DNA of 64,000 bases from Salinispira sp. (GTDB taxonomy: Bacteria > Spirochaetota > Spirochaetia > DSM-27196 > Salinispiraceae). Location: contig OZ271918.1 of NCBI GenBank assembly GCA_965602015.1, positions 128,001-192,000 of the forward strand, given 5' to 3'. Each line of letters opens with the position of its first letter. Position 1 is the first letter of the stretch. Made by a program: the position numbers and the translations under genes. Shown here piece after piece: positions 1 to 64,000 of this stretch. Under the pieces are notes generated by a model. It was given only the letters and a program-made list of their open reading frames with translations. It did not search any database and was not told the origin of the DNA.

Positions 1-13973: not shown

Positions 13974-15944
13974 TCAGGATCTGCTGATCCAAATCTGCTC
14001 AAGGGGGGCTATCCGGACGTTTCCTTCCTCTTCGATTTCCTCTCGCTTCCGCTTTCCGCAGTTCCCGTATAATATCTGCCACTCGGGCCAAAAACCGTGA
14101 ATTCTCAAGACATTACTGTCCAACACAGCGGGCTTCTCTGAAAAATTGCTGATTATGAGAAGTTTTTCCTGAGTATTTCCGACGGTATAGGCCAACAGGT
14201 TGGGATGCGGAGAATTAAGGAAATCGCTTCGTCCCCCGGAGAAACAGGGATGAGTAGCGCGCAAGCTAATCATTTTTCGGATTTCAGTGTATACACGGTG
14301 GGAAAGTGATCCTGTTTTGGTGGGAATCTGTTCCCAGTCAAACTGCGGGCGGTGTATCCATCGGCTGTCTTCATGTAATGCTTCCTCGTTCTGGTATTCG
14401 TACCAGTTGAGCTGGGCAAGCTCGTCTCCGATGTATAAAAGCGGAATGCCGCTGACGCTCATCAGGACCCCGTGCAGAAGCAGGTGACGGCGGATTCCAA
14501 ATTCCAAATCATCTTCCGCAGCGGTCACCCGTGCCGTCTCTATTGTATTGGCGCTGAGACCCTGTTCTATTCCGGCCAGACTGGCGCAGGTTCCGCTGAT
14601 TCTACAATCTCCCGTCGCAGGATTGAACTGAAACGGGACTCCCCGGGCGAAGGAGGCGGGAAATCGATTGGTGTAATACTGATTAAGGAAGTGGCGGTGG
14701 TCGTAACCATTGATGTTTAGCTCAGCGGCATCCTCGTCAGCAAAGGTCCAGCCGATATCATCGTGGGATCTCACGTAGTTTACCCAGCTGCAGTCTTCAT
14801 GTATCGCCATGCGCTTCTGCATTGAATGTTGAAGCAGCCGGGTTTCGCGGGTAGCCATAGCCTCCCATAATAGAGCCATAAGCAGCGGATTGTACGATAG
14901 TTCGCACTCATCTCTTGATATATAACGTTCAACCTCGTCCGGATGGACGATGGCCTCGGATTTAAAGGCCAAGGCCGGCGCGGCAATGGCGGCGGCAGCA
15001 CGAAAGCAGCGAATGAGGGTGTGAGCTTTGGGAAGATTCTCGCATCCCGTACCTTTCTCCTTCCATACAAAAGCCAGGGCATCCAACCGGAGAATTTCCG
15101 CTCCCCGGTTTGCCAAATACAGCATTTCACCGACCATCGAACGGAACACCGCGGGATTTGAGTAATTCAGGTCCCACTGGTAGGAGTTAAATGTGGTCCA
15201 AACCCAACCTCCGGCGTCGGAATCCCAGGTGAAACTGCCCTGACGAACATCCGGGAAAATATCTCTGAGATGCTTATTATAGGATTCCATTTCCTCTTTG
15301 TCGGCAAAGATGTAGTAATAATCTTTGAAGTCGTGATCACCTGAGCGGGCCGCCCTCGCCCAGGTATGCTCATTGCTCGTGTGATTGAACACAAAATCAA
15401 GAACAAGTGAAATTCCCCGGGCTCGTAAGGCAGAAGCAAGCTCTTCGAGCTCCTCCATAGTTCCCAGTTTTGGCGAGACGTTCCGGTAGCTTGAAATAGC
15501 ATAGCCGCCGTCATTTTTATGAGCTGGGGCTTCGAAAAGCGGCATCAAATGCAGGTAGCGGATGCCAAGAGAATCGAGATACTCAATTCGCTTTTCAACC
15601 CCTTTTATCGTCCCCGCAAATCGATCAACGTACAGCATGCCGCCTACCATGCGCTGATCCTGATACCATGAGGGATTCTCTACCCGTCTTTCATCCAAGC
15701 GCCTCAGTTCCTCGGATCTTTCGGCGAATGACTTGATGAGCTCCAAAAATATGTTCTCCAGCTGGAGGAAAAAATCCCAACGAGCACCGTAGAGTTCAAT
15801 GAGACCGTCAAAAAGTTTATGGAAGTTTTCCTCCAGACGATCAATGAAAAAACCTGCTCCGTCTTTCCCCAAGGTTTTTAAGGCGCGTTTATTTCGATCT
15901 TTCAGAAGCATCAGCGCTTTTGCGGATTCGCGTGTTTTTTCCAT
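13974..15944 (-). CDS. Amylosucrase (GH13_4)
   Basis: DGGYAIS, DFVFNHT, LRLDALAF, FKSEAIVHP, YVRSHDDIGW, RISGTCASLAG; ATG overlaps the LacI stop (TAATG). Confidence 0.93.
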   Translation of the reverse strand: MEKTRESAKALMLLKDRNKRALKTLGKDGAGFFIDRLEENFHKLFDGLIELYGARWDFFLQLENIFLELIKSFAERSEELRRLDERRVENPSWYQDQRMVGGMLYVDRFAGTIKGVEKRIEYLDSLGIRYLHLMPLFEAPAHKNDGGYAISSYRNVSPKLGTMEELEELASALRARGISLVLDFVFNHTSNEHTWARAARSGDHDFKDYYYIFADKEEMESYNKHLRDIFPDVRQGSFTWDSDAGGWVWTTFNSYQWDLNYSNPAVFRSMVGEMLYLANRGAEILRLDALAFVWKEKGTGCENLPKAHTLIRCFRAAAAIAAPALAFKSEAIVHPDEVERYISRDECELSYNPLLMALLWEAMATRETRLLQHSMQKRMAIHEDCSWVNYVRSHDDIGWTFADEDAAELNINGYDHRHFLNQYYTNRFPASFARGVPFQFNPATGDCRISGTCASLAGIEQGLSANTIETARVTAAEDDLEFGIRRHLLLHGVLMSVSGIPLLYIGDELAQLNWYEYQNEEALHEDSRWIHRPQFDWEQIPTKTGSLSHRVYTEIRKMISLRATHPCFSGGRSDFLNSPHPNLLAYTVGNTQEKLLIISNFSEKPAVLDSNVLRIHGFWPEWQILYGNCGKRKREEIEEEGNVRIAPLEQIWISRS

Positions 15945-16945
15945 TAACAACTCCCCCGTTCAACAATGGATATGTTCACATAAATTTTTCGAATACTGTC
16001 TGAATCCTTTTTTATAACCAGGTCTTGTATGATCTCCGCTGCGAGCCTGCCGCTGTAATCAAGGTCCTGTCGTACCGTGCTGAGATCCAGATACTCCGCA
16101 AGATCGAGATCGTCGAAGCCCAGAACTGCAATTTCCCCGGGAACATCGATGCCATGTTTCCGTGCCTGCTGGATGACCTTCGCTGCCAGCAGGTCGGATG
16201 AACACATCATGGCTCTCGGATGGGTTCTTGTGTCGAACATGGAGTCCAACCACTCGATGAGCTGGGGATCTCCGAAGTGATAGAGGCGTATCCAGTCTTC
16301 AACTTCGCTTGTGCGGGTCGCGCTCAGGGCTTCCCGGAATCCCTGCAGTCGGTCCTCTGTTGAATCGACGGTATACGGCTGATCGGAAAATTCTCCGACG
16401 AATCCGATTGAATGAAATCCCCGATGTAGCAAATAGCTGGCTGCAAGGTACCCTGCCTGACGATTATCGACCAACACGGCATTAAAGCCATCCGGCGCAT
16501 GTTCCACGAACACAACGGGGATGCCTGAATTTCGAAGACGTCCCTGTTGATGTCCGGGAATTTTCAGGGAGAGAACTATCAGTCCGTCGATGCGTTCACT
16601 GACCGGCAGCATATCCAGATATTCCTCCAGCTGCTCCGCAGACTTGACCGTGTAGATAATGAGTTCAAAATTTCCCGGTGACAGGGTTGTGCTTATTCCC
16701 CGGATGCGCTGAATAAATGATGCCTCAGTCATAAACGGGGTGAGAACGCCAATGCGACGCAGATGTTTTTGTGCTCGGGCCTTTGCATCAGCCTTCGGAC
16801 GGAACTGCAACTCTTCGATTGCCAGGAGGACTGCCTTGCGGGTAGAAGGATTGACCAGAGACGGAGCATTGAGCACCCGGCTTACCGTACTTATGCTCAC
16901 AGACGCATGATGAGCAACATCATATATTGTCGCGTTTTTTTTCAT
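15944..16945 (-). CDS. LacI family transcriptional regulator
   Basis: TIYDVAHHASVSISTVSRVLN HTH; VPGEIAVLGFDD. Confidence 0.96.
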   Translation of the reverse strand: MKKNATIYDVAHHASVSISTVSRVLNAPSLVNPSTRKAVLLAIEELQFRPKADAKARAQKHLRRIGVLTPFMTEASFIQRIRGISTTLSPGNFELIIYTVKSAEQLEEYLDMLPVSERIDGLIVLSLKIPGHQQGRLRNSGIPVVFVEHAPDGFNAVLVDNRQAGYLAASYLLHRGFHSIGFVGEFSDQPYTVDSTEDRLQGFREALSATRTSEVEDWIRLYHFGDPQLIEWLDSMFDTRTHPRAMMCSSDLLAAKVIQQARKHGIDVPGEIAVLGFDDLDLAEYLDLSTVRQDLDYSGRLAAEIIQDLVIKKDSDSIRKIYVNISIVERGSC

Positions 16946-16970
16946 AACACCGTCTTCAAAAATTAACCTG

Positions 16971-16988
16971 TATGAAAGTGCTTTCATA
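16971..16988. promoter_or_regulatory. LacI-family operator between the divergent lacI-amylosucrase and treS-like genes
   Basis: TATGAAAGTGCTTTCATA, near-perfect palindrome matching TGAAANCGNTTTCA with one mismatch. Confidence 0.8.
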
Positions 16989-17056
16989 AAAGCAGTTTAC
17001 ATGATACTCTATAATCCAAACTTGTCAATTGGAAATCTATTTCGAAGGCGGGAAGG

Positions 17057-18832
17057 GTGAATTACACGGAATATCGCGATCTTTGGATGAGGCTTTACGA
17101 CGGGGTGTCAGACGAAGAGATCTGGGAATCAAGCTGCAGGCTGACCTGGGAGGAAATAGAAAAAACCCGAGGCGCACTTGTCCCTGCACCGGAAAACTCG
17201 GGACGTAGCTGGTATGAAAATCTGGTCGTGTATGCCCTGTATCCCCAGCATTTCAACCGGAGCATTTCCGGCATTACCGAAAAGATCGATCATTTCGAGA
17301 AGCTAGGCGTAAATTGTCTCTGGCTGCTCCCGATTCTGGACTCGCCGATGCGTGACGAAGGGTTTGATATCTCGGATTATCGGAAAATACGGGGCAGCCT
17401 GTTCTCCGGCGACTTTAATGACGAAAAGCGCGATCAGGTGTTCTCCGAACTGGTGCACGAGGCTTCCAAGAGAAACATCTCCATCATCTTCGACATTGCC
17501 CTTAATCATGTGAGCAGCGACCACCACTGGTTTCAATCCGCGACCGAGGATAAAAAATCAAAGTACCGGGACTATTTTATTTGGTCAGACAGTCCTCAGA
17601 AATACTCGGAGGCCCGGATAATCTTTAAAGGCCTTTTGGATTCGAATTGGAGCTGGAATGACCGCAGTGCGGAGTACTACTTTCACCGATTCTATCCCCA
17701 TCAACCTGACCTGAATTACCGGAATCCCGAAGTGCTCGGCGAAATAATCGATACCCTGCTGTACTGGATACGCCGGGGAATACGGGGGTTTCGGGTCGAT
17801 GCAGCGCCGTATTTGTGGAAGGAAGAGGGGAGTACTTCGGAGAATCTCGCTCAGACTCATGAAATATTAAAGATAATTCGGGCATCGGTCGACCTGGTCG
17901 GAAAGGATATATTGCTGTTGGCTGAAGCCTGTCAGCCGCCCAAGGAAGTCGTGGCGTATTTTGGCGATAGCGATGAATGCCAGGGGGCATATCATTTCCC
18001 GCTGATGCCCAGAATGTACAAGGCGATCCTCGAGGAAAATCCAACGGCAATAAGCAGCGTGTTGAGCCCCGGCATCACCCCGGATATTCCTGTCGGCAGT
18101 CAGTGGTTCACATTTCTTCGCTGCCACGATGAGCTCACCCTCGAGATGGTGAGTCCCGAAGAACGGCGCTTTCTTCATTCCCGGCTTTGCCGCCGTCCCG
18201 AATGGGATTTCCGTCAAGGGGAGGGAATTTCTGCGCGGATTGCCGAATTATTCGAGGAGCCGAGGGACGTGCTGTTTGCCCATCTTCTGCTTCTCGGACT
18301 GCGGGGTAACCCGGTGCTTTATTACGGTGACGAGTTTCTTGTTGGGAACAATAAAGATTTCGCGCAGAAACAGCTGCAGTACACGGGGTACAGCGACAGC
18401 AGGAATCTCGTGCGCGGCCCCCTCGATTGGGATGCGCTGCCTTCCCTTGGGGAAAACTGCCACAGCGATCCGGCTCTGAAGGATGTCCCACGCTGGCATG
18501 CGTGTATGCTGGCCGAGGCAGTACGGCGGCGTCGAAATGCAGAAATCTTCGGTTTAAGCCACCGCGAAGAAATAATCGCGACAGAGGATTTATCATTGCT
18601 GGAGATCGTTAAAAAAGGCGACTCGGGAAGTCTTCCGGATTTCTCTCTTTTTTACAATTTTTCGGCGACCGAGCCGGCGAATGTCGACCTAAAGGAGCGC
18701 ACAGGAAAAATCTACCTTTATTGGTCGGGAGAAACCGGAAAGGGGTACGAGCGGATGGATGAAGCTCTGAGCAAAACCGATGGGCGAATCTCATTGCCGG
18801 CCAAAGCTGTGCTCTGGATCAAGAGGGCTTAG
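17057..18832 (+). CDS. Trehalose synthase-like GH13 (maltose alpha-D-glucosyltransferase family)
   Basis: [41 protein letters not shown]-like [18 protein letters not shown]. Confidence 0.85.
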
Positions 18833-20514
18833 TCCCAGCGCGAGTCCTCGGTGTCCAGTTCCTCGGTGATGCTGCTGCCGGTTTGCTCTGAACGTATCTG
18901 GTCGATTTCCTTTTCCAGCTCTTTAAAGTTCCTGATGTTCTGTTGTCCCACTGCTGTAATTCTGTTGCTCTGATCGAGACTCTGTTCCACTAACGATGAT
19001 AATTCGGAAAGGGCAGATTCCACCTGTCCGGAAATCATCCGTATGCTGCCGGTATGCTCGATGCTTGCGAGGAGCTCCCTTTCCATGGTATTCATGCTTG
19101 CGTTTACGCTTGAGCTGCTTTCTTTCAGATGCGTGACGGATTCAGTGATGTCACCTGTGCCTGCATTTAATTCCTTCATCCCGGCGATAATCTCAAGAAT
19201 CGCCCTGTTGACTTCAGAAATGGAAGAAGAGATTTGGGTGAACACCTCCCTCAGCGTACTGCTGCTCTCTCCCGCTGCGGTGATGCGCTGATTGCTGGCT
19301 TCAAGGGTTTCCCGGATAACCTGTGAGTTATCGCGGCTTTCCTCGGCCAACTTCCGAACCTCGTCGGCAACCACGGCAAATCCTTTTCCCGCATCACCGG
19401 CATGGGCAGCCTCAATGGCGGCATTCATCGCCAACAGGTTGGTACGGCTTGCAATACCCTCGATAACCTCGATGACTTCCAGGATATTCTCCGAAGAACG
19501 GGTGATCTCCGTGAAATCCTGCATGGTAGTTTCAACGCTGTCCATACCGGACTGGCTGAGAGAAACCAGGTCCTCAATCATGGCCCTTTTGTCGTCGGCG
19601 TTTTGACTCATGCTCTGTATTTGAGCGCTTATTTCTTCCAATGCGCTTGAGCTTTGGTCGATGGCGCCCTGTTGTACGCCAATGCTTTTTTTCACTGTCT
19701 CACTGGCATCCTGCATCTGGCTGTTTCGCGACTCGCTGTCGGTAACTCCTGCGCTGAGGGAGGACATATTTTTTTTAACGGTGTCGAGATTTCGCGAAAT
19801 ATTTTCAGCGATTTGCAGACTTTCTTCGGCGGTTTCCCGTAAAGACTCACCCACATTAAACGCCTGGGCGGTGGAATTCAAAAGGGCGTTCATGTTCTCA
19901 AACCGCCGGTTTTCTTTCTCACTTTGAGTCTCGAGTAAAACAAAGGAGACTTTTTGGTTTCGAAAGACCTCGAAACTGAAAAATGCCGCTGCTCCCACAA
20001 GTACTACCGAAATAAAATATGACGCCAGGCCATCATCCATACCGAGTTGACGCAGGCTGGGATTAATCCACAGAAAGAAATAACCGAGGCTGACGGCTAT
20101 GGTCGAAATATTCAGCGTAACCAATTGTCGGTTTCTATATGCTAAAAGTGGAGCCGTTACCAGCACCGCAAGCTGATACGATGCCAACTGGAAAACCGAG
20201 TTTACATTGCGTGTGGCCACATCTCTAAAACCAAGGTAGAACAGGAGGGTGGCTGCAAGCCAAAAAACGATTAAAAGACCATGGCTCACCAGTTTGAATC
20301 TGCCTCGGAGGATGAGGATTATGCCCGATGCGAGCAGGACTGCAACAAGATACTCTCCCAATCCCATCAGAAGATTGGTTTGAATACGTATGGTTCCCAA
20401 AACCGCGAAGGTCACCGGAAGGATGAGACAGATGATAAATAAGGTAAAGGCTTTTTGCTGGACGGTAACCCGTTCATCCCTGTAGGTCTCGTAGATCTTC
20501 TGCTTGATGTTCAT
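18829..20514 (-). CDS. Methyl-accepting chemotaxis protein with multi-TM sensor
   Basis: [38 protein letters not shown] hairpin tip; ~6 N-terminal TMs. Confidence 0.96.
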
Positions 20515-21839
20515 TGATTCTTCCTTCTTATACCGTAAATCCTAAAACGTTCAGCCTTGCCACGCATGGATGCGGGACCAAAATCCGTTATTTCGAGCTG
20601 GCGTAGAGTCTTTTTACTAAGCCTGTCATACACATTTTGGGAGAGGATTATATCGCTTTCCAGTTTCCTGGTAAGCCGCTCGAGGCGAGAGGCCGTATTC
20701 ACCGGATCTCCGATTGCGGTGAAATCCATGCGGCGCTGGCTTCCGATGCTTCCATACACCACTTCGCCTTCGTGAATTCCTATTCCAATTCGCACGGGCT
20801 CCCGGCCCTGAAGATTTCTGAGATCATTAAAGGCGTCGAGCTTGTCAACCATTTCAAGCGCCGTAAGGACCGCCTGATCGCAATAGTTATCTGAGAAAAC
20901 CGGGGTACCAAAAAGTACCATGATTTCATCACCAACTATTTTGTCCAACGTTCCATTGTGCTGATATACCACGTCGATCATCTCGTTGAAATACGCATTG
21001 AGAAAGTCGACCACTTCGGCAGGATTCATCGCTTCCGACAGCGTTGTGAACGAACGAATATCAGAAAAGAGAATCGCCGCAGGGCCGCGGTGCCCCTCGC
21101 TGGAATCAATTCTGATTGAGTTCTTGGCAATGCTCTCTCTTGTAAGGGCCGGGGGAAGATAGCGCTCAAGCTGCTGTTGAATTTTACTCTGGTGCACCAT
21201 ATCAGCCACTCTTCGGCTTACATAGGCTGACAGTGCTGTCATAACCAGGGAGGGAAAAAAGAATATCGATGCGGTGAATGCAACATTCACGGGATCCATT
21301 GGGCCCCGCAATGATTCAGGCAGAAAATAGTAGGTGACGCCAAACCCGATGGAAAACAGGAATAACGAGAAGTAACTGGAGCCGACGGAAAAACGCAGCA
21401 AATCTAAAATAATGTAAAGACCGAAGAGCGCAAGAAATCCTATTACCAGCAGGGTAGGCGCGGAAATTCCGAATCCCGGAAGCAGATTGCTGAGCTCCGC
21501 ATTGGAGAAGGCAAGGTGGAGCATGGCGGAGAAGCCGAAAACATCTAAGGTAATAATCAAGTATTTATGGCTTGGCCGGTAGAGGCGGGAAAAAAACCTG
21601 GAGCGACCGAGCCACCAGATATCAATAAGCATAAAAATAGATAAGAGGAGCAACACCGCCAGAGGGAGAACTTCAGCATAAAAACTTATGCCCATAATAA
21701 TAGCCTGTACGATATTGGAGAGGAGCAGGATCACGATAAAGGCGCAGCGGAATATTGAGATACGGAGTTCTGCCCGGTATTCTTCCCGGGCTACCAAAAA
21801 AGCGGTACTCTCACCTGAGTTGCGTAAACTTCCTTTCAT
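20511..21839 (-). CDS. Membrane-bound class III adenylate cyclase
   Basis: [30 protein letters not shown] (K/D residues typical of ATP specificity); ~6 TMs. Confidence 0.93.
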
Positions 21840-21919
21840 AATGTAAAACCCCTGAAGTCCTCGTGGTTGCGTCGGATTGTAATAAACAAGTGTATCAGAT
21901 AATGATGGCAGCTTGGGCT

Positions 21920-23548
21920 CTAGCGCGAGGTTTTTTCCCTGATGAATGAGAGAACCTCGTCAATCCCCATAGGCTGACCCAGATAGAAGCCCTGAAAAAG
22001 ATCCGCGCCGCAGGTTTTAAGCGCTTCCCAATGAGAGCGGGTCTCGATGCCTTCCAAGACAACCTCCTTGTGCTTTACATGACCCATTTCTATGGTGAGT
22101 CGAAGAAATTCAACATTATCCGGATTGCCGAGCACGTTGTTGAGAAAACTGCGATCGATCTTTAAATATTTCACCGGAAGTTCATTGAGGTACGTCAGGG
22201 ATGAATGCCCGGTGCCAAAATCATCCACCATTACTTCGACCCCCGCAGCTTGTATTGCCCGGATGCGCCGCAGGTTTTCACGGAAATTCGACATTATCTC
22301 TGTCTCCGTTATTTCTACCCGCAATCGTCGGGGATCCACCGATTTGCCCATGGCTGATTTTAGGCTGTCGAGAAAAAAGCTGTCATTCAGATCGCTGCTG
22401 GAAATATTGATGGTGATATAGTGGGGAAATGACTGCAGTTCATTTTGCAGGTGTTCAATCACCCGATACACCACCCATCGGGTGATGGTCCCGATTATCC
22501 GGCTGTGAATAGCGATGGGGAGAAACTGTTCGGGCAATAGCAGGCCTCTGCTCGGGTGCTGCCACCGGACCAGGGCTTCCAGCCCGCGAATCGAACCGTT
22601 TGCATCGCAGATAGGCATGTACTGAAGACGAAGTTCCCGATCTTTGATAGCGCGGTTCAGATCTCCCCTGATGATCAGCCGGTCCATGGCCTCATTGTGA
22701 ATGCGTGTATTGTACATGAGATATGGAAGCTGATCGCTCACGGCCTTTACTAAAGCTGTTTCAGCATTGCGGACCAGGGTTTCCCGATCCGCACCGTCAT
22801 CGGGAAACATCGCGATTCCTATTGATGGCAACAGGTGGAGCACCGTGTCTTTTGTATGAAACGGCACTGCGATTTGGTCTTCAATTCGCTGAGCAATTAT
22901 TAACAGGTCGCTGCGCCAGGCATAGCGGGTTATCATCGTGAGGATACGGTCCTCGGAGAGCTGGAAAATCATATCATTTTCCCTGAGAGTGCTGCGTATC
23001 GTCATGGTGATGTGTTCCATGATCACTTCGATGATTTGAGAGCCGTACATCGCTTGAATTTCGCGGAGATTTCGAATCTGAATGATAAAAAGAGCAATCT
23101 TCCTGGCTTCCAAATCACGGCTTCCATGATCCAGGGCATTTTCAAGCATAATGTTAAGGGAATTTGTTTCGAGCAGCTTCGACTGCCCTTCATTTGCAAA
23201 CTCGTCGCTTCGAAGATAGAGGTAGACGCCGAGTATTTCCTGCTGATTTAGCACGGGAATAAAACGCCGTCGATACCGGCTCTTGCTGTTCAACGGCATT
23301 GCCTCAGTTACAAAAGCCCGACCCTTTTTTGCCGCTTTACTGAATTGCGAAATAAGTTGATCACCGGGTTTGAGGAGATCGGATAACTCCTGAACCGTGC
23401 TTGCCGCCTCTTCCAGTTCCGGAAAAAGCTGTTTGGCTGCGCTGTTTAGATATAAAACCACACCGTCTGCGGAAAAAGCTAACGTGGGGTCGGGACTGCC
23501 CTCCAATGCGTATTTGATAATTTGATGATTACTCAGATTCTCCGACAT
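21920..23548 (-). CDS. PAS-(degenerate GGDEF)-EAL c-di-GMP phosphodiesterase
   Basis: EALVRW, EITE, DDFGTGHSSL, KIDRSF, EGIE, QGF intact; GGDEF position reads SEDRI; start chosen from TTGCAC-17-TATACT promoter and SD. Confidence 0.9.
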   Translation of the reverse strand: MSENLSNHQIIKYALEGSPDPTLAFSADGVVLYLNSAAKQLFPELEEAASTVQELSDLLKPGDQLISQFSKAAKKGRAFVTEAMPLNSKSRYRRRFIPVLNQQEILGVYLYLRSDEFANEGQSKLLETNSLNIMLENALDHGSRDLEARKIALFIIQIRNLREIQAMYGSQIIEVIMEHITMTIRSTLRENDMIFQLSEDRILTMITRYAWRSDLLIIAQRIEDQIAVPFHTKDTVLHLLPSIGIAMFPDDGADRETLVRNAETALVKAVSDQLPYLMYNTRIHNEAMDRLIIRGDLNRAIKDRELRLQYMPICDANGSIRGLEALVRWQHPSRGLLLPEQFLPIAIHSRIIGTITRWVVYRVIEHLQNELQSFPHYITINISSSDLNDSFFLDSLKSAMGKSVDPRRLRVEITETEIMSNFRENLRRIRAIQAAGVEVMVDDFGTGHSSLTYLNELPVKYLKIDRSFLNNVLGNPDNVEFLRLTIEMGHVKHKEVVLEGIETRSHWEALKTCGADLFQGFYLGQPMGIDEVLSFIREKTSR

Positions 23549-23661
23549 CTTTGACCCTTCCCTAATCAGTATACGACCGCTTTCCTTTAGGTGCAAACCG
23601 CGGTTGTGAAGAGGGAAGACATTGCCTTGTTTTCCCTGACCATCCGTTGTACAACAGGACC

Positions 23662-24678
23662 ATGAAAGACAACATCCCAGGGGAAATCCTGGATTCAATA
23701 GATGCATCAACCCGACTCCCTTATGGCGTGAGTAGATATTACCGATCACTCGCAACCAGTGAAAATCCTGAGACAGATCCTATCGCCGCCCAGTATATGC
23801 CCCGTGAAGCCGAGAAGTATCTCGCTCCCGGCGAGAGCTCCGACCCCCTGTCCGACGACAGGTATTCAGTAGCGCCCAGGGTGATACACCATTACAAAGA
23901 TCGCATACTGGTTTTGGTAAACGATCGCTGCGCAACCTACTGCCGGCATTGTTTCAGAAGGCACTTCACCGGGAACTCCACCGGCAGAATAACACCGGCG
24001 GAACTGGCCGCCGCAGCTGAGTATATTAAGCAAACCCCGGAAGTTCAGGAGGTACTGCTTAGCGGCGGTGATCCTCTCATGCTGTCAGATGAAGAGCTTG
24101 CGGAGATAATCAAAACTCTCCGTGATGCCGCGGGCAAGAGAGCGATAATGTTCCGATTGGCGACGAGAATGCCTGTGGTTCTGCCATCCCGAATCACCCA
24201 TGGCCTGATAGACCGAATAAAAGAAGCCAGTAGGGGAATGCTCTGGGTTGTTACCCACGCCAATCATCCGCAGGAACTGACGGTGCAATTCGAACAGGCC
24301 ACTGCCCGATTCATTGACAACGGGATTCCGGTGCTTAATCAGGCTGTTCTATTAAAAGGAGTAAATGATTCCCCCGACACCCTCGAGACACTCTTTCGGA
24401 GGCTGATTCAGCTGCGGGTCAAACCCTACTACCTTTTTCAGGGAGATCTGGCCTCGGGAACCCGACACTTTCGGACCAGTATTGATCGGGGACTACAGAT
24501 AATGGATGAACTTCGAAAACGCCTATCGGGAATTGCAATGCCGAGTTATGCCCTCGATCTTCCCGACGGCGGCGGCAAAGTTATCCTTGAAGAACATCGT
24601 ATAGTGAAGCGCAGCCCGGAGGGTTACCATATAAGGGGGAATGACGGGCGAACATATTTCTATTCCCATACAGAGTAG
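23662..24678 (+). CDS. KamA family radical SAM enzyme (lysine 2,3-aminomutase / EpmB-like)
   Basis: CATYCRHCFRR, LSGGDPL, HANHP, NQAVLLKGVND, GGGK. Confidence 0.92.
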   Translation: MKDNIPGEILDSIDASTRLPYGVSRYYRSLATSENPETDPIAAQYMPREAEKYLAPGESSDPLSDDRYSVAPRVIHHYKDRILVLVNDRCATYCRHCFRRHFTGNSTGRITPAELAAAAEYIKQTPEVQEVLLSGGDPLMLSDEELAEIIKTLRDAAGKRAIMFRLATRMPVVLPSRITHGLIDRIKEASRGMLWVVTHANHPQELTVQFEQATARFIDNGIPVLNQAVLLKGVNDSPDTLETLFRRLIQLRVKPYYLFQGDLASGTRHFRTSIDRGLQIMDELRKRLSGIAMPSYALDLPDGGGKVILEEHRIVKRSPEGYHIRGNDGRTYFYSHTE

Positions 24679-24731
24679 TGAAGCGTGTTGCAAAACCCCC
24701 CGAATCCAGTAGACTACACAGGGGAGGGCCA

Positions 24732-25349
24732 ATGACATCAGACGATCGCAGCTCTGAGAAGAAGTACAAAAATCTGGGAGGATATTTTCTCATATCCGAA
24801 GCGGAGCTGCAGGACCCCAACTTCCAATTCACCGTCGTACTCATCGTTAATCATGACGATTCGGGAGCCCTCGGTCTGGTAATTAACAGGCCATCAAATA
24901 GCACTCTCGGAGATGTTTTTCCCGAGCAATTCTCAGAGCACAGCGCCTCGCATATACCGCTCTTCGTCGGAGGACCGGTACAGCAGGAGTACATATTCCT
25001 TGTCCAGCAAGGACTTCCGGAAAGCTACCGCAGTGACGGTGCAATCAGAATTAAGGACAACATATACTTCGAACCGGATGTCCGGCCCGTTCTAAACTTC
25101 ATAAGCGAACGGTGGGATGACCTCCCGTATCACCAACGACCGAGCTTGCGCTTTTTCGCAGGGTACTCCGGCTGGGCTCCGGAGCAGCTGGAGCAGGAGC
25201 TACATCTCAAAGCCTGGGTAACCCATCCATCAAGCGGAGATATTATCTTCAATGACAACCCGGAAGAGGGCTGGAGAAAAGCTCTCAAGAAAAAGGGCGG
25301 GATTTATTGGGTAATGGGTGAAACCGGCTCTAAACCGTCCTTGAATTGA
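24732..25349 (+). CDS. YqgE/AlgH family protein (DUF179)
   Basis: DPNFQFTV, GALGLVINRP, GGPV, GYSGWAPEQLEQE. Confidence 0.93.
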   Translation: MTSDDRSSEKKYKNLGGYFLISEAELQDPNFQFTVVLIVNHDDSGALGLVINRPSNSTLGDVFPEQFSEHSASHIPLFVGGPVQQEYIFLVQQGLPESYRSDGAIRIKDNIYFEPDVRPVLNFISERWDDLPYHQRPSLRFFAGYSGWAPEQLEQELHLKAWVTHPSSGDIIFNDNPEEGWRKALKKKGGIYWVMGETGSKPSLN

Positions 25350-26602
25350 AAGTGCCCCCAAAACAGCTGATCGAATCAACATAACTCTTTTGCCAGTAGT
25401 CTTCTATGACACGATTCCCGCTCATAGGAGATTACCATGGCATTTCACCCCCGTTTCTGTCCGTACTCGGACTGCTCTCAGCATCATCGCGACAAAGCAT
25501 CAAGCCGGTGCTGGTTTGTCCGAAACGGCCACTATCACTGCCGCCGCCTCGGTTCTTCCCAGCGCTATCGCTGTAAGCATTGCCGTCGCTACTTCTGCGA
25601 AAGCTCGTTTCACCTCGATTATCGCACACATCATCGCCTCGATTACCGGCGCATCTTTTCTTCGATCAATTCGGCCTCCGGTATCCGCGACATTGCCCGG
25701 GAGTTTTATGTCACCGACAAGGTCATTCTCAATCGGCTGAGCCGCCTGTCCCGTCAGGCGATCGCTGCCATGGCCGAGTTATTGAACGATCATACAATCG
25801 ATGAGGATAATGCCGTTGATGGGTTTGAAAGCTTTGTGTACAGCCAATACTGGCCGAACAACTTCACCCTCGCGGTGGGTTCCGACAGCCAGGTTGTCTA
25901 TGCGTGCGACTATGCGCAGATGCGGCGAAAAGGGCGGATGACTCCCGCACAAAAGCGCCGGCGCGATGAGCTCAATCGCCGGTATCCTATTGCAGGGGGA
26001 CAAATTGCGCGATCTTTCCGTGATGTGATAAACACCATTCTTCCCCGGTGGAAGGCCTATTCATCGAAGAAGCCATGCTATCTCTTGAGCGATGAAAAAC
26101 TCGAATACCGCCGTGAGCTGTTCGCTCATCGGGACTGGGCGGCGTTGGAAAATGCAGGGCGGGTGATCCATCACCGAACCTCATCGAGGGTGGTCAGGAC
26201 CACTGAAAACCCCCTGTTTCCGGTGAATTACCTGGACCGGGAGATACGAAAGGATCAATCCTGTCATGTCCGCCAGAGCGTGCAGTGGTCAAAATCGGTG
26301 AACAACAGCATGGAGCGGATGATGATTTACATCGCTTATCATAACCTGCTCAAGCCGTATCGGATAAACGGACGTAACGATATCAGCCATGGTGAGGTTG
26401 CGGGGTTTGACCGAAGGCGGGTACTCACGTTGGTAAAACGGATGTTTACACAGCGGGCCTTCGTTCATCATCTGGTGCTGGATATCAGTCAATGGAAGAC
26501 CTGGCATCGGATCTGGAAGACACCGGTGAGTGCGCTGAAGATCGATCTTCCAGATTATGCGGTGGCCTGAGGAGCGGGAAATCAGCTGTTTTGGGGGCAC
26601 TT
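25350..26602 (+). mobile_element. Insertion sequence, IS1-like single ORF, 22-bp perfect terminal inverted repeats
   Basis: AAGTGCCCCCAAAACAGCTGAT (25350-25371) / ATCAGCTGTTTTGGGGGCACTT (26581-26602) bracket a transposase ORF. Confidence 0.9.
25437..26570 (+). CDS. Transposase, IS1/IS1595-like (Zn ribbon + HTH + DDE-like core)
   Basis: CPxxxC...G...QRYRCKHCRRYF Zn ribbon, GIRDIAREF HTH, VDGFESF, LSDEK, RxSVQWSKS. Confidence 0.85.
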   Translation: MAFHPRFCPYSDCSQHHRDKASSRCWFVRNGHYHCRRLGSSQRYRCKHCRRYFCESSFHLDYRTHHRLDYRRIFSSINSASGIRDIAREFYVTDKVILNRLSRLSRQAIAAMAELLNDHTIDEDNAVDGFESFVYSQYWPNNFTLAVGSDSQVVYACDYAQMRRKGRMTPAQKRRRDELNRRYPIAGGQIARSFRDVINTILPRWKAYSSKKPCYLLSDEKLEYRRELFAHRDWAALENAGRVIHHRTSSRVVRTTENPLFPVNYLDREIRKDQSCHVRQSVQWSKSVNNSMERMMIYIAYHNLLKPYRINGRNDISHGEVAGFDRRRVLTLVKRMFTQRAFVHHLVLDISQWKTWHRIWKTPVSALKIDLPDYAVA

Positions 26603-26605
26603 CAT

Positions 26606-26642
26606 AAAAACCACCCTTGAAGAGGAGACTGCTTCAAGGGTG
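26606..26642 (-). terminator. Intrinsic terminator of the candidate sRNA
   Basis: Minus strand CACCCTTGAAG-CAGTCTCCT-CTTCAAGGGTG-GTTTTT. Confidence 0.75.
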
Positions 26643-26748
26643 ATTGGGGGAAGTCGCTGGAGGCTAGCGACATAACTTTTTTACACGCTATGGTTACCAT
26701 AGCGGCAGCTGGGCAAAAGGGGGATGCGGTGGAGGATGCCCATACTGC
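26606..26748 (-). ncRNA. Candidate sigma54-dependent small RNA with C-rich loops
   Basis: Consensus -24/-12 promoter places +1 at the first base of stem 1; four hairpins; the last is an 11-bp stem followed by GUUUUU; no credible ORF. Confidence 0.7.
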
Positions 26749-26758
26749 ACTTATATAA

Positions 26759-26774
26759 TGCAAAAGCCGTGCCA
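26759..26774 (-). promoter_or_regulatory. sigma54 (RpoN) -24/-12 promoter
   Basis: Minus strand TGGCACGGCTTTTGCA, an exact match to TGGCACG-N4-TTGCW. Confidence 0.8.
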
Positions 26775-26943
26775 TCTACAAATTTTAAGAATTTACATGA
26801 ATTAGGGTGTGTATGACGAGCTGAGCATGCTTCCGGATAGATAACGCTATGCAATTTGGATAACTGTATGCTAAAAACATTATATTTTGCATACCCGATG
26901 CTTCTTGTCTTTACGGTGCACAACTGCTACATTCTTCACCCCG

Positions 26944-27951
26944 ATGAGTAACCGACGTATTCTTCAATCAATAATCAACAGGCAGGACGCTGGTCGTACT
27001 CTTCTTGATTGGCTTGTTTCTCGTTTTCGGTATCTCGACGTAGAGCAATGGACTGCTGAGATTCGCGAGGGTCGTGTAAGGGTAAATGGTCGCCGGAGCG
27101 ATGGAGGTCATGAGCTTCAGTCTGGTGACTGTGTTATTTTCGAGCCTGAAGACCTTCATGAACCGGAAGTGAACAAGGATTACTCTTTTGTTTACCGAGA
27201 CGATGATTTTGCATTGATAAACAAGCCGGCTAATCTTCCCAGTCACCCCGGCGGTATTTATCGGGAGAACAGTCTCTGGTCGCTGCTTGTCGGGAAATAC
27301 CCCACTGCTACTTTGGTTAATCGTCTGGACCGGGAGACCAGCGGCATTATTCTCGTCGCCCTGAGCGATAAGGGACGTAAAGCTCTGGATATTCAGCTTG
27401 GCAATAGTGCGCTGGAGAAGGAGTACCTTGTGCTTGTTCACGGCGATACTCCTGGTCAGTTCCGGGCTGACGGCTGGATCAGCCACGATAATAAAAGCGA
27501 GATCCGGAAGAAGCGAAAGTTTTACCTGAGTTTTCCCGACGGCGCCAAGGCTCAATCCTGCAGCACCGGATTTTTCAAGGTGGCGGGTAACCGCGATCTT
27601 TCTCTTTTACGGGCAACCCTGGGCAGCGGCCGCACTCATCAAATTCGAGCGAGCTTGTTCTCCCTCGGATTTCCCGTGCTGGGTGATAAAATTTACGGGC
27701 TTGATGAATTGCTTTTTATTCGGCTTTCTGAGGGCAGGCTCGATGAGGATGATCTACGCACCTTGGTGTTGAGCCACCAGGCGCTGCATAGTGTGAAACT
27801 GACTATTTCTTTCAAATCACATTCCCCTATTAGGCCAGGGGAAAGTCTGGAGTTTTTTGCCCCCCTTCCTGCAGATTTCGCCGCTGTAGTTAATGAGCGT
27901 CTATCGACTGATTTGCATTCTCTCGACGGAGTTAAAGCGCTTTGGCAGTAA
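26944..27951 (+). CDS. RluA family pseudouridine synthase with S4 domain
   Basis: INKPANLPSHP, VNRLDRETSG, GRTHQIRA, LGDKIYG, QALH. Confidence 0.95.
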   Translation: MSNRRILQSIINRQDAGRTLLDWLVSRFRYLDVEQWTAEIREGRVRVNGRRSDGGHELQSGDCVIFEPEDLHEPEVNKDYSFVYRDDDFALINKPANLPSHPGGIYRENSLWSLLVGKYPTATLVNRLDRETSGIILVALSDKGRKALDIQLGNSALEKEYLVLVHGDTPGQFRADGWISHDNKSEIRKKRKFYLSFPDGAKAQSCSTGFFKVAGNRDLSLLRATLGSGRTHQIRASLFSLGFPVLGDKIYGLDELLFIRLSEGRLDEDDLRTLVLSHQALHSVKLTISFKSHSPIRPGESLEFFAPLPADFAAVVNERLSTDLHSLDGVKALWQ

Positions 27952-30719
27952 GCAGTTATTTTCCCTGGCAAGCTGAACAGTTTGTCGATCAGGCCGGACG
28001 ACGAGAAACCCTTCGATTACTGAGAAACAATCGGGTTTTATCAGTAGTAGCAGGATCAGATCTTGAAGCAAGGGTATTCGATAGCGATGGACTGGCCTTC
28101 ACGCCGCATTTTTCCTTTGTTGGCGGAGAGTTTTTACCTGCTTGTAGCTGCAAGTCCGGGCCGCCCTGCGTTCACTCGGCAGCCCTTTTGGTTTATGGAT
28201 TCCATCATGGTCTTTTACCGGGTTTTCATGAGTATGAGCTCGATGATCTGGTAAACGAGCTTATCGGGTTAGCATCGGGAAGCGATCTGCGGGCCGGCAA
28301 TGATGCACAGGATCTTTTTTTCACCGGAAGTCCGACGAAGGAGCAGAAGCACGATAGGCCCTATCCCCTACATCCTTCATCGGAGAATGATGCGCCATCC
28401 GGCATCGCTGCTCGGCATACTGGCCGTACGAAACCCTCCCGCCGTGGTGATTCGAATTTCGCGGTACAATCCCCAGCAGTTGTCGTTTCCACCGACGATT
28501 CAGACGGGGATCAGGTAAGCAAGGATATGTCCTCCGATCCGTTTTCCGAGGCTTTCGGGGAACGTGATGAACCGCAACAGAGTTTTATCGGACGGGTCGA
28601 GCCGTTTCTGAAAATTCAGGCCACTGGTCAGGGTACGGGGATAGAGTTCTGGTTCAGGTATCCCCACGGCGAAGTGGGTTGGCGGGAACCGGAGAACCCA
28701 TCGATAGATCACACAGCTGCCGATGAGATTCCCCTGAAACGTCAGCATGAGGCAGAGAATGCGTTTGTCAGTCGCGTGCGCTCACTCATCGGCGCTGATC
28801 TTGTTTTCGAACGGGGTTTGTATGCCGATCTCTTCAAAGATGGTCCCCTCCAGGATCTCCAGATACGAAACTCTCCCGAGGAATTTTTGATGGACAAGGG
28901 GGCTCGACTGCTCGCAGAGGGTATCGAGGTGCGCATAGAAAACCGGCCGGTGCGTATCGACAAGGAGCTCGTTTTTACCGTTGAAAGCGATCTTGATCTG
29001 TTGGGCATCCGGGCGTCGGTAAAAAGCGTTGACGGGAGTACGGTGCTGCCGATTACCAGGATGGATAGCGGCGCTCTTTCGCGGGGTATGGTTGAGGCGG
29101 ATGGCCAGTTTGTCCTGTTGCGCTCTGAGGATTTGAAGCGCCTCGAGTATCTCAGCCGTCGCGGAATGAGCGGGGACGGACTTCTCACGGCTTCCTCAAT
29201 AAATATGGTGCTTCTCGAGAAGATATATCAGCAGACCTCCGCTGAGGACCGGGCCGCGGTGAATCAGATACTCGAGAGAAAGGCCTGTCTCGATGATATT
29301 CGCTCGATCCCGGTATACGATCCTCCCGTGGGTCTGGCAACCCGGTTGCGCAACTATCAGCACTACGGATATAACTGGTTGAATTATATGCTGGATAATT
29401 CCCTCAATCCCTGTTTGGCCGATGATATGGGACTGGGCAAGACTATCCAAACCCTGAGTCTCCTGCTTAATCGAAGGGAAAAAAGCCCCGGCGGCACTTC
29501 TTTGGTTGTCTGCCCTGTGGTGACCATGGCTAATTGGGAGGCGGAAGCCCGCCGATTTACTCCCGATCTTGAGGTGGTACTTCACAAGGGTGACAACCGG
29601 GCGCAATCAGTAGATGAACTCGTGTCGGCTGATGTGGTGCTCGTATCATATCAAACGTTACGCATGGATCTGGCCATATTTGTCGAACGCCGCTGGGATC
29701 TTCTGATTCTGGATGAGGCTCATTATATTAAGAATATTCAGTCCCAGATTTTTAAGACCGTCAGAAGTATCTCAGCGAATCACCGGGTGAGCCTAACTGG
29801 CACTCCTATTGAAAACTCGGTAATGGAACTGTTTGCCCAGATGGATTTTCTGAATCCGGGGCTGCTGGGGACCCCTCGTCAGTTCTATGCCGACTTTTTT
29901 AAGGGCATTCAGCGCGAGGGTGATGAAAACCTTCTCGATGAGCTCAAGGAGTTGGTGCGTCCCTTTATTCTTCGAAGGACTAAGGATGAGGTACTCGAGG
30001 AGCTGCCGGGAAAGGAAGTGATGGTTCGTTATGTTGATATGGAGGCCGATCAACGCGAGCTATACGAGTTTCAGCGAAACCAAATTCTCGAAGAGTTGGA
30101 AATTACCAGCGAAGCTTCGTTAAAGGGCACTTTGGTATTTAAATCCTTGCTACAATTGCGTCAGTTGGCCATTCATCCGCCGCTGGCCGACCGGGCTCAC
30201 CACGGCGTGAGTTCGGCGAAAATTGATTCCCTCGAGCTTCTGATGTCTGATATTCTTCAGGAGGATCACAAGGTCCTTATTTTCAGTCAGTTCATCGGGA
30301 GCCTTGAGGCTATCTCCGGCATGTGTGAAAAACGGGGCTGGGACAGGGTGCTGCTCACCGGGAAAACCCAGGATCGCAGCAGGGAAGTAGAGCGGTTTCA
30401 GAAGGATCCGGATGTAAAGGTTTTTCTTCTGAGTCTGAAGGCCGGCGGAGTCGGTATTAATTTGACCGCTGCGGATTATGTGATCATTTTCGACCCATGG
30501 TGGAACCCCGCTGCGGAGCAGCAGGCGATCGACAGGGCCCACCGCATGGGACAGACCAAGCGGGTCATGGCATATAAGCTCATTGTTCGGGATAGCATAG
30601 AAGAAAAAATTCTCGAACTGCAAAACCAAAAGAGCATGTTGGCCGATGAAATCATAAATGCCGGAGGCAGTCTGCTCAGCCATCTTTCCCGGGAGCAGAT
30701 GCTTTCCTTATTTAGTTAA
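27942..30719 (+). CDS. SWIM-SNF2 family helicase
   Basis: CSC...CVH SWIM; LADDMGLGKT, DEAH, LTGTPIEN, LKAGGVGINLT, QAIDRAHRMGQ. Confidence 0.95.
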   Translation: MAVSSYFPWQAEQFVDQAGRRETLRLLRNNRVLSVVAGSDLEARVFDSDGLAFTPHFSFVGGEFLPACSCKSGPPCVHSAALLVYGFHHGLLPGFHEYELDDLVNELIGLASGSDLRAGNDAQDLFFTGSPTKEQKHDRPYPLHPSSENDAPSGIAARHTGRTKPSRRGDSNFAVQSPAVVVSTDDSDGDQVSKDMSSDPFSEAFGERDEPQQSFIGRVEPFLKIQATGQGTGIEFWFRYPHGEVGWREPENPSIDHTAADEIPLKRQHEAENAFVSRVRSLIGADLVFERGLYADLFKDGPLQDLQIRNSPEEFLMDKGARLLAEGIEVRIENRPVRIDKELVFTVESDLDLLGIRASVKSVDGSTVLPITRMDSGALSRGMVEADGQFVLLRSEDLKRLEYLSRRGMSGDGLLTASSINMVLLEKIYQQTSAEDRAAVNQILERKACLDDIRSIPVYDPPVGLATRLRNYQHYGYNWLNYMLDNSLNPCLADDMGLGKTIQTLSLLLNRREKSPGGTSLVVCPVVTMANWEAEARRFTPDLEVVLHKGDNRAQSVDELVSADVVLVSYQTLRMDLAIFVERRWDLLILDEAHYIKNIQSQIFKTVRSISANHRVSLTGTPIENSVMELFAQMDFLNPGLLGTPRQFYADFFKGIQREGDENLLDELKELVRPFILRRTKDEVLEELPGKEVMVRYVDMEADQRELYEFQRNQILEELEITSEASLKGTLVFKSLLQLRQLAIHPPLADRAHHGVSSAKIDSLELLMSDILQEDHKVLIFSQFIGSLEAISGMCEKRGWDRVLLTGKTQDRSREVERFQKDPDVKVFLLSLKAGGVGINLTAADYVIIFDPWWNPAAEQQAIDRAHRMGQTKRVMAYKLIVRDSIEEKILELQNQKSMLADEIINAGGSLLSHLSREQMLSLFS

Positions 30720-30777
30720 AAGCCGGCTATTTTGAAGATTTGATATCGGCTTATGTATATGAAAAAAGAGGATAATT

Positions 30778-31395
30778 ATGGCAGAAAAGGATTACGGGAT
30801 AACAAAAGACAATCTGGAGCGTTTGAGCAAACAGCTTTCAGTGTACCATCAGGAAGCCATCCCGGCGGAATACTGGCACGGATATTTGTGCGCCATCGCC
30901 CTCAGCCCCATCGCCGTGCCTGAGCGGGAGTGGATTGCCCCGGTGATGAATCGAAGTTCACATGAGGGGAGTGTTGAAACAGAGGAAGAACTCCGCGAGG
31001 CATTAAAGGCGATTATCGATTCCCTGCATCAGAAGCGATTTAAACCCTACTTTCCCGGGGATGATGCCGATTGGCGGAGCTGCAGCACTGAACAGTGGTG
31101 CGAGGGGTTTCTTACCGCCACCCATCACTGGCCTGGAGACCTGCAACAGAGCGCAAGCGGGGAACTGGTAGCTCTGACCCTCCCGGTAATTCTGTTTCAC
31201 AATCCCGCGGAATACTTTGAAAGTCAAGCTCCCTCGACCAGCGAATCTGAAAGGGAGGAGTTGATGGATCAGAGCTTTACCTTTCTTCCCGAGGGCCTCT
31301 ATGAACTGCCGGATTTGTGGCAGGAGGTCTTACAGGAACAGAGCCCTGATGATGAGGATCCCGACAGCCCGGACCCCTCGCAGCTCATGGAGTAA
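30778..31395 (+). CDS. UPF0149/YecA family protein
   Basis: HGYLCAIALSP...EREWI, WCEGF; SD GAGG. Confidence 0.8.
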   Translation: MAEKDYGITKDNLERLSKQLSVYHQEAIPAEYWHGYLCAIALSPIAVPEREWIAPVMNRSSHEGSVETEEELREALKAIIDSLHQKRFKPYFPGDDADWRSCSTEQWCEGFLTATHHWPGDLQQSASGELVALTLPVILFHNPAEYFESQAPSTSESEREELMDQSFTFLPEGLYELPDLWQEVLQEQSPDDEDPDSPDPSQLME

Positions 31396-31447
31396 GCACC
31401 ATTCGGCCCATTTGCGGTTGAGTTGAGTTCCTTGTACACTGATATGT

Positions 31448-33703
31448 ATGGAACTCAGCGGTTTTGAAAATCCCGTCGGTCTCATTATTCCCGGCTATTC
31501 CTTTTATGTCACCATGGAACTGTCAGCCGGCATTGATGAGGTTTTTTCACCGCTCGGCATATCCTGGATAAGTATTTCCGGGGGATATATCGCCGCAAAG
31601 CCCGAGGATGCTGCCAAGTCTTCGGATCATCGCACTCATGACGCTCAAGGCAACTGGATTTATGACCTCATCCCCCGCATCGATCTTTCGGGTGCAATTG
31701 TCTACGGCGGCGGATTAATCTACGACGTCAGCGATCTCTATCTGCGGAATATCATTGATTCGCTCCCGGGAATTCCTGTGGTGAATGTGGGAACCGCCAA
31801 TGCGCCGGTGCCCTGCGTTAATGCCGATAACTATAACGGTATGTTTCAGCTGGTCGATGAGGTCCTCCAGTCCCTTCAAGACCGGACGGAGGCACAGCGG
31901 ACCACAGTTTCCGACGGCCTTGTGTTCATTGCAGGCCCCAAAGGCAATTTTGAAGCTGACGAACGATTGCGGGCTTTTGGCGATGCCTGTGCCGCCCGGG
32001 GTGTAGGCATCGACGATACGCGTATCCTTCCCGGTGATTTCACCTCCGATACCGCCAGAGAACTAACCCGTGCGGTTCTGGACGACAGAAAAAGGCCTCC
32101 TCGAGCAATTATCTGCTGTAATGACCTGTCGGCTTTTGGCGCATCTGAAATCCTCAAAGATCGGGGCATACGCATCCCGAAGGATTGTATTCTCACCGGT
32201 TTTGACGATTTTGAGTATGCCGCGGCAATGCATCCCTCGTTGAGCACGGTCCATTTCCCCATCAGGGAGATGGGCCGCGAAGCCGCCAGGCTGATAATCA
32301 GGCAGAGCGAAGAATCCTCTGCTCCCCGCGCGACCAAAATCATCAGCATCCCCGCCTTTACCGTCCTCAGGGAATCCACGGGTCACCGGCTTCAGAAACG
32401 TCAGATTGCCCGCGCCAGGGAAATGCTCCTGTTCGACATGCGCTCCAAAGAAAAAGCGCCCTATAGAAGCATGTTCACCAAAGCGCTCCTTGAGTCGCCG
32501 CGGTTGAAAAGCATCATGCCTGCTTTGATGGAAATTTTGCCTGAATGTGGAGTGTATTCCCTGGGTGTGTTTCTCTATACCGATGTTCCGACCATGCCCG
32601 ATAAAAAAATGCTGCGGCTTGATGACGGTTTTATCAGGAAGCCTTCAGGCGAGATTATCAGGCTTGAACCGGATTCCCAGCTCTTCGAGGAGGGCCGGGT
32701 ACTGTGTCCCCAGGATCATTTTAACGCGATCCGGTCGAGCGGGCCCCGGCTTCATCTCTGTCCTCTCCAGCATGAGCAGTTGCGCCTCGGGTACATATTG
32801 ACCACAAGTTCCGAGGTTGCGCTGGATTTTCCTGAAAACATAGCGGATCAGCTCTCGGGCTATCTTCACCGGTGGCGGCTCTTTCGCAGTTCTCAGCGAC
32901 AGCAGGAAGAAATGCAGAGAATGATTGCCCGCCTGCAGGAGATGCAAATCGCCCTGGACAATGTGGAGCAGCTGCAACAGATGGGGCGCCTGGTTGCCGG
33001 TGTGGGTCATGAACTCAATACTCCCATCGGCTCAAGCCTCACCCTCGCCTCCTTTCTCGCGGACAGAGCACGGGAAGTTGAAGATCGGTTAGAAGACAGT
33101 GTCTCCGGCGGCGAAGTTGCCAAGTTTATTTCCCAGAGCCGGGAGGCTGCAGACTCGCTTATGCGAAATTTGAACCGGAGTTCTAAGCTTATTAGAACCT
33201 TTCGCTCGCTATCTGTTGATCCCGCGGAAAACAATGTTCGCCGGTTTTTTTTGTATCAGGTACTGGATGTGTGCGTTCAACGCTTTCTCGATCTGCCGGA
33301 TTTTCGCTTAACCTTACGAAGCGACTGCCCGGAGAATATAGAGCTCACAAACGATCCGGAAGCTATAGAGTTCTGCATCGAGCAGTTGTTGGAGAACAGT
33401 CTTCACCATTCGTACTCCGGAGAAACCCGGGGAACCGTGGACATCCATGTCGTAAAAGAAGCTCAAAGAGTCATTTTGCGGTATCGGGATTACGGACACC
33501 TGCACCCTGAGCTCGATATGGAAAGGATTTTCGAGCCGTTTTACACCACCATGAGGGCGAAAGGACGCACCGGGCTCGGTCTGCACATTGTGCAAAACAT
33601 GGTCAGATATCGCATGAAGGGCGGAATAAGCGTAGATCTGCCAAAGCAGGGGGGAATGGAGTTCCTTCTTTCCATCCCCTCAGACCTGTCTGAGCATGGC
33701 TGA
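31448..33703 (+). CDS. Soluble sensor histidine kinase with LacI-type sugar-binding domain
   Basis: N-terminal ADNYNG...CCNDLSA...TGFDD...LSTV without HTH; C-terminal GHELNTP H-box, ENS N-box, IFEPFYTT, GLGL. Confidence 0.88.
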   Translation: MELSGFENPVGLIIPGYSFYVTMELSAGIDEVFSPLGISWISISGGYIAAKPEDAAKSSDHRTHDAQGNWIYDLIPRIDLSGAIVYGGGLIYDVSDLYLRNIIDSLPGIPVVNVGTANAPVPCVNADNYNGMFQLVDEVLQSLQDRTEAQRTTVSDGLVFIAGPKGNFEADERLRAFGDACAARGVGIDDTRILPGDFTSDTARELTRAVLDDRKRPPRAIICCNDLSAFGASEILKDRGIRIPKDCILTGFDDFEYAAAMHPSLSTVHFPIREMGREAARLIIRQSEESSAPRATKIISIPAFTVLRESTGHRLQKRQIARAREMLLFDMRSKEKAPYRSMFTKALLESPRLKSIMPALMEILPECGVYSLGVFLYTDVPTMPDKKMLRLDDGFIRKPSGEIIRLEPDSQLFEEGRVLCPQDHFNAIRSSGPRLHLCPLQHEQLRLGYILTTSSEVALDFPENIADQLSGYLHRWRLFRSSQRQQEEMQRMIARLQEMQIALDNVEQLQQMGRLVAGVGHELNTPIGSSLTLASFLADRAREVEDRLEDSVSGGEVAKFISQSREAADSLMRNLNRSSKLIRTFRSLSVDPAENNVRRFFLYQVLDVCVQRFLDLPDFRLTLRSDCPENIELTNDPEAIEFCIEQLLENSLHHSYSGETRGTVDIHVVKEAQRVILRYRDYGHLHPELDMERIFEPFYTTMRAKGRTGLGLHIVQNMVRYRMKGGISVDLPKQGGMEFLLSIPSDLSEHG

Positions 33704-34475
33704 GCTGCAGCCTTTTTATAATCTCAAGGACCGGGATCTGAAAAACAGCGGGGCGTGCATCGTCGAGGGGCATACCCTGGTGCGTCGTCTTGCAGCAATA
33801 GGTATTGCACCCCTCTCACTGCTCTGTGTTGAAGGGCAGGGGGACATCTATGAGAGCCTCTTTGAAGGAAGCTGCCCGGTATACCTTCGAAATCACGATG
33901 AAATTCAGAGAATCATCGGGTTTAAGTTTCACCGCGGCGTATTGGCGGCGGTTCCCCGACCGTCGGTTCCCCGGCTTGCGGAGCAGGATAGCCTCCTGGG
34001 TGAACCCGGACTCCTGGTTTCCTGCATGCACATCCAGGAGGGCAGCAACCTCGGGGCAGTTATTCGAAGTGCAAAGGCCTTGGGAGCCCGAGGAGTCATT
34101 TTGGGTCCCGACTCTGCAGATCCGTTCTCAAGAAAAGCTGTGCGAGCTTCTGCCGCCTGGGTGTTTTCTCTTCCCTTATTCTGGTCCGAAAGCGCTGAAG
34201 CTGCAGCAGACTTACTGGCTTCCCGCCAATGGTCCCTGCTGGCCGCAGAAAGCAGCCAGGCAGGAGCGATTTCCCTTGAAGAGTTCTGCAGAGAACGTGC
34301 CGGCAGCGCTTTGGTGAGCCAAACCTTATTTTTGGGGCATGAGTTTACCGGCTTGGGAGAGGCGATGCTTTCAAGAATGGATTATTTGCTGGAGATTCCC
34401 ATGGAGGCCGGGGTGGACAGCCTGAATGTGGCAACTGCAGCAGGCATCTTTATCTACCGTTTAGTCAACAGCTAA
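33696..34475 (+). CDS. TrmH/SpoU family RNA methyltransferase
   Basis: NLGAVIRSA, LGHEFTGL, IPMEAGVDSLNVATA. Confidence 0.95.
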   Translation: MAELQPFYNLKDRDLKNSGACIVEGHTLVRRLAAIGIAPLSLLCVEGQGDIYESLFEGSCPVYLRNHDEIQRIIGFKFHRGVLAAVPRPSVPRLAEQDSLLGEPGLLVSCMHIQEGSNLGAVIRSAKALGARGVILGPDSADPFSRKAVRASAAWVFSLPLFWSESAEAAADLLASRQWSLLAAESSQAGAISLEEFCRERAGSALVSQTLFLGHEFTGLGEAMLSRMDYLLEIPMEAGVDSLNVATAAGIFIYRLVNS

Positions 34476-34523
34476 GACACATGGAGTTTTGCCATATCCC
34501 AACAAGTGTAGTAGCATATCATT

Positions 34524-36005
34524 ATGCTCAGAACTCTAGAAGATGTAATCAAGTCCATGAAGAATCGGGAGATCAGCCCCGGTTCGGAAATTGAGGCAAT
34601 GCACCGCCTGCTGGCTGCGCACCGGGAACGGGATATTAATCTTGCCGCATTTATCGAACTCGCTCCGGGGGAAAACCAGGAGCCCATAGATTACTATTCC
34701 CTGCCCCTGGGCGGTGCGACGATAGCGGTGAAGGACAACATCGACACTGCAGATCTGGGATGCAGCGCCGGGAGTCTTGCCCTGTCGGAAGTCGCAGTGA
34801 GTCAGGACGCCTTCCTCGTTCGCAAGATAAGGGCTGCAGGCGGAGTGGTTGCGGGAAAGACGAATCTCAGCGAATGGGCAAATTTCCGCTCGACCCGATC
34901 CATGAGCGGCTGGAGCTCCGCCGGCGGTCAGTGCAGGAACCCCTTTGTTATGGACCGAAGCCCCTGCGGCTCCAGTTCCGGTTCAGCCGTCGCGGTAGCC
35001 GGGGGCTATGTCAGCGCCGCCATCGGTACCGAAACCGACGGATCGATTATCTGCCCCGCGGCAACGAACGGAATCGTCGGGCTCAAGCCGACCATGGGAA
35101 GGGTGAGCCGCGGCGGTATCGTGCCAATAGCTGAAAGCCAGGATACCGCCGGTCCCATGGCCAACACCGTTCGGGATGCTGCGCTGCTTCTTAAAGCAAT
35201 TGAGGGTGAAGACCCCATGGATCCCGCTACCGCGGATCGGCGCAGGGACACGTCGGCTGAACTGTTCAGCGATATGGGCATGAAAGATCTGGCGCCACTC
35301 CGTTTGGGTTATTTCGAGGGGGGAGACGGATTCATCTCCACGGTGAAGAGCGAGTTTCACGTCGCCCTCAGCCTGCTGGAAGAAGCCGGAGCCGAACTGA
35401 GAAACATCGGCAGCATACCTCAGCTGAAAGAGATACATGATGCGGAATTCCAGGTGCTGCTCTGTGAATTCAGGGATGACATCGAAAGCTATTTTGAGAA
35501 ATACCGTCGCAACGGGAGCTTTTCCAGCCTCAATGAGTTGATCGTGTACAATATTGGTAATCGCGGTTCGGTAATGCCTTATTTCGGGCAGGAGCTCTTT
35601 TATATGGCTTCCGATACAAAGGGGCGTCGGGACAAGCGCTACGCTCCGGCGAAAGAGCGCTGTCAAACCCTTGCGGTAAAAGAGGGCCTGGAACTGATGT
35701 TTGATGAATATCGTCTCGATGCTCTGCTGATGCCCAGCAACAATCCCGCATGGCTCATCGATCCGCTCCTCGGTGATTACGGAACCGGGGGGAGCTCTAC
35801 TTTGGCGGCGGTCAGCGGTTGGCCATCGCTTACCGTCCCCATGACCAGAATTTACTCGCTTCCGGTAGGGTTGACCATCGTCGGAAGGCCATGGAGCGAA
35901 TCCAGGATTTTGGGAATCGGGGAATATTTTGAAAGAAAAAGAGGGGTGTTGAAACCAGCTGAGTTTACCAAAAGTCTCAATTTCGAGGGCGTTAAGCGCT
36001 ATTAA
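34524..36005 (+). CDS. Amidase signature family enzyme
   Basis: KDNIDT, GKTNLSEWANFRS, GSSSGSA, GTETDGSIICP. Confidence 0.95.
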   Translation: MLRTLEDVIKSMKNREISPGSEIEAMHRLLAAHRERDINLAAFIELAPGENQEPIDYYSLPLGGATIAVKDNIDTADLGCSAGSLALSEVAVSQDAFLVRKIRAAGGVVAGKTNLSEWANFRSTRSMSGWSSAGGQCRNPFVMDRSPCGSSSGSAVAVAGGYVSAAIGTETDGSIICPAATNGIVGLKPTMGRVSRGGIVPIAESQDTAGPMANTVRDAALLLKAIEGEDPMDPATADRRRDTSAELFSDMGMKDLAPLRLGYFEGGDGFISTVKSEFHVALSLLEEAGAELRNIGSIPQLKEIHDAEFQVLLCEFRDDIESYFEKYRRNGSFSSLNELIVYNIGNRGSVMPYFGQELFYMASDTKGRRDKRYAPAKERCQTLAVKEGLELMFDEYRLDALLMPSNNPAWLIDPLLGDYGTGGSSTLAAVSGWPSLTVPMTRIYSLPVGLTIVGRPWSESRILGIGEYFERKRGVLKPAEFTKSLNFEGVKRY

Positions 36006-36054
36006 GTGTGTGCTGTAAGCTAATAAGAGCTTGCTACAGCCTGATAAGATCCTG

Positions 36055-37059
36055 CTATAACAACAGGTCCTCAACGGGCCCCTGCACTTCGATTCCCGCC
36101 GCCGAGCTGCTGCCCTCCCATACCAGGCTGCCGCGCATAAACAGTCGGCAGGAAATCCTGCCGGCCACAGTTTCCTTTATCACCCTGTCCATCGCGCCTT
36201 TTCTGGGAGCAATAAGATCGCGGCCCTCGTCGCTCGATGCGCTAATCTCGAGACGGTACGATGCGCCGGCGATTATTGCGGATACTTCCAAGGTTTTTCC
36301 GGCCCTGCGTATTTCGGTTTTCCGCAGTTTGTAACGCGAATAGCTGCCAAAGACCAGGGCGTCGGGCAGGATCTCCGGATGATAGAGAAAGCCGAGGTGA
36401 CCGGGGAAGCTTGAGCGGCCCCATGGTATATGGGCATGACTGAGCATAATGGAGGCTCCGTCGGAAAAACTGTTCGCCTGCATCCAAATCCATGCGCGGG
36501 GAAAAGAGCTCCCCCAATCCTTTTCGATATAGCCCCGTCCATTACCGAGCCCGATGGGTTTTCCTTCCAGTGAGAGATCACCTTCAATGTCATGATCCAT
36601 GGAAACCAGACCGTGGTAACATTCCATTCCCGGTATATAGCTGAATGGGCCCATTATGCCCGGCCGATAGATATGCGGTTTGAGAGCCGCTACGTTATGG
36701 TAATTAAGGCTGCCCCGGTATTCTCCCAAGACGCTGGACAGGCCGATTTGTATTCCGGAATGAGAAAAGCGGTTGCCCGCAATTTCCAAGGCGAGTTCGT
36801 TTTTAGCGAAGCGCGCCTCCTCGATTGGAAATCGGCAATAGTCGCTCCCCGCCCGCGAGTCGTTGACCTGAATAAACGAATGAGGATCGTCACCGAGGCT
36901 AATGCCGGGAATAAATGCAACCACATGGCCGTCTGTTCCCGCATGCTTGAAGTACCATCCCTCGAAGTATTCGGCGTTTCTCACGCGTTTTTGCGAGGGT
37001 TTTCCAAAGTTTGAAAAATCCGGGCCCTGGTAAAGATAACTGCGAAATGGATGCTTCAT
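36055..37059 (-). CDS. Tocopherol cyclase family protein
   Basis: YFEGWYFK, GIMGPFSYIPGMECYHG, GYIEKDWGSSFPRAWIWMQ. Confidence 0.88.
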   Translation of the reverse strand: MKHPFRSYLYQGPDFSNFGKPSQKRVRNAEYFEGWYFKHAGTDGHVVAFIPGISLGDDPHSFIQVNDSRAGSDYCRFPIEEARFAKNELALEIAGNRFSHSGIQIGLSSVLGEYRGSLNYHNVAALKPHIYRPGIMGPFSYIPGMECYHGLVSMDHDIEGDLSLEGKPIGLGNGRGYIEKDWGSSFPRAWIWMQANSFSDGASIMLSHAHIPWGRSSFPGHLGFLYHPEILPDALVFGSYSRYKLRKTEIRRAGKTLEVSAIIAGASYRLEISASSDEGRDLIAPRKGAMDRVIKETVAGRISCRLFMRGSLVWEGSSSAAGIEVQGPVEDLLL

Positions 37060-37109
37060 AGCCTTAAGTATTATCGCGCGTGGGGATTTTTACCAGGCAC
37101 TTTGAACGC

Positions 37110-37141
37110 AAAAAAAAACGGGACCCCTGAAAGGAGTCCCG
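37110..37141 (-). terminator. Intrinsic terminator of nifJ
   Basis: Minus strand CGGGACTCC-TTTCA-GGGGTCCCG followed by 9 T. Confidence 0.85.
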
Positions 37142-37159
37142 CAGATAGTAAAGGTCTGT

Positions 37160-40100
37160 TTAGAACGGGCGATCCGCAAGATAGCGGAGCTGCTTGTATT
37201 CGCTCTCAATGGTCTTCTTCTGATAGGCCAGATACTTGGCTGCATCCTCAGGATTAGCGGCCTTGAGGCTCCGGAATCGAATCTGGTTGTACATGTAGTC
37301 TTCCAGATCGATCTTTGGTTCCTTGCTGTCCAGCTGCAGAGGGTTCTTGCCCTCATCGGCAAGCTCGGGATTGTAGCGGTAGAGGGGGAACATGCCCGAT
37401 TCGACTGCCGCCTTCTGGTGCATCATACCCTCGCCCATGTCCCGGATTCCGTGGGCGATACAATGGCTGTAGGCCATGATTATCGACGGTCCGTTATAGG
37501 CTTCCGCTTCCTGGAAGGCTTTGATTGTCTGAATCCGGTTAAAGCCCATGGCCACCCTGGCGACGTATACATACCCGTAACTCATGGCGATGGCGCCCAG
37601 GTCTTTCTTCTTCGTGGGTTTTCCGCCGAAGGCGAACTTCGCAATTGCTCCGGTGGGAGTTGCCTTTGACATCTGACCGCCGGTATTGGAGTACACTTCG
37701 GTATCCATAACCAGGATATTGATGTTTTTACCGGAAGCGATGACGTGATCAAGGCCGCCGAAACCGATATCGTAGGCCCAGCCGTCGCCTCCGAGAATCC
37801 AGACGGACTTCTTGACCAGATAGTCAGCCATGTTCGCCAATTCAACAGACTCAGGAGTTTTTTTCTTGGAGAGGATTTCCTTGAGCTTCGCAACGTTGAC
37901 GCGCTGCTCTTCTATGAGCTCCTCTGTTTCCTGATTGTTGCCGACGATGGCGTCGGCCAGTTCGGGGGGAATGTCTTTCCTGTCCTTGGCTGCGGCCACA
38001 AGTTCCATACCGTATTTCTGCTGCTGATCGGCGGTGAGACGATACCCAAATCCGAATTCCGCAGCATCTTCAAACAGAGAGTTGGACCATGCGGGTCCCC
38101 GACCGTCTTCGCGGGTAGTGTAGGGGGTGGTCGGAAGGTTTCCGCCGTAAATCGACGAACATCCGGTTGCGTTGGCAATTACCGCCCGATCCCCATAAAG
38201 CTGACTCATCAGTTTAACATAAGGAGTTTCACCGCAGCCTGCGCATGCGCCGGAGAACTCAAACAGCGGCTCGAGAAGCTGGCTTCCCTTTGTGGTCTTT
38301 TTATTGACCTTATCCCGGGCAATATTGGGAATTGTGAGGAAGTACTCCCAGTTTTCCTTCTCCGAATCCCGAAGAGGCGCCTGAAGTTCCATGTTGATGG
38401 CTTTCCGGTCTGTCTTGTTGCCCTCATCATCCTTGGCAAAAGCCGGGCAGATGTTTACGCAGGCGCCGCATCCCGTACAATCTTCGGGAGCGACCTGGAT
38501 GGTGAACTTCATACCCGCAAGATCCTTGCCCTTGGCATCGCAGTGCTGGAAGGTTTTCGGTGCTTTTTGGGTGAAGCCGTCATCGTAGGCCTTCATCCTG
38601 ATGGTCGCGTGGGGACAAACCGCTGAACAGTCGCCGCACTGTATACACACCTGTGGATCCCAGACGGGGATATACTCGGCGATGTTCCGCTTCTCGTATT
38701 TGGTGGTGGCTACCGGAAAGGTGCCGTCCACCGGGAGCTTGGACAGGGGAATTTTATGTCCCCGGTTCGCCATTATCTCTGCGGTGACTTCCCTTACGAA
38801 AGTCGGCGCGTCAGCAGGAACCAGAGCCGGTTTCTTTATGCTGCTGGAAGCCTTCTTCGGGTAATTGACCGCCACAACCTTGCTGAGAGCCGCATCGACG
38901 GTGCGAATGTTTGCATCGACGATGTCTTTTCCCTTCTTGGAATAGGTCTTGATGATGGCTTCCTTGATGAGATTTACCGCCTCGGCCTCAGGCAAAATAC
39001 CGGATATTTTGAAAAATGCGGTCTGCATTATGACGTTGATCCGGTTGCCCATTCCCATTTCCTCGGCGAGCTTAACCGCATCGATGACGAAGAATTTTGC
39101 CTCTTTTTCGATAATCTGCTTCTGCACCTCGACGGGCATTTTGTCCCAGACTTCGTCCGCCGAATAGGGGCTGGCAAGCAGAAAGGTTCCGCCCTTCTGA
39201 AGCATATCCAGCATTTCGACTTTTTCCAGGAACGCAAACTTGTGACAGGCCACGAAGTTGGCATCCTGAATAAGATAGGTTGAGCGGATGTGGCTCGGTC
39301 CGAAACGGAGGTGGCTAGCGGTGGTAGTGCCGGCCTTTTTGGAATCATAGACGAAATAGCCCTGGGCATAGTTCTCAGTGGCTCCGCCGATAATTTTGAT
39401 GCTGTTTTTATTCGCGCCTACGGTTCCGTCCGACCCGAGGCCAAAAAACACCGCGCGGTGAACGTCATCGCTCTCGGTGATAAAGTGCTCGTCGAATGCC
39501 AGGCTGGTACCGCTGACATCGTCATTGATGCCGACTGTGAAGTGATTCTTTGGAGCATCGCTCTTTAGATTGTCGAATACCGCTTTCATCATGCCCGGAG
39601 TGGTTCCGTGCTGCTGGAGACCCAGGCCGTGACGGCCGCCGACTACCTTGGGATAGTTCTTGAACGGAGCGCTGCCTTCTGACATAGCTTCACCGATTGC
39701 CGTTCTGATGTCCTCATAGAGGGGCTCGCCCAGAGATCCCGGTTCTTTTGTCATGTCGAGGGTGGCGATTGCTTTGACGCTTGCGGGCAGTGCATCAATA
39801 AAATGCCTGGTGCTGAAGGGGCGGAAGAGATGAACCTTAACAAGACCGACCTTTTCACCTTGTTTGTTGAGGAAATCTACGGTTTCTTCGGCGGTTTCCG
39901 CAGCTGAACCCATCAGAATTACGACTCTCTCCGCGTCGGGAGCGCCGTAGTAATCAAAAAGCTTGTACTGGCGGCCGGTGAGTTTCGCGAATTTGTCCAT
40001 GGTCTTCTGAACAATTTCCGGAGTCGCGTTATAGAACTTGTTGACGGTTTCCCTGGAGGCAAAATAGACATCGGGATTCTGGCTGGTACCGGTGATCGAG

Positions 40101-40741
40101 GGATGCTCGGGATCCAGTCCCCGGGCGCGGTGGGCATGAACCAGTTTCATGTCAATCATGTCTTTCATTACTTCATAGGACACTTCTTCAATCTTGTGAA
40201 CTTCGTGGCTGGTACGGAAGCCGTCGAAAAAGTGCAGAAAGGGTACTCGGGACTCGAGGGTCGCAGCCTGGGCGATAAGGGCGTTATCCATGGCTTCCTG
40301 AACGTTGTTGGAAGCCAGCATTGCGAACCCCGTAGAACGGGCCGCCATGACGTCGCTGTGATCACCAAAGATGCTCAGTCCCTGGGCAGCGATTGCCCGG
40401 GCAGCTATGTGGAAAACCGTCGGAGTCAACTCGCCGGCAATCTTGAACATATTCGGGATCATCAGCAATAATCCCTGGCTTGCAGTAAAGGTGGTCGTCA
40501 AAGCACCGGTGGCAAGGGCTCCGTGAACCGCACCGGCGGCTCCCGCTTCGCTCTGCATTTCCTCAACGTGGGGAACCGTTCCGAATATATTTTTCTTCCC
40601 CTTCGCGGAGAATTCATCCGAGAGTTCTCCCATCGGGGAGGAAGGAGTAATCGGATAAATTGCGATTACCTCGTTAGTTGCATGGGCAACGTGGGCTACC
40701 GCCGCATTGCCGTCAACAATCACCATCTTTTTATCTGACAT
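37160..40741 (-). CDS. nifJ: Pyruvate:ferredoxin (flavodoxin) oxidoreductase
   Basis: YPITPSS, GLGSDGTVGANK, two CxxCxxCxxxCP, FSGACAGCGET, GGDGWAYDIG. Confidence 0.98.
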   Translation of the reverse strand: MSDKKMVIVDGNAAVAHVAHATNEVIAIYPITPSSPMGELSDEFSAKGKKNIFGTVPHVEEMQSEAGAAGAVHGALATGALTTTFTASQGLLLMIPNMFKIAGELTPTVFHIAARAIAAQGLSIFGDHSDVMAARSTGFAMLASNNVQEAMDNALIAQAATLESRVPFLHFFDGFRTSHEVHKIEEVSYEVMKDMIDMKLVHAHRARGLDPEHPSITGTSQNPDVYFASRETVNKFYNATPEIVQKTMDKFAKLTGRQYKLFDYYGAPDAERVVILMGSAAETAEETVDFLNKQGEKVGLVKVHLFRPFSTRHFIDALPASVKAIATLDMTKEPGSLGEPLYEDIRTAIGEAMSEGSAPFKNYPKVVGGRHGLGLQQHGTTPGMMKAVFDNLKSDAPKNHFTVGINDDVSGTSLAFDEHFITESDDVHRAVFFGLGSDGTVGANKNSIKIIGGATENYAQGYFVYDSKKAGTTTASHLRFGPSHIRSTYLIQDANFVACHKFAFLEKVEMLDMLQKGGTFLLASPYSADEVWDKMPVEVQKQIIEKEAKFFVIDAVKLAEEMGMGNRINVIMQTAFFKISGILPEAEAVNLIKEAIIKTYSKKGKDIVDANIRTVDAALSKVVAVNYPKKASSSIKKPALVPADAPTFVREVTAEIMANRGHKIPLSKLPVDGTFPVATTKYEKRNIAEYIPVWDPQVCIQCGDCSAVCPHATIRMKAYDDGFTQKAPKTFQHCDAKGKDLAGMKFTIQVAPEDCTGCGACVNICPAFAKDDEGNKTDRKAINMELQAPLRDSEKENWEYFLTIPNIARDKVNKKTTKGSQLLEPLFEFSGACAGCGETPYVKLMSQLYGDRAVIANATGCSSIYGGNLPTTPYTTREDGRGPAWSNSLFEDAAEFGFGYRLTADQQQKYGMELVAAAKDRKDIPPELADAIVGNNQETEELIEEQRVNVAKLKEILSKKKTPESVELANMADYLVKKSVWILGGDGWAYDIGFGGLDHVIASGKNINILVMDTEVYSNTGGQMSKATPTGAIAKFAFGGKPTKKKDLGAIAMSYGYVYVARVAMGFNRIQTIKAFQEAEAYNGPSIIMAYSHCIAHGIRDMGEGMMHQKAAVESGMFPLYRYNPELADEGKNPLQLDSKEPKIDLEDYMYNQIRFRSLKAANPEDAAKYLAYQKKTIESEYKQLRYLADRPF

Positions 40742-40889
40742 AGTGATTCCTCTTCTTTCGTGGTTTTTGGTGGCGCAATCAGGGAATAAAACCTGATATT
40801 TTTAAGCTTTGTAAAAGCTTGGTACAAGCTCATAATAAACCGTCGCATGCCGTATGGCAAGTGACTATTTGTATCAACAATGGCATTAT

Positions 40890-40907
40890 ATGTGAAAAAG
40901 ATCACAA
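40890..40907. promoter_or_regulatory. Rex-like operator upstream of nifJ
   Basis: ATGTGAA-AAAG-ATCACAA vs TTGTGAA-N4-TTCACAA; abuts a minus-strand TATAAT at 40885-40890. Confidence 0.55.
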
Positions 40908-40989
40908 AAAAATCATTAACGATTCTTTTATTTTCATTTGGAGTGAGGAAATTCTGTATTCGCGCTATCAAACTGAGTATTCTGTACCT

Positions 40990-41136
40990 ACTGCCCCCAA
41001 AACAGCTGATATGAAGGCGGTAAAGCCTTTGCTCTTAACGAATAGGGTGAGTTTTTTTGGAAGTTCATCAGACGTGTAGATTTTTACTGTTGGGCAAAAG
41101 AACTACATACTTTAAATCAGCTGTTTTGGGGGCAGT
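40990..41136. mobile_element. 147-bp MITE sharing TIRs with the IS at 25350
   Basis: ACTGCCCCCAAAACAGCTGAT / ATCAGCTGTTTTGGGGGCAGT, perfect 21-bp IR; 19-bp core identical to the IS ends. Confidence 0.88.
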
Positions 41137-41174
41137 GACATCTACTCAATCTTGTACAACGAAGGAGCACACCT

Positions 41175-41627
41175 ATGTCCAGATGGAAGCACCCTGATCC
41201 CCTGGGTTTCGTTAAGGAAGCCAATACTGACACCGCGATGGAAACCCTGGGCATCGAAATCGACGAAATAAATGAAGAGGGAATCGGCGGAACCATGCCG
41301 GTTGATCACCGGCATAAACGCCCAGGGGGAATCCTGCACGGGGGCGTAACCTGCGTCCTGGCGGAAACCTTGGGGAGCTACGGCTCTTGGCTACTCATCG
41401 ACTCCCAGCGCTATACCGTTGTGGGCCAGCAAATAATTTGCAACCATCTGCGGCCGGTAACCGGCGGAAGCGTCCGGGCCTTTGCACGCACTATTCATGT
41501 GGGACGACGCAGTCATATTTGGGACATCGATGTGTTCAACCAGGACGGCAAGCCCGCAGCTTCGGCCCGGCTCACCGTCGCAGTGCTGGACAAACGCGGT
41601 GATTCTCCGGTTCCCCAACCCCGCTGA
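41175..41627 (+). CDS. PaaI/hotdog-fold thioesterase
   Basis: PGGILHGGVTCVLAETLGS, NHLRPV, HVGRR. Confidence 0.93.
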   Translation: MSRWKHPDPLGFVKEANTDTAMETLGIEIDEINEEGIGGTMPVDHRHKRPGGILHGGVTCVLAETLGSYGSWLLIDSQRYTVVGQQIICNHLRPVTGGSVRAFARTIHVGRRSHIWDIDVFNQDGKPAASARLTVAVLDKRGDSPVPQPR

Positions 41628-41679
41628 CGGCAAGCTCGCAGCGGCGGCAGCAGTGCGTCCGGTGTTAAAGAAACCAGGG

Positions 41680-42960
41680 TTACAGGAATTGTGCGCGAAA
41701 TTTTTCCGCGATCACCAATTCGGGGTACAGCATGCGTAGAGCCTGCTCTATCCTCTGAGAATATTTGGGGAGAAGTTTGCCTGCTGCAAGAATCCACAGT
41801 ATGGGCGGATTATCCTGGAGCAGCTCGGTATTCCCCATTTTCTCCCGGAGAATTGTCATGAGGATATTGCCGATGGTACCGGTGGTTACCGGGTCTTCCT
41901 TCGCCGCGCTTTCGGATATTTGAGCCATTATGGCCCGGTCCTTGTTCCGAATGGCCTCGGTCATCTCGTCCACTGTGTAGCAGCGGCCTGAATCAATTCC
42001 ATAGCAGCGGCCGGTTGCCTCGAGGATCCCCACAGCTTTATTCTTGTAGTTCCGGATTCCCTCCGGCAGCGATTCCCGATTATAGCTGGCCTGGTCACGT
42101 TGCAGTTTGTCTAGCAGGTTGTTCGAATCGCTTGAAAAATCGATATAGTAGTTTTTCCCCTCCAGCTCTCCCAGTATGCGTCGGGCGTCCAGCTCCCCCA
42201 TGAGCCGGCTCTGTCGATAACTTTTGGGATGGAAATCCATGATATGGGGTAGGGGTTTGCTGTTTTTTATATACATCATCCGCATGTTCTCGTGTTCGGG
42301 TTTGTGGACGATTCCCATGGACGAGATATCAATTATTACCAGATCCCGGTATCCCCGGTTTTGCATCATCGATGACGGCACGTTATCGTTCATCCCGCCG
42401 TCGGTGAAATGTTGGTTGTCGATTTTCGCCGCCTTGAAAAGCGGAAAGGATGCGCTGGCGTATAGATACTCGGGGAGCTTTCCCGGTTCCATTTCGTCGA
42501 GGAATAGCTTGATAGGTTTCATCTGGGGAACTGCAAAGGTGACGATTCCCAAATCGATATTGCGCTTTCGCAGATAATCTTCTCGAGTGTAGCGGGATAT
42601 GAGCTTCAGCAAGGGCGAAGAGTCCAGTCCTCCCCGGCGCAATACTTCCTGGTACAGGCCGCGGAAGGTTTTGAGGGTCATTTTGGTCATATCGGCTGGG
42701 GTCATATCCTTGGGCAGAACCAGTACATCGGAGAGGGTCATGGTCTCCCACAGTTCACAAGCCAGGTCGTAATCGTTCTGAGCCATGAGAGCGGCGTTTA
42801 GCGCTCCCACGCTGGTGCCCGCAAATCCGTCGAAGGCGAATTTGTGTTTTCTCAGGATGGTCCACACGCCGAGCTGATATGCCCCGCGCGCGGCGCCGCC
42901 GGCCAGAACAATTCCGGAATGATACGGGCGGATTTTCGCTTTTCTGTTGAGAATCGACAT
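41680..42960 (-). CDS. Patatin-like phospholipase
   Basis: GGAARGAYQ, GTSVG, DGG. Confidence 0.93.
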   Translation of the reverse strand: MSILNRKAKIRPYHSGIVLAGGAARGAYQLGVWTILRKHKFAFDGFAGTSVGALNAALMAQNDYDLACELWETMTLSDVLVLPKDMTPADMTKMTLKTFRGLYQEVLRRGGLDSSPLLKLISRYTREDYLRKRNIDLGIVTFAVPQMKPIKLFLDEMEPGKLPEYLYASASFPLFKAAKIDNQHFTDGGMNDNVPSSMMQNRGYRDLVIIDISSMGIVHKPEHENMRMMYIKNSKPLPHIMDFHPKSYRQSRLMGELDARRILGELEGKNYYIDFSSDSNNLLDKLQRDQASYNRESLPEGIRNYKNKAVGILEATGRCYGIDSGRCYTVDEMTEAIRNKDRAIMAQISESAAKEDPVTTGTIGNILMTILREKMGNTELLQDNPPILWILAAGKLLPKYSQRIEQALRMLYPELVIAEKFRAQFL

Positions 42961-43143
42961 GATTCACAGAGTATACGCCATTGATGCGGCCTGCTCCAGA
43001 TAGAAGTCCGTCAGTATTGTCCAATTACCCCAGCTGTTGCAGGCGCGCAGACTACGGTGTACAGTGCGGTTTACTCAATTTATTGAGCCGGACGGGCATG
43101 CAAAACAGCCATGCCCTGGCAAACCATGAACCGTGGAGGAACG

Positions 43144-44064
43144 ATGATCTGGGGTATTCTTATGGCGCTCGGCGCCGCGGCTGCCTGGGCTCACAACTCA
43201 ATTGTCTACACCTTTGCCGGACGCCGGGTGAGTTCCCGGACCACGGCTCATATTCGCATGTGGTTCGCCCTGCCTATCAGCATGCTCATCCACCTGCTCA
43301 TTCTGGGTAGAGTCATTCCCGGGAGCTCCGGCGGCCTGAGCCTGCTGATGTCCGCCCTTTCAGGGGTCACGGGATACTTCATCGCCGACTTATTGATCTT
43401 CCAGGCCTTCCTGCATCTCGGCCCCCGGGACACCATGCTGGTGATGACCACCAGTCCGATTTTTTCCGCCCTCCTTTCCTGGATTTTCTACGGGGAATTG
43501 CTCAGCCCCATGTCCGGGCTTGCGGCTGCGGTTATTCTCGCCGGTGTGGCTTTGGTGATTCTCGATGTTACCCCGCAGGGCGGATTGGCGGCAGACGGTC
43601 ATCTTGACGCCGACCAGCGCCGCAGGGAGAAAATCGTCGGGACAATAATCGCCCTCGGCGGGGCCCTCGCCCAGGCGGTGGGTATCGTTTTTTCCAAGTA
43701 CAGCCTGATGGCCGGCGATCATCCTGTTGAGGTCAATGTAGTCCGGCTTGTTGCCGGCCTGGTGGCCTTTACGGTTTTTCTACTGGCCAAAGGCGAGTTT
43801 GCCGGGGATTTTCGCAAGATGAAGGACCGCCGGGCGCTGTTTTTTATCGCCTTTGGAGCGTTGGTGGGTCCCTCATTGGGGGTGCTCGGGGCTCTTTACG
43901 CAGTGCTCTATATTCCCGTCGGCATTGCGGCGGTGCTCATGCAAACCACTCCGGTAATGCTGCTGCCCCTCGAACGCATCCTCTTCAAGCGGAAGATCCA
44001 CTACCTGGCTGTGCTTGGCACCCTGACTGCCCTCGCAGGTATCAGTCTGCTGATTCTGGCCTGA
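43144..44064 (+). CDS. DMT/EamA family transporter
   Basis: 10 TM helices in two repeats; SD GGAGGA before ATG 43144. Confidence 0.9.
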   Translation: MIWGILMALGAAAAWAHNSIVYTFAGRRVSSRTTAHIRMWFALPISMLIHLLILGRVIPGSSGGLSLLMSALSGVTGYFIADLLIFQAFLHLGPRDTMLVMTTSPIFSALLSWIFYGELLSPMSGLAAAVILAGVALVILDVTPQGGLAADGHLDADQRRREKIVGTIIALGGALAQAVGIVFSKYSLMAGDHPVEVNVVRLVAGLVAFTVFLLAKGEFAGDFRKMKDRRALFFIAFGALVGPSLGVLGALYAVLYIPVGIAAVLMQTTPVMLLPLERILFKRKIHYLAVLGTLTALAGISLLILA

Positions 44065-44815
44065 GGGAAAAATCCAGTTTTGCCGCCAGCTCTGCGCAGG
44101 CCTCGCCGGCCTTCATGGGGATGCGGTAGTTCGATACTCTGTGGGTGAAAAATGATTCTTCGGGATTTATCTCTATGACCGTCGCTCCGCTTTGGCGGGC
44201 GATTCGGGGTATGTCTGCCGCAGGGTAAACCTCTCCGGTGGATCCGATCACCAGCATGACATCGCTTGCAGAAGCGGCTTCATACGCACGGCGGGCGGCA
44301 TCCGGGGGTATTCCTTCCCCGAAAAATATAAAATCAGGCTTGTACAAACCGCCTGCGGGACTCATGGGAGGAAGCTCGTCGGCTGAGAGGTTCTGCAGTT
44401 CCAGGCTCGATGAGGGAATCTTCTCCCCGGTCTTCATGCATATCAGATTCCTGGCATTTCCGTGGTATTCGGCGATGTTGCGGCTCCCGGCCCGATAATG
44501 GAGTTCATCGATGTTTTGGGTAACAAGCAGTTTCAGGATACCCCGTTCCTCCATCGCCGCCAGGAACCGATGGGCATCGTTCGGTTCTTTTTGATGAAAT
44601 TTCATGTAGAATATATCCCGAATCGCGATCCAGCTTTCTTTCGGGTTTTTTAGAAACCAGGATATTTCGAGTACCTCAGGGTCGTAGAGGTCCCAAATAC
44701 CCCCTTCTCCCCGAAACGGCGGTATTCCGCTTTCCACGGATATTCCCGCTCCGGTAAACGCTGTAAGATGCTCTGCAGCGGCAATCGCCTCGGCAGCCCG
44801 TGCTATTTCATCCAT
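44042..44815 (-). CDS. NAD-dependent deacylase (sirtuin, CobB-like)
   Basis: TGAGISVESGIPPFRG, TQNIDELH, HG, FFGE, GSTGEVYPAA, EINP. Confidence 0.95.
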   Translation of the reverse strand: MDEIARAAEAIAAAEHLTAFTGAGISVESGIPPFRGEGGIWDLYDPEVLEISWFLKNPKESWIAIRDIFYMKFHQKEPNDAHRFLAAMEERGILKLLVTQNIDELHYRAGSRNIAEYHGNARNLICMKTGEKIPSSSLELQNLSADELPPMSPAGGLYKPDFIFFGEGIPPDAARRAYEAASASDVMLVIGSTGEVYPAADIPRIARQSGATVIEINPEESFFTHRVSNYRIPMKAGEACAELAAKLDFSLRPESAD

Positions 44816-44900
44816 GAATCCTCCGGAAAGGCAGCCCATTGCCACCAATATGCCTTACTATATAATATGTCGCCAATACTGGCGAACCGGGAGAGTGGGA

Positions 44901-46403
44901 ATGCATTTTTTCAAACGTCTTGAACAGCGAAGCAATAAAATCGACAGCCTGCTGTGCGTAGGCCTTGACCCCCGCCATGCGGTCCAACCTGGAGCCGACC
45001 CGGCGGATAGTCTCTCGGGCATGATCGATGAGAATAAGCGCATCATAGAAGCTACGGCTGACTTGGCTTTGGCCTATAAGCCGAATATCGCATTCTACGA
45101 GGCATTGGGAGCCCCCGGTCTTCAGGCCCTGGAGGTAACCCTGGAGTTTATTCCCGACGAAATCCCGGTTATCCTGGACGCCAAGCGGGGCGACATCGGT
45201 GCTACCGCCCTGGCATACGAACAGGCCAGTTTTGTTCAACTCGGTGTAGATGCCATTACCCTCAGCCCCTACATGGGCCGGGATTCGGTGGAGCCATTTA
45301 TCAATCATGCGGAGAAGGCGGTGTTCCTGCTCTGCCGCACCAGTAACCCCGGGGGCGCCGATCTACAGCTCCTGGAGGATGCCGCCGGAAGGAGCCTTTA
45401 CATGCGGGTTGCCGACGTGGCCGCCAGCTGGGGAGATAATCTCGGCCTCGTGGTGGCCGGCAACGACGAACAGGCCCTGGGGGCGATCCGGGAGCGCCAC
45501 GGCGAACTGTGGTTCCTCAGCCCGGGCATCGGAGCCCAAGGCGGCAATATGGAATCCGCAATCGCCGCCGGAATCAACTCCCGGGGCGGGGGAATTATCC
45601 CGGTGGTTGCCCGGGGAATATCCCAGGCGGATGACCCCGGCGATGCCGCCCGAAATTACGTCGCCCAGCTAAACCGCGCCCGTGACCGGGTGCTCTCCTC
45701 CCGGCCGGCGGCTGGAGCTTCGGCGGCTGGAGGTTCGGCGGCGGGAGATTCGCCGGCTACGGATGCAGCATCAGGATTGCCGGCTGGCGGGTCCGATGCC
45801 CTAAAAAACAGATTGCTCAACGGTCTCATCGATGCGGAATGTTTCAAAACCGGTGAGTTCACCCTGAAGTCCGGGGAGCTGTCGCCGTTTTACATTGATT
45901 TGCGCCGGGTCATGTCGTTTCCCGCCCTCATGAGCGATGCCGCCCGGGCATATTCCCGTCTGCTCCGCGGACTGAGGTCCCGGGGCATCGATTTCGACGC
46001 CATTGCGGGCATACCTGTGGCTGGTCTTCCCCTGGCTCAGGCTGTCAGTCTCGAGACGGGGATTCCGCTGATTTTCCCGCGAATGAACGCCAAAAGCCAC
46101 GGCACGGGCAATACCGTGGAAGGTCGGTGGGAGAGCGGCCAGAGAATCCTGCTTTTGGACGATCTGATAACCAGCGGCAAGAGCAAAATCGAAGCCCTGG
46201 AGATTCTTCGGGAAGCCGGGCTCGTCGTGGAACACCTGGTGGTGCTCATTGAGCGGGGCGTCCGGGGACGGGCCGATATGGAGGCTGCCGGCGTCGAACT
46301 TCTCAGCTTCGCCCAATTACACGAGTTTCTGCCGGTCTGCCGCGACCGGGGTATAATCAGTGAAGAGCAGCGGCAGACCATGGAGGATTTTGCCCGGCAA
46401 TAG
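44901..46403 (+). CDS. pyrFE: Bifunctional OMP decarboxylase - orotate phosphoribosyltransferase fusion
   Basis: CVGLDP, DAKRGDIGAT, PGIGAQGG followed by FTLKSGELSPFYIDLR, LLDDLITSG. Confidence 0.95.
   Translation: MHFFKRLEQRSNKIDSLLCVGLDPRHAVQPGADPADSLSGMIDENKRIIEATADLALAYKPNIAFYEALGAPGLQALEVTLEFIPDEIPVILDAKRGDIGATALAYEQASFVQLGVDAITLSPYMGRDSVEPFINHAEKAVFLLCRTSNPGGADLQLLEDAAGRSLYMRVADVAASWGDNLGLVVAGNDEQALGAIRERHGELWFLSPGIGAQGGNMESAIAAGINSRGGGIIPVVARGISQADDPGDAARNYVAQLNRARDRVLSSRPAAGASAAGGSAAGDSPATDAASGLPAGGSDALKNRLLNGLIDAECFKTGEFTLKSGELSPFYIDLRRVMSFPALMSDAARAYSRLLRGLRSRGIDFDAIAGIPVAGLPLAQAVSLETGIPLIFPRMNAKSHGTGNTVEGRWESGQRILLLDDLITSGKSKIEALEILREAGLVVEHLVVLIERGVRGRADMEAAGVELLSFAQLHEFLPVCRDRGIISEEQRQTMEDFARQ
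45706..45765 (+). repeat. 15-bp in-frame tandem repeat (3 good copies + 1 degenerate) in the pyrFE linker
   Basis: CGGCGGCTGGAGCTT CGGCGGCTGGAGGTT CGGCGGCGGGAGATT CGCCGGCTACGGATG. Confidence 0.8.
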
Positions 46404-46418
46404 TCCGGCTAACAGCCT

Positions 46419-47612
46419 ATGAATGATTTTATTGACACACTGTCAGAATTTATCGACACACCGCTTAGTTTGGGTGAGCTGCTCTCTTTTCCGTTTTCCC
46501 TGCTTGATTTGGGGCTTCGCTTTCTTCTGCCGCTGATTCTCGGCGTGTTTCTCCTTCGCATCCTGCGAAACAGCATCATTAAGGCCCTCGACCGTTCGCG
46601 CCTCAAGGAGGAAACCCGGGAGCGGCTCGTCCGCTGGCTCAAGATTGCCGTTCGGGTTCTCAGCCTCGTCCTGCTCACGGTGTTAGCCGCCGCGCTTTTG
46701 GGCGAAAATTTTATGTCCGTGATGCGCTCTGTTGGATCGGTTCTCAACCAGCCCTTCTTCAAGAGCGGCGACCTTGAGCTTTCTGTGCTCACATTACTGG
46801 CAATGGTCCCGGTGTTCTTCCTGGCCAGCTGGGCGGGCAAGACCAGCCGGATCATCGTGGAAAAGGAGGTCCTCCGGCGTATACCCGTCGACGCCTCACA
46901 GCGGTTCAGCATCGCCAATATTATTCGCTATGTCGTCATGCTGCTGGTGCTGATAATCGGCCTGAGCATCATCGGCATTAATTTCTCCAGTCTCATCGTT
47001 ATTTTCTCCGTTCTCGGTATCGGTATCGGTTTTGGTTTGCAGGGCCTGGTGGCTAATTTTTTTGCGGGGCTGATCATCATTATTACCCGCCCGATCAAGG
47101 AGGGGGATTTCGTGGTGACCGCATCCACAGCATCGCCGGTGGAGGGGCATGTGGTTCGCATCAGCCTGCTGCACTCGGTTATCAATACCCTGCTCAACGA
47201 AACGGTAATCGTGCCCAACACCAACATCATCAATTCTCCGGTGCACAATTACAGTTATGATGACCCCCAGGTTTCCATCCCCATGGATGTTGGGGTGCAT
47301 TACAACAGCGACCTGGAGCAGGTGGAGCAAATTCTCCTGGCGGTCGGCCGCTCATGCCCCTACTGGAGCCGCAAGACCGAGCCCCGGGTGCTGGTTATCA
47401 ATTTCGGGAATTCAAGCATCGATATGCGGCTCATCGTGCGCATTGCCGAGGGCAGCGAACGCTTTTTTGCCCTTTCCTGGTTGAGGATGGAGACCTGGCG
47501 CCAGTTCAAGAAGGCCGGCGTCGTCATTCCGTATCCCCAGATGGATCTCTACATAAAAGAGGGAATTCCCGGCGGTTTGAGAATCGAAGACCGGAACACC
47601 GGAAACGAGTAG
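46419..47612 (+). CDS. MscS family mechanosensitive channel
   Basis: GIGIGFGLQGLVANFFAGLII, IKEGD, IVPN, IPYPQ. Confidence 0.95.
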   Translation: MNDFIDTLSEFIDTPLSLGELLSFPFSLLDLGLRFLLPLILGVFLLRILRNSIIKALDRSRLKEETRERLVRWLKIAVRVLSLVLLTVLAAALLGENFMSVMRSVGSVLNQPFFKSGDLELSVLTLLAMVPVFFLASWAGKTSRIIVEKEVLRRIPVDASQRFSIANIIRYVVMLLVLIIGLSIIGINFSSLIVIFSVLGIGIGFGLQGLVANFFAGLIIIITRPIKEGDFVVTASTASPVEGHVVRISLLHSVINTLLNETVIVPNTNIINSPVHNYSYDDPQVSIPMDVGVHYNSDLEQVEQILLAVGRSCPYWSRKTEPRVLVINFGNSSIDMRLIVRIAEGSERFFALSWLRMETWRQFKKAGVVIPYPQMDLYIKEGIPGGLRIEDRNTGNE

Positions 47613-47671
47613 CATTGGCCTTGTGGCGCTTGCCGCTTGCCCGCCGGGCCGGCTGAGTCTACACTTGAGAC

Positions 47672-50600
47672 ATGAAACTCAGGGAACTCTCGTTTTACTA
47701 CCGTAAGTTTAAATTCGGCGAGGACAACTTCCACAACCTCATGCCCTACCGCATCAGGCGCATTTTATTAATTTCTACCTTCTATGATGCGTATATTTTC
47801 GAACACGATTCGCTGCTCTCCGATCAGCTGGTTGGGGAATACCATCAGCTCAACCTCACCAGCATCCCCAGAATGATATCCGTGCCCACAGCCCAGGACG
47901 CCTTGGACATCCTCGAAAAGGAGACTTTCGATATCGTCATCACCACCATGAGGACCGGAGAGATCTCTTGCTTCGACCTGGCTGCGGACATAAAAAACCG
48001 GCACCCGGACATGCCGGTTGTTCTCCTGCTCACGAATAAAACGGAAATACCCCTTATCGAGCGGCGTATGTACCAGTCGGGGGCCGATTCTCCCAGGGAA
48101 CGGGACATCCCCATCGAATCGGACAGCCCCGTGGGAAAATTTCAGCCAGATTCACCGGAGAGTGATGTACCCGATCTTCAGCCGCAAATGATCACGGGCT
48201 GGAAGGGGGTGTTTGATGAAATTTTCCTGTGGACCGGCGGGCCGAGGGTTTTTCTTTCCATCATCAAGAATATCGAGGACTACCGCAATGTCCGGCACGA
48301 CATCCGTCAGGGCCTGGTAAGGGTCCTGCTCCTGGTTGAAGATTCCATCGAGTTTTCTTCGATTTTTTTACCGGTGCTGTACACCGAACTGATGGAGCAG
48401 ATTCAGGCCCTTATAGCCCATGAACAGAATAACCATAAAAAATACCTTCGAATGCGCACCCGGCCTAAGATCCTGCTTGCGAGAAGCTTTGAGGAAGCCA
48501 TGGTCATTCTGGAAACCTTCGGCAGCAGCATGCTCGGTGTCATTACCGACGGCGAGTTCCCCATAAACGGCCGAATCGTCAGCGATGCCGGTGCCCGGCT
48601 GCACAGGGAAATCCGCAAAATGGACTCCCAGCTTCCGGTACTTTATCAATCCATGAACCCCGAAGGCCGCAGCATCGCAGCCGAGCGGGATCTGCCGTTT
48701 ATCAGCAAGAAGGATCCCCGGCTACGGGAGGAGCTTCGGGCATTCCTGCGGCTCAACCTGGGATTCGGGGATTTTGTCTTCCGCAGTGAGGACGGCCGGG
48801 AAATTGACCGGGCCAGAAATGTCAGGGATTTCGTCAGGCTCATTCCCACGATTCCCGGGGAATCGCTGATGTATCACGCCCGCCGGGATCATTTCTCCAC
48901 CTGGCTTCGGGCCCACGGGGAATTCGACGTGGCACGGCTGGTAAAGCAGAAGAAGCATATCGATTACAAGGATGTGGAGGATGCCAGGGGTTTTCTGATT
49001 GACAGCTTTCTCAAGGTCCGGCGCATGCAAAATCACGGAAATATCGTTGATTTTTCCCCCGACGTCCTCGATGAAAAAGATATTGTCGTGCGCTTGGGTA
49101 AGGGAAGCATCGGCGGCAAGGGCCGGGGACTGGCATTTATGAACGCCCTGATATCGACCATGAATCCCGATGAGTTGTGGGAAGAAATGGAAGTTCTGGT
49201 CCCCCGCACTTTTATTATTGCCACCGATGTATTCGATGAGTTCATCGAAAGCAACGAACTGGTGCGCAGCCGCCTTGCCGGTCGAAGCGATCAGGAAATC
49301 CGAATGATTTTCGCCTCCTCACGGCTGCCCGGCCGCATTGAGCAGCAGCTCGAGCAGCTGTTGAAGGTGTTTACCCGGCCCCTGGCGGTTCGGTCTTCGA
49401 GTCTTCTAGAGGATAGCCAGGCCCAGCCCTTCAGCGGCGTCTATGAAACCTACATGATTCCAAACGCCGCCCACGGAATCAGCGAACGGCTCGAGCAATT
49501 GGCACTGGCCATTAAGCTGGTGTACGCCTCGGCCTTCCTCAACGAGGCGGTTTTGTACATCGAAAACCTCCGCTTCTCCAGCGAGGAAGAGAAAATGGCG
49601 GTGGTAATACAGGAATTGGCGGGAGAAAAGCACGGCGGGTATTACTACCCCAATATCTCGGGAGTAGGGCAGAGCTGGAACTACTATCCCGTTGGTCCCA
49701 TGAGTACTTCCGACAAGGTGTGCTCCATAGCCATGGGGTTGGGTCATATGGTGGTCGGGGGGTCGAGGAGCTTTATGTTCAGTCCCGACTGGCCCAAGAT
49801 TCCCTATCACAGTCTGGAGGATTCGCTGAAATACTCCCAGTCAAAATTCTTCGCTCTTCAGCTGGACTGCGGCAGCGATGAAATTATTAAGGGGGAATTC
49901 AGCAGTCTTGTGGGCCTAAGCCTGCGTAAAGCCGAAGAGGCCGGAGCCTTGAAGCACCTTGCGGTTGTGTATGACGGCGCCAGCAATGCCATCCGGGATG
50001 ACTTAAGCCAGCCGGGACCGCGGCTGGTCAACTTCAGGGGCGTTCTTGAGTACGAGGTCATTCCCCTCTCCGAGGTGTTGAGGGAACTCATCGACATGTT
50101 GAAGATGGCTTTGGGAACCCATGTGGAAATCGAGTTCGCCGTCGTTATGCCCAGGCGGCGCGAGGAAAAGCCCCGCTTTTATTTGCTACAGTTTCGGCCT
50201 CTGAATGTGGCCGCAGAAGATTCCATGCCCGATGACCTGCCGGTGGACCGGAAGCGCATACTCTATTACAGCGATGAAAGCCTGGGCAACGGGCGGCTGT
50301 CAGGACTGCGGGATGTTCTTCTGGTGGATCCCGCAGCCTGGGATCACCTCCAAACCGAAAAAATCCGGTGGGAAATAGCGGCGTTTAATCAGCTTATGAA
50401 GGAGCAGGCGCGACAATACATCCTCATCGGCCCCGGGCGCTGGGGAAGCCGGGACCGCTTCCTGGGCGTTCCGGTGCAATGGCCGGAGATCAGCATGGCC
50501 AGGATACTGGTGGAGCTTGCAATCGAACAGTACGATATTGACGCGAGCCAGGGCTCCCATTTCCTGCATAACATTATCGCCATGAACGTGGGCTACGCCC

Positions 50601-50785
50601 ATATCGGATTGAAGGGCAAGAGCTTTTTTAATCTCGACGCCCTGAGCACAAGCGCTGGGTTCACTGAAAAAACCGGCGAACTGGGAGACTCGCCCAAGTA
50701 TATACGTCATTTTACATCGCAAAACGAGCTCGGGGTGGCCCTGGCCGGCAAGACCGGGGAGTCAATCGTTTATTTAACCACTTAA
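47672..50785 (+). CDS. PEP/pyruvate-binding (PPDK_N ATP-grasp) protein with N-terminal receiver-like domains
   Basis: IGGKGRGLAF, LAVRSSSLLEDS, EEKMAVVIQE, EIEFAV, LLQFRP, GPGRWGSRD, SQGSHFLHN. Confidence 0.88.
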   Translation: MKLRELSFYYRKFKFGEDNFHNLMPYRIRRILLISTFYDAYIFEHDSLLSDQLVGEYHQLNLTSIPRMISVPTAQDALDILEKETFDIVITTMRTGEISCFDLAADIKNRHPDMPVVLLLTNKTEIPLIERRMYQSGADSPRERDIPIESDSPVGKFQPDSPESDVPDLQPQMITGWKGVFDEIFLWTGGPRVFLSIIKNIEDYRNVRHDIRQGLVRVLLLVEDSIEFSSIFLPVLYTELMEQIQALIAHEQNNHKKYLRMRTRPKILLARSFEEAMVILETFGSSMLGVITDGEFPINGRIVSDAGARLHREIRKMDSQLPVLYQSMNPEGRSIAAERDLPFISKKDPRLREELRAFLRLNLGFGDFVFRSEDGREIDRARNVRDFVRLIPTIPGESLMYHARRDHFSTWLRAHGEFDVARLVKQKKHIDYKDVEDARGFLIDSFLKVRRMQNHGNIVDFSPDVLDEKDIVVRLGKGSIGGKGRGLAFMNALISTMNPDELWEEMEVLVPRTFIIATDVFDEFIESNELVRSRLAGRSDQEIRMIFASSRLPGRIEQQLEQLLKVFTRPLAVRSSSLLEDSQAQPFSGVYETYMIPNAAHGISERLEQLALAIKLVYASAFLNEAVLYIENLRFSSEEEKMAVVIQELAGEKHGGYYYPNISGVGQSWNYYPVGPMSTSDKVCSIAMGLGHMVVGGSRSFMFSPDWPKIPYHSLEDSLKYSQSKFFALQLDCGSDEIIKGEFSSLVGLSLRKAEEAGALKHLAVVYDGASNAIRDDLSQPGPRLVNFRGVLEYEVIPLSEVLRELIDMLKMALGTHVEIEFAVVMPRRREEKPRFYLLQFRPLNVAAEDSMPDDLPVDRKRILYYSDESLGNGRLSGLRDVLLVDPAAWDHLQTEKIRWEIAAFNQLMKEQARQYILIGPGRWGSRDRFLGVPVQWPEISMARILVELAIEQYDIDASQGSHFLHNIIAMNVGYAHIGLKGKSFFNLDALSTSAGFTEKTGELGDSPKYIRHFTSQNELGVALAGKTGESIVYLTT

Positions 50786-50832
50786 CGAACGTTTAGCACT
50801 TACCACTACAGCAGTAACAAAACCGGTTTGCC

Positions 50833-52225
<1,393 letters not shown>

Positions 52226-52317
52226 ACAAAGCAATTAATAATGTGTGACGCTGACCGGCAGCGCGTTTCCGTCGGCGGGATTTTGCAGAAAAGCCCGTGT
52301 TGACCTACAATGGTCCT

Positions 52318-54594
52318 ATGGAAATCCGCCGCCCGGTCAGCGTTTTTTTATGCCTCATCGCGGTTTGCACCTTCGCTTCCCTTCACGCTCAAAATCCGAT
52401 TGCCCTCGGCCGTCCGGTTCGCATCGGCGTTTTTCCCGCCTATCCCGTCAGCTTTATCGAGGACTCCGGCGAGGTTCGGGGGCTGGCCCCCGACACCCTG
52501 GAAGCAATTTTTGACGAGTTTCAGATTCCCTGGGAATTTCGCGAATTTCCCAGCTTCGCTTCGGCTATCGAAGCCATTGCGAGCCGCGAAATCGATATTT
52601 TGGGAGGCGCAATTAAAACTCCTGAGCGGGAAGCCATTTACACGTTCAACGAAGAACCCTTCCTGGTTTCCTGGGGACAGGTGTACAGCGCCGGAGAACG
52701 GGAATTCACCAGCCTCTTCGATTTGCGAAATTTACGCATCGGCCTGATGGTCGGCGGACAAAACGGCATCAATTTCCTGGAGACCATGAATGCATTCGAT
52801 ATCGGCTTTTCTCCCGTCTATTATCAAAATCACGGAGAAATTACCGATGCCATCCTTATGGGAGAGGTAGACGCGGGCATTTTCTACAGTGTGTACTTTC
52901 TCGGGGAAGAGCGCATCAAACCGACCGATGTGGTGTTTTCCCCGACCTCAGTGTATTTCATAAGCGATCCGGGAAATCTCCCGGGCCTTATGGAGCTCAT
53001 CGACCGATGGCTTGCGGATCAAAAACGGCGAGAGGGTTCGCGTTTTAATGAAATCCAGAACGAGTATCTGTCCACCGGTCAGGTCCGGGTAACCCCGGCG
53101 TGGGTTCGTCTGGCGCTCCTGGTTTCCGGCGGGGTGATTGCCCTGGCTGTGCTGTTTATCATGCTGCTCAGACTTCAGACCGTACAGCTGCAGCGCCGGA
53201 TCCGTTCCGACGAGGCCAAGTACTCGGTAATGTTTTCCGCTAGCGGCAACGGCGTTATTCTGGTATCCCTGCCAAACGAGCAAAACCCCCGGATTGAGGA
53301 AATGAACCCCAGCGCCCGACGCCTCATCGGACTGCCCGAAGGGAATCATTCGGGAATCCGGCTGTCCGATATCTTTGAGCCTGGCCTTCCACCCGATGCC
53401 CTGAGGAGAGAAGCGACCGGCGAAGCGCAAAAAATCACTTCCGGTATTGTTAACCGGGAAAGCTCCGAAGAAATTCCCGTGGATGTTCACATAAGCAATT
53501 TGGAACTCTCCGGCGAGCCCCATGCTTTGATTGTGATCATGGATCTTCGGCGGCAGCTGGAGGAGGAAAAACGGTATCGGACAATTGCGGACCACATATA
53601 CGGCTGGGAGTTCTGGACCGACGAGCTGCACAATTACCGATATGTGAGTCCGGGAATCCAGCGGATGACCGGCTACGCTCCCGAAAACTTTTATGAAGAC
53701 AGCAATTTTGTCTCTTCGATTATTCATCCGGATGACCGGGAGAAATGGTTGAGCCATCGCATACGGGACGTGCATGAGCATGAAGCGCAACACGGCCATC
53801 TCGAGTTTCGCCTGATTACTGCCGACGGAGACCTGCGCTGGATTGAGCATAATTGCGTCGCGCTGTTCGGCCCCGGGGGGCGCTGCATTGGCTTCCGGGG
53901 AAGTAACCACGATGTGACCGAGCGCAAAAATTTCGAAGCCCGGCAGCAACGGGATTTGGATGAGAAAACCGTCATGATGCAGGAAATCCATCACCGGGTT
54001 AAAAACAACCTGCAGACCATCTCGAGCTTAATCAATATTCAGGCCGGGCAGATCGCGGACCGCCGGGCAGCGGGCTATCTGCAGGACATGTCTATGCGTA
54101 TATACGCCATGGGAGAGTTGCACAAACGGCTCTATCAGGGCGGCGATTTAAGCAATGTGAATCTTAAGGAGTACTGCCTCGATTTGGTCAATCAACTGCG
54201 AAGTTCGTATGCCGGCGATTCTGTGGATGTCGATGTGGAGATCGTCTCGGCTGATATTTTCTCCAATATGGATACGGCGATTCCCTTTGGGTTAATATTA
54301 AATGAGGCGGTGACCAATGCCTTCAAGTACGCCTTTAGCTCGGGCACCGGAGAAATAATCATAAAGATTGACCGGAACGAGGATGACTACCAGCTCGTGG
54401 TGCAGGACACCGGCCCGGGCTTTCCCCCGGATGTTCTGGACGGCAGCCGCAGGGGTCTGGGCTTCCAGATTATGGAGCTCCTCACTACCCAGTTAGGGGG
54501 AGAAATCCGGTTCGAAAATCATATGGGGGCCGCGGTGAACGTCAATTTTGCCCGGGTAGTAAAAGAGGAGAAACGGTGGAACAGAAGCGGGTAA
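52318..54594 (+). CDS. Sensor histidine kinase (SBP_bac_3-TM-PAS-PAS-HisKA_2)
   Basis: Periplasmic binding domain, PAS IHPDDR, EIHHRVKNNLQ, NEAVTNAFKYA, DTGPGF. Confidence 0.93.
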   Translation: MEIRRPVSVFLCLIAVCTFASLHAQNPIALGRPVRIGVFPAYPVSFIEDSGEVRGLAPDTLEAIFDEFQIPWEFREFPSFASAIEAIASREIDILGGAIKTPEREAIYTFNEEPFLVSWGQVYSAGEREFTSLFDLRNLRIGLMVGGQNGINFLETMNAFDIGFSPVYYQNHGEITDAILMGEVDAGIFYSVYFLGEERIKPTDVVFSPTSVYFISDPGNLPGLMELIDRWLADQKRREGSRFNEIQNEYLSTGQVRVTPAWVRLALLVSGGVIALAVLFIMLLRLQTVQLQRRIRSDEAKYSVMFSASGNGVILVSLPNEQNPRIEEMNPSARRLIGLPEGNHSGIRLSDIFEPGLPPDALRREATGEAQKITSGIVNRESSEEIPVDVHISNLELSGEPHALIVIMDLRRQLEEEKRYRTIADHIYGWEFWTDELHNYRYVSPGIQRMTGYAPENFYEDSNFVSSIIHPDDREKWLSHRIRDVHEHEAQHGHLEFRLITADGDLRWIEHNCVALFGPGGRCIGFRGSNHDVTERKNFEARQQRDLDEKTVMMQEIHHRVKNNLQTISSLINIQAGQIADRRAAGYLQDMSMRIYAMGELHKRLYQGGDLSNVNLKEYCLDLVNQLRSSYAGDSVDVDVEIVSADIFSNMDTAIPFGLILNEAVTNAFKYAFSSGTGEIIIKIDRNEDDYQLVVQDTGPGFPPDVLDGSRRGLGFQIMELLTTQLGGEIRFENHMGAAVNVNFARVVKEEKRWNRSG

Positions 54595-54926
54595 TGATAG
54601 TGGAAGATGAGCTCATCCCCGCGCTGGATTTAAAACTGCAGCTCGAGCGCCACGGGGTCACCTGTACTGGAATGTTCGTCAGCGCCGAAAAAGCCCTCGC
54701 TGCATTCGAGACGGATCCCGTGGATTTCCTTTTCCTCGATGTATACCTCGCCGGCGATATGGATGGCATTGACCTGGCTGCGGCTTTGAAGGGTAGGGCC
54801 GAAATTGTTTTTATATCGGCCTCCGACGATGATATAACAAAGGCCCGGATGGCTTCGGTGAACCATCGGGCCGTCATTCAAAAACCGTACAATTTCTCTG
54901 AAATACTTACTGCCATCAGGGAATAG
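54576..54926 (+). CDS. Single-domain response regulator
   Basis: IVEDE, LDVYL, DGIDLA, ISA, KP. Confidence 0.92.
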   Translation: MEQKRVMIVEDELIPALDLKLQLERHGVTCTGMFVSAEKALAAFETDPVDFLFLDVYLAGDMDGIDLAAALKGRAEIVFISASDDDITKARMASVNHRAVIQKPYNFSEILTAIRE

Positions 54927-54928
54927 GA

Positions 54929-55393
54929 TTACAGTTTGATTTCTTCTCCGGCAAGGGCTTTGCTGACCGGCGAAGTCGAGTCCTTGTCCATAACCCGTGC
55001 GAGCGTGATGCCGTCGAAGAAGCGGTTGATGTGATCGCTGGCTTCCTTCCACACATTGTGCACCAGGCAGGTGTCGACCTTGGTGCACTCAACATCGCCG
55101 TCGTCATTGCAGGTAGTGCAGGGGGTCAGATCGAGTCCCTCGTCAACCGCCTCGAAAATCTGCTTAACGGTGATCTCTTCTGGGTCCAGCTTGAGGATGA
55201 ATCCGCCCCCGGGACCTCTGACCGAGTTGATAACTCCGCCCTTTTTCAGACGAAAGAAAATCTGCTCCAGAAATTCTGGTGAAATTTCCTCCTCGGCAGC
55301 GATTACCTTTATGGCCTTTGGTTTGTCCTGCGGCGAGAGAGCGAGATTTGTCATTGCCCGAAGGGCGTAGCGTCCTTTTGTGGTTATTCTCAT
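54929..55393 (-). CDS. Rrf2 family regulator (IscR-like, Cys cluster)
   Basis: MRITTKGRYALRAM, LEQIF, SVRGPGGGF, CTTC...C...CLVH. Confidence 0.95.
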   Translation of the reverse strand: MRITTKGRYALRAMTNLALSPQDKPKAIKVIAAEEEISPEFLEQIFFRLKKGGVINSVRGPGGGFILKLDPEEITVKQIFEAVDEGLDLTPCTTCNDDGDVECTKVDTCLVHNVWKEASDHINRFFDGITLARVMDKDSTSPVSKALAGEEIKL

Positions 55394-55490
55394 AAAGTTC
55401 TACTCTTACCCATGTAATTTTATATGATTTTTTAACTCTACTTTACCTTTGTTGAATTTGCAAGTCATATATTGTCAGCGATTCACACAG

Positions 55491-55515
55491 AAAAGGCCTT
55501 CCCGAAGGAAGGCCC
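55491..55515 (-). terminator. Intrinsic terminator of efp
   Basis: Minus strand GGCCTTCC-TTCG-GGAAGGCC-TTTT. Confidence 0.8.
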
Positions 55516-55564
55516 TGCATGAAATGTGATATTTGCTCAATAAAAGCCCTGGAAAGAAGGGCCG

Positions 55565-56128
55565 CTACTTATTTACCCGTTCAACGTATTCACCGGTATC
55601 GGTGTTCACCAGTATCTTTTCATTTTCTTTAATAAAGATGGGAACCTTCACCGTCAGTCCGGTCTCGCAGGTTACCATTTTTGTTGCGCCGTTCACCGTG
55701 TCTCCTTTAACAGCCTCGGGAGATTCGGTTACGACAAAAACCATCTTTGTCGGTAATTCGATATCAATGGCCTTTTCATTAAAAAAGACCACCCGGTACG
55801 AATCGCCCTCTTTCATGTACAGTCCCTTATCCTCAAGACCTTCGGAAGGTACGTGATACTGGTCATAGGTCTCGGCGTCCATGAAGTGGTAACCTTCTGC
55901 GTCGGAGTAGAGAAACTGACTCTGTTTGTCGTACACATCGGCTTCTTCAACCGAATCATTGGATTTCATGGTTTCCTTGAGACTGGAGCCGTTCACCAGA
56001 TTTTTGAGCTTGAGGCGAACGAACGCGCTGCCCTTACCGGGGTTTACGAACTCCCGCTCGACCACAAGGTAGGGATCGTTCTTTAAAATGAGACACATGC
56101 CTTTTGAAATTTGACCAGCTTTAATCAT
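55565..56128 (-). CDS. efp: Elongation factor P
   Basis: VNPGKGSAFVR (Lys at the modified position), ETG...VPIFI, TGEYVER. Confidence 0.98.
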   Translation of the reverse strand: MIKAGQISKGMCLILKNDPYLVVEREFVNPGKGSAFVRLKLKNLVNGSSLKETMKSNDSVEEADVYDKQSQFLYSDAEGYHFMDAETYDQYHVPSEGLEDKGLYMKEGDSYRVVFFNEKAIDIELPTKMVFVVTESPEAVKGDTVNGATKMVTCETGLTVKVPIFIKENEKILVNTDTGEYVERVNK

Positions 56129-56270
56129 CTATTACCTTCTTACATTTTTAGTGGATTGGTTTCACCATCGCCGGAGCTGCCGGAGACATGGGATAATATC
56201 GGGAAAAGTCTGTTGTGTAAATAGACTATCTGTTTTCCCGATAGTATTTTACATAAACCGGAGGTGGTAC

Positions 56271-57335
56271 ATGAAAACGGATTTTCCTTACAGGCGGGTA
56301 ATGGTCACAGGAGGAAGCGGGTATATCGCGAGCTGGATAGTCTATGAATTGCTCCTTCGGGGTGTAGAGGTCGCCGCGACGGTGCGCAGCACAAAGGATG
56401 CTGACAAGATTGCACATCTTGAGGAAATGCAGGCCCAGTTTCCCCACCAGCTTGAACTGTTTGAGGCTGATCTGGGAAAGGTTGGGTCGTTCGACCGGGC
56501 TGCCGTGGGCTGCTATGCGCTCTTTCATTGCGCCAGTCCGTTTATCATCAACAACATTCAAAACCCCGAGGAACAGCTTCTCAAACCCGCCCGGGAGGGA
56601 ACCTTAAACGTGCTTCAGGCCGCAAGCCGAAGCCAAAGCATTAAAAAGGTGGTGCTTACCTCCAGTGTGGCGGCGGTCCATAGCGATAACCGGGACTGGA
56701 TGGATACGGAAAACGGCGTACTCGACGAAAACTCATGGAACACCGGCTCCGACGCCAACTATCAGCCGTATTCCTATTCCAAAACCATCGCGGAACATGC
56801 TGCCTGGGAATACGCGAAGCAACAGGACCAATGGACCATGGTGGCGGTTAATCCTTCCTTCGTAATCGGTCCGTCCAGGTCAAATCGCATGGACGGCACC
56901 TCCATGAGCACCATTGCGAGCTTCTTTGCCGGCCAGTTCAAAATCGGCATTCCCGACCTTCATTTCGGAATGGTCGATGTGAGGGATGTGGCCCGGGCGC
57001 ACATACTCGCCCTGGAAAACCCCAAGGCAGACGGCCGCTTTATTCTAATGAGCGAACAGCGGAGTTTCTTCGAAGTCGGCGAGATTCTCAACAGGGAATT
57101 CGGCGGTCGGCTCCCGGTTAAGCTCAGCCGGCTTCCCAAGGCCCTGTTTTACCTCATCGGACCCTTCCTCGGATTCAGCTGGCGCTATACCCGCAACAAC
57201 TATGGGATTCCCGTCAAGCTCGACACCGCCCGCTCCCGGGAGATTCTCGGACTCGAGTACCGTTCGGTGCGCGATTCGGTCATCGATCACGCCCGCCAGC
57301 TCATCGAAGACGGCCTGGTGCGCATACCTGAGTAG
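56271..57335 (+). CDS. NAD(P)-dependent aldehyde reductase / DFR-like extended SDR
   Basis: VTGGSGYIAS, HCASP, TSSVAA, YSYSK, VDVRDVA; SD GGAGG. Confidence 0.92.
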   Translation: MKTDFPYRRVMVTGGSGYIASWIVYELLLRGVEVAATVRSTKDADKIAHLEEMQAQFPHQLELFEADLGKVGSFDRAAVGCYALFHCASPFIINNIQNPEEQLLKPAREGTLNVLQAASRSQSIKKVVLTSSVAAVHSDNRDWMDTENGVLDENSWNTGSDANYQPYSYSKTIAEHAAWEYAKQQDQWTMVAVNPSFVIGPSRSNRMDGTSMSTIASFFAGQFKIGIPDLHFGMVDVRDVARAHILALENPKADGRFILMSEQRSFFEVGEILNREFGGRLPVKLSRLPKALFYLIGPFLGFSWRYTRNNYGIPVKLDTARSREILGLEYRSVRDSVIDHARQLIEDGLVRIPE

Positions 57336-57356
57336 GGCCGAGGGTCACGAGCGGGT

Positions 57357-58364
57357 TTATTCCAGGCGGTCCAGGGGGAATAGCATTACCTCCCTCAGAC
57401 TTGAGGCCCCGCAGAGCAGCATTATAAGGCGGTCCAAGCCGAGGGCGGTGCCGCTGCTTTCCGGGAGGCCGGATATTTTCTCATGAAATTGCAGGTCGGC
57501 GATGCTGCGCAGTTCTTCGCTTTGGGCCTTCCCCATGGCCGTCATTTCGTGGGAGAAAAAACGCCGAATGTTCGAGACATCGGTTTCCTCGGTGAAACAA
57601 TTTGCCAGTTCCACTCCCTGCCAGTACAGTTCCCAACGCTGACTCCAGGGGCTGTTCGCCACCTCCTTTGACAGGCTCTGCAGTTTCTTCGGGTAATCAA
57701 GGAGGACCAGTGGCCGATCATGGCTTTCCAACCGGGGTTCAACCAGGTTTAAAAAGATACGGTTAAAAAGGCTTTCCCAGTCATCGCCGTCGGCCACGCT
57801 GATACCCAGCGAGCGGCAGATCCCGCTGGCGCGCTTCACATCCTCCTCATCCGGCGCCGGCGAGTTATCCCCGCAGAAATATGCCAGATCGACGTCGGCA
57901 TACTGTTTGAACGCCTCGGTCATGCTGATTCTGGAGAACTCTCCTTCCGGGGGTCTAACCGGGAGTCTGACGGTTTCCCCTATGTGGGAAAACAACTCTT
58001 CGGTGAGCCGTATGCTGTGCAGATAATCCTTTTCCACCGCATAGTACTCGAGCATGGTGAATTCGCTGGAGTGTATCCTTCCGGTGTTCTCCCCGTTCCG
58101 GAAGCTTTTTGCCATTTGGAATAGGTCGCCCCAGCCGTCGGCGAGCAATTGCTTGATGTAATACTCGGGACTGGGGAGCAGTTGAAGGACCCGGGGGTCT
58201 TCATACGGATGGAGCTGAAGGGTCTTGAACAGCGGAATGCTCGACTCGGGAATGCAGGATTCGGCTAAAATCGGCGTATCAACCTCAAGAAAGCCCCTCA
58301 TGGTAAAAAAGCTGCGGATTTCATGTATAATGCTAGAGCGCATACGGTAGAGTTCTCGGTTCAT
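57357..58364 (-). CDS. epmA: EF-P lysine aminoacylase GenX/EpmA
   Basis: LysRS catalytic-only domain: FLEVDTP, SPEYYIK, FRNGE...HSSEFTMLEYY, GVELANCFTE, GTALGLDRL; ~1.2 kb from efp. Confidence 0.9.
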   Translation of the reverse strand: MNRELYRMRSSIIHEIRSFFTMRGFLEVDTPILAESCIPESSIPLFKTLQLHPYEDPRVLQLLPSPEYYIKQLLADGWGDLFQMAKSFRNGENTGRIHSSEFTMLEYYAVEKDYLHSIRLTEELFSHIGETVRLPVRPPEGEFSRISMTEAFKQYADVDLAYFCGDNSPAPDEEDVKRASGICRSLGISVADGDDWESLFNRIFLNLVEPRLESHDRPLVLLDYPKKLQSLSKEVANSPWSQRWELYWQGVELANCFTEETDVSNIRRFFSHEMTAMGKAQSEELRSIADLQFHEKISGLPESSGTALGLDRLIMLLCGASSLREVMLFPLDRLE

Positions 58365-58412
58365 AGCTAGCACATCTCATACCGAGGGCCAGCTGTCAAG
58401 GAGGATGCTCGG

Positions 58413-59582
58413 GTGACCGGTGATTTTATCAGGAGAAACAGTCAATCGGTAAAGTGGGACCTGGCCGGACCCGACGTCCTGCCCATGTGGGTGGCGGACA
58501 TGGATATTCCCGTTGACCGGGGAATCATCGAGGCCATAAGCTCCCGGCTGGAACATCCGTTCATGGGCTATTCATTACTGCCCGACGAATATTTTGATGC
58601 GTTTATTACCTGGGTAGCCGTCCATCAGGGCTGGGACGTACGACGGGAATGGCTGACCTACAGTCCTTCGGTAATGGCCGGCCTTCGCCTTGCCCTCGAG
58701 CAGTTCAGCGCAGAAGGCGAGGGCGTCATTGTGCCGTCGCCGGTGTATTATCCGTTTTTTTCGGCGGTCAAGGATAAGGGCCGGCGGCTGGACGATTTGC
58801 CCCTCGACTTTGACGGGAAGCGGCAGCTCTGGACCTTTGATTTTGACCGCCTGGCGGAACTGGCGGCGGATCCGAATACTCGGCTCCTGCTGTTGTGCAA
58901 TCCCCACAACCCGATTGGACGAGTATGGAGCGCAGAGGAACTCAAAACCCTGGTGGATATTTGCGCACAAAACCGGGTGTTTATCATATCTGATGAGATC
59001 CATGCGGATATTATCTATCAGCCGAATACTTTTACACCGCTGGTTCCCCTGCTGAGAGAGTCAGGAGCTCAGGAGCTGGGAATCGCAATTCAGGCTCCCA
59101 GCAAGACCTTCAACATTCCCGGACTCTTGTCCAGCCATATCATTTCCCCGGATTCCGGGGTGCGTAAGCTCCTTGAGAAAGCGGTAGCCGCTGCAGGCCT
59201 GGAGTTGCCGAACGTGCTGGCGGTCACCGCATCCCAGCAGGCATACAGCGCATCCCGCCCCTGGCTTGATGCCACCCTCCGCGTGCTGGAGGGGAATCGG
59301 AACCGTCTCGAGGATTTTCTCAAAGGAGTCCTTCCGGATTCATCCTGGCAGATGACCCCCGAGGGAACCTATCTTTATTGGATTGATCTACGATCGGTGA
59401 TACACCGCAAGGGCATGGATGGGAAAACGGCGTACGCAAGCCTGAAGCGTGAAGCGGGGCTGTGGCTGAGTCCCGGTTACCTGTTTTCCCCCACAGCGGA
59501 TGGCTTTTTCCGGTTGAATTTCGCCTGCCCCGGGGAGCTTCTGGAGGAGGGGATTTCGCGTTTGGCTGGGTGGATTACATGA
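58413..59582 (+). CDS. MalY/PatB family PLP enzyme (cystathionine beta-lyase-like)
   Basis: LPMWVADMD, LCNPHNPIGRVW, SDEIHAD, APSKTFN, RLNFACP. Confidence 0.93.
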   Translation: MTGDFIRRNSQSVKWDLAGPDVLPMWVADMDIPVDRGIIEAISSRLEHPFMGYSLLPDEYFDAFITWVAVHQGWDVRREWLTYSPSVMAGLRLALEQFSAEGEGVIVPSPVYYPFFSAVKDKGRRLDDLPLDFDGKRQLWTFDFDRLAELAADPNTRLLLLCNPHNPIGRVWSAEELKTLVDICAQNRVFIISDEIHADIIYQPNTFTPLVPLLRESGAQELGIAIQAPSKTFNIPGLLSSHIISPDSGVRKLLEKAVAAAGLELPNVLAVTASQQAYSASRPWLDATLRVLEGNRNRLEDFLKGVLPDSSWQMTPEGTYLYWIDLRSVIHRKGMDGKTAYASLKREAGLWLSPGYLFSPTADGFFRLNFACPGELLEEGISRLAGWIT

Positions 59583-60409
59583 AGGCTGTGAATCGGGAAA
59601 AGCGCGCATGGGGGAGCGGGACAGCGCTTTGGAGCCTGTCGGTGTTTTCCATCCTCCTCATGGTATCGCTGTCCTGCAGCGGAGGTGAAAATCCTATAAC
59701 CGCCGCGCCGGATTCCCAACCCGCCGCTATTCCCGCTGTCAATACTTCTATGCCTCCTCTGGCGGGCAAGCTGGTCATCGGTTACGGGCAGGAGGCATTT
59801 ACCTCCCTGTTCATCCGGAATCTGCTTATCGAGGTATACGCCGAAGCTAACCGCCGCATCGAGTTTCGCCTGATTCCCGGTGCCGCAAGCCTTGAACTCG
59901 CATCCCTCGGGGAAATTGACGGGGATATTGCCAGAGCCCCAGCCGTTATCAGCCAGTATGGGAACCTGCGCTTTCCGCCCTATCCCCTTCACACCCTGGA
60001 TCAAGTAATCATAACCCGGGCTGACCATCCCGCGGTGTCCAACATTCGCGAACTAAAGGGAAAAATTATCGGCATGGTAAGCAATGCCCATGCTCTCAAG
60101 CCGATACTGAAGGATTACAACCCGGCGGTTTTCGAAAGCAACGCAGAAGCCATCATCGCGCTGCAGGGCGGCTCAATTGACGCCGCGGTTCTTGAGAGGT
60201 TCAATTCAATGTATGAGATTCGGCGGCTGGGATACAGCTCTTTGAACATTCATGAGTCCCCGGTTATCAGCAGTGAGCTGTATCATGTGCTAAACAGGCG
60301 GCATGAGAAACTTCTGCCGCTTTTGGAACGGGCGATAGCCCGCCTTCGCCGGGAAGGCGGGATCGACCGGATTTTTGAAATAACCAGCGCTCAGCTCCTG
60401 GGCGACTGA
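59579..60409 (+). CDS. Extracellular solute-binding protein, probable lipoprotein
   Basis: Hydrophobic signal ending LSC; SBP_bac_3-like pattern; ATGA overlap with patB. Confidence 0.75.
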   Translation: MKAVNREKRAWGSGTALWSLSVFSILLMVSLSCSGGENPITAAPDSQPAAIPAVNTSMPPLAGKLVIGYGQEAFTSLFIRNLLIEVYAEANRRIEFRLIPGAASLELASLGEIDGDIARAPAVISQYGNLRFPPYPLHTLDQVIITRADHPAVSNIRELKGKIIGMVSNAHALKPILKDYNPAVFESNAEAIIALQGGSIDAAVLERFNSMYEIRRLGYSSLNIHESPVISSELYHVLNRRHEKLLPLLERAIARLRREGGIDRIFEITSAQLLGD

Positions 60410-60440
60410 TTACTCATCTGTTTCCGCTGCAGTTCAGCTA

Positions 60441-61421
60441 TTACCTCTCCGAGAGATAGCGTTCGGCCTCAAGGGCAGCCATGCATCCCGAGCCTGCGGC
60501 GGTTACCGCCTGGCGGTAAACCTTGTCTTTCACATCGCCGCATGCGAAGACTCCGGGGAGGGTGGTGGCTGTGGAATCCGGACGGGTAATCAGGTATCCC
60601 GTCTCGTCGACTTCCAGCTGTCCGTCCAGAAATGCTGTGTTCGGGGTATGACCGATGGCGTAAAACAGGCCCGAAGCATCGATGACGGATTCCTCACCGG
60701 TTTTGTTGTTCTTCACCCTCACACCCGCAAGAAAAGCCTGTCCGAAGGCGTTTTTTTCGCCCGCCAGGGCTTCGAGGGCGTTGGTGTTCCAGTGGATTTC
60801 AATTTTGTCGTTGTCAAAGACCCGCTTTTGCATGGCTTTGCTGGCCCGCAGCTCGTCCCGTCTGACAAGCATGTGCACCGTGCTTCCGAATTTCGCCAGG
60901 TAACTGGCTTCTTCGCAGGCCGAATCTCCGCCTCCGATGACCACCAGAGGTTTGTCCCTGAACAGGGGCAGGGCTCCGTCGCAGACCGCACAGGCGGAAA
61001 TACCCTTCTGCCACAGGCTCTCTTCTCCGTCAATATGCAGCCTCTTTGCGGTGGCGCCGGTGGCGATAATAATCGATACGCTCAAGTACTCCTTTGCGCT
61101 GTCACCGCTGCCCACTACGACCCGCTTGGGATCGGATTTCAAGTCCATAGATTCGACGGTTTCGGTAATGATCCGGGTACCGTGCTCGATGCTCTGGGCC
61201 CGCATATTATCCATAAGCTCGGGACCCATTATGCCCGTGGGAAAGCCGGGATAATTCTCCACGTCGGTAGTGGTGGTAAGCTGGCCCCCGGCGGCAACCC
61301 CGCCGGCCATAAAACCCTCGAACATAAGCGGATTGAGGTTCGCCCGGGCGGCGTAAATCGCCGCGGTATGCCCGGCGGGTCCGCTGCCGACGATGATGAC
61401 TTTTTCGACTGTATCACTCAT
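60441..61421 (-). CDS. trxB: Thioredoxin reductase
   Basis: [36 protein letters not shown]. Confidence 0.98.
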
Positions 61422-61584
61422 GAGTGCTCCTGAAATATGTTTCACCTGGTATCTTATATGTATATATAATGAAATCTATATATAGAGTCAAGCTTTTGCC
61501 CGCCGGGCCGGTCTTCCTCCGGTGGCCGCCGGCTGGGGGAATGGATGGCGGCCTGGCCTGAAGCAGCAGAGCCGGTCTCTTTCT

Positions 61585-62208
61585 TCAGTCAAGATGTACT
61601 GCCGATTGGTGATCGATGACGAACTGTATGAGTTCATCCAGCTCGCTGTCAATCCTGGATGATGCGTCCATAATGTCGTCGCGGTTCACCTGGGCGGCAA
61701 AGCTTTTCTCCTTGAGTTTCTTTTTTACCGATTTCACCTTCATGCCCTCATACCCGTCGGGGCGAACCAAACTCACCGCGTGGATAAATCCGCTCAATTC
61801 GTCGAAGGCGTACAGCATGTGGTCCAGAGGACTCACCGGTTCAACACCAAAAAAGGCCGGAGAGTGGGATGCGATGGCGTGAAGCACTTCCGGATCCGTG
61901 CCGTCCTCCAGATGCTCAATGATTTTCCGGCAATGCTCATCGGGCCAACGGTCCCAGTCGGCGTCGTGGAGAATTCCGGCGACCTCCCATTTCTCCTGTT
62001 CCCGCTCATCGAGCCCCAAACGATCCCGCGCCCAGGCCCGCAGAAGGGCGCCGACCTGCGCCATGTGAAGCCGCAGACGGGGGTTATCAACCCAATCATG
62101 TATCAGTTTGATGGCCTCGTCCCGGCTCGGGAACTGCCCGGTGTTCGCCGCCGATCCAAATTCCTGCCTGCCAAGATTGTGACTGCTCGTTTGTGTTTCT
62201 TCATTCAT
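61585..62208 (-). CDS. HD superfamily hydrolase
   Basis: H...GILHDADWD, H, AIASH, DELSGFI, SVKKKLKEKSFAA. Confidence 0.85.
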   Translation of the reverse strand: MNEETQTSSHNLGRQEFGSAANTGQFPSRDEAIKLIHDWVDNPRLRLHMAQVGALLRAWARDRLGLDEREQEKWEVAGILHDADWDRWPDEHCRKIIEHLEDGTDPEVLHAIASHSPAFFGVEPVSPLDHMLYAFDELSGFIHAVSLVRPDGYEGMKVKSVKKKLKEKSFAAQVNRDDIMDASSRIDSELDELIQFVIDHQSAVHLD

Positions 62209-62319
62209 TGAAACAGCATACGAAAAATGGCAGAAAAAATCACTGTCTTCTAAATGGACAAGCGCAGGAGGCCGGGCTATGCTGAATGCCTCGGATACTT
62301 TTACCCAGGGGGGAATCAC

Positions 62320-63486
62320 ATGAAAAACTTCACATTTCACAATCCGGTTGAAATACGCTTTGGCCGGGGAACCATCGCTTCACTGGATGAGGCTCTATCG
62401 GCTCACATCGGATCTGAGGTTAAAATTTTGCTCCTGTACGGTGGGGGTTCAATTAAAAAAAACGGCGTATACGAACAGGTAGTACAGGCCCTGGGGGACA
62501 GGCCGCTGGTCGAGTTCAGCGGTATTGAAGTAAACCCCGAGTACGAAACCTGCGTTCGCGCCGTGGAAACCCTTAAGCGCGAAGGTTGCGGCTTTATTCT
62601 TTCGGTCGGCGGCGGTTCGGTGCTGGACGCGGCGAAGTTTATCGCCGCAGCGGCAGCGATGGAAGTAGAGGATCCCTGGGATATTCCCTGCGGCCGGGTG
62701 AAGGTCGAAAGAGCTCTTCCCCTGGCAGCGGTAATGACCCTCCCTGCCACCGGCTCCGAAATGAACAGCAACTCGGTCATATCCCGCCGCGAACTCGGCG
62801 ATAAACGGGGATGGGCCAGCGACCAAGTGTATCCGAAATTCTCCATCCTCGACCCGGAGACTACTTTCAGCCTGCCTTCCCGCCAAAGCGCGAACGGGGT
62901 GGTCGACAGTTTTGTCCATGTCATGGAGCAGTACCTCACCTATCCGGTAAACAGCCCGCTGCAGGACCGGTTTGCCGAAGGAATACTCAAAACCCTCATC
63001 GAGGAAGGTCCCAAGGTGATGGAAAACCCGAAGGATTACGACGCCCGTGCCAATATTTTCTGGGCGTCCACCATGGCCCTCAACCGCATCATCGGACTCG
63101 GTGTGGTTCAGGATTGGGCGACCCATGGAATCGGGCACGAACTCACCGCACTCTACGGCATTGATCACGGGAGGACCCTCGCACTGGTTCTTCCGGGAGT
63201 AATGGAGCTGCGCCGGGAGGCGAAGAAAGAAAAGCTCGTTCAGTACGCCGAGCGGGTCTGGAATATCAGCATCGGGGATGATCAGGTGAAAATCGATGAG
63301 GCCATTGCCCGGACCGTGCTGTTTTTCGAGGGCCTCGGAGTCCCCACTACCCTGAAGGGCTATGAGCTGGATGCCGGCGCCGCGGATGCGGTTGCTCAAA
63401 ATATCGAGAAAAAAGGCTGGATGCTCGGTGAGCATCAGGATATCGGACCCGCGGAGGTTCGGGAAATTCTGAAACTCAGGAGCTAG
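62320..63486 (+). CDS. Iron-containing NADPH-dependent alcohol dehydrogenase (YqhD/BdhA-like)
   Basis: YGGGSIKKNG, VGGGSVLD, PATGSEMN, DWATHGIGHELTA, DHG. Confidence 0.95.
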   Translation: MKNFTFHNPVEIRFGRGTIASLDEALSAHIGSEVKILLLYGGGSIKKNGVYEQVVQALGDRPLVEFSGIEVNPEYETCVRAVETLKREGCGFILSVGGGSVLDAAKFIAAAAAMEVEDPWDIPCGRVKVERALPLAAVMTLPATGSEMNSNSVISRRELGDKRGWASDQVYPKFSILDPETTFSLPSRQSANGVVDSFVHVMEQYLTYPVNSPLQDRFAEGILKTLIEEGPKVMENPKDYDARANIFWASTMALNRIIGLGVVQDWATHGIGHELTALYGIDHGRTLALVLPGVMELRREAKKEKLVQYAERVWNISIGDDQVKIDEAIARTVLFFEGLGVPTTLKGYELDAGAADAVAQNIEKKGWMLGEHQDIGPAEVREILKLRS

Positions 63487-63490
63487 GACG

Positions 63491-64000
63491 ATGAAAGCAC
63501 GGGATTCGGGTTTTATCTGGACCGAAATCGAAGAGCCCGGTGATTTTGCGGTGTTTCGGGACATTACCCCCCTCAGGGGATATCCTGCGACCCTTCCAGA
63601 GAGCTTCCTCACCGGCTACCAGGGAAGGGGCTTCGTGACCCAGAAAACAAACGCCCTCCCCGGGGCCGACTCGCCGCTGGGGGCCATCCTGATACTCGAC
63701 TTTTTGTTTGTCACTTCTCTCATTGATGATGAAGAAACCCTCGGGCGGGCGACTGCTGATCTTGTGAGACGGCTCCTGTCCGACGAAGGAATAAATGCCG
63801 TCCATCTCCTTCCTCCCCTGTGCGCCGGAAAGCCTATTAATCCGGGAAGCAGTCCGTTTTATAAGAATATGGGAACCGGTGATTTTACCTGGAGAAATTA
63901 TGTCCGCATGGAGTTCATCGGCAACGCCGGGGATCATCGAAGTGAGAATCTGGCCGAACTGGGCTTTCCGGGTCAGCCAGTGGATTTCCTGCTTCGGGAC
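63491..64000 (+). CDS. Hypothetical protein, truncated by the window end
   Basis: ATG 4 nt after the ADH stop; 170 codons (MKARDSGFIWTEIEE...DFLLRD) open to the window end; absent from the ORF track because it has no stop. Confidence 0.65.
   Translation, partial: MKARDSGFIWTEIEEPGDFAVFRDITPLRGYPATLPESFLTGYQGRGFVTQKTNALPGADSPLGAILILDFLFVTSLIDDEETLGRATADLVRRLLSDEGINAVHLLPPLCAGKPINPGSSPFYKNMGTGDFTWRNYVRMEFIGNAGDHRSENLAELGFPGQPVDFLLRD

Follow-up and report, generated by a model that had tools for sequence, protein, structure and literature searches.

The window, by which we mean the whole stretch of 64,000 nucleotides analysed, contains what is very probably a genuine and previously uncatalogued RNA gene under sigma-54 control, judging from its sequence features and their retention in a congeneric genome. 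The predicted transcript, 143 nt of the minus strand running from 26748 to 26606, is likely non-coding. We favor, at a probability of roughly 0.6, a reading in which this RNA is a sigma-54-driven, Hfq-independent sRNA that would repress translation through C-rich loops directed at ribosome-binding regions, the foremost predicted target being the message for a sigma-54 activator that carries a receiver domain. As a compact RNA that would act without a chaperone and for which a definite target is predicted, it would offer a direct test of pairing by loop-borne seeds; its narrow range, comprising two species, limits its general importance. Throughout, G000 denotes the source Salinispira genome, G001 a congeneric genome that carries an orthologue of the element, and G002 a complete congeneric genome. 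Features of the locus are collected in Table 1.

Table 1. Predicted RNA gene, its parts and its neighbors, in positions of the window.
Feature	Position	Strand	Remarks
YqgE/AlgH (DUF179) gene	24678..25349	+	convergent neighbor; directly downstream of the RNA in G001
Insertion sequence	25346..26600	+	bounded by terminal inverted repeats; encodes a 377-aa ORF; lies outside the RNA
Predicted non-coding RNA	26606..26748	-	fold z -7.2; orthologue z -5.1; no Rfam family; single copy
Intrinsic terminator	26606..26642	-	11 invariant pairs, GUCUCCU in loop (26631-26623), U-tail
C-rich linker UUCCCCC	26646..26652	-	counterpart in G001, GCAUCCCC, is a third seed copy
Hairpin P3, CCUCC loop	26653..26671	-	CCUCC retained in G001; one pair compensated, from U-A to A-U
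A-rich single-stranded linker	26672..26685	-	UAAAAAAGUU conserved (alignment); plus strand reads as a U-run
Hairpin P2	26686..26704	-	sequence not conserved; another, longer hairpin in G001
Hairpin P1	26705..26748	-	loop 1 = 26738-26717, with two tandem CAUCCYCC seeds
Sigma-54 -24/-12 box	26759..26774	-	exact consensus; spacer altered in G001; rpoN in genome
Upstream block	26848..26897	-	three GCAT/TGCA boxes with a 19-nt period; likely activator site (UAS)
RluA-family pseudouridine synthase gene	26944..27951	+	divergent neighbor; 55% identical in G001

Every component that a sequence-only reading had placed on the minus strand (a promoter box, a transcription start, hairpins with C-rich loops, and a terminator followed by GUUUUU) was recovered at its proposed position. 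Spacing from the -12 element puts +1 at G26748, the first base of P1, and an 11-bp terminator helix (26642-26612) leads directly into GUUUUU at 26611-26606. The minimum free energy of the minus strand (-56.5 kcal/mol; z -7.2) was equalled by none of 200 shuffled sequences, and the plus strand folds less strongly (z -4.1). Most positions of loops 1 and 3, of the linker and of the terminator loop have a computed unpaired probability above 0.8. The sequence-only reading had not recognised the RNA as a known spirochaete family, and the covariance models of Rfam 15 gave no match at the gathering threshold and, at E<=10, just two chance-level matches (E 2.6-6.5) falling far below it; no paralogue was found in G000. 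A simple terminator scan, limited to loops of 8 nt, missed the minus-strand terminator with its 9-nt loop and listed instead a plus-strand site composed of P3 and the U-run that follows it.

G000 encodes rpoN and eight enhancer-binding proteins with full sigma-54 activator domains. It has 11 instances of the strict 16-mer, where five Markov-simulated genomes have one to five each; five of the 11 sit in one repeated palindrome, and the other six precede the RNA or genes. Relaxing the search to at most one mismatch gives 52 boxes, 30 of which fall between genes, compared with an intergenic share of about 12% of the G000 sequence. Among the genes that stand behind such boxes are gltB, amtB, two Hsp20-like genes and two of the sigma-70 family (names from reading translations), and elsewhere in the family the box is likewise followed by genes of these types. 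The proposal of a sigma-54-driven non-coding RNA gene is backed by rpoN and the eight activators, together with box, upstream block and loops that are kept, and stems that change in a compensatory way, in the orthologue described below.

Several observations on sigma-54 boxes elsewhere were made along the way. Imperfect palindromes are repeated between short unrelated ORFs at ~1.72-1.74 Mb and 3.44-3.46 Mb of G000:C1, each holding a false sigma-54 box on both strands; we take them to resemble integron attC sites. The two sigma-70-family genes of G000 (G000:C1 1855752 and 2370323, minus strand) each lie about 22 nt behind a box, an arrangement that also occurs twice in G002 and in G005 and at least once in G001, G003 and G004 (L094, L113, L095, L179, L092, L108). 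What is known of sigma-54 in spirochaetes chiefly concerns the RpoN-RpoS cascade; the boxes ahead of these sigma-factor genes suggest that free-living spirochaetes have a cascade, from RpoN to an alternative sigma factor, like that of Borrelia. In G005 (L018 2828-3659), a box precedes cheY-/cheX-like genes that are divergent from an rluA-like gene, with no RNA at that place.

Upstream of the promoter, an ungapped comparison of G000 with G001 revealed a block identical at 31 of 50 positions, a level reached by none of 2000 shuffles. The block begins 123 nt before the box in both genomes, and its distance to the start of rluA differs between them (47 versus 65 nt). Because its distance is kept to the box and not to rluA, this block is likely a binding site for an activator, as predicted from sequence. 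The pattern was not found before other boxes, and a search for a plus-strand promoter just upstream of the element gave no match. Two other sigma-54 boxes are preceded, in both genomes and as judged by eye, by a TGTATA-N6-T(A/G)(T/C)ACA-like palindrome (G000 upstream of 1855752 and 3282930; L156 and L196), likely the site of a different activator. One activator, G000:3464377, which is present in G000 and G001 and is not among the eight of G002, was considered as the driver of the RNA and set aside, the promoters neighboring it being, by eye, without GCAT boxes.

The orthologue in G001 is syntenic, lying between the same two flanking genes with no insertion sequence, and would encode an RNA of ~155-160 nt with a fold z of -5.1. 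Loop 1 is identical in the two genomes at 22 of 22 nt and the terminator hairpin at 30 of 31, with tails of U5 in G000 and U9 in G001; loop 3 also retains its CCUCC, and the A6 linker persists. The background divergence is such that RluA is 55% identical and fourfold sites agree at 31 of 91 positions. P1 begins at +1 in G000 and at +2 in G001. All 25 named base pairs form in both sequences, with four double-sided changes and one that is one-sided; three of the compensatory changes and the one-sided change fall among the eight counted pairs of P1, and slid controls yielded none. Between these two species, then, the stems covary and the loops are fixed, as read from the aligned sequences; a shuffle control for covariation gave 30 of 500, a statistically weak result since two sequences cannot go below ~6%.

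Among the genomes searched, the RNA is confined to two of the three that represent the genus. The syntenic slot between yqgE and rluA is empty in G002 and G006. BLAST searches of 61 genomes and a box-plus-UCCUCC pattern applied to 99 genomes each returned G001 as the only convincing match. A model built from the two sequences, scored on at most 29 candidates per genome in 99 genomes of the order and at most 19 in 151 of the phylum, added only weak matches without the box, the model itself being weak and such that divergent homologues may escape it. Two pattern scans of GTDB returned two and six stretches, respectively, G001 being present in each and the remainder unrelated; all 33 metagenomic matches to a 19-mer of loop 1 were without the box and other parts of the element; and none of 44 strict boxes in five genomes of the family had a similar RNA behind it. 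The conservation anticipated among relatives holds for G001, where box and loops are kept, and, in the genomes searched, does not extend across the Spirochaetaceae. Because G001 is nearer to G000 than G002 is, in rluA and in most activator proteins, the simplest reading of these sequences is that the RNA was gained on the common branch of G000 and G001.

In G000, the U-tail of the RNA is abutted by the end of an insertion sequence that is missing from the same place in G001. G000 has 11 further copies of this element (12 in total) at 95-97% identity, and its 377-aa ORF has no Pfam match and a weak IS1-type match below the cut-off. The notion that the RNA is part of the mobile element was rejected, as the copies stop at the U-tail.

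Among candidate RNA-binding partners, neither Hfq (PF17209; the control was positive in 5 of 14) nor ProQ was found in G000, which is 99.7% complete. KhpA/B-family genes are present, as is csrA, with a FliW-like gene beside it (from reading its translation), FliW being the usual CsrA antagonist in such bacteria. Borrelia is reported to be without Hfq and nevertheless to have multi-target sRNAs (PMC13734083) with G/C-rich seeds, which pair without that protein.

We predicted targets over 3134 G000 genes, with start codons from a purpose-written gene caller, using a score for contiguous helices that deducts the cost of opening each of the two partners and, additionally, a gapped model; comparison with G001 encompassed 692 orthologue pairs from 126 of ~780 contigs (1.26 of ~3.4 Mb). 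Of the 42 best predicted sites, 33 lie at -15 to -6 relative to start codons. A 7-nt seed match at -22 to +3 occurs in 386 of the 3134 genes, whereas two control windows gave 77 and 54 such genes; a 9-nt match occurs in 16. Such enrichment at start regions is expected of any anti-SD sequence and is no proof of multi-target repression; seed-matching 8-mers were conserved no better (5 of 28) than other SD-like 8-mers (313 of 1817), and no further standout conserved target emerged among the 692 orthologue pairs. The idea of a multi-target repressor, put forward in the sequence-only reading, is backed in so far as the seeds match start regions. That the RNA acts by pairing at start regions is, on the strength of its sequence, probable.

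Individual candidates fared variously. The gene patB, named in the sequence-only reading as one candidate target, ranks 445th of 3134, and some of the 11 nt that were to pair with it are taken up by stem P1; the G001 contigs compared did not include its orthologue. Internal complements in sucB (16 nt) and ptsH (14 nt) stood out, with only 0.6% of shuffles doing as well, and were rejected, being broken in G001; the sucB site is identical in G001 and G002, which points to a coincidence of D-A-V-E codons. A site associated with an Rrp2-like activator (GUGGAGGA), kept in both genomes and with a 7-nt match in G002 as well, was discarded as lying inside the last codons of the upstream gene. A scpB-like gene, top in the gapped model, was likewise dropped, its site probably overlapping upstream coding sequence.

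The leading candidate is the message coding for a REC-AAA+-HTH activator of sigma-54 (G000:C1:582586-584031), one of the eight encoded in G000. In the contiguous model its leader ranks 35th of 3134 in G000 and second of 693 in G001 (-13.2 kcal/mol), through the same loop-1 seed in both genomes, and none of the 692 orthologue pairs has a rank product as low; in the gapped model the corresponding ranks are 202 of 3134 and 8 of 693, with 10 of the 692 pairs scoring better. This activator had been spotted in the G000 list before the test in G001, in which seven activator pairs were tested, and the corrected significance is ~0.01 for the contiguous model and ~0.1 for the gapped one. The motif GGGG(A/G)UG occurs in start regions of 17 of 3134 genes in G000 and 6 of 692 in G001, and is shared by none of the 692 pairs. 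We further inspected 21 orthologues of the activator from genomes without detected RNA, namely that of G002 and 20 hand-picked across the order from 88 genomes with a match; none had the site or reached the G000 score of -10.3 kcal/mol.

A sigma-70-like site with 17-nt spacing precedes this gene in G000, G001 and G002, and the leaders predicted from it measure 11, 22 and 0 nt, respectively, so that the activator of G002, the closest outgroup and a genome in which the RNA was not found, would be leaderless. Many of the other orthologues look leaderless or short-leadered, several of the promoter predictions being poor. In the predicted G000 leader (GGGGAUGUGAC), nine bases pair with loop 1. In that of G001, two G-runs face both tandem seeds, giving ~16 bp and -27.6 kcal/mol, from which opening costs of 11.1 and 1.8 are still to be deducted, although topology may limit such pairing inside a closed loop. 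The pattern represents a single evolutionary event, and common ancestry accounts for one of the two sites in G001. The G-run can also serve as an ordinary SD; with RNA and leader both placed on one and the same branch, the leader may be no more than an SD of recent origin. We regard this mRNA as a direct target only tentatively, the sequence evidence leaving slightly more doubt than belief. This activator is represented in 88 of 99 genomes of the order, often without an SD and leaderless in appearance (orthologues L312-L332).

In the mechanism we envisage, an enhancer-binding protein situated ~75-125 nt upstream of the box would fire the promoter, and the RNA would fold at once, presenting loop 1 without a chaperone or with the help of KhpA/B. 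Nine contiguous bases of loop 1 would then pair with the activator leader (GGGGAUGUG in G000), covering leader and start codon and blocking entry of the 30S subunit. Loop 3, the linker and the terminator loop would cover other SD variants (GGAGG, GGGGA and GAGGAGA), so that further targets are likely. Were the same activator to drive the RNA, the outcome would be a negative feedback loop of the Qrr-LuxO type, a possibility that we consider doubtful; the activator is also encoded in G002, where the RNA was not found. Doubtful, too, is the broader proposal that a new sRNA gene between yqgE and rluA, together with the gain of a leader on a leaderless activator, created a recent feedback circuit in two sister species without Hfq; the leader would then be almost wholly a binding site for the RNA, duplicated in one species to accommodate both seeds. 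If RNA and leader were indeed gained together, they would provide a rare dated case of a new sRNA acquiring its target by way of a leader on a leaderless gene; if the feedback were true, a Qrr-LuxO-like loop would have evolved independently in spirochaetes.

Other explanations were weighed against repression at ribosome-binding regions with the activator as foremost target. The RNA might be a broad anti-SD dampener with no privileged target, which upon sigma-54 activation would mildly lower the translation of many mRNAs and would match the activator incidentally. Four C-rich patches, each fitting a different SD word, the 386 start regions with 7-nt matches and the want of another standout target among 692 pairs are all consistent with this, and NfeR1 has redundant anti-SD loops for several mRNAs (PMC10746234). 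We nonetheless consider it unlikely: the 22-nt loop also holds constant some letters outside the SD complement (CACCGCAU), for which a generic decoy would have no use, matches of 9 nt are restricted to 16 genes, and the pattern in the activator leader tracks the RNA. Sigma-54-driven RNAs may also serve as protein decoys, as do GlmY and CrcZ, and here the CAUCC/C-rich loops or the A-rich linker could titrate an RNA-binding protein such as KhpA or KhpB. Repeated single-stranded motifs on variable stems, the conserved A6 linker, and the presence of KhpA/B-family genes in a genome where Hfq and ProQ were not found suit such a role, which is nevertheless quite unlikely in view of loops that are unequal in size and sequence and that complement start regions with positional enrichment, no protein partner being indicated.

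A functional plus strand, acting as a GGA-loop CsrA sponge or as a 3' extension of the DUF179 transcript that ends at P3 and its U-run, would fit the folding of that strand (z -4.1), the GGA in its loops, the terminator-like site in mid-element and the presence of csrA. We find it very improbable: box, upstream block and U-tail face the minus way and are conserved, the insertion sequence separates DUF179 from the element in G000, and csrA has a FliW-like gene beside it. The minus strand is favored because of its U-tail and because a U-G/C-G change in P1 would be tolerated on that strand only. Just as improbable is a regulator of flagellin, in which a seed (CAUCCUCC) would invade the hairpin that holds the SD of a flagellin transcript (G000:2059808, GGAGGAUG) beside CsrA. 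The 8-nt match is perfect and the same in G000 and G001, and the SD lies within a hairpin whose loop would be the toehold; the leader occurs, however, in 29 of 99 genomes of the order, 27 of them without detected RNA, so that its conservation is otherwise explained, and the site ranks 357th of 3134. Least credible is a gene for a small peptide starting with AUG/GUG at +6, of 20 codons in G000 and 40 in G001 with ILHRIPL in common. Its start codon is at the same place in both genomes, yet the third positions of the shared block are all identical though nearby synonymous sites are saturated; lengths and remaining residues differ, there is no SD, and the start codon falls within P1.

Reverting to the preferred reading, RNAs that direct C-rich sequence at the SD are in themselves familiar: RoxS, LhrC and 6C RNA have C-rich seeds that pair with the SD, and LhrC has a CU-rich terminator loop. 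To our knowledge, neither these nor RsaE, FsrA, RNAIII and the csRNAs are sigma-54-driven. Qrr RNAs, for their part, contain several hairpins ending in a terminator. By analogy, the RNA described here likely works in the manner of NfeR1/cuckoo or RsaE and belongs to none of these groups; it is placed outside the NfeR1/cuckoo, Qrr and RsaE-type families because it has no CCUCCUCCC modules, no detected Hfq and no Rfam score. The NfeR1/alpha-r14/cuckoo RNAs of Alphaproteobacteria are similarly of ~120-150 nt, with several hairpins, variable compensating stems and invariant anti-SD loops (PMC4615179, PMC10746234), and the compensatory stems and invariant anti-SD loops recur here, in two sequences only. 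NfeR1 is Hfq-independent, and among its silenced mRNAs is that of ntrBC, which encodes a sigma-54 activator system (PMC10746234). The cuckoo family is defined by two to four adjacent hairpins with the loop motif CCUCCUCCC (PMC4615179), whereas that motif is absent from both sequences here and their loops are not identical modules; moreover, the promoter of NfeR1 is described as lacking a sigma-54 signature and as repressed by NtrC, the promoter here is of the sigma-54 type, and the phylum differs.

Qrr1-5 of Vibrio, under LuxO, have a sigma-54 promoter fired by a receiver-domain activator and repress the mRNA of that activator (PMC2632942); repression of an activator mRNA is predicted for the present RNA as well, and its sequence provides a sigma-54 box with a conserved upstream block, in a genome with rpoN and activators. 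Qrr RNAs need Hfq (PMC2632942), which was not found here, and our RNA is single copy with no sequence or Rfam match to them. Among Firmicutes, RsaE, FsrA, RNAIII and csRNA1-5 pair with the SD through C-rich single-stranded seeds, RsaE being Hfq-independent and the csRNAs pairing with SD and start codon (PMC4152353); unpaired C-rich seeds of the UCCC type are likewise present here. RsaE/RoxS, LhrC, 6C and csRNA differ in seeds, layout and phylum, and none appeared at E<=10 in Rfam. CJnc230 (FlmE) of Campylobacter jejuni is RpoN-dependent and represses at the ribosome-binding site with an anti-SD seed, but it arises by processing of the flgE transcript, and its single CCUU seed is linear and flanked by a stem on each side (PMC11187230); the present RNA, by contrast, has a gene to itself, a box of its own and four patches. 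SR0906, SR1138 and SR0554 of Borrelia burgdorferi are from an Hfq-less spirochaete and have G/C-rich seeds and many targets; they differ in that RpoN figures only in a reference title within the text consulted (PMC13734083), and our model had no convincing match in 151 genomes of the phylum. Anti-SD loops acting without a chaperone thus have precedent (PMC10746234, PMC4152353, PMC11187230). In the abstracts and passages of text consulted, no RpoN-driven stand-alone sRNA was found for spirochaetes, none was described for the genus, and no account of the present RNA appeared; supplementary sRNA lists could hold spirochaete relatives that went unrecognised.

Two observations concern loci apart from the RNA itself. 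In a Planctomycetota MAG (L020 1501-1558), a sigma-54 box is followed by a leader with five CAUCC repeats and a signal-peptide-like ORF, an arrangement that is non-homologous to the present element. Flagellin leaders of G000 (G000:C1 1397688, 2059808 and 2061149) form hairpins with AAGGA/AUGGA loops, which we presume to be CsrA-site-like; one flagellin SD hairpin is nearly invariant in 29 of 99 genomes of the order, with a fliW-like gene and csrA lying 7 kb away.
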